From a virus (Duplodnaviria; Caudoviricetes), in the IMG/VR virus record IMGVR_UViG_3300046819_000361: a stretch of 64,000 bases of DNA. One strand, 5' to 3'. The notes beneath the pieces were generated by a model, which saw nothing but the letters and a program-made list of their open reading frames with translations, was not told where the DNA came from and did no database searches. The translations under genes were made by a program, and so were the position numbers. Position 1 is the first letter of the stretch; each line of letters starts with the position of its first letter. This document shows, one piece after another, positions 1 to 64,000 of this stretch.

Positions 1-300
1 AACATCTTGCCAGTTACCTGGCTTAATATCGTTTGGATGTGCAGTTAATGAATGACTTTTCGTAACCCACCGATTATTAATGTAATATCTGATAGAGTGA
101 AACCTATTGTATGGCCAATATACAAAATCTTGGAGATATCTCAATCCTTCTTCTGCCAACCAATATCGAACTGGGTGTTTTAATTGTGCTTCTTTTCGCC
201 ATTCTCGCCATTGTCGTGCAGTACCTGCTTCTGGTTTTGGTGTACCAGAAAGCCATTTCGCAAACGTAGAGCAAGACCAGTAATTTGCATATTGTGCCAT
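1..300 (-). CDS. hypothetical phage protein (3'-truncated by window)
   Basis: ATG at 300 with GAGGA RBS; open frame MAQYANYWSCSTFAKWLSGTPKP... runs off the window start. Confidence 0.6.
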   Translation of the reverse strand, partial: MAQYANYWSCSTFAKWLSGTPKPEAGTARQWREWRKEAQLKHPVRYWLAEEGLRYLQDFVYWPYNRFHSIRYYINNRWVTKSHSLTAHPNDIKPGNWQDV

Positions 301-313
301 ATTTTTCCTCTTA

Positions 314-679
314 TTATTTTACTAAAAATGGTTCTAAATTTGGTGGTGAAAAACTGGCAGGTTTTAAAACTTTTCCATCTTCTCTTTTTAATACTTTACC
401 TGTATCCGGGTCAATTTTACTCATATTAGACCGGATAACTTCATTCCATGCACCTTCTACGTCAACCCCTGCTGATAACAGTGCACCAACCCCAACTACT
501 ATCATATCTAAAATTGCATCAGTGACTTCTACTAGGTCATTATTACTCTCCGCCACACTCAATTCATTAAATTCTTCTCTAATGAGGTTCAAGTATAGAT
601 TATACTGTGCTTCATTGAATTTGTCAACTGTTTGGTCTGATGCGACCATAAATGTTTCTTGATCTTTAAAAATACTCAT
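314..679 (-). CDS. MazG-like/PRA-PH nucleoside triphosphate pyrophosphohydrolase
   Basis: LIREEFNEL...EVTDAILD...WNEVIRSNMSK...REDGKVLKP motifs; probable start MSIFKDQ after AAGGA RBS (ORF extends in frame further upstream). Confidence 0.75.
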   Translation of the reverse strand: MSIFKDQETFMVASDQTVDKFNEAQYNLYLNLIREEFNELSVAESNNDLVEVTDAILDMIVVGVGALLSAGVDVEGAWNEVIRSNMSKIDPDTGKVLKREDGKVLKPASFSPPNLEPFLVK

Positions 680-860
680 TTTAATTTCCTTATTATTTTC
701 TTGTAATCGTTCTTTAATAGAAGTATATGCAGTAATCATACCCATATGTACTTGTATACTAGCTACGTTATCGCTAGTATTGCATATATTTACAAGAGAT
801 GCAATCTCTTGATCACAAAAATCGATGCATCCTTGTATTTTATCATTCATTTTAATTTCC

Positions 861-1214
861 TTATTGTTGTTCTTCACTGAACCACCGTAGTGTAAACCAC
901 GTGGCATCTTCTGGTCGTTCAAACATCCATTGTTCACGATAGCCGTTAAAATTACCTTTTAAATTTTCTGAACACCATGTTTTAATCACGTGTTCATTTA
1001 ATGACCTAGCTATTGGATATGGAAGTTTTATTTGTGTCCAATCTGGGAAAGCTGTTTTAAATAACTCCCAAAAGATTTCTCTATCCATTTCTTCTTGAAT
1101 TTCTTTTGCAAGAGTTGCAGACATCAAATCTTGTGCTGGTTCAATAGCCCAAGAAGCTTTTAATTTTCTAGGCGTAGCGTTTATTGTTTTTGATGTTATT
1201 TGAATTGTAGACAT
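861..1214 (-). CDS. small protein with T4 gp23 major-capsid-like segment
   Basis: TPRKLKASWAIEPAQDLM..LAKEIQEEMDREI resembles the gp23 RKLKA..ELAQDL..EI..EI.RE region. Confidence 0.5.
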   Translation of the reverse strand: MSTIQITSKTINATPRKLKASWAIEPAQDLMSATLAKEIQEEMDREIFWELFKTAFPDWTQIKLPYPIARSLNEHVIKTWCSENLKGNFNGYREQWMFERPEDATWFTLRWFSEEQQ

Positions 1215-1230
1215 CCTTGTCCTTAAATAT

Positions 1231-1617
1231 TTATTCTACTTTACCACCAAGGTCTCTTAACTTCCTAGTAAAGTCCTTTCGTTTTCGATAATCAATTATG
1301 ATAACAGTACTTGTAGAAAAATCTGACTGATCAACCGCAATTTTCGAGTCTCTGAGACTATATCCAGTATACTCTCTAACGAGTTTTATAGCTGAAATAA
1401 CTGAACCATTAGCCCGAATATTTCCTATTCTAAATTTTACTTCAGATGCAGACGAACCTTCAATCATTCTAAAGAACACCCGACCTTTTACTTCTGTACC
1501 AAGTGCCACATTCATTGCTTCCCAAACTTCCATTGCTTTATCAGCCCCATAATGTCTGGTTAAACTTTTAACAAACATAACACCATCATTTACAACGTCT
1601 TCTAATGTCTCGCTCAT
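1231..1617 (-). CDS. protein with ribosomal L7/L12 C-terminal-like domain
   Basis: ISAIKLVREYTGYSLRDSKIAVD...LRDLGGKVE matches the L7/L12 CTD pattern. Confidence 0.6.
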   Translation of the reverse strand: MSETLEDVVNDGVMFVKSLTRHYGADKAMEVWEAMNVALGTEVKGRVFFRMIEGSSASEVKFRIGNIRANGSVISAIKLVREYTGYSLRDSKIAVDQSDFSTSTVIIIDYRKRKDFTRKLRDLGGKVE

Positions 1618-2794
1618 ATAATCCTCAACGTGTCTTTCCAAGTAAACTCACAATAATGTTCACAATTATCAGAACCATACTCATATCTTTCAGACTGCCA
1701 TACGTATACGACCCCATGTTCATCTAGTGAAATACCTTTCACTATTTTTACAACAATGCCTTTGTTTTTGTCAATATCAACGACTTCATCACCAACTTTC
1801 AACGTGTTAGATTCATTTAATCGTCTAGTTTTTTCTAACCATTGTTGTCTTTCAATTTTTTTCACAGTGGATTACTCTTTAATAATAAAAATGTAAATTC
1901 AACTTGGTCAACTACTGCTGTTTTTATATCTTCAGTGCGATGTTTTAAATATCGTAAATCATCACCGTCTTTCCTCCATATTCTTTCAGAGTGCATAACT
2001 AATTTCCAATCAGAAATTATTACTTTGTCAGTATGTGAAATAAGAGGTGAATAATTAGTAAAATATTTCCCATTATACCATGATACTAATGCATCTGAAA
2101 TCTCGTAAAGAACAATACTCATCGTTGATGTTGTATAAGAGATGCTTGACCTTCTTTTAGATACCAGTCAAATTCAGTTCTACAATCTGAACAGCATTTT
2201 TTGTTCATTGATCTAAAATGCAGTAATGCCCCATTACATTTAGGGCATCTTTCTAATGGCTCTGAATGGTTCATTGTGGATCTACTTTATTAAGTTCTAC
2301 TACTGTAGTTTCCGATACTGGTGTTTCTTCCACTGGACCAATCTTTACATATGCAAAAACAATTACCATCATAGTGATTGTTATCATCACAAATAGTGAT
2401 ACCAGAACATTTCGAATTAGTTCCATTGTTTAGTCCTCGTCGTTGTTATCGTGGGTTTCGTTTACTTCTTTAACTGTAGATTCTATCCACAACATAGCTC
2501 GTAAAAAGCCTTCTGCCTCAACCGTATTGATAGTTAAGCCGTCAGCTTTAATACTTTCGTAAAAGTCTTTAGCACGTCTAACTTCCCACTCAATTGTTTC
2601 AGTTAAGTGTTCGTACTTTTCTTGGGCTATTCTATTTGGTTTTGAACGGTTATTTGCTTCGCGTTCGATTAAGCATTTAATCGTGTCTACAATTGTTTTA
2701 TCGATATCTATCATGTTGGATCTCATAAAAGTAAATGAAAACTTATTATATCAGATTTATCTGTGATGTCAAGATAAATTTTAAAAACGGACTA

Positions 2795-3850
2795 TCAGAG
2801 GTGTAAAATTTCACCAGTGAAGTTCAACTCATTTCGCAAAAACTGTTCTATCTCAGATTTATACAACACTGAAGTATTTACTACTACCGATGTTGTAATC
2901 ATTTTTGGAAGTGTGATTGGAATAGTGCATCCAGGAATGAATTTACCACTTTTTCGCTGATCTTTATCAATAATAGCTACTATATTCTTGCGAATTTCAA
3001 TTGGAATACTACCAACAAACGTAGAGGCATGTGCCCCTGCTCCGTAAATCGTAAAATCAATATTCAACGCTGACAGAATGTTGTCATACGCCAGTTTAGA
3101 ACGTGATATGGCGTTTGTAATCTGTTGCTTTTTGATAGGTGTAATTATAATTCCAATATGTGACTTGTTTAATAAATCTATTTGGTATGCAGTAGTAAAC
3201 CCAGATAATGCGGAACACAAGTTTAAACTATTAATACTAAAATGTTGCACATGGTCATTAAAAAAATCTACTACCTGGTCATTCATAAGAGTAGAATCCA
3301 GATTTGGGACTTCAATATACACCTGGCCAGTGTCTGAAAGCCGTGATTTACAAAGTTTTAAAAATTCGATTGGGTTATCGATATGTTCTATTATATGTCT
3401 AGCAATTATTAAGTCATATTGGTTATCAGGGAATGATACATCAAAAAATTGCTGATAATGGGTGATTGCTGTGTTTTCGTATCCAGTAATACATGGATCA
3501 ACAGTAGTGACATTGCAACCATGTTCAGAATAGTAATTTGCAATTTCACCAGACCCAGATCCTATTTCTAAAATAGATATGTTAGATACATTTAAAAAAT
3601 TTATTATATTTGTTAAATTATTATTCATGGATACACTTATTGCTTTTTTTGTAACATAACTATCGGCAGTGTATATAGATGGCTGAAAGTTAAAATTAGT
3701 CACATGGTTACAGTTATCACAGACACGCACATTCATTGATGTTGTTTGTACATTTGTAGCAGTATCAAACAATTGTGCCGAGGAAACCGGTACCGAATCA
3801 AAAACACTTACAATTTCCATTGGTGATTGGCATATTGGGCATTTACTCAT
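2795..3850 (-). CDS. class I SAM-dependent methyltransferase (sugar C-methyltransferase-like, Zn-binding N-terminus)
   Basis: CPIC/CDNC, ILEIGSGSG, HIIEHI, IEVPN, C-terminal IYGAG. Confidence 0.8.
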   Translation of the reverse strand: MSKCPICQSPMEIVSVFDSVPVSSAQLFDTATNVQTTSMNVRVCDNCNHVTNFNFQPSIYTADSYVTKKAISVSMNNNLTNIINFLNVSNISILEIGSGSGEIANYYSEHGCNVTTVDPCITGYENTAITHYQQFFDVSFPDNQYDLIIARHIIEHIDNPIEFLKLCKSRLSDTGQVYIEVPNLDSTLMNDQVVDFFNDHVQHFSINSLNLCSALSGFTTAYQIDLLNKSHIGIIITPIKKQQITNAISRSKLAYDNILSALNIDFTIYGAGAHASTFVGSIPIEIRKNIVAIIDKDQRKSGKFIPGCTIPITLPKMITTSVVVNTSVLYKSEIEQFLRNELNFTGEILHL

Positions 3851-4866
3851 ATAAAATCTCCTAAATTATCGGAATCCCGTGCTATATTAACAGCAATTGC
3901 TGTCGGGTATGGATTACTATTGGCATAGTCATTAATTACCACTCTTTTAGAATGATGAACTTCCATAATTAAATCACAATCTCCAAATCCCAATTCATCA
4001 AGCATATTCATAGTCAAATTTTTGTATTGTTTTCCACGGGCAGTACAAAATATAATTTTACATCCCCTAGCCATTTCGGATTTCAGCTTATTGATATTGT
4101 TTGTTAATGGTATATATGGTTCATAATAATTCATAGTTGATTTGATTATAGTTCCATCAATATCACAAAAATAGGTTGGCCTGTTATTATATTCAAACCA
4201 CTCAGGCGCGGTTCCTATATCGATAAAATTTGTTACATACTGTTCAATAAATATAGTACCGTTTAAAATTAAATAATCAATAACATTAGATACATATATT
4301 TCTGATCTACTGTTACTGTATAACGCCTCAAATGATTTAATAAAATCACGTGCAGTACCAAATTGATACCCACCAACGCAAAAACTGCTGCTTACTATTT
4401 GTTTTTCTACAATACTTGTTATGATTCCTTGATTATTTGATAGTGTATAACTTTTTCCGGCAGTATTATGCATATGCGGGTTATCCTTCAAGTCTGAAAC
4501 ATATACATTATTACCAGGTTCTATCGTACAATCAAAATAACTATCACAATCTTTAATGAATATAGGAGATTCCTCATCAATTCCAGCTATTTTAAGTGCT
4601 TTGTAAACAGTTTCGGCTGGACCAGATGTTATCTCTGGTAATATAATAATATTAATATTGTCACCAAAAACTTCTTTTAATTTTTGGGATGCATTAAATT
4701 GTTTATCGTGAGTTTCTAATATAACAAGCGTTACATTATATTTACCAATGAATTGTTTTGCTGAATTTTCGACCATCATTAACCCTTTGTAATCGGTTAA
4801 TAGATACTTTGGTCGTAGATTAGGAAATCTAGATGACATTCCGGCGCAGGGTATAATTATTTCCAT
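3847..4866 (-). CDS. sugar-phosphate nucleotidyltransferase fused to HAD-like phosphatase
   Basis: IIPCAGMSSRF...PKYLL N-terminus; C-terminal CDIDGT HAD motif. Confidence 0.75.
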   Translation of the reverse strand: MEIIIPCAGMSSRFPNLRPKYLLTDYKGLMMVENSAKQFIGKYNVTLVILETHDKQFNASQKLKEVFGDNINIIILPEITSGPAETVYKALKIAGIDEESPIFIKDCDSYFDCTIEPGNNVYVSDLKDNPHMHNTAGKSYTLSNNQGIITSIVEKQIVSSSFCVGGYQFGTARDFIKSFEALYSNSRSEIYVSNVIDYLILNGTIFIEQYVTNFIDIGTAPEWFEYNNRPTYFCDIDGTIIKSTMNYYEPYIPLTNNINKLKSEMARGCKIIFCTARGKQYKNLTMNMLDELGFGDCDLIMEVHHSKRVVINDYANSNPYPTAIAVNIARDSDNLGDFI

Positions 4867-5609
4867 AAGTTATTAATCTCGTTAATTAAGTAAGTCTCAT
4901 CCATTAATGATTTGGTATACGGTAGTATTCTCATTAACATTAATATCAATAGATAATCATTATTACAATTGAATTTGGATATTTCTTCATCTATATTTTT
5001 AAGTTTGGAATTTATGTATAAGTCTGGCTCATTTCGAATAAACCATTTACATTTAAGATCCTGTCTTAATTTTGCTATATCAAACACATACGATGAATAT
5101 TCGGTTGTTATTGGATCTATTAAAATAAAATCATTTTTGTGTGTTGAATATAAAATATTCTCAAGTGTGAAATCACCATGATATTGTGATACAGGTATAT
5201 TTTTTGGTAGTTTAAACAATAAAGATTCTTTATCAAACACAAATTTATATTTTTCAAAATCTATACTATCTAATTTCTGTTTATATATTTCAGTAAAATC
5301 AAACGTACCAGTAGTACTGGTTTTTAGTGTAGATAATACTTTTTTAATGAAAGAGTTTAGTATATTGTTATCATAATGAGTTATGAATGTTTTAATATCT
5401 AAATTTGGTATATATTCCATATCATAACTGTTAGATGTTATATTAAATATTTTTGGGAATTGCAAATCCAATTCGCTCAATTCGGAAAATCTAGCAATAT
5501 TTCTTTCAATATTGTTAATTTTTCTTACTATTGTATTCCCGTTGTCATTTATTAAATATAATTCACTTGTTGAATACCCATTTTTTAGTTTTTTTAAGAT
5601 TTCGTCCAT
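4857..5609 (-). CDS. APH/choline-kinase-like phosphotransferase
   Basis: HGDFTLENI and LIDP motifs. Confidence 0.75.
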   Translation of the reverse strand: MDEILKKLKNGYSTSELYLINDNGNTIVRKINNIERNIARFSELSELDLQFPKIFNITSNSYDMEYIPNLDIKTFITHYDNNILNSFIKKVLSTLKTSTTGTFDFTEIYKQKLDSIDFEKYKFVFDKESLLFKLPKNIPVSQYHGDFTLENILYSTHKNDFILIDPITTEYSSYVFDIAKLRQDLKCKWFIRNEPDLYINSKLKNIDEEISKFNCNNDYLLILMLMRILPYTKSLMDETYLINEINNLWK

Positions 5610-6298
5610 GGAGTATTCTCTATTCCATACTTTCTGACATGTTCAGCTCTTTCTATATCCCTGCCTTTAGTGCACAAAGTATAGAACGAACTTTCATCAC
5701 TTGGCTCTGGAATATTTGATATAAAATGAATATTTTCATGACCAATGCTTAATGCCAATTTGTGTATCAATGGGTGTGTGTCTGCTGATTCTGGTCTTAA
5801 ATTTCGATAAGTATAATGTAATGATTGATGGACTTGATTAGTTAAATGCATTGGCCACATATATACATTGTCAGTGGTCCAGCGTAATATATCCCACCAA
5901 AATCCACCAGTTTCTGGATATAAAAAATTAAATTTGGTGTAATCTATATTTTCATTAAATAACACTTTATGAAAATGTATATCAAAGCGTGTTAAGATAA
6001 TGAAATCTAAATTTTCATTTTGAAATGCATCAAATGCACCTTTACAAGTAAATGGATCAGATCCTTCAAATTCACAAAAATGAATCTTTTCTGGTTTCAC
6101 AGTGGCATAGAATTCTTGTTCTATATCTGGGTCAGAGAATGGATAGGTTGTGACATATATATTAGCCTCATGCCCATTATCAATGAATGGTTGGACGAGC
6201 ATTTCATGAATGTTTGTCCAACAATGTCTGTAATCTTTAAATCCTTTAGTTGATTGTGTACCGTAGGTTATCCCGTAAAAACAAAATCCAATTTTCAT
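5594..6298 (-). CDS. hypothetical protein, possibly glycosyltransferase-like
   Basis: MKIGFCFYG start, DFIILTRFD motif; first gene of the sugar-modification operon. Confidence 0.5.
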   Translation of the reverse strand: MKIGFCFYGITYGTQSTKGFKDYRHCWTNIHEMLVQPFIDNGHEANIYVTTYPFSDPDIEQEFYATVKPEKIHFCEFEGSDPFTCKGAFDAFQNENLDFIILTRFDIHFHKVLFNENIDYTKFNFLYPETGGFWWDILRWTTDNVYMWPMHLTNQVHQSLHYTYRNLRPESADTHPLIHKLALSIGHENIHFISNIPEPSDESSFYTLCTKGRDIERAEHVRKYGIENTPWTKS

Positions 6299-7064
6299 AT
6301 ACTTCCTTGTAATATTTTATTTATATTAGGATTTAATTACTATTATTTTCTTTGTCGTTCGCACTCAATGCTATTAATGCGCTAGCATGCTTCTGTGCAT
6401 TTTCTGCAGTCAAATGAATCAACCCAGATTCAAGATACTTCATATCTTCTGAACAAGAACCCCACCATTTTGGTATATAAAATTCAGAGAATGATGGTAT
6501 GTAATACACCTTATTTTTTGGTAATGGTTTTCTAACTGGGGCTGGAACTTCTACATCACCAATTTTAATAGTTTTCATTTTTATGGCCAATAAATTGAAG
6601 CTTGTTTTCAATTCGGACGGCACCCATGTTTTACCATGATCTAGTGATCGGGTGAGGTTGTTATTAATGAGTTTGTATAAGATATGTTGATAATCATCAG
6701 TTCTCTTTAATGTTTCTCCAGATAATAATGCTTCATAAACTTCTTTATCGTTATTAAATGACATAATTGTTCCTATAAGTTAAGTTTAGTTTATTATAGC
6801 AGGTGATTTAATTTTGTCAAGAGTTCTTAAAGAATTGTTTGAAAACACTTTCTAATGCATCATGTAATTCATCGTCTAGTTTTTTAAATTCATCTTCTGA
6901 TAAGTCTAATGAAAATGGCAGCGTAACTGTTGAAATAACTTTTTTACCATGTATTTCAAATTTGTAATTTGCACCAGGAGTTTGGCATTTTGTTTTTGAT
7001 TCTATTAAATCGATTAAATCTCTCATTGTAGTTCCTTATTAACTACAATATTTATTCCTTCAAT

Positions 7065-7090
7065 AAAAAAGGGGACATAAAGTCCCCTTT
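7065..7090 (-). terminator. intrinsic terminator downstream of pmoC
   Basis: AAAGGGGAC-TTTAT-GTCCCCTTTTTT hairpin plus U tract. Confidence 0.75.
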
Positions 7091-7110
7091 CTTCTATCAG
7101 TGTATCTAGC

Positions 7111-7872
7111 TTACGCTAAATCGTTTTTCAACAATTTTGAAATCGCCATTACTTCTGTATTTACTACACCCATTACTGCAAGTGCGGCCCATCCAAAGAA
7201 TACGAACCCATAATGTAAAGGTGCAACAAATAATTCCTCCATAAACCAGAATGTGTGGCCCCATTCGTTCAGGCCAACATTTGGTAAGATCATGAAAGGA
7301 CCGATAACCGCGATCAAATACATCAAGTGCAATCCTTGTTGATAAGTAGGCAATCGAGTTTTTGCGTACATGAATGAAGCAGTACCAGTAATAATGTATA
7401 TTGGATAACTTAAGTAAAATTCAATAATATGACTTGGTGTAAAGTCTGTATCACGAACAATAGTTTGATGCCATGTACCATCTTGCTCAGTGAAGTATGA
7501 TGCCCCCCAATAGATAGCCCATCCATAACAGACTAGCCAGGTCCAGTGAGTGAAGTGGCGGTGTAATTCTTCTCTTGGAGCCAATGATTGGCCGGACATC
7601 ATAGCACGATCTCTTGTTTTCCAAATGTATCCATTGATACCAGCAAATAATAATACCTCAGCTACGATTTCAATGTACAACATGTTCATCCAGTATTTCT
7701 CAAATTCAGGTGCGAATGAGTCAAGACCAGCTGACCAGCCGTAAACACCTTCGTACCAACGAATGAATGAATAGAATACCAAATAGAGCATCATGCCTGC
7801 CCATAGGTTTACTTTATTTAACAACGGTGCAGCAGATGCATCGCTTTTTACGTTTTCAGATATAGCAGCCAT
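7111..7872 (-). CDS. pmoC: particulate methane monooxygenase subunit C
   Basis: YEGVYGWSAGLDSFAPEF, EQDGTWHQTIVRDTDFTPSH, LPNVGLNEWGHTFWFMEELFVAPLHYGFV signature; AGGAGG RBS. Confidence 0.98.
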   Translation of the reverse strand: MAAISENVKSDASAAPLLNKVNLWAGMMLYLVFYSFIRWYEGVYGWSAGLDSFAPEFEKYWMNMLYIEIVAEVLLFAGINGYIWKTRDRAMMSGQSLAPREELHRHFTHWTWLVCYGWAIYWGASYFTEQDGTWHQTIVRDTDFTPSHIIEFYLSYPIYIITGTASFMYAKTRLPTYQQGLHLMYLIAVIGPFMILPNVGLNEWGHTFWFMEELFVAPLHYGFVFFGWAALAVMGVVNTEVMAISKLLKNDLA

Positions 7873-7979
7873 TTTATACCTCCTAATAGGTTTTATTGAC
7901 TTTTTAATTCGGTTTAACGCCCGTTAAACCAGCTCGCGGGAGATAGAGCTACAACAACTGTTTAGTAGTTGATGTAATT

Positions 7980-8008
7980 ATTATATATCAGTGTGTCATG
8001 TTTGTCAA
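7980..8008 (-). promoter_or_regulatory. sigma70 consensus promoter for pmoC
   Basis: TTGACA-N17-TATAAT. Confidence 0.75.
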
Positions 8009-8036
8009 ATATTATTTATAATTACCTAGTAAAAAA

Positions 8037-9356
8037 CTAAAGTTTTTCACCTGGTGTGAACCCTCTAAAACATTTGAATCTTGGAAACCGTAAGCTATAG
8101 GTACCGTCTCTGTTTTTTGTTATCGCATCTGCACGGATTTCAGCCAGTTCACCAATAATTGTGCTACGGGACTGCCATATATCAAATCGAAGCTGGTCGC
8201 TAAACCCACTGCCAACGTTAACCAAGATTTCTCTGCCATCGTCGATGCCTTTACATACCAGCGCACCTGTGGCTCCTTCATTTTTTCCAGTTCCTTCTTC
8301 GACACCTACAATCTCCAAGGTTACTTCAATAAAAGGTTTTAATTTAAGCCATGCAACTGATCTTTTTAATTCATATGGCGCACTTGGGTCTTTTAACATA
8401 ATCCCCTCAAACCCACCATCAATTGCTTGTTTGTTTATTTCTAAATATCGTTGTTTACCTTCAGTAGTATCCAAATCAACTAATTCTTGGCCAACTACCC
8501 TAACATTCAATAATTTTAAAAATAAACCGTCATTCTCAAACCAGGTTTTTAATTGTTCTGATCTCGTCGATTGTGGTATATTACATACACCTTTTTCAAA
8601 ATCTGCCAATGGCAGCATATCGAAAAAATGAAGTACTGCATCGGATGTTTCCACATTATCTTTACGATACACTTGTTTCATCAAATCTTGAAACGATGAA
8701 CTCATTATTTCGCCATCTAATACCATTGGCTCTGAGAATCGTTTAGCCAATGTAGACAATTGCATTTTAACAGTATCAAAATTATGCAATTCTTTTCCGT
8801 TTCTACTGAACTGATCTACTTTCCCAGATGGATACATGATAGTAATTACCCGAACTCCATCAAGTTTTACTTCAATAAGTTTTTTACCAGTGACTTTTGT
8901 TTCATGATTAGCACTGTCATGTGCTAACTGACAACTGAAAACTGGTATTAAATATTTATTATATTTTTTTACAGCTTTGTTGATTGTTTTATCACTGACA
9001 CCACACCGCAAATCTTTAATTAGAATTCTGCGATACCAATTATTCCACTGTTCTTTAGTGGCGGTATTCATCAGTTCGTTTACTGCATCTCTAGCAGCGT
9101 TGCCAGTGCATGAACGATCAATAAAAGTAGAAACAGTGTTAAAAAAATCATCCCAAGCAAGTCCAGGTCCTGTTTCATCGGATTTCTCCCCAACTTGTTT
9201 AATACCAAATGTAACAGTTGAATCTAACGCAAGTTTGCATCCAGTAAAGAATACATCATTAGATTCAATTGCTTCTTCATTGATAATTGATTCTTTTGCT
9301 AATCGGCTGTTGTCTGCTTCAAGCAAAGACATCACCATCCATGGTTCTCTCATCAT
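8037..9356 (-). CDS. ATP-dependent DNA ligase
   Basis: EVKLDGVR (KxDG), LDGEI, EGIMLK, WLKLK, SLRFPRF. Confidence 0.95.
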   Translation of the reverse strand: MMREPWMVMSLLEADNSRLAKESIINEEAIESNDVFFTGCKLALDSTVTFGIKQVGEKSDETGPGLAWDDFFNTVSTFIDRSCTGNAARDAVNELMNTATKEQWNNWYRRILIKDLRCGVSDKTINKAVKKYNKYLIPVFSCQLAHDSANHETKVTGKKLIEVKLDGVRVITIMYPSGKVDQFSRNGKELHNFDTVKMQLSTLAKRFSEPMVLDGEIMSSSFQDLMKQVYRKDNVETSDAVLHFFDMLPLADFEKGVCNIPQSTRSEQLKTWFENDGLFLKLLNVRVVGQELVDLDTTEGKQRYLEINKQAIDGGFEGIMLKDPSAPYELKRSVAWLKLKPFIEVTLEIVGVEEGTGKNEGATGALVCKGIDDGREILVNVGSGFSDQLRFDIWQSRSTIIGELAEIRADAITKNRDGTYSLRFPRFKCFRGFTPGEKL

Positions 9357-9514
9357 TAATCCTTAATTGTCTGGTCTACCTAAAATCAACAGCATCAACG
9401 CCGCTATTACTGGTGATAAAAATACACTAATTATAAACCACCATAATCCGCTGCGTCCACGGTTGTCAGCCCCGAATGCAACTATCACACTAAATAAAAG
9501 CCAAAGCATCATAA

Positions 9515-10105
9515 TTATTTTCTCTTTGTAATAATTTCATCAATCAACCCATACGCAAGTGCTTCTTCGGCAGACATGAATTTATCACGTTCCATATCCA
9601 AAGAGAACTCGTCAAACGTTTTACCTTTACTGTTATGATCAACATAGATCTGGGTTAAGTTCTTTTTCATTTTCAAGATTTCTTCAACTTGAATTTGCAT
9701 GTCAGTAGCTTGCCCACCAGCACCACCACTCGGTTGATGAATCATATGCCTAGCATTTGGAAGCATGAATCTTTTTCCAGGGGCACCAGCAGTTGCTAAT
9801 AAAGATCCCATTGAACATGCTTGACCCATGACAATTGTACTTACATCTGGTTTGATGAATTGCATTGTGTCGTAGATAGCCATACCTGCAGTAACCACAC
9901 CACCTGGACTGTTAATAAAGAAGTTAATGTCTTCATTCCCTTGACTTTCTAAAAATAAAAGTTGAGCAACAATCACACTAGCAGAATGCTCATTCACGCC
10001 TGTATCAAGCATGATGATCCGATCTTTCATCAATCTGCTGTACAGGTCATACGAACGTTCACCTCGGGCTTCTTGTTCTACTACCATTGGGATTAAACTA
10101 GGCAT
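9515..10105 (-). CDS. clpP: ATP-dependent Clp protease proteolytic subunit
   Basis: [35 protein letters not shown]. Confidence 0.97.
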
Positions 10106-10118
10106 ATTTGTTCCTTTG

Positions 10119-10421
10119 TTATTGTGTGTTAAAGTTAATAGTAAGTGATGTCAGCCTGTCCCATGAGAAAGATCTCCATGCAGAGTTATCCAAATCGTAG
10201 ACCGGTAAAACATTCTCATTAATTATACGCTCTTTCTTCGGTGTGTCAACTGATTTTTCAATTTGTGGAATCAATGATGTATCCAAGGTGCATTTCATTT
10301 CCCGACTAGTACCATCCAATTTCAAAAATGAAATATTAACAGTACCGTTTTCCAAACAATATTTTACGCATTCTTTGAATTGTTCTCTATCTTCTGATGT
10401 CATTTCATTTATGGTCATCAA
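10119..10421 (-). CDS. conserved phage SH3/WYL-like small protein
   Basis: [15 protein letters not shown]...[12 protein letters not shown]. Confidence 0.55.
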
Positions 10422-10575
10422 TTTCTTTCTCCGTGAGTTGTTTAAAATTTTCTAATTCTGATTCAAGATACCCAACTTTAGCTTCTAATTCATCAATATA
10501 AGTCGCAATTAGCTCATAAAATGAAGTAGAATTTGAAGTTGTTTGTCGTAGTAATGCACTTATAGTGTTAGACAT

Positions 10576-11433
10576 TTAAATCTCCAATAAAATATTTGGG
10601 TCCCAACCAGTGTTTTCGTTGTATCTTTCGTTTTCATACCCCCTAGGATTGCATACCACTCTAGTTCCGCCAATCATATAATCGAACGGAGAGTGAGTAT
10701 GCCCATGAGTAAATAAAATTATTTCTGGATTATCCAAAATGAATTCACTCAAGTCACTGTGATATCCACCATTCATTTCATGATCTGTGGCGTACCGTGG
10801 ATGTATACTTAAATGACTTGGACTATGATGAGTTACCATCACAAATTTTTCAACGCCGTTATCTTTTAATTCTTTGATTGTTTTTTTAAAATAGTTTAGG
10901 GTTTCATTATGCCTAGTCACGGTATCTTCCGGTCGTATTTTACGATACCCAGATCTATCATGTTTAATCATATGATAATCATTCATGCTAGCTTTCAACA
11001 TGTACATGGTCATATGATCCATTTTGTTACAATCAGTCCACAATGTTCCACCAATAAATGCGATATTATCAATTATTGTATAATCTTTTTCCAAGAAAAA
11101 GATATTTGGATATTGGCGACATTCTTCATAAAGATATTCAATACCTGCATAGAATTTCCCACCGTATAATTCGTGATTACCGGCTACATATACTACTTTA
11201 GGAAAATCAGAGCTAACCTGTTTTAAAAAAGTTCTAAATCGATCAGCTGCATCCATCCTATGACTATATTTTTCCATTGCGCCATATTCGTATGGATCAG
11301 GTGCTGGAAAATCATGTAGATATTCAGCAATCATTATATCACCAGAAAGAATCAATACATCATAATCTTTATCATTAGGAATGACAAGATTTGAGAATTC
11401 TAAATGGGCATCACTTACTAGTTTTATTTTCAT
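10576..11433 (-). CDS. calcineurin-like metallophosphoesterase
   Basis: SDAH, GD, GNHE, THH, HGHTH, NPRGY. Confidence 0.9.
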   Translation of the reverse strand: MKIKLVSDAHLEFSNLVIPNDKDYDVLILSGDIMIAEYLHDFPAPDPYEYGAMEKYSHRMDAADRFRTFLKQVSSDFPKVVYVAGNHELYGGKFYAGIEYLYEECRQYPNIFFLEKDYTIIDNIAFIGGTLWTDCNKMDHMTMYMLKASMNDYHMIKHDRSGYRKIRPEDTVTRHNETLNYFKKTIKELKDNGVEKFVMVTHHSPSHLSIHPRYATDHEMNGGYHSDLSEFILDNPEIILFTHGHTHSPFDYMIGGTRVVCNPRGYENERYNENTGWDPNILLEI

Positions 11434-11804
11434 TAAGTATTTTCTCCCTGTATTCAAGCCAATTAGTCATCCAATCTATGTGAGCTTGAACCAAATCTGG
11501 CCTGGAAGCAAGTATAGGCGTCCATAATTTATAATACAATGAATAAACCCACCAATGATAAAATCTAATTTTCATTATCGTCTTCCTCGTCATATGGTTC
11601 AACTGACAACACATTTGCCGCATCAGCGGCAATTGTACTGTGTGATATAGCAACGTTCGCCAACTTATCAGCAATACCTTTAGGCTGGCAATCAACTGGT
11701 AATGATTCAACATCATAGTTACCAAAATCAACTATTGCTTCTATTACAATTTTATATTTCATTGTTAATTATACTCGCATTATCGTGTTCTGTCAACATA
11801 AACT

Positions 11805-12041
11805 TCATAGACGGTATGTAATGCGACCTTTATTAAGGTCATATGGACTGGTTTCAAGTTTCACCTTATCACCTTGTATGACTCGGATTTTATGTTGTTT
11901 GAGTTTTCCACCCAAATAGCATATTAAAATGTGATTTGTATTTTCAATTTGAACTTTAAACATATTACCTGGTAATACGTCGTTGACCATACCGGTCATT
12001 TCTATCATATCTTCTTTACTCATGTGTTTGGATTTATCCAC
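11805..12041 (-). CDS. infA: translation initiation factor IF-1
   Basis: MSKEDMIEMTGMV..LPGNMFKV..IRVIQGDKVKLETSPYDLNKGRITYR. Confidence 0.95.
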   Translation of the reverse strand: MDKSKHMSKEDMIEMTGMVNDVLPGNMFKVQIENTNHILICYLGGKLKQHKIRVIQGDKVKLETSPYDLNKGRITYRL

Positions 12042-12884
12042 TTTTCTCCTAATTATCTTTGACTACTATCCACCCAAGTGAACGCAGATCATTTTTTATT
12101 TCGTCAGTAACTCTGCCTTCTGGTACATAACCAATCGGCAGTGGAAATTCATCATCTTGATTTTCACTTCCTATACCAGAAGAATACCAATCCATATAAT
12201 CACCGGTGCCGATAATGTCAGCAACAATGCTACCAGCAGATCGCCAGCTCACACTCCAAAATTTTGTTGCTAGCATATCCCAGGTATTATCGGATTGAAT
12301 GAACCTATTGTTACAAAATGCAGCATATAAGTTTTGTGCGTAAACTTCTGAGTTACGAACTTTCTCTAGCATCCATTCAGAATGCAATATATGATGTTCT
12401 AAATCTTTGTCATTAAATTCTTCAGATGGAAGTATAAAATTTTCATCATCATTTAATGCGGAAAGTATATCCTGTAATCTTTGATTATCCTTATTCATTA
12501 TTACTTATGAAATTCTCCCTGGAAACAATGGCGCATCTCATGCCCAATTGTCCACATATCAACAGTTTTAGATGTTATCACGTGACATACATACTGTTTA
12601 CTTTTATTTTGAAATCTGAACGAACATGCATCAATTGCATATCCAAATCCAGCATTACCATACTCTTTACTTTTAGCTTCACATGCAGCTTGGATATTGT
12701 CTGCATAATCCCAAACCATAATTGTTTGATTTGTAAAATTCTTTGATGCTGAGAACTTATCATATGGGGTCTCACAGTATGCAACCGATGAGAATAAAGC
12801 AATTAGCAAAGTGATTTGTAATTTCATTGTGTATAGGTGTGTAAAATGACTGATATATAATTATATATCAGTCATTGAAGATTA

Positions 12885-13778
12885 TCAAGCAGTTTCTAAA
12901 AAATTTCTAACCCACGCTAACCGTTCTTGCTCAGAAAGATTATAAAATTCTTCAATGTTAGCTTGAATGTGATCTATGAGTGGATAATATTCCTCATCGA
13001 CTTTTTGTTTCACACCTGGTGACATTAATTTACCAGTAGTTGGATTTCGTGATACAAATTTTTTTACCAAGTAATATGGGCTTTTAATTTTAGCACTACG
13101 ACCATCTTCTGTATAAAAAACAAATCCTTCATGCTTCACATGTTTAACCATGTTACGCAATGTACCAAACTGTAAATGATGGGACCCAATAGTATGGCAT
13201 CCAAACTGGTTTGCTAAAATATAAAGAGTATCCAATTCATATTGTACATCACTTTCCCATGAATTTTCACGGTAACCCAAAAGATACATACCGATATCTT
13301 CTGGTATGATGTGTGGATCATTTTGATGAACACATTCAAACATGAATGTGAACCCACTCCATCGTTTACAAATATCTCGATATCTATTTTTGTCAATTAA
13401 TTCCAATGCCATTTTCACGTAATCAGAATCAGTTGAGCCGGTAGTAGACACTAGAATATCATTATCATACCATGTGATAGCCACCATGAATCCATTGACT
13501 TTACGAAATGCAGTAACTAATGTTGATGGAGATATAATAGGCGCTCTATCTTCAATACCATAGTTATAAATCTTTGTGAATGGTCTTGAAACAACATTAT
13601 ATTCATCATCAACCAATGTACCACGACATTCTTCAAGATAATTATTCCACAAGTTATCGTAAAATACTCGTTTTTTGTATTTCAGTACATATACACCAGG
13701 ATAAGATGTGGTTTTGCGTGAAACCAACTGTGAATTAGTTTCAACAAATTTTTTAATATCATCTTTCATTATTTCCAC
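12885..13778 (-). CDS. T4 Rnl1-like RNA ligase
   Basis: ECRG, RPFTKIYNYG, KVNGF (KxNG), FMFEC, HEGFV, KIKSPYY. Confidence 0.85.
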   Translation of the reverse strand: MEIMKDDIKKFVETNSQLVSRKTTSYPGVYVLKYKKRVFYDNLWNNYLEECRGTLVDDEYNVVSRPFTKIYNYGIEDRAPIISPSTLVTAFRKVNGFMVAITWYDNDILVSTTGSTDSDYVKMALELIDKNRYRDICKRWSGFTFMFECVHQNDPHIIPEDIGMYLLGYRENSWESDVQYELDTLYILANQFGCHTIGSHHLQFGTLRNMVKHVKHEGFVFYTEDGRSAKIKSPYYLVKKFVSRNPTTGKLMSPGVKQKVDEEYYPLIDHIQANIEEFYNLSEQERLAWVRNFLETA

Positions 13779-14317
13779 CCATGAGTTCTAATACCACTGG
13801 TTAATGCATCATTTACAATGTCATCCAATAATGATACTACATTCCCAGTCGCGTCAAATCCAACATCGCGTACTCGACAATGTGTTAATCCACTAGGATT
13901 CCCATGTAAGTGGCCATGAAGCATGATTGATCCATGATGACATTGATTCCATTCAGAAATAGGATAATGCATCATACAAATTTTATGACCATTGTGTTTG
14001 ATTTCATGGTATGTATAAACTGCTTCAAAACAATTCCTAAATTCATCATTTTCAACTAATCGACTATCATGATTTCCTTCAATAAGAATTTTACGACCAT
14101 TCAGTGCACGTACATGGGAAATTGCTTTTGATGGTTTGCAAAATGCAACATCCCCCAATATATAAACCAAGTCAGTAGGGGAAACTTTTTCATTCCATAT
14201 GTTTTTCATTTCTGAATTCATATGTTCGATATCATTAAATACACCCCGAGTAGCAGGATTATATTTCAGGATATTAGCATGATCGAAATGTAAATCAGAT
14301 GTTATCCAACTGTTCAT
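13769..14317 (-). CDS. metallophosphoesterase (next to RNA ligase)
   Basis: SDLHF, LGD, GNHD, MHYP, HGHLH. Confidence 0.85.
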   Translation of the reverse strand: MNSWITSDLHFDHANILKYNPATRGVFNDIEHMNSEMKNIWNEKVSPTDLVYILGDVAFCKPSKAISHVRALNGRKILIEGNHDSRLVENDEFRNCFEAVYTYHEIKHNGHKICMMHYPISEWNQCHHGSIMLHGHLHGNPSGLTHCRVRDVGFDATGNVVSLLDDIVNDALTSGIRTHGWK

Positions 14318-14852
14318 GAGAGTTCCATATGTAATTAAATAAAAAAATTATTGTATCACGCTATTTTTATTTGTCAATTACTTTCAAATTTAAAATTCGA
14401 TCCATTGCAAATATGTAGCAGTGTTTAAATTCCTCGCCGGTTGGACAGGGTTTTGTCAATTCAGCTAAATTATTACACACATCTGCACACTCGTCAATTG
14501 TTTTGTTGCGAATTTCTGTTATTAGTTGATTAAGTTCTCGTGTATTAAATACGTAGCCATGTTCCCGCTCATTAAATGAATCTAGATTATCAAGTATGCT
14601 CATAATTACTCCACTTTTCCACAAATTGTGTAAATTGCTCATTTGTCATGAAATGCAACGTATTAACACCAGATCTGTACGCATATAAAGGGTTTAGCAT
14701 TCCACCAAATCGTTGCAATTCGTGGTAAGTTAATGAAACCATCGCCGAGTAATTGCTGTTTGTGCTTTTTAGTACATATGATTGGAAATTAGACCAGTAA
14801 ATAGGCTGTGTTTTATCTGTGAATTCTACTTTAATACCGTACATACATCACC

Positions 14853-15653
14853 TTATCGAATTTTTAACATTGTTTCATATGAATAATTACATTCCATATA
14901 TTTTGACGGTGTTTTTAGATATGTTTCTGCTAAATCACCATCACGTTTTGGAAGAATTTTCACATCAAACTCGGATTTATTAACTTTTTTATAAGTTTCT
15001 ATAATTTGTTTAACAGATCGAGGGTCACCATATGCCAAATTTTCAATATTATTAGCCGGGTTACCTATTGCATTAATAATTCCGAGACAAATATCATTTA
15101 CATGGATGTATTCCCTAATACAAGTTCCATCAAAGGTATCATAATCATCCCCATACAAGTTGATATACCCACATTCCTCTGCTTTAACCAAATTATAGAA
15201 TAACCCATCTGGATTAGTTGGTTCAAAACCGTCAGAACCAATGACATTATAAAATCTGAAGATTGTATAGTCAGTTTTATTAACTCTTGCATACTCCTTG
15301 ACTATATCTTCCGCTGCTCGTTTAGACAACCCGTAAGGTGATCCTGGGTTTTCAGCAGCACCAGTACTTGCAAATATAAAATGCTTATATTTAACCTTAC
15401 TCAAGACATTATTCGTACCATTTATGTTGGTATTATAATATATTGTTGGTTTATCAACAGATTCACCCACTTTAACTAATGCAGCTAGGTGGATAACCGT
15501 ATCCACCTCAATTTCCGGCACATTGTAGGTAATATCCACGATATTGTCAACTTTATCAATGCCTATAACCTCAATTCCACCAATTTGTTCCAGCATTTTA
15601 CACAAATGCTGACCAATATATCCTTTATATCCTGTTACAAGTATCTTTCTCAT
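14853..15653 (-). CDS. NAD-dependent epimerase (GalE-like)
   Basis: TGYKGYIG, HLAA, YGLSK, FRFYNV, DGTCIREYIHV. Confidence 0.85.
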   Translation of the reverse strand: MRKILVTGYKGYIGQHLCKMLEQIGGIEVIGIDKVDNIVDITYNVPEIEVDTVIHLAALVKVGESVDKPTIYYNTNINGTNNVLSKVKYKHFIFASTGAAENPGSPYGLSKRAAEDIVKEYARVNKTDYTIFRFYNVIGSDGFEPTNPDGLFYNLVKAEECGYINLYGDDYDTFDGTCIREYIHVNDICLGIINAIGNPANNIENLAYGDPRSVKQIIETYKKVNKSEFDVKILPKRDGDLAETYLKTPSKYMECNYSYETMLKIR

Positions 15654-15803
15654 TATTCCTCTTTTTTATGTTTATGTTCTACACTAATACATGTAAAAAC
15701 CTTGTTACCAACATAGAATTTACCCAATTTTTCACATTCGGTTGCAATAATGTTGTGTGCATATATCCACCCAACGAACATACCTAGTAAAAATAGTATC
15801 ATT

Positions 15804-16268
15804 TTACCCACCATACCATATTTCATCAAATCCCTCCGCTAATGTAGGAATTTCCAAAGATGATTTCATTCTACACAATGTGTTATATGAAATGGATTTA
15901 CCAGGACGCGAATTTAATCGTATGGTTAATTCAGCTTCATCCGGTACTTTAAAAAAAACTGCTATTTTATAATAATCAGTAAATTTTGCAAGTTTTTTCT
16001 TACGTACTTTTGCTGATGTATTGGTTTGATCCCAGATTACATCTTTATTGTTTGATATTGCATTAATTACATCTTGCTTTACCAATTTTTCGGCAATTTT
16101 GATGTATTTTCTATATACTTCGTCATGAGTTTTTCCAACACTGATGGCATACTTATCAATATGATTATCACTGCTGATATAAAATGCATCTTTAAGCCAA
16201 TCTTGATTATTAACCCAAGTACTTTTTCCAGAACCAGGTATACCTATCATCATGTACAGTTTTTTCAT
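15804..16268 (-). CDS. P-loop kinase (AAA_33/polynucleotide-kinase-like)
   Basis: GIPGSGKSTW, WDQTN, EGFDEI. Confidence 0.8.
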   Translation of the reverse strand: MKKLYMMIGIPGSGKSTWVNNQDWLKDAFYISSDNHIDKYAISVGKTHDEVYRKYIKIAEKLVKQDVINAISNNKDVIWDQTNTSAKVRKKKLAKFTDYYKIAVFFKVPDEAELTIRLNSRPGKSISYNTLCRMKSSLEIPTLAEGFDEIWYGG

Positions 16269-16728
16269 TTATTTGGTACCTCATCATGTTATCGATACCA
16301 CCACACTGTTACGAATAACGATAGTGTAAGTATCTCGATTAATTTTTCCATTTTTCATAAACTTAATTGCGGCCTTTGTGTTAGCATCCATAATCTCAGT
16401 AACAATCGGGTCAATCTCAATACCTTTAACCCGTTCTAAATATCGGATGATAGCATGCTCAGAAACGATTGGTTCTTTTTCTGTTTGTTCTTCTAATAGA
16501 GTGTTGTATTGAGTTTGTATTGCATTCAGTTTATTGCGAATTTTTGCTAATTCAGCTTGTTTTTCCGAAACTTCTTTCCCCATAACTTCAGATTCGGCGG
16601 TCAACTTAACAATCTGTGTTTTTAAACTTTTTAATTCGGTTGAACTTTTGTAGTTGGTCATTTTATTACACCGTTTATCGAAAATGTAATTATATATGGC
16701 CAAGTGTGGAATGTCAATAAATATTTCA

Positions 16729-16812
16729 ATGAGTACATTAATAAAACCATTAGAACCCAGAGAAATTTTGAAAAGATTGCGGTCATCTGCAAAAAAGAGA
16801 GGAATTGAGTAG
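16729..16812 (+). pseudogene. 5' remnant of an endonuclease-like gene interrupted by the downstream endonuclease
   Basis: MSTLIKPLEPREILKRLRSSAKKRGIE then stop; a compatible C-terminal remnant (DNIEIISFRANRAKNN) follows at about 17671. Confidence 0.5.
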
Positions 16813-16942
16813 GTTCAATGAAGGCGATTAGAGTGACGGTTTACAAGTTTAGTTGAGTTTGCATAAATACATCATACAGTGTTAGTCGCAGATTGCCGTC
16901 TCACTAACTCTAGTCATTCTTTCATTAATTACAGGAACTAAT

Positions 16943-17653
16943 ATGACCAGCAATACTATTTATACCCCATTTACTTATTGTATTACATTTACAATAACTG
17001 GACAGAAATATTACGGTGTTCGATATGCAAAAAACTGTCATCCAATGCAATTATGGACAACATACTTTACGTCATCAGTTACTATTAAAAATTTAATTAT
17101 TTTATATGGGAAGGATGTATTTTTGTACGAAATACGAAAAACATTTTCTTCTGCAGCTGATGCTCGTAATTATGAACATAAATTCTTATCAAAAATAAAT
17201 GCTGCAAAGAATCCAAAATGGTTAAATTCATCAAATGGCAGTGGTAAGTTTCATTGTACTCCAGAAAGTTCGGCGAAAGCTGGATTTAAACATAGAGGAA
17301 AAACAATCTCGGTTGAAACAAGAGAAAAGATAAGAAATTCGTCTAAAGGAAGACAAAATGTAAGAAAGGGGAAATGCGGAGTAGTATCGAATGAAACTAA
17401 ATTAAAAATTTCTGCTTCTTCGAAAGGAATATCAAAACCCTCAAAAACAATATGTTGTCCATATTGTTTTTTAGAAATTAAAGGTGCATCAAATGCTAAA
17501 AGATGGCATTTTGAAAATTGTAAAAAACATCCAGATTATATAAAGCCGGTTGCACTACAAAAACCAATGATTCATTGTCCATTTTGTAGTTCTTCCAGTT
17601 CTAATAGATTAAATATGCAACGATGGCATTTTGAAAATTGTAAAAATAAGTAA
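16943..17653 (+). mobile_element. free-standing homing endonuclease (GIY-YIG/Seg-like, NUMOD-type repeats)
   Basis: FTYCITF..GQKYYGVRY..YFTSS; ETREKI/ETKLKI repeats; duplicated CPxC...RWHFENCK; opposite strand to neighbours. Confidence 0.7.
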
Positions 17654-17787
17654 TTACTTATCTTTATTTAGCAGACAACATTGAAATTATATCTTTTAGA
17701 GCAAATAGGGCCAAGAATAATTTATCTGCTGATGAATTGAAAAAGTTTAGCCAATATTTTGGCTAAACTTTTCACAATGATGATACG

Positions 17788-19380
17788 TTATTTTGCACAA
17801 GTGTTAGATTCACGTAATGTATTAAATAACAGTTTTATATCACCGGTTTCCATGTTAATTCGATTGAATAGCTCAGGATATTTCAAACTCAAAAGCGTAT
17901 AAATCGATTCTTCTGTACCAATAGTATTATGGATTACTGAATTATTCAATTCTTCAGTATACAACTTGGTAATTTCATTAATTTGATCGGGTGTGCCACC
18001 GAAAAATGAGGCTCGGCATACGTAATTTTCATATCCACCTGCAAATTCTTTCAATTTAAAAATATTGTATCCATGAATTTCAGAATTTGTATAATAAGTA
18101 AATGACGGCATGAAAAATTTATCTTTTGGAAGTTTCGTAAAATAAAATGTATCAAGCGGTTCAGTTATGTTAAAACTGCTGCATATTCCAGAATCAATCC
18201 AATAATAATACGAACTATGTGAGTACTTCATAGCCCGTTGCAATAATTCTTGTTTTGCAAGAGTTAATGGTACATACTCCGGTGTTGCCAACGCACTATC
18301 TTTAATCCAATCAGATTGGGTCACCCACGTGCTTTGATTGGTTATTAGATTTACTACATCATAAAAATGCAGATTATGAATATCATTAATATCATATTTT
18401 ATTAGTACAATTGGTCGATGGGCACGAATTTCTCTAATTTTATCAAAGTATTTTTCCTCAGTATACAACACAATTGGGTGTCTACTGTGTAATAACTTTG
18501 TCAAACTAGGGAGATAATGCTCCTCAAAATCCCTATCAGAACGCCCGATATTCACCGCCATTGAAACTAACGTGATATCAGTAGGCGGTTTCCAATGGGT
18601 ATCCCATTGCAAATAATCGAATTTAGGGAATGTTCTAGCATCTTGTAATTCTGCTGGGTAATAATCTTCGGGAGTTGTGCCGTCATTTGGTCTCTTCCCA
18701 GCCATTTTACTACACGAGTCACCTAAATGAACAACATATTGACCATTTAGAAATACTGATTTAAGACCCAATCCTAAAAACCGTCTATCAATATTCCATT
18801 CGTTATGCCATTTTTCAACACGCCCTAATAGGATTAAATCATCACGACGTTTCAAATTTGGACTACCAACCCATCCATACCAATGCAAATGATAGTCAGA
18901 AATCCGCCACAATTTTTTATAATAGAACATTTCATCAATTAATTCCGGCTCATAACTATCAATTCCTTGCCAATCAAACGTTCTCCAGGAAATGTCGATA
19001 ACACCAATGTGCCTATGTTTTTCTAGGATTGATTTTGATTGTTGCATGTACCCACCTTTTGTGAATTCCCAATCATCTTCAAGATAAAAAATATAATCAG
19101 TATCACAATAGGAAACCATGAAATCCATGGCCCACCATTGACTGCGATTTGACGGAAAGCATACTACATCACAAAATGACCCATAGCGTTCAACAAGAGT
19201 TTCGAAAACTCCATCAGCAGCACTATCATCAACGATCACCATTTTTGTAGGATAGTCATTAGTGTTAAGAAATGATCTCAGAGTCTTTTCTAATACATCT
19301 AATCGATCACAACTTAATACAAAAGTTGTAATATCGGTTTCCGGCTGATCTACCGTGTGAATATGTAATTTGTTTAACAT
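17788..19380 (-). CDS. glycosyltransferase (GT2-like + WlaTC/HtrL-like domain)
   Basis: IVDDS, YIFYLEDDW; second domain YYWIDSG...FFGG...GTEE. Confidence 0.7.
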   Translation of the reverse strand: MLNKLHIHTVDQPETDITTFVLSCDRLDVLEKTLRSFLNTNDYPTKMVIVDDSAADGVFETLVERYGSFCDVVCFPSNRSQWWAMDFMVSYCDTDYIFYLEDDWEFTKGGYMQQSKSILEKHRHIGVIDISWRTFDWQGIDSYEPELIDEMFYYKKLWRISDYHLHWYGWVGSPNLKRRDDLILLGRVEKWHNEWNIDRRFLGLGLKSVFLNGQYVVHLGDSCSKMAGKRPNDGTTPEDYYPAELQDARTFPKFDYLQWDTHWKPPTDITLVSMAVNIGRSDRDFEEHYLPSLTKLLHSRHPIVLYTEEKYFDKIREIRAHRPIVLIKYDINDIHNLHFYDVVNLITNQSTWVTQSDWIKDSALATPEYVPLTLAKQELLQRAMKYSHSSYYYWIDSGICSSFNITEPLDTFYFTKLPKDKFFMPSFTYYTNSEIHGYNIFKLKEFAGGYENYVCRASFFGGTPDQINEITKLYTEELNNSVIHNTIGTEESIYTLLSLKYPELFNRINMETGDIKLLFNTLRESNTCAK

Positions 19381-19383
19381 TAT

Positions 19384-19821
19384 TTAAATTGCCCATGATA
19401 AAATTAAGTTGTCAACAACCGTTGATGCAACTTTTCCATCATATTGTCCTGCATACGTTTCTTTTAAAGCCTTCATTGCGGATGGTTTACCACCTTCTCT
19501 CACAAATGGTATGACAAATGCTTCGATTTCCATCTCTGTTAATTGTTGCGGCAAGTATGCATTTAATATGTCGCGTTCTGCTTCATATTTTGAAACATCT
19601 ACTTGTTTAGTTATCCCAACAGAGATGCATTCATTTAAATTTTTAATAAATTTTCTAATGACACTAATAACTTCTGCATCTGTCGATTCACGCTTACCAT
19701 CATTCAAACCAACATTTGCTGCTTCTCTATACAATGTAGTTAAAAGGTTTATTGACAATTTATCTGTTCCAGCTTTTCGTAATCCAAACAGGTCTGTTTT
19801 AATTTTTAATAATAGTTCCAT
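19384..19821 (-). CDS. GatB/YqeY domain protein
   Basis: TDAEVISVIRKFIK..E...LNAYLPQQLTE...GQYDGK. Confidence 0.8.
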   Translation of the reverse strand: MELLLKIKTDLFGLRKAGTDKLSINLLTTLYREAANVGLNDGKRESTDAEVISVIRKFIKNLNECISVGITKQVDVSKYEAERDILNAYLPQQLTEMEIEAFVIPFVREGGKPSAMKALKETYAGQYDGKVASTVVDNLILSWAI

Positions 19822-20007
19822 GATTATACCCCTCGTGTGGTGTATTGAGCCACGCAGATGCTTCATCAGCTAAAGATGCTTGTAAATTAGCAGAGATGAT
19901 GACTTCTGCCAAAATATCACCAATATCATGCAAATCTGGTTGATAAAGTCCGCAGCCGTTTTCTAATAAAATTTCGTTAATACGATCTAATGTTTTTTCA
20001 ATATAAC

Positions 20008-20454
20008 TCATAAAAGTTTTAAATGTCCTGTTATTGGATCAATATTTTCTGGGTAATCCGGCCCAAGCGCTAAACAAGTAAGTGTCGGTATCCCATTAAA
20101 TTCAGTTAAACCTGCATCTTTAATTAGTTTAACATTAACCTTATTGTCCAATGCTTTTTGGTAAATATCAAGTAATTCTTGCTCACTATCAACAGAAACA
20201 CAAACTTTGGTAAATCTACCTTCTAACCATTCTTTAAGAGGCTGTTTATTTAATTGGATTACAGCACAATTTCCTAGCTGAGATGCATAATTGTGATAAC
20301 CATCGTTATAATCGATAGTTGCATCTAAATATATCTCGCTGTAGTTAAGAATAGCTCCTAATGATGCGTGGCTTGCTTGAGCTGCAATTTTGCCTTTTCT
20401 CATATTAAGGTCTTTTCTAACTACAATTACTTGTTTTGGTTCATTTTTTGACAT
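20008..20454 (-). CDS. pth2: peptidyl-tRNA hydrolase, Pth2 family
   Basis: KQVIVVRKDLNMRKGKIAAQASHA, DAGLTEF, TCLALGP, ITGHLKLL. Confidence 0.92.
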   Translation of the reverse strand: MSKNEPKQVIVVRKDLNMRKGKIAAQASHASLGAILNYSEIYLDATIDYNDGYHNYASQLGNCAVIQLNKQPLKEWLEGRFTKVCVSVDSEQELLDIYQKALDNKVNVKLIKDAGLTEFNGIPTLTCLALGPDYPENIDPITGHLKLL

Positions 20455-20466
20455 AATTATCCTAAA

Positions 20467-20493
20467 TAAAAAAGGTGCCGAAGCACCTTTTTT
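20467..20493 (-). terminator. intrinsic terminator after DUF2828 gene
   Basis: AAAAAAGGTGC-TTCG-GCACCTTTTTT. Confidence 0.8.
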
Positions 20494-20508
20494 TGTTTTT
20501 ACATTGAT

Positions 20509-21921
20509 TTAAACAGCGTATCGATCGACCATAATGGTTTTTAACATGATTCCTTCTGGTGTGAATTCACTCATATCTGCCGCCAATAATGCTTTCATGA
20601 TAGCTGGACTAAAACCAGATACCAATGCTGCACCAGACTTATCAGACTTAACCGGTACATTATCAGATGAATTAATATTCCAGAATACAATTTGTGGAGC
20701 TGTGTAACCAGCTGCCGCATATTTGCGTTCTACCATTTGCATCGCACTATCATCAAAACTAATGCAACGATCAAATTGCATATCAGACAGGATCAATAAC
20801 ATTTCTGGCATTTCTGTTTGTGGAACATTGTATTTTGTTGCAACATCAAGAATTAAATCAAACGCAGCATGTAAGTTAGTGCTCATACCCCAAGTTGATT
20901 TAACCATTTGGGTTGCTTTTTCAACAACATTACCGCGAAGAGTTAATAATTCCGGTCTTTCACTAAAAGTAATAAAAGTATCTTTAAATTTACCTTCATT
21001 TTTGTCAGCCAAGTACAAACCCAATGATACTGCAACATCCATACAGGTAATGTCCGATTTAGACATGTTACCACCAGCTCGACATGTCATCGAACCACTA
21101 ACATCTACTAATGGTAGTATATTAGCATCACCAACAAAGTTTGGCAAAGCGTCCCACTGTGCAATGATATGACCTTTTTCAGTTCTATCAAACCCATAGC
21201 CACCGATACCCTTTAATACGTCATAAGGATATACCGCACCTGCATTGACTTTAACATCAGGTTCACCCTTTACCAAAGCTTGAACGTATTCAGCAAATTT
21301 TGGAGTATGACGATTGAACGCTTTTTTATATCGTGAACTCGCTAACGATGGAACATGGCTAAAGTTGATATTATCCCAATCATTCGCACACATTTGAGTT
21401 TCAACAACCTTGGTCAAAGACACTAATGTTTTGCGATATTGTTTTGGACTCCATCCTAGAAATTTACGGAATTCAATTGCAACATTACCTTTGCGCGGTG
21501 TCCATTTAGCAGCCAAGCCATTGCCATCAGTCAATGCATTTTTTAACATTGTGTAAGCTTCTGTTTTCATTTCTGGTGTTTTAAACACAAAGATATCATC
21601 CCAGCGACCTAATTCAGGAACTTTAGATAACAATGCTTTTGCAGCATCGATATCAACCGTTTCCAAATGAGATAAAATATCTCTGAACAATTTACGTTCA
21701 CCTGCACCGCCTCGAACATCTCGCGACCATAATGCAACACGCATTGCTAATTCTTTATCTTCAACATACGCCGCTGTAAAAGCAGGAATTACATCTTTAC
21801 CTCTACTTGCACCAATATTAAAGAACAAGTCAACAACTTTGTTTGTTGTTGACTTACGTGCTTTCATACCGTTTGAGGTATGAGATTCTTGATTTTCTAC
21901 TGCTTCTACGAATGTAGTCAT
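20509..21921 (-). CDS. DUF2828-type TROVE/Ro60-like helical + vWA protein
   Basis: RDVRGGAGER, GRWDD, AAKWTPR; vWA MIDAS DVSGSM, ILSDMQFD, IVFWN, LVSGFSP; same domain architecture as Ro60. Confidence 0.8.
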   Translation of the reverse strand: MTTFVEAVENQESHTSNGMKARKSTTNKVVDLFFNIGASRGKDVIPAFTAAYVEDKELAMRVALWSRDVRGGAGERKLFRDILSHLETVDIDAAKALLSKVPELGRWDDIFVFKTPEMKTEAYTMLKNALTDGNGLAAKWTPRKGNVAIEFRKFLGWSPKQYRKTLVSLTKVVETQMCANDWDNINFSHVPSLASSRYKKAFNRHTPKFAEYVQALVKGEPDVKVNAGAVYPYDVLKGIGGYGFDRTEKGHIIAQWDALPNFVGDANILPLVDVSGSMTCRAGGNMSKSDITCMDVAVSLGLYLADKNEGKFKDTFITFSERPELLTLRGNVVEKATQMVKSTWGMSTNLHAAFDLILDVATKYNVPQTEMPEMLLILSDMQFDRCISFDDSAMQMVERKYAAAGYTAPQIVFWNINSSDNVPVKSDKSGAALVSGFSPAIMKALLAADMSEFTPEGIMLKTIMVDRYAV

Positions 21922-21938
21922 TGTTGTATCTCCTATGT

Positions 21939-21978
21939 CAGGTTAGTGTGTTAATTTTGTTTTGCTGTTTACTAAACT
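21939..21978 (-). ncRNA. CAGCA-scaffold copy 0 (minimal, in 5' UTR of DUF2828 gene)
   Basis: AGTTTAGT-AAA-CAGCA...ACTAACCTG just before AGGAGA RBS; TTGACA-N16-TATAAT at 21989-22016. Confidence 0.6.
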
Positions 21979-31521: not shown

Positions 31522-32310
31522 CAGGATCTGCTTTTTACGGTTTCCTATCCACTAGAAGAACTCTTAAAGTTTGTGTTTGCAATTATCAAAGTGATATCGT
31601 TTCATATTTCCAATTCCACCTATTATATCACAATGAGGACAGCATACTTTAACTTGTGGTCCGCTTTTTATATCTTTGTTCCATGGAGTTTGCAATCCTG
31701 TTTTACCTTTATTCCATGGGGTTTGTCCAGTTTTTCCTTTCTTAATAGCAGACATTTTAGCTCTTTCTGCTGCTGTCCATATTTTTTTAGGTTTATTAGA
31801 TCTTTGTTCTTTCAATATTGGCATTACTCTACCCAATCTCCAATTGTCAGGAATTGCAGTGTCAATATCAATAGATCTATTTTCATGTCCGTTTGTTATC
31901 CAGCGTCTTCCATACATCGAGTTGTTGTGACCAGTTCTAGTTTTGGCAGCCAGCTGCATCTTTCGACGTAACCAACCATATAACTTATTATTTCTATTTT
32001 GATTATCACTGGTCACAGTCATCATAGTAGCAGCATATACTAGTGAGTAATTATCATATATTTTAACCAACAATAGATGTGCTACATAATGTTCTTCTGG
32101 CGTTAATTTAACCACATTGTCCGGGTCATCTTTCCCGCCCATACATCGTGGAATAATATGATGTTTCTCAAAGTATTCATTATCGAGAAACGTTCTATTT
32201 TTTCCACGATGTATTAATTTTTCATATATAATTTTATAGTTCATATAGTATTTATACTTATGAACCTACGTTCCCGGCCTGGAATGCTAATTGTATGCGG
32301 TATAGATCCT
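31522..32310 (-). pseudogene. CAGCA-scaffold copy 14 split by an HNH gene
   Basis: 5' part AGGATCT-ATA-CCGCA...CGTAGGTTCA upstream of the HNH; D-arm-like TTCTAGTGGATAGGAA and AGATCCTG downstream. Confidence 0.7.
31564..32244 (-). mobile_element. HNH homing endonuclease
   Basis: EKHHIIPRCMGG..NVVKLTPEEHYVAH; PWNKG repeats; TATAAATA late promoter just upstream. Confidence 0.88.
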
Positions 32311-32319
32311 AAAATTGTT

Positions 32320-32595
32320 TTACTTCAATTGTGACTTTCTAAACATTCGGTCCAATTTAGTATTGATATCTTTGCAGAGTTGTTCAGATCGTTCTGCTGC
32401 TTTTACTGCATTATCAACTTTTGAACTAACAGTTGATAGAGCGCGATTAGTATCTACTAATCCAGTACTCAATGTTTTTTGATTTGTAGTAATTACATCG
32501 ATTTCACCTTGTAATTTGGCGATATCTGTGTTTGTTGCACATCCAGTAACCAATGCTAAAGCACCAATCATGAATAACATATTTAATTTTCTCAT
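32320..32595 (-). CDS. Lpp/OprI-like alanine-zipper lipoprotein
   Basis: lipobox LVTGC, coiled coil, C-terminal KLDRMFRKSQLK. Confidence 0.7.
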   Translation of the reverse strand: MRKLNMLFMIGALALVTGCATNTDIAKLQGEIDVITTNQKTLSTGLVDTNRALSTVSSKVDNAVKAAERSEQLCKDINTKLDRMFRKSQLK

Positions 32596-32620
32596 TTTAC
32601 ACCTTTGTTAATTAAAATCA

Positions 32621-32711
32621 CAGGATGATATATTGTTTCGGAGCCGGGAGATTCGAACTCCCAGAAGATACCCGCTTATCGGCTTCGGCATTTTTGTGCT
32701 GTAATCACCCT
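32621..32711 (-). ncRNA. CAGCA-scaffold copy 15, anticodon-less tRNA-like cargo
   Basis: AGGGTGA-TTA-CAGCA; CGAAGCC/GGCTCCG acceptor-like; GGGAG-TTCGAAT-CTCCC; TCATCCTG. Confidence 0.75.
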
Positions 32712-33163
32712 TATTAATCAGTTAAGATAATCGTTCTTTTTCTGATTCCATAAAGCGTGTTCGTTTTACAAGTGATAAAACGAATTCTGACTCAGCGATT
32801 GATTTGGAATCAAGATCAACTCGCAAGTTCAAGAAGTAAGAAACATCATTATGAACCAGTTTAATGGAACTATAGTCTGTTACTTCCGCAGTGAATGATT
32901 TTGGAATTTGAATTACAACATCCATCAATCGTTCGAAATGTTTATCCGCATCAACAAAGTATTGTTCAACAAATGTTTTTAAGTGATGTGGTGTATTTCT
33001 TAATGTTTCGGATTTATAGTTTCTATAATTTCCGACTGAAACTGTTACCGCTTCAATAAGGTCAGTACCAGTGTATCTAGGATACTCAGGGATTAAGTTG
33101 TAAGGTTTTTTTACTTCTTGTTCAGTTACTAGCATTATATCATTCCGATAATAGTTAAAAAAT

Positions 33164-33237
33164 TGGCAGGGATACACGGATTCGAACCATGGATGACTGG
33201 ATCAAAACCAGTTGTGTTACCACTACACCATATCCCA
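33164..33237 (-). tRNA. tRNA-Gln(TTG)
   Basis: ACTGG-TTTTGAT-CCAGT, CCA. Confidence 0.92.
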
Positions 33238-33247
33238 ATTGTTATTA

Positions 33248-33365
33248 CAGGTTAGCATTTTAAGTTTTCCCAATTAAACTACATTAGTGACCAACCCTAA
33301 CGCTGGGATTCGAACCCAGAACTTTCTTTTACAATAAGATTTAATAAAATTGCTGAAACTAACCT
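33248..33365 (-). ncRNA. CAGCA-scaffold copy 16, permuted cargo (anticodon-like, T, acceptor, D)
   Basis: AGGTTAG-TTT-CAGCA; TCTT-ATTGTAA-AAGA; CTGGG-TTCGAAT-CCCAG; CGTTAG/CTAATG; TAGTTTAATTGGGAAAAC; CTAACCTG. Confidence 0.82.
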
Positions 33366-33405
33366 ATTGGTCTTATTCGCTGGTGACTAGCCTCGAATAT
33401 TCTGT

Positions 33406-33468
33406 CAGGATACACATTTTACGGGTTTGATTAGCTGTCAAATGTATGATTGTTGCTGTAGGTATCCT
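33406..33468 (-). ncRNA. CAGCA-scaffold copy 17, Ser(GCT)-like anticodon stem-loop cargo
   Basis: AGGATAC-CTA-CAGCA..TTTGA-CAGCTAA-TCAAA..GTATCCTG. Confidence 0.8.
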
Positions 33469-33524
33469 AGAACTGTTTATGCTATGTATTATACATCATT
33501 TTTATTCATTGTCAATATTTATTT

Positions 33525-33599
33525 TGGAGCGGGTAATGAGATTCGAACTCACGACATTCAGGTTGGCAACTTGAAGCTCTACCACTGAGCTATACCCGC
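33525..33599 (-). tRNA. tRNA-Gly(GCC)
   Basis: TTGCCAA loop, U73-CCA. Confidence 0.93.
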
Positions 33600-33606
33600 T
33601 CAAAAT

Positions 33607-33681
33607 TGGCGGACTGTACGGAATTTGAATCCGTGATACCACCGTGACAGGGTGGCGTGATAACCGCTTCACTAACAGTCC
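33607..33681 (-). tRNA. tRNA-Asp(GTC)
   Basis: CCACC-CTGTCAC-GGTGG, G73-CCA. Confidence 0.93.
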
Positions 33682-33803
33682 AAAATTGTTGAGTATCTAA
33701 CATCATACAATACTCGGGAGACCTCTACCAGCCTCGTTTTTATTACTGCGCCTATCCGAAGATAGTGTTTCAAATGATATTAAGGTTGCCCAGCTCTAGA
33801 GTT

Positions 33804-33880
<77 letters not shown>

Positions 33881-34186
33881 ATAATTCTATTTAAACGGAG
33901 TTTTTTCACAGGCTAATGCATGATGATATGCTATTTTCATAGACTCATATTTTTCCGTTGCTTCGCTTAATTGTTGCTGTAATTTTAGCATATCTTGTTC
34001 TACATAATCAAGATTTCTTTTAACGATATCCGATGTTCTTTTACCTGCCATATATAGACCTTTTAGAAATAAAAGAATCACCCCAGTCGGTAGCATGAAA
34101 TACCGCATATTTTTTAGATTTTTCACCATGTTTTTCATGGAATTTTTTAGTAGCTTCTTCGTTTACTATTGCGGTTCTTTTCATAC

Positions 34187-34561
34187 TTACCTCGCAAATC
34201 CACGATTTCTCAGTAATTGTGATAATTCATATTCGAATGTACCAAAATCAGACCTTTCACGCCCATAAATTGTATCAGGAACAATAATACCAATACTAGT
34301 CAATGCATTGTCAATCGATGGTTCATTAAAAATCGCCCATGGATATTCGTTTGTTTCATTGTTTAACAAATTGGCAATGTTTGCCATCTGTTCACTAGTA
34401 CCACCATTCAATACAATTGCAGTTTTATGGTTTTCAGCCCAATCTACCAATAGTTCGTTAGTTGTACCATATTTGTTGTTGATCTCTTGCAGTGCATGCA
34501 AAGATTGTATACCGTGTTGTATAGAACTCAGGTACATGTTTGTTAAAAAATAAGCTCTCAT
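34187..34561 (-). CDS. second Pth2-fold (peptidyl-tRNA hydrolase II-like) protein
   Basis: LSSIQHGIQSLHA..W..NHKTAIVLNGG..FNEPSIDNALTSIG. Confidence 0.6.
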   Translation of the reverse strand: MRAYFLTNMYLSSIQHGIQSLHALQEINNKYGTTNELLVDWAENHKTAIVLNGGTSEQMANIANLLNNETNEYPWAIFNEPSIDNALTSIGIIVPDTIYGRERSDFGTFEYELSQLLRNRGFAR

Positions 34562-34636
34562 AGTTTTCCTATATGTTACTGAGTATTTATTATTTGAGGT
34601 TATCAATCATCTGGGTAGTTACCAAAACTAATTAGG

Positions 34637-34710
34637 GGTGACCGATGGGACTTGAACCCATAAAATTCTGAATCACAATCAGGGTCGTCTACCAATTCCG
34701 ACACGGCCAC
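34637..34710 (-). tRNA. tRNA-His(GTG), no encoded CCA, flanked by an inverted repeat
   Basis: CTGA-TTGTGAT-TCAG, C73; flanks ACTAATTAGG/CCTAATTAGT. Confidence 0.88.
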
Positions 34711-34727
34711 ACCTAATTAGTCTAATT

Positions 34728-35213
34728 TTATAATAAACCACACTACGGAAGGATTCGAACCTTCGGTTGCCGTCGCACTCAACACACCAGTGTACCTCAA
34801 TACGAATCGAACGTATCTTACCACCATTTATAGTGTAGTTTATTATATAATCATATAGTAAAGTGCATTAAACGAGGGAACACGAATGCTACACATCCTC
34901 CTGTCTCCGGCCCTCAAGCTTAACATCCTCCTGGCCAGTGATGTTAAGGTGACTGATTAATGCACTTTAATATAAAATTATATAGAAACACATGCTGAAG
35001 GACGAACGGCGTATTTCCATCGAAGAACTATATCTTTCTCATCGCCGTATAGCTTCCCGCACGATATAGTCTGAGTTGCGCTTCAGGATGTGTTTTTATA
35101 TAATCATATAATAAAGCATACTACACGGAATTGAACCGTCTTCATTCAAGCCCGGAGCTCAAACTGTGATCCACACAACGCTGATCAGACGCTAATATGC
35201 TTTATTATATGAT
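34728..35213 (-). ncRNA. four tandem long-stem-closed RNA cassettes (about 110-120 nt each)
   Basis: terminal inverted repeats at about 34728-34846, 34853-34974, 34980-35102, 35103-35213; GC-richer interiors, some with TTCGAAT/TTCAATT T-loops. Confidence 0.65.
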
Positions 35214-35214
35214 T

Positions 35215-35290
35215 TGGTAGGACCGCCGAGACTCGAACTCGAATTCCCGGATTAAAAGTCCGGTGTTCTAACCAATTGAACTACGATCCC
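35215..35290 (-). tRNA. tRNA-Lys(TTT)
   Basis: CCGGA-CTTTTAA-TCCGG, CCA. Confidence 0.94.
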
Positions 35291-35356
35291 AAATTTTCTT
35301 GCCTTCTTTTTCTGTTTTTGTCTTTCGTTTCATAATTATTTCCTATGTTGTTATAG

Positions 35357-35418
35357 CAGGATACGTTTTTACTAGTTGAATTAAAAGTTCAGTGTAAATT
35401 GTTTGCTGAATGTATCCT
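35357..35418 (-). ncRNA. CAGCA-scaffold copy 18, Lys anticodon stem-loop cargo
   Basis: AGGATAC-ATT-CAGCA..TGAA-CTTTTAA-TTCA..GTATCCTG. Confidence 0.85.
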
Positions 35419-35796
35419 AAAACTGTTTATGCTGTTAATTATACAGCATTTTTATACGTTGTCAATTATTTTATCTGGATATTGTGCATCACGGCGTTCA
35501 ATTTCAGCATATGGACTGTAGCCAGGCTGTAATTCCGTGATATTAGTAAATCCATTGGTTTCTGTAATCAAACTATCATTAGAATCGATAGAACCACGAT
35601 ATTTACTACCATAACTACCTTCTAATTTACCAGTACTCGGATTAAGATCACCCCATTTAGTGTGATTACCACCGATAACTTCAATATAGTAGGTTTTACC
35701 AGTTCGGTATGAATAAACAACATGTCTACCGGTATCTTCAGTTTTTGTAAAAAATTTCTTTCGGGTTTCTTCGTCCATAATAGTTTCCTTTGTGTT

Positions 35797-35870
35797 TGGT
35801 GCTTTAGAAAGGAATCGAACCTCTGTCTGCTCGGTGTAAACGAACGGCCCTACCATTAGACGACTAAAGC
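35797..35870 (-). tRNA. tRNA-Val(TAC)
   Basis: GTTCG-TTTACAC-CGAGC, A73-CCA. Confidence 0.9.
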
Positions 35871-36353
35871 TATAATTGTTGCTTTCTTATTCCCGGCTAT
35901 CACAGAGGTTGCCACTTGTACTTCATGGTTCTCAACTTGCAGGTTCTGGCGGAACAGAATTCTCGTATTGCCAACGTGCTTTTGGTTCAAAGCATACCAC
36001 CCGTGTGTATCACCACACTTCTTATCCTCTGGGTCAGAGTATCCGTTGATTAGACGGTTCGATCTTCAAGAACTTGTTGTTCCCATTTACTTTTTAAATA
36101 GATCTTTTGACCATGCAACCAATATTCTTCTTCTGTAAAATTAGTAATAACAGCAGGGCCATGTTCATTATGATATTTCCCATCTTGGCAATAACAAGTT
36201 CTGCGGCCATCATATCTAATAATTGCTGGTCCATTTGTGTTATGCGATCTTCCATTTTTCATAAAAACTATTGTTGTATCAGATACGCTAATAGTGAGTT
36301 CAGGATTGTCTGGGTTAATATATTCCATAATTACCAAATTGTAAAGTTAAAAT

Positions 36354-36429
36354 TGGTGCTACCGACTGGGATCGAACCAGTATAGCTGGATTTTCAGTCC
36401 AGTGCATGAACCATCACTGCCACAGTAGC
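36354..36429 (-). tRNA. tRNA-Phe(GAA)
   Basis: CTGGA-CTGAAAA-TCCAG, CCA. Confidence 0.92.
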
Positions 36430-36437
36430 AAAATTAT

Positions 36438-36491
36438 CAGGATACGCTTTTTCATTTTTCAAGAATGTTTTTTAATTGCTGCATGTATCCT
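36438..36491 (-). ncRNA. CAGCA-scaffold copy 19, Ser(TGA) anticodon stem-loop cargo
   Basis: AGGATAC-ATG-CAGCA..CATT-CTTGAAA-AATG..GTATCCTG. Confidence 0.82.
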
Positions 36492-36514
36492 AAAACTGTG
36501 TAAATTATAACGTA

Positions 36515-37045
36515 TTATTTGAACATTTGCAAGATATTTTTCATAGCATCTGTATTACTATCCCATGTTTGTCCGCCAAATCGTCCGTATTCTATACGGT
36601 TATCAGCAGACCATTTATTATAATAATCGGACAATTCACCATTGCATTCCAATAGTGTATCACCGTAATTGATTATCATTACATTAGGATTCATGCAATC
36701 ACGAATTGAATAAACCTTCTCAAACGCTTCTTTAATACCCATGCCATGTTGTATTAGTACTAGAATAGCAGTTGCTGTACTTCTACTAACACCAGCATGA
36801 CAATGAATTAAAACTTTATCAGTATCAGTAAATGTTTTACTGAATTCTAAAATATTTTCAATATTTTGTAAAGTAGGATGTTGATATCCTTCTAATGGTA
36901 CTTCAATATCATGAAATCTTTCTACGTGATGTTCCACATCACAATCAAATACTTTGGTATTTGGATCAACAATGCTAATGACTTTAGTATGGGTTGGTAC
37001 CCATAAACTTGCTTCGTATAATCCTGATATAGTTATATCTAACAT
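36515..37045 (-). CDS. Cys-based (CX5R) protein tyrosine/dual-specificity phosphatase-like
   Basis: FHDI, IHCHAGVSRS, PN motif. Confidence 0.85.
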   Translation of the reverse strand: MLDITISGLYEASLWVPTHTKVISIVDPNTKVFDCDVEHHVERFHDIEVPLEGYQHPTLQNIENILEFSKTFTDTDKVLIHCHAGVSRSTATAILVLIQHGMGIKEAFEKVYSIRDCMNPNVMIINYGDTLLECNGELSDYYNKWSADNRIEYGRFGGQTWDSNTDAMKNILQMFK

Positions 37046-37061
37046 TTTTTACCTCAAAAAT

Positions 37062-37113
37062 TGGCGGGGCTATAATTGCTGTTAAAATCCTTGACAGGAT
37101 TTATTTTGGCCCC
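37062..37113 (-). ncRNA. armless CCA-ended mini-tRNA carrying a circularly permuted CAGCA scaffold
   Basis: GGGGCCA..AAATCCT-GTCA-AGGATTT-TAA-CAGCA..TAGCCCC-G-CCA. Confidence 0.65.
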
Positions 37114-37121
37114 ATTATATT

Positions 37122-37197
37122 TGGCGACCCTACCCGGTGACGATCCGGGTTTACTATCGTGAAAGGATAGTGTTCTACCAACGTAAACTATAGGGTC
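37122..37197 (-). tRNA. tRNA-Glu(TTC)
   Basis: CTATC-CTTTCAC-GATAG, G73-CCA; atypical T loop. Confidence 0.85.
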
Positions 37198-38024
37198 TTA
37201 TTTTTCGTATATTGGTTTCTACCCGTAATATTCCCAGGTGTTACCCGTTTTCCATTACAAGTTCTTGAACAATATACATTAATTGTTTTTAATTTTTTAT
37301 CACGTGTAAAATTTTTACCACAATGTGAACATGTGTACTCGTATAAAGGTTTATACCCATCGTATAGTGTATAATATTTTTCAGTATTATAAGTTTCTTT
37401 TACATATGTAAAAGCATATTTCAAATCATTAAATCGTAAAACATGTACATTATATCCAAAACTTTCAGCAACCTGTGTTTTTAAATCCACTGATTTTTGA
37501 TTTTCATAACCTTTTGTTTCTATTATAGTTTTATTATCCGATAAAATAAAATCAGGGTAATATTTAATACCATTTCTTTCCAAATAACCGTCAAATCTAG
37601 AAAATTTAATATTATGATCTAAATTGTATATTACCCAGCATAATTCATATGTTGATCCACAATAAATGCCATTATAATATCCTGATTTTGATCTACCAGA
37701 ACCATTTCTATATCCACCTATGTGTTTGGAACTACATTCTTTTGAACAATATTTTTTATTACTCGTTTTTATTATTCTAAAATCTGTTCCACACTCTACA
37801 CATTGTCTAATCTCACGAATAGCAAATTCTTTGCCTTTTGTAGAGGCAGGTTTAATACCTAGCTTCTTAAATGTAAGAGATGTTTTTATCTTTTGTTCTT
37901 CACTTGGTTTCCATCCAGAGTCTTTCCGTTTTCTGTTATTATATTTCGCTGAACACGATCTATTACAAAACTTTTTTGCATCTTTACTGATTAAAGTGTT
38001 TCCACATTCTAAACAATTATTCAT
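37188..38024 (-). mobile_element. putative PD-(D/E)xK homing endonuclease with Zn-ribbon repeats
   Basis: CxxC..KFCNRSC repeats, STYEL, YYPDF..IIETKG; lies between a tRNA-Glu 5' remnant and an intact tRNA-Glu. Confidence 0.7.
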
Positions 38025-38081
38025 CTGTAATCTCCATATAGAGTATTTATATGGAATTGAACTTTATTGCATTTTTTGATT

Positions 38082-38111
38082 ATAGTGTTCTAACCATTAA
38101 ACTACCAGGAT
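38082..38111 (-). pseudogene. 5' half remnant of a tRNA-Glu-like gene
   Basis: ATCCTGGTAGTTTAATGGTTAGAACACTAT shares TAGTTTA..AGAACACTAT with the downstream tRNA-Glu. Confidence 0.65.
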
Positions 38112-38231
38112 ATAAACTTTTATATAGAAACACACTCGTTTCTGAGCTTTCGGTATGTATGCCTACACTTTAGGATAGCCCCTGCGTCCAGTTGCTCAGT
38201 ATCCCTACCGTGAATGTGTTTTTATATAAAT

Positions 38232-38310
38232 TGGTCTCCGTAGCAGGATTTGAACCTGCGAATCCTCTCGATCCCAAATCGAGCGCTCTACCAAACTGAG
38301 CTATACGGAG
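38232..38310 (-). tRNA. tRNA-Pro(TGG)
   Basis: CTCGA-TTTGGGA-TCGAG, CCA. Confidence 0.93.
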
Positions 38311-38323
38311 ATAATTAAAATAT

Positions 38324-38416
38324 TGGTGGGTGTCCACGGATTCGAACCGCGAATGTTTACCACGAGGGACTTGATTTACAGTCAAGAGAGGCACACGCCA
38401 TAGCCTCAAGACACCC
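38324..38416 (-). tRNA. tRNA-Tyr(GTA)
   Basis: CTTGA-CTGTAAA-TCAAG, long arm, CCA. Confidence 0.9.
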
Positions 38417-38826
38417 AATAATTTATAACACTCTCCCACTATGTGTTTAGACGGTTCGTAGCCGAATGAAGAGTGTATATTAAAACATACTCACTTTAAC
38501 TTGTCAAGAACCGTAATTCTTAATGCTGATCTAGTATGTTTTAATATTAAAACACACTGGTGGGTCGTTCAAATCCACTGTCTACATTCCGTAGAAATCA
38601 AATTCTACTATTCTCAATGTGTTTTAATATTTCTAGGTTTTTCCACACACCACACAAGGTGCTTCTCATCCCCTAGACCGCCCTCATTAATAGCTCATTT
38701 TTATAGTGGTGAGCAGAATCGCGTTTTCTAATAGAGACCAATATTTCATTCTCTATACCACTGTACTTCATATTATAATCTGTGTTTCTGTGTCTGTCAA
38801 CTACTTTTTTTAAGGAGTCTAAAACT

Positions 38827-38906
38827 AAAAAACCCTGAGAGTTTTCACTTTCAGGGTTCTTTGAAAAATTAACTTATAATATTAAATTATGTCTTCAAAG
38901 AACCCT
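38827..38906 (-). promoter_or_regulatory. attenuator: overlapping antiterminator and intrinsic terminator
   Basis: AGGGTTCTTTGAA (38894-38906) pairs over 13 bp with TTCAAAGAACCCT (38853-38865), which overlaps terminator AACCCTGA..TCAGGGTTTTTT (38827-38858). Confidence 0.75.
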
Positions 38907-39024
38907 CACGATACTCCGGTGTGCGATCATTAATTAAACTAAATGCACACCATACAGACGCAATCGAGCCGCCTTTTAAGGTTGATTGTAGTTTAAATTG
39001 TTGATGTAATGATTGCATTTCCAT
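38887..39024 (-). CDS. candidate leader peptide containing all 20 amino acids
   Basis: MEMQSLHQQFKLQSTLKGGSIASVWCAFSLINDRTPEYREGSLKT; last codons overlap the antiterminator 5' strand. Confidence 0.65.
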   Translation of the reverse strand: MEMQSLHQQFKLQSTLKGGSIASVWCAFSLINDRTPEYREGSLKT

Positions 39025-39075
39025 TTGTATCAATTTTCCTTTAATTTCATCGGTTGACCCCAACTGATGAAGCGT

Positions 39076-39104
39076 ATTATACAATTATTTAGTTTCTTTG
39101 TCAA
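39076..39104 (-). promoter_or_regulatory. sigma70 consensus promoter of the tRNA-array leader
   Basis: TTGACA-N17-TATAAT. Confidence 0.8.
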
Positions 39105-39200
39105 GCACTTTTTAAAAAAGTTTTTATTTTTTTTATAATTGTATTTTTATTTAGTAAAAATTCTTATTTACTAGTCAAAATAGCTGTTTTTCAGCATATT

Positions 39201-39689
39201 TTAGTAGAGTGTTAAGAATTCTACTACATTGGTGTGAAGTTCATTATAAATTTTATCACCCCATGTTACAGCATCTTGTTCAGTAACCCTAAAATTATAG
39301 TTTTCTGGTTGAATGAACAATTTATTTGTATCATTGTATCTGCTTTTTTCAATGGTGTCAACCCATATTGTGATAGTTGGGTTAATAATTTCCCTAAATT
39401 CAGGTAATGGTGCTACCATATCTATTAGTATATAGCCATTTTCAACCTCATCAGCAAAATTTTTCATTCGTTGTGCTTGACGAAGTCTCCCATCATATGA
39501 AAAATCCCAATCATTAAATTTTTCTCTTACTTCATCGGCATTGTACCAATGAACTTGGTAATCTGCAAGTTCTAATTTCTTTTTTAGTTCATTGGCTAGG
39601 GTAGTTTTACCAGAGCCCGGTAATCCCATGATCAAAATTGTTTTTTTACTCATATAATTCATCAGTTTCTGAAAAATGGCTTCAAACAA
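39201..39689 (-). CDS. adenylyl-sulfate kinase-like P-loop protein
   Basis: MGLPGSGKTTLA, NADEVR, DWDFSYDGRLRQA. Confidence 0.75.
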   Translation of the reverse strand: MFEAIFQKLMNYMSKKTILIMGLPGSGKTTLANELKKKLELADYQVHWYNADEVREKFNDWDFSYDGRLRQAQRMKNFADEVENGYILIDMVAPLPEFREIINPTITIWVDTIEKSRYNDTNKLFIQPENYNFRVTEQDAVTWGDKIYNELHTNVVEFLTLY

Positions 39690-39752
39690 GCCTTACGAAT
39701 GTATTTAGTACCATTTGGTTGACTGTCTATTAAAAAATCAGATTTTTTTACA

Positions 39753-40331
39753 TTACAAAGATACAGGATCCAACAATACCGGTGTATCACCACGTACCAT
39801 AATGTTAGATTCTCTTAAATCTAAATCATAGACGATATTATCGCACCAATACTTCAAAAATTTGTAAATCCACGGGAATTTATTGATTGATCTCTTTTGA
39901 TGATTACTGAGTTCATGATATGATCGTCGATCAATCAAAGAATAGGCCATATCATCTATAACAACTGAAATCTTATCATATTCACCAGGTAATAACGGGT
40001 GTAGTTTCTCTAATCTCACCAGATATGTATCTGAAGTAATTTGTATTATCCCACCTTTAATTTTAGGTAGATTAGGATTGTCCTGATTGCTTAATACGTA
40101 TCTAATGAAGCACAAATAGGCATCATCACCACGAAATATCTTAAACACCCAAGAATAACCAGGATACATATATGCAGAACCATTTGAACCACTACCAAGA
40201 TGTTCAAAACCATAATGATTCATTACATCTTTCCATTGTTCGAATTGATCATCTAATTTTACATCCCTACAATCTTGCTCAAATATTTCTTTAGCTTTAA
40301 TGTATAAAGAATTTCTTTTATACCCAATCAT
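39753..40331 (-). CDS. protein-kinase-like fold protein
   Basis: LGSGSNG, VFKIF, DLRESNIM, VLLDP. Confidence 0.6.
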   Translation of the reverse strand: MIGYKRNSLYIKAKEIFEQDCRDVKLDDQFEQWKDVMNHYGFEHLGSGSNGSAYMYPGYSWVFKIFRGDDAYLCFIRYVLSNQDNPNLPKIKGGIIQITSDTYLVRLEKLHPLLPGEYDKISVVIDDMAYSLIDRRSYHELSNHQKRSINKFPWIYKFLKYWCDNIVYDLDLRESNIMVRGDTPVLLDPVSL

Positions 40332-40449
40332 ATAATTCTCATGATGTATTTTATAATACTAAAGGAGAACTAACGTTCTCCTGTTCTTCGCTATCGCTCA
40401 TCACATTTTTTATAATTTCTATCTTACCTATTCAACTAGATTACGATTT

Positions 40450-40884
40450 ACTTTTGCCCCCATAAAGGGAGCAAAAAAATAATTTCAACTGAGTTGACTT
40501 CATTAGTAGAGTTACACTGGTTACAGAGGCGGTTGGCCGATACCTCGAAGTGCGTTTTTGTTTCTGTTGTCCAACGGTGGCATTAGGAAAATACTCTACC
40601 ATATTCCTAATACGTCCAGGAATTACCTGGTCATTTAGCCTTTTTATCTTTTGTTTAAACATTCGAAATTGGTTGTACGTAGGCGTATCCAATCATCATT
40701 TGCATCACAATGTGCAAGTAGTCGAATGAGTCGCTGCTTCTACTCAGCTGTTTCCCTCCATGCGAAGAACATTCCATTTCCTGGGGCACCTGTCAAACCA
40801 CCGGTGCGAGTGTATCAGAAGTGTATAGCCTGAAAAAGTGCCTGTGAAATCATATTTATCGTTGCCTAAATTTATTTGCCTAAT
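40450..40884 (-). ncRNA. candidate large structured ncRNA (about 430 nt)
   Basis: no credible ORF, GC-richer, several hairpins; TAGACA-N17-TATAAT at 40891-40919 and terminal hairpin TTTTGCTCCC-TTTAT-GGGGGCAAAA. Confidence 0.45.
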
Positions 40885-40927
40885 GCAAGCATTATACACC
40901 AGCTGATCTCAAATGTCTAGTTATTTT

Positions 40928-41470
40928 TTAGAAATCTTCATCGTCATCAAAGTCTGACTCTGGGTCATCATAATACCTGTAATAACTTTCATTTTCTTTC
41001 AAAACTCTAACTTTATCTCCTAATTGAATTTGTAAAACTGTCAAATGCTCAGGTTTTAAAATCTCTGTAATGAACCATAAAGTACCACAACCGCCACCAT
41101 ATGTTCTAATGGGACCATGTTTTATTTTTGTTTGAGCTAATGCTTCGCGTAATGAATTACCATATTCTGTAATAATTCTAGAAATACCCTTTTCACGATT
41201 TTTTAATCTGGATTTATCAAACTCAGTTAGATCATCAATGATAGCGGTATTAGAATCATCAATAACCAGTAAACAATCTTTGATTTTGATGGATCCTTTT
41301 GTGTGACTGGAATCTGGTGTTTCTTTTGTACACCACCCTTTACGACAATCTACGTGATCAATATAAAATGAGTCACCTTTTGCTTTAATAATCCACATTG
41401 GGATATTAGCGTCTTCTAAATGTTTTTTATTGAAGTGGAATACCACATCATCACATGCTAATTCTATCAT
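40928..41470 (-). CDS. conserved hypothetical phage protein
   Basis: FHFNKKHLED..IPMWIIKAKG..TKETPDSSHTKGSIK. Confidence 0.6.
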   Translation of the reverse strand: MIELACDDVVFHFNKKHLEDANIPMWIIKAKGDSFYIDHVDCRKGWCTKETPDSSHTKGSIKIKDCLLVIDDSNTAIIDDLTEFDKSRLKNREKGISRIITEYGNSLREALAQTKIKHGPIRTYGGGCGTLWFITEILKPEHLTVLQIQLGDKVRVLKENESYYRYYDDPESDFDDDEDF

Positions 41471-41636
41471 AATTTTTCCTTGAATAATTTTTGGCATAAA
41501 AAAACCCAAGCCAACTTGATGGATCAAGCCGATACTTGGGTAAAAAAAGGAGTTTTTTAAATTGTTAAAAAGTCTTGTAATCTATAACTGTTTCATAATT
41601 CTTATTATATCAAATTTTATATTGTATGTCAATTAC

Positions 41637-41854
41637 TATTTATAGTAACAGTCTTGGGGTTCTAGATATTTCCTCTCAATAGGTTTCACAGCTTTTCCAT
41701 AGCTCTACCTATATTATGCACTTTTTCCTGACTGTGACAGGGAACACAGTAACTTAAGCATACTATACACAGTCTAACTGTTCTCTATGAAAACTCTCTG
41801 TTTACCCTTTGCTACGGGCGTGTTCCTTACCGTGCTGGTCTATACTATAAAAAT
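41637..41854 (-). ncRNA. candidate structured ncRNA closed by a long terminal stem
   Basis: TATTTTATAGTA..TACTATAAAATA termini, internal hairpins, no ORF. Confidence 0.45.
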
Positions 41855-42261
41855 AAAATTTACATCAATGATTTATATAATGAACCAGACAGTTGAAAGT
41901 TTGACTTCCAATTCCATTCATCTAACACTAATTGATTAAACGTGGTGTCATCTAACTCAATGACATCGTCGATACTTAATTCGAGCATTCTGATTGCACG
42001 AGTGTAGCTTTGTTCATATGAACTAGGAACAGATGGTAAGTTTTTAACTTTTGCAATATTGTTCAAATCGCCTGTATTGACAAGTTTTAAGTTATTTTTA
42101 GTAATGACTACCACTGCTTTTTTGAAATCTTCAACTGATTCGTTGAACTCAACAATATGTTTTTCTTTGTTTTCACGAACTACTGCGAGTAATTCTTCTC
42201 TTTTAATTTTTACTGTTTTCATAACGTTATTTTCAATGTTTCTCATATAAAATGTATTGGT

Positions 42262-42336
42262 TGGTGCACCCGATGGGATTCGAACCCATTGTCGCAAGTT
42301 TTAGAGGCTTGTGCTATACCTAGTAGCTTCGGGTGC
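42262..42336 (-). tRNA. tRNA with CTA anticodon (amber suppressor candidate)
   Basis: GCACCCG/CGGGTGC-A-CCA; CAAG-C-CTCTAAA-A-CTTG centres CTA. Confidence 0.75.
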
Positions 42337-42758
42337 AAAAAAGTTAATCATACGAACTGGATGAGCCTGAATCACTTGAAGAACTGTAGTCATGCGAACT
42401 ATGAGAATGACTAGAGGAACTACTATGTGATGATCCATAATCATGCGAACTATATGAACTATATGAACTATGTGAGTGGTTAGCATTGTGTGAACTTGAG
42501 TCTACACTCTTTGCCGCAGCATATGAATCCCACACGTCAACTGATGCTTTGATTACGTTATCCACTGTTTCTGAATCTATATCAAGATCATGCTTTTGTG
42601 ATTTATTTCGTTTATCACTATTTGAAACATACTTCGAAGACACATTAGATTTAGTATCTACTTTCTGAATTGATTGTTTTTTAGTAAAAAAACTTTTGAT
42701 TTTTTCTAACATAATTTTCCTTATGAAAAATGTGGGGAATTACCCCCACAAAAATGGA

Positions 42759-43328
42759 TTATTGATAACCGCTGACGATATCGCCTAACTCAAGACCATC
42801 GAACCCGGCTCCAATTGCCTGGAATGAGAATTGTCCATCACGTTTGAAGAATGATCCAACTTGAACGGCTGTTTCATTTTTGTAGTCAGCATCTAGATCA
42901 TAGAATGCAATTTCCTCATTGGTATCAGCATTTAAGATTTTGATACCTGCTTCAGGTACCTGACCAAAAGACTGACCACGAGATACAGCTTCATGGATGG
43001 TTACAACAATTGAAATTTCATCAACTGTTGCTGGTAACGTATTGATATCGATGAAAACCTCTTCGGTACCACCTTGACGCATATCTGGTGTTTTTGAAAC
43101 ACTTTTTTCAGGTGTCGCTTCATTGTTATAGAACACCAAATAGTCATCACCTAACAACTTCGGACCATTATCGGTTGTTTTCAAAACAAACGCTGATACA
43201 TCTAAATCATATTTTGGATTGTTATCTGGAACATTCCACCATAATACTGCCTTTACCTTTCCCATGGCAGGTTGTGATTTGGTTAGGTTGATACCTTTAT
43301 TTTCAGATTTTGCAAGATTAATTGCCAT
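42759..43328 (-). CDS. terD: TerD-family stress protein
   Basis: YDLDVSAF, VFYNN, VTIHEAVSRGQSFGQV, FQAIGAG. Confidence 0.88.
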   Translation of the reverse strand: MAINLAKSENKGINLTKSQPAMGKVKAVLWWNVPDNNPKYDLDVSAFVLKTTDNGPKLLGDDYLVFYNNEATPEKSVSKTPDMRQGGTEEVFIDINTLPATVDEISIVVTIHEAVSRGQSFGQVPEAGIKILNADTNEEIAFYDLDADYKNETAVQVGSFFKRDGQFSFQAIGAGFDGLELGDIVSGYQ

Positions 43329-43351
43329 GTTATTACCTCTTGGTAGTTTAA

Positions 43352-44359
43352 TTAAATTGATTTGTGTTTGATTGAAGAGATCAATGATGCACCAATGAAT
43401 GCAGCACCAATCAACCCTGTAATGCTTTCTGGAATTTCGTATACAGTATTTACGAACATGATGATAGCCAATCCAAATATTGCATAGAATGCACCATGCT
43501 CTAGGTAAATGAATTCATCAACAGTGCCCTTATCTACCATTAGTAATGTTAAGCTTCTTACGAATAACGCACCGATACCAAGGCCAATCATGATGATGAA
43601 AATATTGTTTGTCAATGCTAATGCACCTAATACTCCGTCGAAACTGAAGCTTGCATCTAATACTTCCAAGTAAAGAAACGATGCTAACCCGGATTTGGCT
43701 ACTGCACCTGTAACCGTGCCATCATCAGTCCCGATTACTGCTTCTAAACCATCGACAAGAATGTACGTTACTAATCCGAATACACTTGCGACCAAGAATG
43801 CTGATGCTTCTGTTTCATTATGTGTGGATCCGATGATTTTGTAAACAATATATACCAATACTAATGTAATTGCAGATTGTATTGCTTCAATTTTGCCTAA
43901 TTTAGTGAATCTTTCTTCAATTGGTTTAAGCCAATGCGTATCTTTGTCTTGATCGATGAAAAACTTTAATGCAACCATCATTAGGAATGTGCCACCGAAA
44001 CCCATGACTGAGGTATGGACTGATTCTAGCGCATGAGAATACTGTTCTGGGTCATTAACTGCTAACATGAATGATGAATATGGGTTAATTCCCAATGCAA
44101 CTGATACAATTGCTAATGGAAACACCATTCTCATACCAAATACAGCAATAGCCATACCCCAGGTAATGAAACGATGACGCCATATATCATCCATTCCTTT
44201 TAGAACTTGTGCATTCACGACGGCATTATCAAAACTCAAACTAACTTCAAGAATTGATAGAACTAACGTGATCCAGGCTGCTTCGAGCCCACCGATCAAA
44301 TATGCTAGTACGATACCGATACCAGCAATCAAAAAAGAACCTTTAAAATATTGTAACAT
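43352..44359 (-). CDS. TerC-like DUF475 membrane protein
   Basis: LEVSLSFDNAVVNA, FLYLEVLDASFSFDGV, YLEHGAFYAI. Confidence 0.9.
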   Translation of the reverse strand: MLQYFKGSFLIAGIGIVLAYLIGGLEAAWITLVLSILEVSLSFDNAVVNAQVLKGMDDIWRHRFITWGMAIAVFGMRMVFPLAIVSVALGINPYSSFMLAVNDPEQYSHALESVHTSVMGFGGTFLMMVALKFFIDQDKDTHWLKPIEERFTKLGKIEAIQSAITLVLVYIVYKIIGSTHNETEASAFLVASVFGLVTYILVDGLEAVIGTDDGTVTGAVAKSGLASFLYLEVLDASFSFDGVLGALALTNNIFIIMIGLGIGALFVRSLTLLMVDKGTVDEFIYLEHGAFYAIFGLAIIMFVNTVYEIPESITGLIGAAFIGASLISSIKHKSI

Positions 44360-44422
44360 TGGATATTACCTGTGTGTTTGTTAAAAGAAGCTTCATTCTA
44401 CCTGTAAATTCAGGTATGTCAA

Positions 44423-45103
44423 TTATTTTTTAAACTTTCCGACCCAATCAGCAAATTCTTGGCTGATAATGTCTTCATATAAGTCTTCATCACTGATACT
44501 TTCGATATCATCTATCTTCAAATAACCGGCATTTGGGTATTTTTCGCCCAAATATTCGATAAATGAGAAGTTCCCACCACCAATACCGATCAAAACCCAA
44601 TATAAATCTTTAGATTGTGATTCTACGATAACCTTTTCAGTTGCTTGTTGATCGAAATTCTCGCCATCGGTGATGAAAATAGCTAATGATGGGTCAGTTG
44701 AATTAGATTTCTTCCCAAACAACTTCCCAAATAGGCCAGTTTGTACTGGTGCGGCACTATTAACGATGTCTTTCATGACTGGTGCATACTCTGTACCACC
44801 TTCACTAATTTTTTTGACGATTTCACGGTCAACAAAGTCTTCGATGTTGCTAATATTGACTGATGGCAGCTCAAATGAATCATTATGAAATGCCCAAATG
44901 TCAATAATTTTATCTTTATCGATGTTCATACCAATTGCTAGCACTCGTTCTACCACATCTTGAACGACTTTGTTGCGATATAGGGTATTCATGGACCCAC
45001 TGCGATCAATTGCCAGTTTTACTTGGCATGGAATGTCACGGATTTGTTTTTTAGTTAGGATGATACCTACTTTTTCTGCTCTTTTAGTTAAATCAATAGC
45101 CAT
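44423..45103 (-). CDS. vWA domain protein (TerF-associated type)
   Basis: IDRSGSM, GGTEYAP, FITDGEN, IGIG. Confidence 0.85.
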   Translation of the reverse strand: MAIDLTKRAEKVGIILTKKQIRDIPCQVKLAIDRSGSMNTLYRNKVVQDVVERVLAIGMNIDKDKIIDIWAFHNDSFELPSVNISNIEDFVDREIVKKISEGGTEYAPVMKDIVNSAAPVQTGLFGKLFGKKSNSTDPSLAIFITDGENFDQQATEKVIVESQSKDLYWVLIGIGGGNFSFIEYLGEKYPNAGYLKIDDIESISDEDLYEDIISQEFADWVGKFKK

Positions 45104-45132
45104 TTTTACTTATCTCGGTTGATTGTTAAAAA

Positions 45133-46272
45133 TTAATGGGTTTTTGGTCCTGCAATAGTGGTCCGTCCAGCATTAGATGAAATGGAAGCATACATGCGCT
45201 TCATTTCATCCATTCTCGATGCACTTTTAATTCTAGTTTCTTTACCAGTATTGTTTATTTGCACAATTTCTCCTAATGTACTGATTAGGTTTTGATGTAC
45301 ATGTTCTATTGTAGCATCATCTATCAATGAACGTTGGTTTAATTTTGCTGATTCAATTGAATTAGCACTAATGATGTTTGAATTGGTTTTAATTAGAGTA
45401 TTGTTTGCATCATCTACTGCTGCTGCTAATGCTGCACTTTTTCTTAATTCTTGACCATCTATATACATTCTGATTTGTCTTTTCCATAATGGAATAGTCA
45501 TAGTTTTGATATCATGGAATTTTTGGAGTAATGTTGCAGCACTATCTTCCATTTGACTAATTGAAGGTGCATTTTGAATAGCCATCATTTGAAATTTCTT
45601 CAAATAATCGATTTTCTTCTCCAATCGATCTAAATTTTTTGTACTTCTATTAACTTCTTCGGCGGCAAGGAGATCTGATGCGTTAACCCGCATTTTTTCA
45701 ATTTCTTTTGCCATTATTTGGTATGCTTCTTCTGCATCTTTGATCAAATTTTCTAATCTGTGATATTCATTCAAATTTTCACGGTATTGCACTTGCAGAC
45801 CGTTTAATTTGGCAATAATTCTGTGATTGGCTTGATCAATTTCGTCAATAATTTTGTCCATTTGTGTGGACACATCAGTGAATTCTGCTGAAAGTTGTTC
45901 ACGGACATTAATAAACTTTTCTTTGATCTTTCCAAAGAGTTTTGAAATATTTGAATCTGAATTATTGTTCGTATTCAGGTGAAATGTCTTCGCCATTGTT
46001 AGAATACTAGTTAACTGTTGTTCAACGAAGTCAACGTCAGCATCTTTGACTTCATTTAATAAAGCTTCTGATTTTTTGGCAATATCTGACATAACATCCG
46101 CCCCGTAATCGATAATCCCGGTTGGTGAATCAAATGTTGAAAGTAATTGGAGTACACGAGGATTGGATGCGCCTAAATCTGACAATTGTTTAGGTGAAAC
46201 TGGTGTAAATGACTGTTTAACTGAAACTTCAGTACCAGATGATGACACTTGAACAGGTTTAAAAGACTTCAT
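45133..46272 (-). CDS. TelA-like toxic anion resistance protein
   Basis: coiled coil, QNAPSI, TMTIPLWKRQ; ter operon context. Confidence 0.8.
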   Translation of the reverse strand: MKSFKPVQVSSSGTEVSVKQSFTPVSPKQLSDLGASNPRVLQLLSTFDSPTGIIDYGADVMSDIAKKSEALLNEVKDADVDFVEQQLTSILTMAKTFHLNTNNNSDSNISKLFGKIKEKFINVREQLSAEFTDVSTQMDKIIDEIDQANHRIIAKLNGLQVQYRENLNEYHRLENLIKDAEEAYQIMAKEIEKMRVNASDLLAAEEVNRSTKNLDRLEKKIDYLKKFQMMAIQNAPSISQMEDSAATLLQKFHDIKTMTIPLWKRQIRMYIDGQELRKSAALAAAVDDANNTLIKTNSNIISANSIESAKLNQRSLIDDATIEHVHQNLISTLGEIVQINNTGKETRIKSASRMDEMKRMYASISSNAGRTTIAGPKTH

Positions 46273-46324
46273 AATACCCTTTTGAATGTGAATGTGTAAA
46301 AAGATAGTAGGGATTTCTCCCTAC

Positions 46325-46670
46325 TAGGTATTTTTGGTTATAAGGTATTTCCTACCCCAGAATTCGCTGGTTATTAAGCAGCGATAGCATCAAAGATGCC
46401 ATCTACAGTGTAGAATTCAAATTTAGAATCGTTTGCGATTACTATGTTTATGCTGATTAGGTCAGTCATATCTCCTGTTGCCTTCTCCACTATTACACCA
46501 CGTCGAAACCAACTGTCATTCCCATCATAAAAACATAGGTACTCCCCTTTGAAGGGGCAGGGAGTTTATGGCTATGGCCCCACTCTGATACCAACCTATG
46601 TTCTTATGGTGGAAATGCCCGGGGTCGAACCGGGGTCCGCAATGCCTTTATTTTGAAGGAATAACAACAA
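46325..46670 (-). ncRNA. ssrA: permuted (two-piece) tmRNA
   Basis: acceptor piece GGACCCCGGTTCGACCCCGGGCATTTCCACCA (CCA at 46607) precedes 5' end GGGAATGA..TTCGAC (46523; G3:U70); tag ANDSKFEFYTVDGIFDAIAA* at 46374-46436; outer ends approximate. Confidence 0.9.
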
Positions 46671-47040
46671 TTCTGTATATCTATACCGCACACCCTTGCG
46701 ACTTCAGCCTGTTAAGGTAGAGCTACTAAATAGAAGTCATAGAGTTCTATATGTTCGCATAGATAAGTTAAATATCTAACTATGGTTCAATAATGGCGTA
46801 CCACTCCTAATCGTTTGTACTATGTACCGGATTTAAGTTAGACTATTTGCTTATTATAGCATTATATTTATATTTGTCAAGAATTATTTGTTACGTTTTA
46901 CACGTGCTTTTGTTCTTGGTTGACCGGTTACTTTGTTATTTCTACTTCTAGCCATTTTCGGTACCTCTGTTGTTTAAGATGAGCTTATTATACATCAGCC
47001 AAACGTGATGTCAAGCATTTTTTAATAAATACTACTATTA

Positions 47041-47517
47041 ATGGAGAAGTATGTGGACATAGGTATCCCTAATTTTGATTTTTTTAGTCTGGTACAACAA
47101 GCAGGATTCCCAATAGCCCTTGCAGTAGTGTGTGGTTGGTTTATTATGCAAGCAATTCAGTTAGTTCTGAGTTCTGTAGTTAAATCAATTAAAAAAATCA
47201 TAGGTCTTATAAAATCCATGGACGGGCGAGTGAAACAGATGAATATCGATGTTTTAGACTTGGATAAACTGGTATCTAAATCACTAGAAGTCGATCCACT
47301 GCCATTAAAAGTACATCATGAAGTAGCAGCAGTTATGAATAGCCATGGTGAAAAACCGCCACCTCTACCTTCACCACCACCTCCGCCTGATGCTCCAAAA
47401 AAATCTTCAATACTTAAAAAGATTTCTGATGTGGTAGATGATGCGGTTGGAAAGGCACAAGATATTGTAGATGATGCTACTAAACTAGCAGAAAAAGTGG
47501 AGAAAATTAAAAAATGA
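47041..47517 (+). CDS. small membrane protein (GFPI paralog 1)
   Basis: GFPIALAV TM helix, coiled coil, Pro-rich tail. Confidence 0.6.
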   Translation: MEKYVDIGIPNFDFFSLVQQAGFPIALAVVCGWFIMQAIQLVLSSVVKSIKKIIGLIKSMDGRVKQMNIDVLDLDKLVSKSLEVDPLPLKVHHEVAAVMNSHGEKPPPLPSPPPPPDAPKKSSILKKISDVVDDAVGKAQDIVDDATKLAEKVEKIKK

Positions 47518-47798
47518 GCCCAGAAACAGTAAAGTTTTTTTCAGATACATTAACTCCGATACTCGGTAGTTGTGTTCTAGGTGCTTTTATCTTTACAGCA
47601 TTAAAGTTTGTATTAGGTGATATTATTACATCGGTAAAGTCATTAGCTGGTATTGTAATGGCATTAGAAAACAGGGTTAAAACCTGTTCACACGAACTTA
47701 TTAAAATCGACGTTACTATATCATCGGTATTGGGATTACGCCCAGATTTAGATAGGATTTCGAGAATGGACGGGAAGGTAGACGCTCGCCGAGACTAA
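47514..47798 (+). CDS. small membrane protein (paralog 2)
   Basis: TM helix, LENRVK..ELIKID..RPDLDRISR..DARRD. Confidence 0.6.
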   Translation: MSPETVKFFSDTLTPILGSCVLGAFIFTALKFVLGDIITSVKSLAGIVMALENRVKTCSHELIKIDVTISSVLGLRPDLDRISRMDGKVDARRD

Positions 47799-47834
47799 TT
47801 ATCGTAAAAACGACGCACTTGTATAAATATAGGT

Positions 47835-48452
47835 ATGAAAACAATTAATTATAGAAAAATATACGAACAACATTATGGAAAAATACCAAAAGATGAAAAC
47901 AATCGTTCATTTCAAATTCATCATATTGATGGAAATAGAAATAACAATGATATAACTAATTTATTGTGTGTTTCAATACAAGAACATTACGATATACATT
48001 ATAAACAACAAGATTGGGGTGCGTGTTACCTTATTGGAAGAAAGATGAGAATACCGGTAAGTGAATTATCTGAACTAGTTAGGAATCAACAATATGTTAG
48101 GATAGCAAATGGAACACATAATTTACTCGGAGCAAATAACCCTGTTCATGCAAGAGTAGCTAATGGAACACATAATTTCCTTAAAGAAAATAGGTCACAA
48201 GAAGTTTGGAATAAAGGGAAGACTAAAGAAACTGATTCAAGGGTTCGTAAAAATGCTGAATCCCGATCAAAAGTTAGATATAGTGAAGAAACTAAACAAG
48301 CCTTTAGAAAGCCAAAATCTGAGGCAGGGAAAATTAATATGAGATTAGGACAGTTGGGAAAAAAGTATCCTAAAATACAATGTTCTTGTTGCGGTAAAGA
48401 AATACCATCGAATGCAATGGCTTCTCATATGAGAACACATACTAGGAAATAA
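47835..48452 (+). mobile_element. HNH homing endonuclease
   Basis: YRKIYEQHYG..IHHIDGNRNNNDITNL..EHYDIH; TATAAATA upstream. Confidence 0.85.
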
Positions 48453-48456
48453 TTAG

Positions 48457-48735
48457 ATGGATATAACACAAATTGCTGATTTGATAAACCGATATGGATT
48501 TCCGATTATTGCGGCTGGGTATATGCTTCGGATGGTGAAATATGTGTGGTCATTCACTATTGATGAAATTAATCCTGTATTGGGGGAAGCAAGTAAAGAA
48601 TTAATTACATTAATTGATCGTATTAGATTACTTGATAATGATTTATTGCGACTTACAGCGAAGTTAAATACAGTATTGCAAATGCGTGAAAATGCACAAA
48701 AGCAACAAACAAGGGGTAGTAATGAGAGTAAGTGA
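48457..48735 (+). CDS. small membrane protein (GFPI paralog 3)
   Basis: INRYGFPIIAA..LIDRIRLLDNDLLRL. Confidence 0.6.
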   Translation: MDITQIADLINRYGFPIIAAGYMLRMVKYVWSFTIDEINPVLGEASKELITLIDRIRLLDNDLLRLTAKLNTVLQMRENAQKQQTRGSNESK

Positions 48736-49012
48736 ATTTATAAATGAAGATTGGCAAAAAGTAAATAAAAAAGACAATACGGATGGTATGAGTCAAAAAG
48801 CAGTTAATTCTTATAAACGGGAAAATCCTGGTTCTAAATTAAAAACAGCAGTTACTACTAAACCTAGTGAGATTAAGAAAGGAAGTAAAGATGCCAATCG
48901 AAGAAAAAGTTTTTGTGCAAGATCAAATGGACAAAAAAAGATGCATAACATAGATTGTTCAAGCACACCTGATAAGCCAATATGTAAAGCTCGTAAACGA
49001 TGGAATTGTTAA
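48722..49012 (+). CDS. small basic phage protein
   Basis: GMSQKAV..RENPGSKLKTAVT..RRKSFCAR..RKRWNC. Confidence 0.6.
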   Translation: MRVSEFINEDWQKVNKKDNTDGMSQKAVNSYKRENPGSKLKTAVTTKPSEIKKGSKDANRRKSFCARSNGQKKMHNIDCSSTPDKPICKARKRWNC

Positions 49013-49021
49013 GGAAACAAA

Positions 49022-49576
49022 ATGGGAATTGAAGATTTAGGATTAAAAGCAGCGAGGAAAGCTGAAGAAAAGCAAATATCCTCTGCTGGGGATAAAATCA
49101 AAAGTAGAGCTGGACTAGTAATTAATATTTTTGCTGCATTATTAGCTGCTAATACATATATCAGCGGAACATTGAACAGTACTATAATGAATAACACTAT
49201 TAAAGCTAATGATTTATGGAACTTTTATCAAGCAAAAAGTATGAAACAAACCATGTATGAATTAGCAGCATCAGATGCTGACACGCCTGAACTTTCTAAA
49301 AAGTTTTTAGATAAGGCTGCCAGTTATGAAAGTGATCCAACCACACGTGAAGGAAAACAGGAGTTATTAGAAGATGCCAAAGCTTTGGAAGAAGCACGTG
49401 ATGTTGCTAAAACAAAAACACCTTGGATTTCTTATGCGAGTTCAGCATATCAATTAGCCATTGTATTATTGTCAACCAGTATATTATCAGCTAACATCTA
49501 TTTGTTTTTTGGAAGTTTTATTGTGGCCGCCAGTGGTCTTGGACTAATGTTACAAGGAATATTTTTGTGGTGGTAA
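49022..49576 (+). CDS. DUF4337-like membrane protein
   Basis: ANDLWNFYQAKSMKQ; TM helices. Confidence 0.7.
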   Translation: MGIEDLGLKAARKAEEKQISSAGDKIKSRAGLVINIFAALLAANTYISGTLNSTIMNNTIKANDLWNFYQAKSMKQTMYELAASDADTPELSKKFLDKAASYESDPTTREGKQELLEDAKALEEARDVAKTKTPWISYASSAYQLAIVLLSTSILSANIYLFFGSFIVAASGLGLMLQGIFLWW

Positions 49577-49671
49577 GAATTGCCGTAGGACCGTGACTCT
49601 GTTACGAAGGCGATAGGTATCTACTACCTTTGGAACGCTGATTCGCTACCAGCGTTCCAAGAAGTGTAGTA

Positions 49672-51741
49672 TTACTTACTAGTGGCAACAAATGTGCCAT
49701 CCCAATCTTCTGGTAATGAATTACTGTTTTTGTATTCAGCAATACGATCAATCATCATTTCATAATAATGATCCATGTCACCATCAAACTCACATAATAA
49801 TTGTTTACACATTTCAGAAGCCACATCCCAATGTTTGCTTCGATAGGTATTTAACATTTGGTTGTGGTAAGATAATGCTGGATAATAATAATCATCATGA
49901 TTAAAATCATCCAAATGGCTTAACACAGTAAAAATGTGTACTCCTTCTTTCTTACCTTTTACCGCGATTTTATCAAGTTCGATTATAAAGTATTCGTCTT
50001 TGATATAGTCTGCTGTCTTCGTGCCCAGAACGATTTTGACGCCGTATGGCTTGCTTTGGCCTTCAAGACGTGAAGCGAGGTTAACCCCATCTCCAAGGCA
50101 AGTATAATCAAAGCGCTGATTGCTACCCATATTACCAACAACGACAGTATCAGTGTTAATACCAAGTCCCATACCGAATGCAGGTACCCCCTCTTTCTCG
50201 ATCTCATCATTAAACTCCTTTAAGTTAATTAACATTTGTAATGCTGTTTTTACAGCATGTTTTGCATGATCGGGGTCATCTAGTGGGGCATTCCAAAACG
50301 CCATTTGAGCATCGCCGATATATTTGTCTAATGTTCCATCGTTTTCAATGATTTTTGCGGTCATAGCAGTCATATAACGGTTCATTATTTGTGTCAATCC
50401 TTGTACATTTTTACCATAATGTTCTGAAATAGATGTGAATCCACGTACATCTGTAAACATAATTGAAAGTTCACGTGACTCACCGCCTAATGTTAATAAT
50501 TCAGGATTTTTCTGTAATTTTTCTACTAAAGCAGGGCTTAAATAAGTGCCAAATTGTTTTTTAATTTGTTGCTTTTGAAAGAATTCACTGAGGAATTTAA
50601 CACCGTAAGCATGTAAACCAACCAACACTATACCACTTACGAAAGCAGTTATGTCAAACAGATACAAATATGTTAAAAATACATAGTGACTGGCGAATAC
50701 GGCACCAACTGACAGTGCAATTATTGATGCTAGCCCAATATAAATCCATCTAGTGAGGAATAACAATATAGTACCAGTTATTAATAATACTAATACCTCC
50801 ACGCCATCTGCATAATCAGGGCGTTGGATAACAACCCCATTCATCATTGTTCCTATTACTGCTGCTTGTGCTTCATGTGGAAAGATAGCACCATTGGCAG
50901 TTGGTATTGGGTTACCAATCCCTGCTGCGGTTGGTCCAACAATGACGATCCCACCAATAAAATCGTAATCATCTGTGATAGTATTTAAACCTTTGTTGAT
51001 AGACTTCTGACTCCAATCAATCCAGATACGGCCTAAATTATCAGTAGTGATCGGTCCAAATTTAGGAATTCTCAGTTTTTCAACGCCATTTTCATTTAGT
51101 TTGATTTGGAATGTAGTATCACCAGCCGCAACCCGTAACGTTTCTAAACCTAACGATGGGTATAACTTATCCTTAACTGAAACCACTAATGGCATTCTAC
51201 GATTAACCCCGTCTATTTCTGGTAAGGTATTAACTGTGCCAACGCCTGCTGCTTCATCATTCAATATTTCAATATTTGAAATGATACCTGGGTATTGAAT
51301 TATTCTATCAAGGAAATCTGGGCCTAATACAGCCGCACCTGGTACTCTTGGGGTATTTTTAGTAAAATCAGCTGGTATGCTTGGTAAAATAACCAAGTTA
51401 TTTTTTAATGTATTAGATAATACTTTATCCCCGCCCTGACGGTCAGGTTCTGGCATCAAAACGTTAAAAACGACCAACCCAGCGTTATGCTTATATAGAT
51501 CTTCGATTATTTGAGCATATATATCGCGTTTAAATGGCCATTGTCCATACTTATCTAATGAGTTTTCATCGATATTAATAGTATAAATTGGATTATTTGT
51601 GATAGGTTTTGCTGAAATAAGCGTGTCAAAATATCGTAATCTAACACTTTCCACAAATTCTGGATCAGAAATTCGAACACTTAATATTACAATCAATGTT
51701 AATAATGCCGTCCAAGGGTTTAATAATATTTTTTTAATCAT
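49672..51741 (-). CDS. CHASE2-domain adenylate/guanylate cyclase
   Basis: GQWPFKR, DGVNRRMPL; FTDVRGFT, DKYIGDA, GDGVNLASRLEG, VKGK. Confidence 0.93.
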   Translation of the reverse strand: MIKKILLNPWTALLTLIVILSVRISDPEFVESVRLRYFDTLISAKPITNNPIYTINIDENSLDKYGQWPFKRDIYAQIIEDLYKHNAGLVVFNVLMPEPDRQGGDKVLSNTLKNNLVILPSIPADFTKNTPRVPGAAVLGPDFLDRIIQYPGIISNIEILNDEAAGVGTVNTLPEIDGVNRRMPLVVSVKDKLYPSLGLETLRVAAGDTTFQIKLNENGVEKLRIPKFGPITTDNLGRIWIDWSQKSINKGLNTITDDYDFIGGIVIVGPTAAGIGNPIPTANGAIFPHEAQAAVIGTMMNGVVIQRPDYADGVEVLVLLITGTILLFLTRWIYIGLASIIALSVGAVFASHYVFLTYLYLFDITAFVSGIVLVGLHAYGVKFLSEFFQKQQIKKQFGTYLSPALVEKLQKNPELLTLGGESRELSIMFTDVRGFTSISEHYGKNVQGLTQIMNRYMTAMTAKIIENDGTLDKYIGDAQMAFWNAPLDDPDHAKHAVKTALQMLINLKEFNDEIEKEGVPAFGMGLGINTDTVVVGNMGSNQRFDYTCLGDGVNLASRLEGQSKPYGVKIVLGTKTADYIKDEYFIIELDKIAVKGKKEGVHIFTVLSHLDDFNHDDYYYPALSYHNQMLNTYRSKHWDVASEMCKQLLCEFDGDMDHYYEMMIDRIAEYKNSNSLPEDWDGTFVATSK

Positions 51742-52607
51742 AACATATTTTCTATATAGTTTACAATGTGGTCTGCGACATTAACATTACAATATTGGTT
51801 AAATCCGCTAAATCCTGGGTTTGAATTTGCTTCACACACAACAAATCCTTCTTTTGTAAAAAGCAAATCAATACCGGCTATGTCTAATCCTAGCACATCT
51901 GCTGTGTCAATTGCAATCTCTTCTATTTCTGGGGTAACTTCGTATTTCTCGCCAGTCCCACCATTTGATATATTGGCTCTAAAGTCATTTTTTGGTGCGG
52001 TTCTTTTCATTGCGCCCAGAACTTTGCCACCAACCACAAACACTCTTAAATCCTCACCTGGGCGATCACCAATATACTCTTGTGCAATTAATGTTTTTTC
52101 ATTATGAAGTGCATCTACGAATTCGATAATTCTAGTATATTCGAGCTCGGATTGACATAGGTATACCCCTTCACCAAAACTACCAACTACTACTTTGATT
52201 ACACAAGGAAATCCAATTGTAGTGGCCACTAAATTATTTGTTATTGGAAACTTGACCACCATTGTGGTTGGTACTGGGATATTATTGCGGCTTAATATTT
52301 CACTAGTTTGAAATTTATCCTGGACTATATTAATACTTTCACTTGAATTAATGCATGGAATATTGGCTAATTCGAAGTATCTGATAACCGATAGTTCTGA
52401 ACGGGTAATACCAGCACCCAATCTTACTAACACTATTTTTGGTAGATCGAATTTAATTCCTTGATAATAAATACCGTCATTGATTACAATATCAAATAAA
52501 TTAAAATTACAGACTTTTACAGTTATATTCTTATCCACAAAACTCTCTAATAATTTTAGAGTTTCAAAATCGTGGGTTGCGTGTTTAGTTAGTATTAAAA
52601 CTGACAT
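51738..52607 (-). CDS. RimK-family ATP-grasp ligase
   Basis: QEYI, DLRVFVVGGKV, FRANISNGG, AGIDLL, CEANSNPGF. Confidence 0.9.
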   Translation of the reverse strand: MSVLILTKHATHDFETLKLLESFVDKNITVKVCNFNLFDIVINDGIYYQGIKFDLPKIVLVRLGAGITRSELSVIRYFELANIPCINSSESINIVQDKFQTSEILSRNNIPVPTTMVVKFPITNNLVATTIGFPCVIKVVVGSFGEGVYLCQSELEYTRIIEFVDALHNEKTLIAQEYIGDRPGEDLRVFVVGGKVLGAMKRTAPKNDFRANISNGGTGEKYEVTPEIEEIAIDTADVLGLDIAGIDLLFTKEGFVVCEANSNPGFSGFNQYCNVNVADHIVNYIENML

Positions 52608-52642
52608 GGGTTTCCTATATATTAAACTGTATTTATTTAGAA

Positions 52643-53752
52643 TTATTGCTGAACTGAAATTTTAGCACATCCTCCTAGTGTCGCACAATTGAAATTTATA
52701 GAATATGACTGATTGGTATTGCCGCTTTGTGAAAGACTGAGATCAGTTGGCTGCCCTGATATTATGATCTTGGCCATATGATTTCCTGATCCTTGTTGTA
52801 ATGTATCTACGTTTTTATTATTGCCATTCAATTCAATTTCAAGGTAATGATTTCCGTTATCTTTTTGTTGAGATAATAATGAGTTATTATCACCATTAAT
52901 TTTAGAAAATATTCCCTTATCTCCGCCCGAACTGAGTTGTAATATAGAAGCGTTGTTATTATTGCCTAAAATAATTAATTCTGTGTAATTCGTACCAGAT
53001 ATTGATGACAAAGTTTCGTCAATATTAACAGTATTATTAGATCCAACACCATAGTAATTAACAAAATTATTTTTAGACCCAGATTGAGTAATTGTTATTG
53101 TATTTAAATCACCAATTTGCTCGATATAAACCTGTGTATCAGATGTTGCTCGGTTTATAAATGATTGGACATTTGCGGCATTTACCGTATTTGTATTGAA
53201 TTGAAATGATGACCCGCCACAGCACAATGGTGGTACAAAATAGCTAGGAGAGGTAGCTAAATTGTTAGTAGGTACAACTACTATTCCGGACCCAACATCC
53301 CAATTTAGTTGAATAACTGCACCCCCTCCATTCTCATACCACCACACATCTATAGTGTACACTTGTCCTGAAGTCAGCGTAATACTCCCAGAACCATTAA
53401 AATTTGCTGGTCCTTGTTCAATCCAATTGTTAATAACAGTGGTGTTATTGATTGACATATAGAATCCATCATCACTTCTGTTATAGAAAGTTATTGTTTT
53501 ATTGCCTGACGGACCTGGCCATAAAATGTTTCCTGTAAAATGAACTAGTACACCATCTGTGCGTCCTGAATCCATGACTACACCACTGCCCCAATTATAA
53601 TTTAATGATGGGACTATACCGGATGATAGAATGGTTCTATTGGTTGTTCTGGTAGGTGTTGCGCCTCCTGCGGCATACGCAACATATTCGAGGCCGAGTA
53701 CTCCATCTGCTAATACACGAAATGATATCAAAAACAATAATATATATTTCAT
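52643..53752 (-). CDS. secreted PA14-domain protein with curlin-like repeats
   Basis: signal peptide, SDDG..WYENGGGA; Q-G-N repeat C-terminus. Confidence 0.75.
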   Translation of the reverse strand: MKYILLFLISFRVLADGVLGLEYVAYAAGGATPTRTTNRTILSSGIVPSLNYNWGSGVVMDSGRTDGVLVHFTGNILWPGPSGNKTITFYNRSDDGFYMSINNTTVINNWIEQGPANFNGSGSITLTSGQVYTIDVWWYENGGGAVIQLNWDVGSGIVVVPTNNLATSPSYFVPPLCCGGSSFQFNTNTVNAANVQSFINRATSDTQVYIEQIGDLNTITITQSGSKNNFVNYYGVGSNNTVNIDETLSSISGTNYTELIILGNNNNASILQLSSGGDKGIFSKINGDNNSLLSQQKDNGNHYLEIELNGNNKNVDTLQQGSGNHMAKIIISGQPTDLSLSQSGNTNQSYSINFNCATLGGCAKISVQQ

Positions 53753-54846
53753 TTTATTTGTATTACTCCAGTATTTTGTGTAATAGTCACTATATTTCCA
53801 CCTGGGCTACCATCACCTATAATGGTTGATGCTGATACACTATTTTGAATAATATTAATTGTAGTATTAGAATTAAATCCTTGTGTTTTTATTTCAGAAT
53901 AATGTTCAAACGGTGCAATTCGAAAAGCTGTCCCTTTGCCACGATCTCTGATATCATCATTATTTTTATCCCACGCAACGCATATACTTGTAACCGCATT
54001 ACACCCTAATTTACCAGCAGCTGCCATCATTGCTAGAATCCTTGCTTGTTCAATTTCCTCGCCGCTTTTTGAAACTTGAATTGCAACCCTACGTGCGGCT
54101 TCGGCTTCTATTTCTTCTAATTCCTTATCTCTTGGGGATTTCATTACTTCTTTCATAACTCTCTGTACTTCTAATGGTTTTACGATAATCAGATTATTGG
54201 TTATTTTCGACTCAATTATATTAATTGATGTAGCCGGGGTTGGTGAGATGGTTGCACTTTGTACAAATGTAGCTTGAAATGCTTCGTCAAGAATTACTTT
54301 TCCAGCCAATGTTTCTACTTCAATTTTCCCTACTTTGCAGGTATTTTCAGCTAATTCGTATTTTTTGATATCTTTTTCATCCTTGCAGCTCGGGACTAAA
54401 ACGATTAAACTTTGTCCAGATTCATCAACTGTCATAGTGAAATCAGTTCCCCTAACCGCAATTGTGGCAGCTGGCGTTTTAATATTTACTTGTTGTGGGT
54501 TATTTTTTGCAATTTGACCTGATGCATATCTTACTGTACCCATACCAACTTTTAATGCTAGTTTACTTGCATCGCTAGCTTTTGGATCGAAAACAAAATC
54601 ATCAATTAAAAGCCGACTATTTTCTGTAACTTTTACTTTAGTATCGTCTTTGAATGTTATATTACTGGTACAACTGCCAGTAATATAAACATCCATACTT
54701 TCTATAATAACACCTTTATCCCCAGGAATATTCTTTTTATTTCTTTCAATTTTACACCCATTGCTCGTGGCATCGGTTACTGTCCCTATACCAGCATAAG
54801 CAACTTGTGATGATAATAACAAAATTATTACCGGAATTATATGCAT
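53749..54846 (-). CDS. FecR-domain protein
   Basis: ITFKDDTKVKVTENSRLLIDDFVFDP..TPAATIAVRGTDF. Confidence 0.8.
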   Translation of the reverse strand: MHIIPVIILLLSSQVAYAGIGTVTDATSNGCKIERNKKNIPGDKGVIIESMDVYITGSCTSNITFKDDTKVKVTENSRLLIDDFVFDPKASDASKLALKVGMGTVRYASGQIAKNNPQQVNIKTPAATIAVRGTDFTMTVDESGQSLIVLVPSCKDEKDIKKYELAENTCKVGKIEVETLAGKVILDEAFQATFVQSATISPTPATSINIIESKITNNLIIVKPLEVQRVMKEVMKSPRDKELEEIEAEAARRVAIQVSKSGEEIEQARILAMMAAAGKLGCNAVTSICVAWDKNNDDIRDRGKGTAFRIAPFEHYSEIKTQGFNSNTTINIIQNSVSASTIIGDGSPGGNIVTITQNTGVIQIK

Positions 54847-54848
54847 AA

Positions 54849-55646
54849 CTATCTTGCTATAGCGGCTTGTGCATTTACTATTGTACTTGAGCTAGATCTA
54901 ACCGTGATTGTATTATTATCACCTGATGTCTTGATATCAATAGTAGTGTCATTCGTTCCTTGTTGTTGAGTGGTGATAGCATTAAAATTACCAACAATTA
55001 CTTCTTTTAAATTGTGACCAATAGCCCCAGCGACATCACTTTGCTCGACGTTTAACAAATTACTATTTCCCGTGATGCTTATATCAGACACACCATTAGT
55101 ACTTAAAAGATTTTCTGTGACCTGATTACTATTGCCCGTAATTCCTAAAGTACTAGAAATATAATTGCCTATGATATTTTGGATAACTGAGTTTGAATTG
55201 CCAGTAATAGTTTCGGTGATAACAACATGATGATTATCTGTATGATTGGTATCACCGATCACTAATCTATTATTGTTATCATTCCCAGTAACAGTATTTG
55301 AATAGCGATTGTTACTTCCTCTGATGATATATTGTGCCCAGTTGTTATTCCCGTGTTGTGTCATTGACAGTGTATTGCTGCCACCATTGATAGTGGCATA
55401 ATTAGATGCACTTGGTGCATCTGGTACATTTGTAACCACATTTGTATTGGCATCAGTTGTGATAGTTCCAGATATACCTCCTATATTATTGGTGCCGCCT
55501 ACCTGTTCGATTGTAATAACATTAGTATTGCCTAATTGTTCCATGAACACATTATTGGGACCAGTTGCAGTGCCGGTTGCTAATAATAATGATGAAAAAG
55601 ATACCATTAATGATGCTATTAAATAATTAATTATTTTTCGTTTCAT
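54849..55646 (-). CDS. curlin-like (CsgA/B-like) repeat protein
   Basis: signal peptide, repeated Q/I-x-G-N-x-N units. Confidence 0.65.
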   Translation of the reverse strand: MKRKIINYLIASLMVSFSSLLLATGTATGPNNVFMEQLGNTNVITIEQVGGTNNIGGISGTITTDANTNVVTNVPDAPSASNYATINGGSNTLSMTQHGNNNWAQYIIRGSNNRYSNTVTGNDNNNRLVIGDTNHTDNHHVVITETITGNSNSVIQNIIGNYISSTLGITGNSNQVTENLLSTNGVSDISITGNSNLLNVEQSDVAGAIGHNLKEVIVGNFNAITTQQQGTNDTTIDIKTSGDNNTITVRSSSSTIVNAQAAIAR

Positions 55647-56461
55647 TTCCTTTGCTCCATTGTTGATTTAAACGCCCAGTGACCTTTACGAGCGCCTTCA
55701 CGAACTGTATCTACAACTGCGGCTTGGATAGCTTTATTAGTTGCTCTATTAATACTTTCGTTTATGCTACCACCTATTTCTGCTTCTAATGCTTTGGTGT
55801 CGGCGGCAATGAATCTCAATACACCAAATTTATCCATATAACTTAACACTGTTTTTGTTACGGTGACCGATGTTAAAATCTCGCCTGATGTAACTGATAC
55901 AGTCCGCAGACTCACAGTAACTGTGTCACTTTGATATTGTGTTTCGCCTCCGATTCCAAAAATCCGAACCCCAGCACCCCCTGTCAACGTATTGGAATCA
56001 TAACCGACAATTGCCCCTTCTGCTATAACCCCTGCGAATAACATAGCTGGTAATGCTTGTGCATCTTTACCTTGGAATTGCTCACGAGCTTGCCTAATCA
56101 TCTGTCGTTCTTTGATCAAGTTATCCAACCCAACTCGTTCAACCACTGTGAACCATCTAGCATCACCCACATCTTGTAATGCTTTAATCAAGTAGTTCTC
56201 AGCACCTTGCGTGACCGCAGAACTTAAACTGGCAATATTTGGCATTGATTTTCTTTGACCAGTTTTATCAGTAAACCCGTAAACTGCGATGGGGATAGAT
56301 CCAGATGATGGTGGATCTAATTTGTTTTCATCTTTTAATAAAAAAATACTTTGCTCGATAATCGGATTGTCAAATTGTTCACCTGTGATAAATTTGTTTA
56401 TAGCACTGCTGGTAGCACACCCTTGTAATAATATCATTGATAAAATAATAATTTTGTTCAT
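55643..56461 (-). CDS. csgG: curli secretion lipoprotein CsgG
   Basis: lipobox LQGC, VYGFTDKTGQRK, SSAVTQG, VVERVGLDNLIKERQMIR. Confidence 0.9.
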   Translation of the reverse strand: MNKIIILSMILLQGCATSSAINKFITGEQFDNPIIEQSIFLLKDENKLDPPSSGSIPIAVYGFTDKTGQRKSMPNIASLSSAVTQGAENYLIKALQDVGDARWFTVVERVGLDNLIKERQMIRQAREQFQGKDAQALPAMLFAGVIAEGAIVGYDSNTLTGGAGVRIFGIGGETQYQSDTVTVSLRTVSVTSGEILTSVTVTKTVLSYMDKFGVLRFIAADTKALEAEIGGSINESINRATNKAIQAAVVDTVREGARKGHWAFKSTMEQRK

Positions 56462-56463
56462 AA

Positions 56464-56943
56464 TTAGAAATAAAATGACCCAGATGGTACTTTCATTGAT
56501 GTGGATTGAGATGGGTTTGAGTTATTAGTGATATTAATAATAATCAATCCTTGATCCAATCCAGCGCCTAAACTCCAAGTGACACTATTGCCGCCTAAAT
56601 CTGGCATTGTTCCGCATACTGCTCCTGGTGTGGTGCATGTTGATCCTTCACTAAACATAGAGTCAGTTAATTGTTTAGCTAATTGTGAGTAAATTCTAGA
56701 TTCTAAATTTGCTAAAAATTTAGCTTGTGGAGTATTTTGAGCATCAGATAATATCTTTGTACGTAATGCATCCGCAGCAGCTTTATTTTTATCAGATGCT
56801 TGCGTTTCTAATTGATTTAGTGTTAACGCATGTGAGCTAAATCCAATGCCACTAAATGCTGGACTATTAAACGTGTGCTGTAATTCGGATGAATTTACAG
56901 ATAATGCTACAATTAATAATGAAAAACCTAGTACTTTGGTCAT
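56464..56943 (-). CDS. csgF: curli assembly CsgF-like protein
   Basis: SELQHTFNSPAFSG..FLANLESRIYSQLAKQL; next to csgG. Confidence 0.7.
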   Translation of the reverse strand: MTKVLGFSLLIVALSVNSSELQHTFNSPAFSGIGFSSHALTLNQLETQASDKNKAAADALRTKILSDAQNTPQAKFLANLESRIYSQLAKQLTDSMFSEGSTCTTPGAVCGTMPDLGGNSVTWSLGAGLDQGLIIINITNNSNPSQSTSMKVPSGSFYF

Positions 56944-56997
56944 GAATGTACCCCCTTATCGTATTTAAATAAAGGAATGCCAAAATAATACTAGAAG

Positions 56998-57669
56998 TTA
57001 ATCTATTGGAAACAAACACTGTGTTACATAGATAGATGCTTGATCTTCTGTCAGACCTAAATTCATTAGAACTTTGGGATTGTGTGGGTTAAGCCGTTGA
57101 TTTTCAATATAAAACCTATGTTTATCTGAAATATCAAGAACTGTGTGATTGGTATCTTTTAATGATATAAGATATGTTAGCAGGGTGGATGAAATGGTAG
57201 ACACTATTTGAGATATCTCAGAATCTAGTTGAATATTACCAGCGGCAATTATCGATTCTGAGAAAATACGTTTACCCCAATCTGGTAATTCTCTTTTTTT
57301 ATTCCATGATAATTTATTTGATTCTTCGTCAAACCAAGATGATAATGGGTGATTACTAATGACGGGGCTAAAATCATGAAAACACCCAGTTATTTTATTT
57401 CTACCGGCAAACACATCAAACCCAAAAATTGGTGCAGGGTTATGATAATGTGGATAAATGCAGCAATGCATCATCCATAACCCACGAGTATCCATTGTAT
57501 CAATAACATTGATATGTGCTTTTCTATATAAATCAGAAACCCAGGTGGTATTACACCAACCTGGGTTATTGAATTGCTCAATTGATGAAGCAGAAATTTT
57601 TCCTGATTCATCGAGCTGGTGTGTGAATAACTGCTGAATGCTATTTAACGAATCCAGCAGTTTATTCAT
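56998..57669 (-). CDS. ferredoxin-dependent bilin reductase (PcyA/PcyX-like)
   Basis: MMHCCIYP..PIFGFDV..CFHDFSP, RELPDWGKRIFS, QRLNPH, CLFP. Confidence 0.85.
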   Translation of the reverse strand: MNKLLDSLNSIQQLFTHQLDESGKISASSIEQFNNPGWCNTTWVSDLYRKAHINVIDTMDTRGLWMMHCCIYPHYHNPAPIFGFDVFAGRNKITGCFHDFSPVISNHPLSSWFDEESNKLSWNKKRELPDWGKRIFSESIIAAGNIQLDSEISQIVSTISSTLLTYLISLKDTNHTVLDISDKHRFYIENQRLNPHNPKVLMNLGLTEDQASIYVTQCLFPID

Positions 57670-58198
57670 GTAACGCCTTCATGATTTTTATTGCCCATTC
57701 AAACGCAACTCTAGCCTCATCACCTAAATCATCTGTCATTTCTGCTCTAATTGCATTTCTTAATCCGTCTACGTCATCAAACTGGTAGAATTTTCCAGAA
57801 CCAGGTGTTGTTTTTGCGATGTATTGCCCACCGTATAAATCCCCCGTGTGACGAACATATAAATGTGCTTTTATTAAATGTCTACGTGTCGGATCATTCA
57901 ATAAATCTACTACATATTGATTATAAGCCATCGTTTCTGGTAAAAACGCATAATGTGTATTGACATCACGCAATTCAATAAAATCTTGGTAAATTCCAGG
58001 TAAACGTTCAATACCTGGTAAGTTATCAAAAAACCCTAATATTTTACACCCAAATTCTACAGGTCCGTATGCAGCCATCATCTGATATAGATAATTTGTA
58101 TACAATTCTTGTGAAATTTTACCGGTTAATAGTAATTTTGCAAAAGATGTTTTTTCAGCTTCCGTGTGCAAATCTTTGGTGATCTCTTTTAAACTCAT
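57662..58198 (-). CDS. heme oxygenase
   Basis: LKEITKDLHTEAE, AHLYVRHTGDLYGGQ, EARVAFE. Confidence 0.9.
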   Translation of the reverse strand: MSLKEITKDLHTEAEKTSFAKLLLTGKISQELYTNYLYQMMAAYGPVEFGCKILGFFDNLPGIERLPGIYQDFIELRDVNTHYAFLPETMAYNQYVVDLLNDPTRRHLIKAHLYVRHTGDLYGGQYIAKTTPGSGKFYQFDDVDGLRNAIRAEMTDDLGDEARVAFEWAIKIMKALHE

Positions 58199-58498
58199 TT
58201 ATTCCTCTGCGATAGTTATTTGTAATGGGAACCCATTTTCACGGGCCATTTTAGTTGCTTCTACCGATTTAGTTTCTGCAATTTCGAAATCATAAAAACC
58301 AGCAATACCAGAACCACTTTCGTGTACTTGCATAGTAACAGTGGTTGCTGAATGGATTGTGTGATTAAAGATTTCAATCAACATTGCAATTACAAAATCA
58401 ATAGGTGTGTGATCGTCATTAAGCACAACGACTTTCCATCGTTTTGGTTCGGTAACTTTGACTGCAACATTTTCTTTGATTTTAATATCAGTAGACAT
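58199..58498 (-). CDS. clpS: Clp protease adaptor ClpS
   Basis: KVVVLNDDHTPIDFV, VHESG, AETK, ARENGFPL. Confidence 0.93.
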   Translation of the reverse strand: MSTDIKIKENVAVKVTEPKRWKVVVLNDDHTPIDFVIAMLIEIFNHTIHSATTVTMQVHESGSGIAGFYDFEIAETKSVEATKMARENGFPLQITIAEE

Positions 58499-58542
58499 AT
58501 TTTAATTCCAGATAAGGTGGGGGAGGAAACTCCCCCTGGTTA

Positions 58543-58980
58543 TTATTTAATTTCGATTTTTCTTGGTTGTAACGTTTCAGGGATTATACGCTCAATTTTA
58601 ATTTTAAGCAACCCATCTTTTACCTCTGCTTCTCGAACTTCCATGAATTCTGCTAACGCATAAGTCTGTTCAAAATCACGTGATGCTAACCCACGGTGTA
58701 AATATTCCCAATCAGCTGATTCTACTTTATCACTGTGTGTTCCAGTAATTTTAAGAATATTTGATCCAGCTGAATGTGAACTATCAATCATAACAGAGAT
58801 ATCGTCTTTTGTAAAGCCTGATACTGCTAATTCGATACCATAGTTCAAATCATCATATTTTATAATATTATGTGGAGGATAACTTCCAGTATTGAAATTT
58901 ACACGTGAATTAAACAGGCTATCAAAGCCAATTAAAGTTTTAGCTAACACTGATGCGTCTATTGGTCTTAATGTTGTCAT
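58543..58980 (-). CDS. small heat shock protein Hsp20 (IbpA-like)
   Basis: YPPHNI, IELAVSGF, YLHRGLASRDF, DGLLKI. Confidence 0.93.
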   Translation of the reverse strand: MTTLRPIDASVLAKTLIGFDSLFNSRVNFNTGSYPPHNIIKYDDLNYGIELAVSGFTKDDISVMIDSSHSAGSNILKITGTHSDKVESADWEYLHRGLASRDFEQTYALAEFMEVREAEVKDGLLKIKIERIIPETLQPRKIEIK

Positions 58981-59054
58981 GCTTGTCTCCTTATTTAAGC
59001 AAGAAGCTCATAACACCCAATTTGGCATGTTATGAGCATATATCACACTTGTGA

Positions 59055-60947
59055 TTAAACCTCTTTGAATTCCGCATTCATGGAATCATCACCGCCTTCG
59101 GTTGTTGACGGATTATTTGCTTGTTCAGCTTCTTGTTTTTTTGCAAAAACCGGAGTGGCTGCTTCAAACAATTTTTGTATCGATTGTTGAATTTCTTCGA
59201 CATTATCGCCGCTATTGGCTTTTTCAAGATTTTCGACAGCTGATTGAAATGCTGATTTTTCTTCATCAGTTAATTGATCTTTTACTTCATCAAAGTCTTT
59301 TTGCAAAGAGTGACGTTGTGATTCTGCTTGATTACGTGCTTCAATCAACTCTTTTTGTTTTTTATCTGCATCGGCATTTTCTTCAGCATCTTTCACCATA
59401 CGTTGAATTTCTTCCTCGGTTAATCCTGAATCCGATTTAATGGTGATGTTATTCTTCTTACCAGTGCCCTTATCCGCTGCTGAAATGTGCATAATACCAT
59501 TTGCATCAATATCAAAAGTTACTTCGATTTGTGGAATACCGCGTGGTGCAGGTGGAATCCCATCTAAATTAAATTCACCCAACTGTTTGTTATATCTATA
59601 TAAATCACGTTCACCTTGCCCAACTTTAATAGTTACGGCTGGCTGGTTATCATCCGCTGTTGAGAATGTTTGACTCGCTTTAGTTGGGATTGTAGTATTC
59701 TTTTGAATCAATTTGGTAAAAACCCCACCCATTGTTTCAATACCAAGTGACAACGGTGTTACATCTAGTAACAATACATCGGTTTTATCACCTGCTAATA
59801 CTGCGCCTTGAATTGCTGCACCGGCTGCCACTGCTTCGTCTGGATTGATATCTTTACGTGGTGTTTTGCCGAACAATTTTTCAACTGCTTCCTGTACTTT
59901 TGGCATTCTAGTTTGACCGCCAACGAGAATTACTTCATCGATATCACTATTACTAACGCCTGCATCTTTTAATGCGATTAAACATGGTTGTAATGATCGT
60001 TGAATCAAATCATCAACAATTGATTCAAATTTTGCACGAGTTAATTTAACGTTTAAGTGTTTTGGACCAGATGCGTCTGCAGTGATATATGGTAGATTTA
60101 CATCGGTTTGTTCTGATGATGACAGCTCAATTTTAGCTTTTTCAGCACTTTCTTTCAATCGTTGTAAAGCTAATGTATCATTTTTCAAGTTGATACCGGA
60201 ATCTTTTTCAAACTCAGTGACTAAAAATTCCATTAAGCGTTGATCAAAATCTTCACCACCTAAAAATGTATCACCATTGGTTGATAATACTTCAATTTGT
60301 TTCTCACCATCGATATTTGCAATCTCGATAATTGAAATATCAAATGTACCACCGCCAAGATCATAAACAGCTACTTTGCGATCTTTATTATCGGCTTTAT
60401 CAACACCGTATGCTAAAGCAGCGGCTGTTGGCTCGTTGATAATACGTAACACTTCAAGACCAGCAATTCTGCCAGCGTCTTTGGTAGCTTGTCGTTGCGA
60501 ATCGTTAAAGTACGCTGGGACTGTAATTACCGCTTGTGATACTTCATGTCCGAGGTAATCTTCTGCAGTTTTCTTCATTTTACGAAGAACCTCTGCTGAA
60601 ATTTGTGGAGGAGCTAATCGCTCACCATTTGCTTCAACCCAAGCGTCGCCATTTTCGGCTTTGATGATTGAATACGGCATTAAGTCGATGTCTTTTTGTA
60701 CTGCTTCTTCTTCGAATTTTCTTCCGATCAATCGTTTTGCAGCATAAATTGTATTTTTTGGATTTGTGACAGATTGGCGTTTTGCTGCAGCACCGACTAA
60801 TACTTCATTATCAGTATATGCAATAATTGACGGGGTTGTGCGAGTGCCTTCTGAATTTTCGATAACTTTGGCAGATCCATTTTCAAGAATTGCCACACAA
60901 GAATTTGTGGTACCCAAATCGATACCGATGATTGATGTTTTACTCAT
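59055..60947 (-). CDS. dnaK: molecular chaperone DnaK
   Basis: [43 protein letters not shown]. Confidence 0.98.
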
Positions 60948-61042
60948 TGTTAAGTTCTCCTATTGTTAAGCAAGAATAAGGGTAGACCCATATGGCATCT
61001 ACTCATTTATTTATCATATTATACATATGAATTACTTTTTTG

Positions 61043-64000
61043 TCAAGCAATTTTTAATACCGGCATTGGAATATACTGCAGATACTTTTTACTATTGCTT
61101 GCATTCACTGTTTTTACATTCGCCACTAGTTTAATGATTTCATCTGATTCGAGATAATTTTTCATTACTAGCGCATTCTCCTCAGAATCTAACTTAAGGC
61201 AATTAACACTGCCACTTAAATGAGTGCCTGGTTCTGCGATTATTAGTTTACCGAGTTTTCCTGTGGATTCAGTTGAATTGAATACAACCCGCCAGAAATT
61301 GGATGTGTCATCATTAATTCTGTTTATCAGGTCTTCATCGTTAGTGTATCTTATTTTCCCGGTAGTAACAACCATTTTGTACTTCCCATTATCTAATAGT
61401 TCAGATTCAAATTGATTTCTATCAAGTGACCCTGGTTGGACTCTCATAATCGAACCAATATTATTGGCTGGTACTTCATATGAATGATTATAAAATTTAT
61501 CATTAACGTCTGAAACGGTAGTTGATCTATCAAAATAAAATGCACATGGATTAGAGGATATATTTGTGAAGTATTCTTTACATGAATCTATTTCATATAA
61601 TCCTTTTTCAATATACTCTTTTTTGGATTTACTAGAATAGGTTTTCCCACCATATGGCATAATAGATACAACAAAGGTATCTGCGATAGTTAATGCCAAT
61701 TGTGTGCATTTTTTTGCAAGATTATCACCTTGGCCTCGGTGTTTATAGCCATCTCTGCTTGTATCATCTGCGTTGAATGGTGGGTTAGTTAGAATTACAT
61801 TGACCTGTTCTATAGTTGGGGCATTGATAAAATCATAGTTAGTGATATTTTTTTCTGGAATATTTAAACTCAACTTTTGATTCATAACACAGAAAAATTC
61901 ATGCCACTCACCATCGATATCATTGTAAAACACTTTGGTTGGATCGATATCTTGCCCAAATTCCTTTGCAATTTTGAATAATTCTAGTAAAAACCCGCCT
62001 CTTCCAGCACATGGGTCATAAAATGATAGCTCATTTAATGACAGCCCATTAGCAATCAATTTGGAAAGTGTATTAGTTATAACTTCTCTGATTAAATCGT
62101 TTGATTCGGCTATAAAACTAATTTCTGATCTATGTATTGGATCTTCAAATAATTCTAGAAGTTTTTCACTATCATGTTTGCTATCATTTAATTTCTGAAT
62201 CCATCTATTGGTATATGCAATATCAATTTCTGAATTATCTGACATCACAATTGGGAAATACTCAACGCCTTTCCCAACAAATTTCAAGATTTGATGATTA
62301 TTAGACTGTAATGCTTCTTCAACTAAATCTACACATTCTTTTACTGTTTGGGTATTATGGATAAATGCAAAAAGACGACATTTTGCAACAAATTTTAACT
62401 TCATATTGTTCCAATTAAGTTTTCGATCATTAGGTGAATCAAATGGAATTCCTTGTTGAATACATGCAGTTTCTCGTTGCTTATTCTTTGCATCTGGGTT
62501 TCCATTATCCACTAACTGCTCAACTTGACCCTCCGCTGATACTGCATTATGAAATTTATATTCAAAATCTACAGGTGCATCGGTAATTTTAATACATTGA
62601 TTAACACCATACGCACCTTTTGCACTACACTGTTCAATTATTTCAGCAAAATTTGGAATATCAATAGCCGTCCATTCGCCATTTCTGGCAGTGAAATAAT
62701 TATAATTCGCGATGATTTCATCAATAATATGACGAGTACTTGCATCTTTATCCCGATCAATAGCTAATTTTTCTTCAATATTAACCATGATTGCCATTGA
62801 TGCTTCCAAATCGCCGATGAATACGCCGCAATTGGTCTTGCCATCACTAACTCTGCCAATCCTACCAGTAGCTTGTTCAAAAAATTTGATACTATCACCG
62901 AGATTGCGAAGAAATACGAATGTTCCTAATTCTGGGATATTAGCACCAGTGCAATCTCTGATACATGTCAAGGTTAATGTACTACCTACTGACTCTGCAA
63001 TATCATTTTTACGTTGTCCCAAGTTATCTTCATACGCATCAAAAATGGTACCTTGAAAAACCCCATGGTATATTAAAAGAGATTTTAATGCACTGATATA
63101 TACTTTAGCACTGGCTGATTTACTACCAGTTGGTAATGCTACCATGATATGTTGTTTGGCTTTTTCACATAATTCTGGTGCATTGAAGATACTCAAGCGA
63201 TCACCATTTTCATCAAACGCATTACTCCCAAACATTCTGGTAAATAGCCATAAAATTGTTTTTTCATATTTGAACTTGTTTGATTTCGCACTAAACGTGA
63301 ATAGTTTTTGCCAGGTAAAACCTTCATTATCAGATTGCCAATTATCATCAGTTTTAAGACGTGCTGTAATTTCTTTTACATCAATGCCATAAAAATTGAA
63401 ATCTGGGTAGTTTATGAAATCACTATTGGGATTTATTCGTTTGTCTTTATACAAATCGTTGCGTGTGAATAAAGAGTATTCGGCACTAGTGAAATGTTCA
63501 GCAGCTGTTTTTCCATAGATAAAATCATAAGGAGTACCAGTAACAAATAATTTGAAACATTCTGGAAATGCACTATTTAATTGTTTCCACATTATATTAT
63601 TGGAGTTACTTAACATTTGATGTGCTTCGCCTATACTAAACGTGCCAATGCGTTCAGACAATCCTGAGTACCTAGAATGTAACAAACTACCCGATTTTTT
63701 TGCAATATCATGATAACTTCCAAATAATACTGGTACTATACCATCGTCATGATAATTCGGAATATCTGATATATTATCAATAATGGTGGCTTTTGCTCGA
63801 ACCATTTGTCGGGTTGCATAATTACAGTTATTGATGTAAGAATCATACCATTGTCGTGTTAAATAAATTTTTATTAATGAAAAGTCGATAAATCCGTAAT
63901 TACCTACATTGATGCCTGATACCGATGATAATTCATTGAGTAATTCACTTATAGTGCTAGGAATTGTAGCTACAGCCACATTCACTTTATCATTTGCAAA
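61043..64000 (-). CDS. large helicase-like + N6-adenine DNA methyltransferase fusion (5'-truncated)
   Basis: degenerate SF2 motifs (IGEAH, VTGTP, QATGRIGR) then DPCAGRGGF and TNPPF. Confidence 0.7.
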   Translation of the reverse strand, partial: FANDKVNVAVATIPSTISELLNELSSVSGINVGNYGFIDFSLIKIYLTRQWYDSYINNCNYATRQMVRAKATIIDNISDIPNYHDDGIVPVLFGSYHDIAKKSGSLLHSRYSGLSERIGTFSIGEAHQMLSNSNNIMWKQLNSAFPECFKLFVTGTPYDFIYGKTAAEHFTSAEYSLFTRNDLYKDKRINPNSDFINYPDFNFYGIDVKEITARLKTDDNWQSDNEGFTWQKLFTFSAKSNKFKYEKTILWLFTRMFGSNAFDENGDRLSIFNAPELCEKAKQHIMVALPTGSKSASAKVYISALKSLLIYHGVFQGTIFDAYEDNLGQRKNDIAESVGSTLTLTCIRDCTGANIPELGTFVFLRNLGDSIKFFEQATGRIGRVSDGKTNCGVFIGDLEASMAIMVNIEEKLAIDRDKDASTRHIIDEIIANYNYFTARNGEWTAIDIPNFAEIIEQCSAKGAYGVNQCIKITDAPVDFEYKFHNAVSAEGQVEQLVDNGNPDAKNKQRETACIQQGIPFDSPNDRKLNWNNMKLKFVAKCRLFAFIHNTQTVKECVDLVEEALQSNNHQILKFVGKGVEYFPIVMSDNSEIDIAYTNRWIQKLNDSKHDSEKLLELFEDPIHRSEISFIAESNDLIREVITNTLSKLIANGLSLNELSFYDPCAGRGGFLLELFKIAKEFGQDIDPTKVFYNDIDGEWHEFFCVMNQKLSLNIPEKNITNYDFINAPTIEQVNVILTNPPFNADDTSRDGYKHRGQGDNLAKKCTQLALTIADTFVVSIMPYGGKTYSSKSKKEYIEKGLYEIDSCKEYFTNISSNPCAFYFDRSTTVSDVNDKFYNHSYEVPANNIGSIMRVQPGSLDRNQFESELLDNGKYKMVVTTGKIRYTNDEDLINRINDDTSNFWRVVFNSTESTGKLGKLIIAEPGTHLSGSVNCLKLDSEENALVMKNYLESDEIIKLVANVKTVNASNSKKYLQYIPMPVLKIA

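What the first reader, a model, noticed from the sequence alone, without database searches (positions are those of the whole stretch)
37062..37113. Armless CCA-ended mini-tRNA built from a circular permutation of the scaffold
Seen: GGGGCCA / TAGCCCC-G-CCA acceptor with no D or T arm. The internal hairpin is AAATCCT-GTCA-AGGATTT followed by TAA-CAGCA, which is the scaffold with its strands swapped. The hairpin top reads CTGTCAA (Asp-like GTC) and the discriminator is G. Inference: a possibly chargeable or CCA-end decoy version, showing the motif is a portable structural module.
Basis: partly seen in the sequence, partly recalled or inferred. Interest (0 to 1): 0.7.

Follow-up and report, generated by a model that had tools for sequence, protein, structure and literature searches.

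The report
Armless CCA-ended phage handle RNA
A 52-base RNA gene in a giant lake-water phage keeps only a tRNA-like end (short stem plus CCA) and the docking hairpin shared by about 20 neighbouring small RNAs that probably partner the phage's Ro60-like ring protein; it is real and conserved, but it is not a working mini-tRNA.

Summary
On the minus strand, 37113 to 37062, a 5-bp G/C helix ending in G-CCA encloses a 7-bp hairpin followed by UAA-CAGCA-A. That hairpin is the family "handle" (AGGnnnn-3 nt-CAGCA ... nnnnCCU-G) with its strands swapped and capped by a G-first tetraloop.

It is the best permuted match in the window. Four distinct versions exist in relatives, with one compensatory pair flip. 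It is not a junction between two tandem standard units.

The inverted topology is not unique. IMG/VR holds at least 42 distinct, roughly 115-130-nt CCA-ended tRNA-shaped RNAs with the same hairpin handle. The armless form occurs only in this clade. This scan has reported the handle/DUF2828 system in other phage genomes before.

The phage's DUF2828/DUF7788 protein models as a Ro60 ring.

Most likely the element is cut out like a tRNA and docks that protein, presenting only a free acceptor-type end.

Not supported: the Asp anticodon reading (the loop has 4 nt and varies), a 7-bp acceptor stem (only 5 bp are conserved), and charging.

No data show a discrete RNA; metatranscriptome contigs only show the stretch inside a 1.25-kb piece.

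Verdict: a new variant of Y-RNA-like tRNA mimics, of moderate interest.

The parts
37062..37113 (-). The whole mini RNA gene (52 nt): outer helix, linker, hairpin-form handle, CAGCA loop, G-CCA end
   Evidence: conserved in L002, L003/L004, L031, L245; consensus fold
37109..37113 (-). 5' strand of the outer (acceptor-like) helix, GGGGC; preceded by U at -1 in all versions
   Evidence: Invariant in 4 distinct sequences
37096..37102 (-). Handle strand of the 3' type (AAAUCCU)
   Evidence: Pairs with 37085-37091; matches nnnnCCU of the standard copies
37092..37095 (-). Tetraloop GUCA; its first G corresponds to the conserved G after CCU in standard copies
   Evidence: G kept, the rest varies (GUUG, GUCG) in relatives; GNNA in most tRNA-shaped carriers
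37085..37091 (-). Handle strand of the 5' type (AGGAUUU)
   Evidence: loop-proximal pair flips U-A to A-U in L002/L031
37077..37084 (-). 3-nt spacer UAA plus the invariant CAGCA motif
   Evidence: Same spacing as in the standard copies; invariant in relatives
37066..37070 (-). 3' strand of the outer helix, GCCCC
   Evidence: Invariant
37062..37065 (-). Discriminator-like G plus encoded CCA, followed by an A/U-rich trailer like the phage's tRNAs
   Evidence: 23 of 25 tRNA calls encode CCA plus an A/T-rich trailer; invariant in relatives, including L031 where the trailer differs
37122..37197 (-). tRNA-Glu(UUC), 8 nt upstream of the mini on the same strand
   Evidence: replaced by a different tRNA-Glu in L002-L004 and by tRNA-Asp in L031
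36515..37045 (-). Dual-specificity-phosphatase-like gene; its ATG lies 16 nt after the CCA. Linked to the mini in all five contigs that carry the mini.
   Evidence: Pfam DSPc 1.1e-11
36438..36491 (-). Standard-topology short handle RNA just after the phosphatase gene; its cargo loop equals the anticodon loop of the phage tRNA-Ser(UGA)
20509..21921 (-). DUF2828/DUF7788 gene, the Ro60-like ring protein and presumed partner of the handle
   Evidence: Pfam; model's top 13 PDB matches are all Ro60/TROVE; GenBank homologues are labelled Ro-like RNA binding protein
38772..38800 (-). Perfect sigma-70-type promoter match upstream on the same strand; a second perfect match lies at 39076-39104
   Evidence: 12 of 12 matches each; consensus match only

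Best explanation
The element is a genuine, selected small-RNA gene. It is the smallest, inside-out member of the phage's 'handle' RNA family.

In the standard members the RNA ends lie at the handle stem and a closed cargo sits on the other side. The cargo is an anticodon stem-loop or a YrlA-like tRNA body. Here the handle is closed by a G-first tetraloop, and the RNA ends lie in the cargo. That cargo is reduced to a 5-bp G/C helix with a free G-CCA tail.

A free acceptor-type end can only be offered if the topology is inverted. That would explain the circular permutation.

Inferred steps, none shown:
1. The RNA is transcribed within the tRNA array.
2. RNase P cuts before G1. The site has U at -1, G1-C72 and a 3' GCCA.
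3. The 3' end is trimmed back to the encoded CCA, as for the neighbouring tRNAs.
4. The hairpin plus CAGCA loop docks the phage's Ro60-like DUF2828/vWA protein.

The particle would then carry only an acceptor-type end. This could serve as a minimal Y-like RNA that occupies or stabilises the protein, or as bait for factors that act on tRNA 3' ends.
For: Sequence and fold:
- All handle features are present in the right geometry.
- It is the top-scoring permuted match in the window, and 0 of 20 shuffles reach its score.
- No partner strands exist elsewhere, so it is not a junction between two tandem standard units.

Conservation:
- There are 4 distinct versions in relatives whose phosphatase is 79-97% identical. 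GGGGC, GCCCC-G-CCA, the loop G and GGAUUU-UAA-CAGCA-A are invariant.
- One compensatory flip (U-A to A-U) and one A-U to G.U change occur. All other changes lie in loops and linkers.
- The upstream tRNA is swapped in relatives while the mini is kept.

Wider pattern:
- A generic search for this architecture over 2.45 Mb of related phage DNA finds only these 4 sequences, and none in reversed controls.
- The same hairpin-form handle sits in at least 42 distinct CCA-ended tRNA-shaped RNAs. 13 of the 52 loci that carry them hold a DUF2828 homologue within the fetched piece.
- The flanks match the phage's tRNA genes.
- The cargo loops of 4 of 6 short standard members equal anticodon loops of the phage's own tRNAs, so the family does display tRNA parts.

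Protein partner:
- The DUF2828 protein models as a Ro60 ring.

Published precedent:
- M. smegmatis YrlA is cleaved by RNase P and receives CCA in vivo while bound to Rsr (PMC4201824).
- Phage phiLo Ro60 binds stem-plus-bulge Yrl RNAs (PMC12135203).
Against: - No data show a discrete 52-nt RNA. RNA-library contigs only carry the stretch inside a 1253-nt piece, and DNA carry-over cannot be excluded.
- The outer helix has only 5 conserved pairs and no T arm, which is a weak RNase P substrate.
- Only 4 distinct sequences from one narrow clade are available, so covariation rests on one pair.
- Binding of any handle RNA to the DUF2828 protein is inferred from co-occurrence and fold only.
- The element always sits 16 nt before the phosphatase start codon, which also fits a cis-acting role.
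Confidence: 0.5

Rival explanations
1. It is a cis-acting leader of the phosphatase mRNA. The element stays attached, or acts as tRNA-like punctuation (t-element style) that sets the mRNA 5' end. Its handle brings the Ro60-like protein to that message. The mRNA is bracketed by a second handle RNA 24 nt after the stop codon.
For: - The mini ends 16 nt before the ATG and travels with the phosphatase gene, not with the upstream tRNA.
- A standard handle follows the gene in the window, L002, L004 and L031.
- More distant phosphatase genes (56% identity) carry other conserved structured RNAs in the same leader slot.
Against: - tRNA-Glu 8 nt upstream already provides a processing site.
- A punctuation signal would not need the full handle.
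- The element shows no pairing with the ribosome-binding site.
- A 91%-identical phosphatase gene lives without it behind its own promoter.
Confidence: 0.2
2. It is a decaying remnant of a roughly 120-nt handle-carrying tRNA mimic that lost its D, anticodon-like and T arms and has no function of its own.
For: - Full-size carriers with the same hairpin are common. Some start GGGGCC like the candidate.
- A 97-nt form without the anticodon-like arm exists (L152).
- The armless form is confined to one clade.
Against: - Two separate deletions would have had to leave a perfectly paired helix, the G-CCA and every handle feature.
- The stem pair flip is compensated, and the changes avoid the motifs.
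- The element is kept while neighbouring tRNA genes are exchanged.
Confidence: 0.12
3. It is a chargeable armless mini-tRNA (Asp or other).
For: It has an encoded G-CCA end and G1-C72. Synthetic minihelices can be charged by some synthetases (own knowledge, not tested here).
Against: - The loop has 4 nt, and GUC is not conserved (GUUG, GUCG).
- Only 5 acceptor pairs exist, with no T arm.
- The stem is 12 of 14 identical to the phage tRNA-Ala stem but has G3:C70 and G73 in place of the alanine determinants G3:U70 and A73.
- ARAGORN and Rfam see no tRNA.
Confidence: 0.03
4. It is a chance hairpin, or a weak terminator in AT-rich intergenic DNA.
For: A U-run follows 5 nt after the helix. The single-sequence z-score is modest at -2.6.
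Against: The terminator scan finds nothing here. The match to the family, the conservation and the compensatory change argue against chance.
Confidence: 0.03

Closest known systems
YrlA-type Y RNAs with Ro60/Rsr (Rfam RF02553; Chen et al. [quoted passage not shown]
   Same: A protein-docking stem plus a single-stranded motif is joined to tRNA-derived parts. The partner is a Ro60-fold ring protein. M. smegmatis YrlA ends up with an opened acceptor stem carrying CCA while still bound to Rsr.
   Different: There is no Rfam match. The motif is CAGCA rather than GNCGAA(N)G. The partner is the DUF2828/DUF7788 branch, not Pfam TROVE. Here the open acceptor end is encoded in one piece, and the docking stem is closed by a loop. 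There are no D or T arms.
Thermus phage phiLo Ro60 with Yrl1/Yrl2 (PMC12135203; PDB 9KOP, 9L5Y)
   Same: A phage-encoded Ro60-fold protein (a top structural match of the window's protein) partners phage-encoded small RNAs that have a stem flanking a bulge motif.
   Different: phiLo has two RNAs with ends at the stem and a CGAA motif. This phage has about 20 handle RNAs in its tRNA array, plus this inverted, CCA-ended one.
Roughly 115-130-nt handle-carrying tRNA-shaped RNAs of other phages
   Same: The identical hairpin-form handle (CCU-GNNA-AGG, 3 nt, CAGCA, A) lies inside a CCA-ended RNA in tRNA clusters of phages that carry DUF2828.
   Different: Those keep a 7-bp acceptor stem, a D arm, an anticodon-like hairpin and a T arm. 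The candidate keeps none of the arms and only 5 acceptor pairs.
t-elements / tRNA-like punctuation and synthetic acceptor minihelices
   Same: A short helix with NCCA and U at -1, placed just before a start codon, could direct RNase P and 3' trimming.
   Different: Those consist of an acceptor stem plus a T arm. This one carries a family-specific protein-docking hairpin instead.
Armless mitochondrial tRNAs of enoplean nematodes
   Same: About 50 nt long, lacking D and T arms, with an acceptor helix.
   Different: Those keep a 7-nt anticodon loop and decode. This element has a 4-nt variable loop and cannot decode.

Membership tests
tRNA (Rfam RF00005) | Cloverleaf with D, anticodon and T arms recognised by tRNA models | tested here: not met
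   ARAGORN makes no call here. Rfam finds no tRNA match even at E up to 10.
tRNA (Rfam RF00005) | 7-bp acceptor stem | tested here: not met
   Pair 6 is C.A in the window. Only 5 pairs are conserved in relatives.
tRNA (Rfam RF00005) | 7-nt anticodon loop with a conserved anticodon | tested here: not met
   The loop has 4 nt and reads GUCA, GUUG or GUCG.
tRNA (Rfam RF00005) | Discriminator plus CCA at the 3' end, with tRNA-like flanks | tested here: met
   G-CCA is encoded, U is at -1, and an A/U-rich trailer follows as in the phage's own tRNAs.
Phage handle RNA family (DUF2828-associated) | 7-bp stem with GG/CC at positions 2-3, G after CCU, 3-nt spacer, CAGCA, then A | tested here: met
   The A-U/U-A variant of the terminal pair also occurs in a standard copy (L027 3005-3060).
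Phage handle RNA family (DUF2828-associated) | Lies in the tRNA array on the tRNA strand of a phage that encodes DUF2828/DUF7788 | tested here: met
Phage handle RNA family (DUF2828-associated) | RNA ends located at the handle stem (standard topology) | tested here: not met
   The strands are swapped and capped by a tetraloop. The same inverted form is common inside tRNA-shaped carriers.
Phage handle RNA family (DUF2828-associated) | Bound by the DUF2828 protein | not testable with these tools
   Only co-occurrence and the Ro60-like fold of the protein are available.
YrlA / Y RNA (RF02553) | Match to the covariance model; GNCGAA(N)G motif in the Ro60-binding stem | tested here: not met
   No Rfam match. 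The motif here is CAGCA.
YrlA / Y RNA (RF02553) | Encoded with a Ro60-fold protein | tested here: met
   The model's top 13 PDB matches are all Ro60/TROVE, with E from 2.6e-8 to 2.3e-6. The model has moderate confidence (pLDDT 68.9).
t-element / tRNA punctuation | tRNA-like structure abutting an mRNA end and cut by RNase P or the 3' processing enzymes | not testable with these tools
   The position fits, 16 nt before the ATG. Cleavage is not shown, because contigs carry no end information.

The most novel reading that the evidence does not exclude
The phage's roughly 20 handle RNAs form a set of tRNA parts tethered to a Ro60-like ring: anticodon loops, elbow bodies and, through this inverted member, a free acceptor/CCA end. 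The mini would be a bait or adaptor for factors that act on tRNA 3' ends. Examples are host nucleotidyltransferase or nuclease toxins used in abortive infection, or exonucleases. The inverted topology would exist precisely because a free CCA end cannot be shown on a standard handle.
Probability: 0.15. Interest if true: 0.8.

Novelty: new variant of a known kind. Interest (0 to 1): 0.5.

Why it matters
The element works as a natural circular-permutation experiment. All handle features survive when the RNA ends are moved away and the stem is capped by a loop. That argues the handle is a self-contained docking module, not a by-product of end processing.

At 52 nt it is the smallest natural candidate ligand for binding and structural work on the very widespread DUF2828 branch of Ro60-like proteins. 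Homologues occur in 711 GenBank phage records, and thousands of metagenomic proteins match.

If the acceptor-end display reading is right, the handle family would present every functional part of a tRNA.

Tried and rejected
- **Close relatives in GenBank phages by DNA:** only tRNA-level matches.
- **Whole genome of the window:** not held.
- **IMG/VR scan for the 3' half of the element:** only the three known relatives plus 19 unrelated matches.
- **Metagenome scan with the stem left free:** one further contig, with no new stem variant.
- **More distant phosphatase homologues:** those at 56%, 51% and 91% identity lack the element.
- **Whole-record searches of ten large related IMG/VR records:** no armless copy; two tRNA-shaped carriers only.
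- **Two apparent 'permuted' hits that were something else:**
  - L113 5838 is an ordinary tRNA-Ser whose variable arm happens to contain CAGCA.
  - Many pattern hits are junctions between tandem standard units.
- **Own promoter:** a -10-like TATAAT sits in the 8-nt spacer of the window, but it is not conserved in relatives and would start transcription inside the element.
- **Terminator reading:** no terminator call.
- **Metatranscriptome runs:** available only as contigs, so they give no ends, strand or level. Parts without cover say nothing.
- **Search of solved structures by sequence for the DUF2828 protein:** no match; the fold search was needed.

Full report
**What is there**

The window comes from an uncultured jumbo phage. 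The exact DUF2828 protein occurs on a 367-kb contig. The phage has 25 tRNA calls, all on the minus strand, plus a permuted tmRNA and a Polynucleobacter-1 RNA.

The finding lies on the minus strand, from 37113 down to 37062. It starts 8 nt after the CCA of tRNA-Glu(UUC). It ends 16 nt before the ATG of a dual-specificity-phosphatase-like gene (Pfam DSPc, 1.1e-11).

Read 5' to 3', the element consists of:
- GGGGC, then a 6-nt A-rich linker;
- the hairpin AAAUCCU / GUCA / AGGAUUU;
- UAA, CAGCA, and a 6-nt linker;
- GCCCC, G, CCA.

ARAGORN and Rfam see no tRNA or any other family here. The fold is predicted for the sequence alone (-15.2 kcal/mol, z = -2.6) and in context beside the tRNA-Glu cloverleaf.

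**Relation to the scaffold**

I re-derived the family. Between 22300 and 36491, 16-20 minus-strand elements have this form: AGGnnnn, 3 nt, CAGCA, an A-rich linker, a variable cargo, nnnnCCU, G.

The candidate's hairpin holds both strands of this handle in swapped order. The conserved 3' G becomes the first loop base. The 3-nt spacer, CAGCA and the following A stay in register.

With position weight matrices from 16 standard copies, the candidate is the best permuted arrangement on either strand. It scores 14.9 bits against 3.2 for the next hit, and none of 20 Markov shuffles reaches it.

It is not a junction between two tandem standard units, which would look the same locally. No partner strands exist upstream or downstream.

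The linker lengths mirror those of the short standard members. The element therefore reads as a short member turned inside out.

**Conservation**

The phosphatase gene led to the relatives:
- three IMG/VR contigs (94-97% protein identity);
- a Logan contig pair at 79% identity;
- one more contig from the metagenome scan.

All carry the element directly before the phosphatase start codon. Together with the window they give 4 distinct sequences.

Invariant parts are GGGGC, GCCCC-G-CCA, U at -1, the loop G, and GGAUUU-UAA-CAGCA-A. Changes fall in the loop (GUCA, GUUG, GUCG) and in the two linkers, including a 3-4-nt insertion.

Within the hairpin, the loop-proximal pair flips from U-A to A-U, which is compensatory. 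The basal pair goes from A-U to G.U. The U-A/A-U alternative also occurs at the same position in a standard handle (L027 3005-3060). All four versions fold alike.

The upstream gene is not conserved. L002-L004 have a quite different tRNA-Glu, and L031 has tRNA-Asp. So the mini travels with the phosphatase gene and with the short standard handle RNA plus tRNA-Phe that follow it.

Phosphatase homologues at 56%, 51% and 91% identity lack the element.

**Wider context**

Sorting the hits gave two kinds.
- Junctions inside tandem arrays of standard units.
- At least 42 distinct CCA-ended RNAs of about 115-130 nt, in 52 loci. Each has a covarying 7-bp acceptor stem, a canonical D arm, the hairpin handle (CCU-GNNA-AGG, 3 nt, CAGCA, A), an anticodon-like hairpin and a canonical T arm.

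No Rfam family matches these RNAs in the three loci tested, and ARAGORN does not call the copy I checked. 13 of the 52 loci hold a DUF2828 homologue within the fetched piece, whose median length is 9 kb.

The inverted handle is therefore a recurring design, and the candidate is its most reduced form. A 97-nt intermediate without the anticodon-like arm exists (L152).

A generic structural search used these criteria: any 7-bp hairpin, a G-first loop, 3 nt, CAGCA, enclosed within 30 nt by a G/C-rich 5-bp helix followed by NCCA. Over 2.45 Mb of fetched phage DNA it found only the 4 minis of this clade, and nothing in reversed controls. Ten large related records hold no other armless copy.

This scan has reported the handle/DUF2828 system in other phage genomes before. 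I found no published description of the handle.

**The tRNA-like end**

23 of the 25 tRNA calls in the window encode CCA followed by an A/U-rich trailer, and most have U at -1. The mini has the same flanks.

Its stem strands are 12 of 14 identical to the phage tRNA-Ala acceptor stem. However, G3:C70 replaces G3:U70 and G73 replaces A73. It is established knowledge that G3:U70 is the main alanine determinant, so AlaRS should not charge this RNA.

Only 5 pairs are conserved and there is no T arm. From general knowledge of RNase P model substrates, a helix with U(-1), G1-C72 and a 3' RCCA can be cleaved. A 5-bp helix would be a weak substrate. Processing is therefore inferred, not shown.

**Family theme**

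The cargo loops of 4 of the 6 shortest standard members are identical to the 7-nt anticodon loops of the phage's own tRNAs for Ser(UGA), Lys, Ile and Cys. Longer members carry a T arm, a capped acceptor stem and a D arm in YrlA-like order.

In that light the mini presents the one tRNA part that needs free ends, and this gives a reason for the permutation.

**The partner protein**

The 470-aa gene at 20509-21921 matches Pfam DUF7788 (1.1e-48) and DUF2828 (2e-20). It has thousands of close homologues. It also has homologues in 711 GenBank phage records, some annotated as Ro-like RNA binding protein.

An AlphaFold model from a shallow alignment has moderate confidence (pLDDT 68.9, pTM 0.66). Its 13 best PDB matches are all Ro60/TROVE structures, aligned over about 500 columns. 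They include Thermus phage phiLo Ro60, Xenopus Ro and D. radiodurans Rsr (E from 2.6e-8 to 2.3e-6).

Published work provides two precedents:
- phiLo Ro60 binds phage Yrl RNAs built from a terminal stem plus a bulge motif, and recruits host PNPase (PMC12135203).
- M. smegmatis YrlA is cut by RNase P and gains CCA in vivo while bound to Rsr (PMC4201824).

**Expression**

Two perfect sigma-70-type promoter matches lie upstream on the same strand, and there is no terminator call near the element.

Three metatranscriptomic runs of one freshwater sample hold the region. A 1253-nt contig spans the phosphatase 5' end, the element (in its L002-type variant), tRNA-Glu and the upstream ORF. This shows presence in an RNA library as part of a long piece. 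It gives no ends, and DNA carry-over cannot be excluded.

**Verdict**

The reading 'portable module, circularly permuted, CCA-ended, armless' is supported. 'Asp-like' and 'chargeable' are not.

The best explanation is a tRNA-style processed, minimal, inverted-topology partner RNA of the Ro60-like protein. The main rivals are a cis-acting or punctuation role for the phosphatase message, and a decayed remnant of a full-size carrier.

It is a new variant of a known kind (Y-RNA-like tRNA mimics). It is confined to a narrow clade, and it is useful mainly as a minimal ligand and as a natural test of what the handle needs.

Noticed in passing
IMG/VR loci L128, L129, L149, L151, L162, L173, L181, L214 and about 35 more (for example L214 minus strand, RNA at about 9201-9323): A widespread class of roughly 115-130-nt CCA-ended tRNA-shaped RNAs. 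They carry the hairpin-form handle between the D arm and an anticodon-like hairpin, and their acceptor stems covary. No Rfam family matches them in the three loci tested, and ARAGORN did not call the copy checked. Several have GGGGCCU.../...GGCUCC-A-CCA, that is G3:U70 plus A73, the alanine determinants.
   Followed up: partly
L152 3868-3964 (+): A 97-nt intermediate: acceptor stem, D-like arm, hairpin handle, T arm and G-CCA, but no anticodon-like arm.
   Followed up: no
L027 9704-9782 and L040 about 166-244: In phages whose phosphatase is 56% identical, the slot upstream of the gene holds a conserved CCA-ended tRNA-like RNA. It has G3:U70 and A73, a 5-nt 'anticodon' loop (NAACU) and a covarying T-like arm. 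ARAGORN did not call the L027 copy, and Rfam found no match for it.
   Followed up: partly
L027 9850-9995 and L040 about 285-400: A second conserved structured RNA, about 120-140 nt, lies in the phosphatase leader. In L027 its closing stem pairs AUCCUG with the ribosome-binding site UAGGAU. It contains GACGAACG, which fits the published YrlA motif GNCGAA(N)G. Rfam gives no match.
   Followed up: partly
L131, L133, L136, L139, L170 (contigs named GVMAG) and L196 7380-7720: Tandem arrays of standard handle units with periods of 64-76 nt, separated only by UAU. Some lie on contigs labelled as giant-virus metagenome assemblies.
   Followed up: no
window 35830-35849 (inside tRNA-Val, 35797-35870, minus strand): RNA-library contigs of three runs replace 18 nt in the middle of the tRNA-Val gene with 877 other letters. 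This may be an intron or a homing element in a related strain.
   Followed up: no
window 37114-37197 versus L002-L004 and L245: The tRNA-Glu upstream of the mini is a quite different sequence in close relatives. L245 combines the L003-type tRNA-Glu with the L002-type mini. This suggests recombination within the 8-nt spacer.
   Followed up: partly
window 36438-36491, 35357-35418, 27199-27261, 23722-23773 (minus strand): Short standard handle RNAs whose cargo hairpin loops are identical to the anticodon loops of the phage's own tRNA-Ser(UGA), Lys, Ile and Cys. The stems differ.
   Followed up: yes
window 39076-39104 and 38772-38800 (minus strand): Two perfect TTGACA-17-TATAAT promoter matches at the head of this part of the tRNA array.
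   Followed up: no
L037 1100-1424: A 91%-identical phosphatase gene with a 22-codon N-terminal extension sits in a different context, behind its own promoter-like sites and a terminator-like hairpin. It has no tRNAs and no handle RNA nearby.
   Followed up: no

Follow-up and report, generated by a model that had tools for sequence, protein, structure and literature searches.

A candidate ribosome-dependent transcription attenuator at the head of a phage tRNA array

Introduction

Phage tRNA arrays are usually regarded as passively expressed cargo. In a large uncultured phage (IMGVR_UViG_3300046819_000361; the whole stretch of DNA analysed, 64,000 nt long, is referred to below as the window) the tRNA genes are preceded by a promoter, a short open reading frame (ORF) and two overlapping hairpins, raising the question of whether transcription of the array may respond to translation. 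An earlier note on this DNA had read the locus as an attenuator in which complete translation of the leader stops transcription and ribosome stalling lets it continue; from the presence of all 20 amino acids in the leader peptide, it had further proposed a general sensor of tRNA shortage.

Our analysis gives a slightly better than even probability (about 0.55) that the element is a ribosome-dependent, leader-peptide transcription attenuator heading the tRNA array; the direction and size of its effect are what we infer from sequence. If this is true, phages gauge decoding capacity and adjust their tRNA supply accordingly, which would bear on how large phages deal with host tRNA degradation, tRNA-targeting defence nucleases and codon-usage mismatch. 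Leader-peptide attenuation, familiar from amino-acid operons and whiB7, would then extend to RNA genes.

Organisation of the leader element

Re-reading of the sequence placed every part of the element on the minus strand and left its coordinates unchanged. From 5′ to 3′, promoter P1 is followed by a 5′ stem-loop, a 45-codon ORF, a putative antiterminator hairpin, an intrinsic terminator, a second promoter (P2) and the tRNA array:

39076..39104 (−): promoter P1, TTGACA-N17-TATAAT, 12/12 consensus matches (TTGACA 39104–39099, TATAAT 39081–39076, 17-nt spacer)
39047..39070 (−): predicted 5′-terminal stem-loop of the transcript, GGGU loop, beginning at about +1
39037..39041 (−): Shine–Dalgarno-like AAGGA, 12 nt ahead of the ATG, kept in the window clade
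38887..39024 (−): leader ORF, 45 codons plus TAA (38889–38887), all 20 amino acids
38913..38919 (−): CCGGAGU (Pro-Glu-Tyr codons), complementary to the terminator 3′ arm
38892..38906 (−): 5′ arm of the putative antiterminator hairpin, within codons 40–45 (E40–T45)
38870..38889 (−): upper part of the same hairpin (A/U stem and loop), holding the stop codon
38853..38867 (−): 3′ arm of the same hairpin, ending in CCCU (38856–38853), the 4 nt with which the terminator stem opens
38827..38856 (−): intrinsic terminator, stem 38856–38833, U6 tract 38832–38827
38772..38800 (−): promoter P2, perfect consensus, 27 nt past the terminator
22514..38416 (−): tRNA array with interspersed ORFs and small RNAs; its 24 tRNAs serve all 20 amino acids

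The structural claims of the earlier note were thus borne out: the perfect promoter, the 45-codon ORF with its complete set of amino acids, the last codons forming the 5′ strand of a perfect 13-bp hairpin whose 3′ strand overlaps a terminator, and the 24 tRNAs downstream were all found as described. Its caveat that a second consensus promoter and several internal ones lie past the terminator holds as well (P2 plus eight more perfect matches).

P1 follows an A/T-rich, UP-element-like tract (about 39130–39105), and both P1 hexamers are unchanged across all relatives. The 5′ stem-loop shows compensatory changes in four of them (L016, L024, L032 and L071), and other hairpins occupy its position in lineages L033 and L035. 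The leader ORF starts 45 nt past the predicted +1. Its Shine–Dalgarno spacing of 12 nt is long beside the 4–9 nt typical for genes of the window phage, and L033 and L035 have a weak motif or none; both points speak against the attenuator.

The putative antiterminator hairpin has 13 Watson–Crick pairs, or 15 counting G-U and A-U; with the upper stem included it is predicted to reach about 22 bp with an internal loop. UUCUUUGAA is a segment of its 5′ arm and faces UUCAAAGAA, which lies outside the shared CCCU. The terminator stem comprises nine pairs with one mismatch and a GAAA loop, with a predicted energy of −12 kcal/mol once a ribosome occludes the 5′ arm of the upstream hairpin. The RNA from P1 to the terminator is about 240 nt long and the whole element about 280 nt; the leader folds with a z-score of −6.0 relative to shuffled sequence. 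The element amounts to a compact part built from consensus E. coli-type signals.

Distribution and genomic position

A protein search with the 45-aa peptide, followed by profile searches, yielded 13 distinct homologous peptides of 42–47 aa, reaching down to about 48% identity. Comparison at the DNA level showed the element to be kept in about nine related lineages, all of them phage-like or metagenome contigs, which in some cases reach about 300 kb. In every relative with downstream sequence it heads a tRNA array, and this position is retained despite different upstream genes and a different tRNA order in L024, L033 and L035.

Wider searches did not extend this set. The window DNA had no match among 50,697 deposited phage genomes, and the neighbouring kinase gene, used as a synteny anchor, led to 15 loci, none with the element or downstream tRNAs. 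A degenerate DNA pattern gave 42 matches in viral contigs, of which only those from already known lineages were real and the rest due to chance; a 19-mer search of 185,579 bacterial and archaeal genomes returned six chance matches, none with the element; and a peptide-pattern scan of metagenome contigs found only three loci, each from known lineages. No part of the element in the window exceeded the Rfam gathering thresholds, the best match being His_leader (23.4 bits against a threshold of 49, E = 0.11), and the leader peptide matched no Pfam or PHROG family.

Several other genes and RNAs were identified around the element. Among the PHROG matches in the window are genes of the tellurite-resistance type, HNH endonucleases and a T7-like protein kinase. 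The window also encodes a permuted two-piece tmRNA of the beta-proteobacterial type (46338–46720, minus strand; RF04321 at 124.6 bits, RF01850 at 97.8 bits), as do relatives L005 and L006 a permuted tmRNA, and a Polynucleobacter-1 RNA motif in the early region upstream of the leader (RF01718, 64.6 bits; 40657–40812, minus strand). This RNA motif and the tmRNA type hint at a freshwater beta-proteobacterial host for the window phage. An L033-type contig, L077, carries Pfam matches to HSP20, ClpS, heme oxygenase and ferredoxin-dependent bilin reductase (positions 435–2412); as this gene set is cyanophage-like, the L033-type lineage may infect a host unlike that of the window phage.

Coding signature of the leader ORF

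An attenuator of this kind depends on passage of a ribosome, and the leader ORF bears the marks of a maintained reading frame. It is open in 9/9 lineages, with 2–7 stop codons in the two other frames, and a shuffled leader would keep it open with a probability of 3–6% per lineage. Indels within the ORF measure 3, 3, 3, 6 and 3 nt, those in the flanks 1–2 nt. Pairwise dN/dS values are 0.4–0.55, rising to about 1 for the poorly alignable L024. Together, the open frame, the in-frame indels and the dN/dS of 0.4–0.55 indicate that the frame is maintained and the peptide weakly constrained. We consider the ORF to be probably translated, with transcription and translation coupled.

In every lineage the stop codon lies inside the hairpin loop. 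L035 is informative in this respect: one additional base before the 5′ arm causes the RNA motif GGGUUC..GAAGAC to be read in another frame, so that the peptide ends in GFEDGIGLA instead of GSLKT, and the ORF still terminates within the loop. This frame change argues that in L035 the RNA and ribosome passage are conserved, and not the peptide. Elsewhere, a peptide block (T/A)PEYR.GS is preserved through synonymous changes between the window and L033, hinting that the peptide itself has a role; Pro-Glu-Tyr is the sole invariant tripeptide of the leader.

Hairpins predicted to be mutually exclusive

The earlier note had suggested looking for stem covariation in related phages, and this was clear for one of the two helices. 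The terminator occurs in the variants UGA/UCA, UGG/CCA, AGG/CCU, CAGG/CCUG and UAGA/UCUA; in alignment A4, 91% of its cells pair and three pairs vary on both sides. Its covariation score was matched by 0/500 shuffles, and controls slid along the alignment collapse. The antiterminator stem is almost invariant, with one covarying pair and 64/500 shuffles scoring as high, and so gives little covariation signal of its own.

The arrangement of the two helices is nevertheless retained through considerable sequence change. The hairpin loop is wholly exchanged in L032 and L071 with the stem kept, and L033 has a rebuilt hairpin (GGGGUCU..GGAG / CUCC..AGACCCC), in which the shared segment is CCCC and is matched by GGGG in both partner arms. 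The arm overlap (CCCU or CCCC, and CCC alone in L071) is present in every lineage.

Folding supports a switch between two states. For a ribosome-free RNA that has emerged through the whole terminator stem, the full hairpin has a predicted base pair probability of 0.68–0.74 and the outer terminator pair one of about 0.05. Blocking the region up to +10 past the stop codon, as a ribosome halted there would, lets the terminator form, at −9 to −13 kcal/mol. The folds of all lineages showed this pattern, the exception being L071, for which the predicted minimum free energy (MFE) structure lets a 6-bp terminator coexist with the hairpin.

The geometry is compatible with such a switch. A ribosome covers about 12–13 nt beyond its A site. 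In the window, L032, L033 and L035, the 3′ arm starts 19–23 nt past the first base of the stop codon, which places it just past a ribosome stopped there.

Two further pairings were noted. The invariant CCGGAGU, spanning the Pro-Glu-Tyr codons, pairs with the terminator 3′ arm in the ribosome-free MFE structure of most lineages, and L016, L033 and L071 show what look like co-changes; CCGGAGU may form an outer helix that reinforces or locks the antiterminated state, or may be a coincidence. A long-range helix between GAUAC in the start-codon spacer and GUAUC, seen in a single-sequence fold, was rejected, as it is not conserved in L016. The folds contained no 1:2 anti-antiterminator or pause hairpin, and no segment that pairs with the 5′ arm.

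Promoters beyond the terminator

What the terminator can gate depends on the promoters behind it. P2, from which the array could be expressed around the attenuator, is kept in the window clade and is absent from L033 and L035. Eight further perfect promoters lie inside the window array, whose first tRNA (Tyr) starts at 38416; between 21989 and 38800 (minus strand) there are in all nine sigma-70 promoters with 12/12 matches, every one on the transcribed strand, the opposite strand having none. Given P2 and the eight internal promoters, control of the 24 tRNAs by an attenuator can be no more than partial. In the window phage, P2 and the internal promoters would provide most of the array transcription, the switch merely modulating it.

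L033 and L035 are organised differently. Tandem promoters with near-consensus sequences, in repeat units of about 77–95 nt, lie upstream of the leader: four in L033/L077 (L033 3693–3950) and two in L035 (3835–3957). On the transcribed strand of L077 and L035, no site with at least 9/12 matches lies past the terminator and ahead of the first three tRNAs (Tyr, Pro and Met in L077; Met, Asn and Tyr in L035). The fourth tRNA of L077 (Ile) is preceded by a weak 9/12 site and followed by the next strong promoter (11/12). Transcription of the first three tRNAs from sigma-70-type promoters therefore needs read-through of the terminator in these two contigs, and the terminator must accordingly be conditional or leaky.

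In several relatives a T5orf172 (homing-endonuclease-like) gene is inserted at P2 (L018 1784–2317, L021 1935–2432, L071 4246–4755). Its called ATG overlaps the P2 −10 box, so that a transcript started at P2 lacks this start codon; translation from this ATG would take place only on P1 transcripts reading through the leader terminator.

The array begins with Tyr and Pro (38232–38416 in the window), followed by Glu in most window-clade relatives. The resemblance to the Pro-Glu-Tyr of the leader may be a coincidence; judged by geometry, stalls at these codons would bring no benefit for read-through.

Proposed mechanism and competing explanations

In the mechanism that we favour, host RNA polymerase would start at P1 and transcribe the 42–47-codon leader ORF. 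With no ribosome on the last codons, whether translation is slow, has yet to begin or has stalled up to about codon 35, the antiterminator would form and sequester CCC, and polymerase would continue into the first tRNA block. A ribosome keeping pace to the end of the ORF would melt the 5′ arm, its footprint stopping short of the 3′ arm; the freed 3′ arm would pair with the terminator 3′ arm and transcription would stop at 38832–38827. The result would be negative feedback, with good decoding giving less transcription from P1 into the tRNA genes and poor decoding giving more. Since there is no 1:2 helix, an untranslated leader should read through and not be super-attenuated.

The attenuator logic of the earlier note thus gains comparative support, namely from the conserved frame, the stop codon in the loop, the arm overlap, the covariation of the terminator, the position at the head of the array and the two lineages with no promoter just after the terminator. 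In the window phage it cannot be the main control of the tRNA genes, in view of the nine downstream promoters. With its 5′ hairpin and terminator, the leader transcript would also make a stable free-standing small RNA. By analogy, a dual role is possible, in which RNA or peptide act besides attenuation as do rnTrpL and peTrpL, an RNA and a peptide derived from an attenuator (PMC6614838, PMC7968998).

The foremost competing explanation, which we regard as rather unlikely, is a free-standing early gene for a phage peptide of 42–47 aa, perhaps small and membrane-associated or active in host takeover, with its own promoter and a constitutive terminator. The hairpin would then only stabilise the 3′ end, and the array would be transcribed from P2 and the internal promoters. 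The hydrophobic centre of the peptide, the retention of (T/A)PEYR.GS and of a Trp, the codons that differ synonymously between the window and L033, and a dN/dS below 1 all fit such a gene, as do hairpins at both the 5′ and 3′ ends of what could be a stable mRNA, the keeping of P2 in eight lineages and the many internal promoters of the window array. However, a dN/dS of 0.4–0.55 is weak constraint for a functional peptide, and no Pfam or PHROG family accommodates it. The frame shift in L035 discards the conserved C-terminus and retains the RNA arms and the stop codon in the loop. Also against a peptide gene, the non-coding loop and the arm overlap are conserved, and L033 and L035 have no promoter past the terminator and ahead of the first tRNAs.

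Early transcripts of phage T7 carry processing hairpins of the RNase III type. A similar processing or stability hairpin beside a leaky terminator, with constitutive read-through and an overlap that has no switching role, is a quite improbable reading of the element. Its size (about 22 bp with an internal loop) is that of an RNase III substrate, and a T7-like protein kinase, of a family that modulates RNase III according to its PHROG description, is encoded just upstream in the window phage and relatives. Nevertheless, the upper stem and loop differ between lineages, the overlap with the terminator is kept in L033 by coordinated changes, and processing leaves unexplained why an open frame runs through the 5′ arm with its stop codon in the loop.

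Least probable of all, in our judgement, is a trans-acting non-coding RNA, about 240 nt long, that starts at P1 and ends at the terminator and has an incidental ORF: it would have its own promoter and terminator, a strong fold (z = −6.0) and several nucleotide-invariant blocks, among them non-coding sequence past the stop codon, but the frame is open in 9/9 lineages against a 3–6% chance in each, indels are in frame, synonymous changes outnumber non-synonymous ones, conservation is poor in the middle part of the RNA, where no helices covary, and there is no Rfam family, the best match (His_leader, E = 0.11) being sub-threshold.

Amino-acid composition of the leader peptide

The claim that the leader is a general tRNA-shortage sensor rests on its amino-acid content. 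Only about 1.6% of random 45-mers with the composition of the window phage hold all 20 amino acids, and among 56 small ORFs in the window the leader alone has the full set. Most amino acids occur one to three times, with no tandem codon run. The earlier note had proposed to look for the same completeness in related phages. It was found in 9 of the 13 leader peptides, and the others lack one to three amino acids (two have no Phe, one no Cys, and one no Ala, Asp or Trp), giving a range of 17–20 types.

In a retention test, residues identical to the window were fixed and the remainder randomised. The resulting p-value was 0.003 or 0.21, depending on the clade representatives chosen, and retention of all 20 amino acids was therefore rejected as a robust statistical signal. 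A strict correspondence between the residues of the leader and the tRNAs behind it fails in L077, where a leader without Cys precedes an array with tRNA-Cys. The amino-acid diversity of the leader is no more than suggestive of a selected property; the general sensor is only partly supported, with the complete peptides speaking for it, and the four incomplete ones, the unstable p-value and the L077 leader against it.

Position within the leader also matters. Geometrically, the 5′ arm stays free as long as the ribosome waits no further along than about codons 35–36. Codon 38, the only one for Tyr, is too near: a ribosome stalled there would cover the base of the arm, and CCC would be uncovered and termination favoured.

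We put forward only tentatively, and with more doubt than confidence, that the leader is a meter of decoding speed, its near-complete amino-acid set tying ribosome transit to every tRNA species and giving feedback on the supply of replacement tRNAs. If this were true, depletion or cleavage of any tRNA, through starvation or host anticodon nucleases, would open the terminator and yield more replacement phage tRNAs, a feedback loop both homeostatic and counter-defensive.

Comparison with known attenuators

The closest analogue is the uORF of whiB7, whose attenuation is experimentally established in mycobacteria: efficient translation leads to a Rho-independent terminator, and stalling to an antiterminator and read-through (bioRxiv 10.1101/2023.06.02.543512). 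The composition of that uORF, which in M. smegmatis includes every amino acid but Cys, sets which deficits of amino acids, tRNAs or synthetases are sensed (bioRxiv 10.1101/2023.06.02.543512). Both systems have a fairly long uORF of diverse amino acids, joined to a terminator/antiterminator logic that is predicted for the phage, and the broad amino-acid content of the phage leader agrees with the whiB7 type. The likeness is functional only, with no sequence homology. whiB7 is bacterial, controls a transcription factor and has an alanine-enriched uORF, whereas the phage element precedes tRNA genes and has no enriched residue.

The classical leader-peptide attenuators of amino-acid operons are trpL, hisL, leuL, pheL, thrL and ilvL. 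Like the trp/his type, the phage element has a promoter-proximal short ORF, helices predicted to be mutually exclusive, a similar distance from the stop codon to the terminator, and an arrangement in which a ribosome at the end of the ORF would free the terminator 5′ arm. Unlike it, the phage leader has no run of codons for one regulating amino acid and no 1:2 or pause hairpin, and the genes behind it are tRNAs instead of biosynthetic enzymes. As judged from sequence, the element shows the general features of leader attenuators: a promoter-proximal ORF, an intrinsic terminator before the putatively regulated genes, an antiterminator that would exclude it, and an ORF overlapping the 5′ strand of the latter. 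The classical systems are summarised in PMC6614838 and PMC3082878.

A third comparison is with toiL of topAI-yjhQ, a regulatory uORF that senses antibiotics (PMC12121999). In both, a uORF would serve as a general sensor of ribosome stalling that controls downstream expression. The toiL system responds to drugs and reportedly works through Rho or translation effects; the phage element would be an intrinsic terminator switch. Our literature search found no published leader-peptide attenuator for phage tRNA genes.

Other features upstream of the array

Two more features were observed upstream of the array, both on the minus strand. A tRNA with a CUA anticodon (amber suppressor; designated Pyl by ARAGORN) lies at 42262–42336 and is conserved in L023, L025, L026 and L029. 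At 41498–41632 there is a second cassette, consisting of a perfect promoter (41632–41604), a four-codon ORF (ATG AAA CAG TTA TAG) and a terminator-like hairpin with a T-run, followed by the ATG of the next gene.
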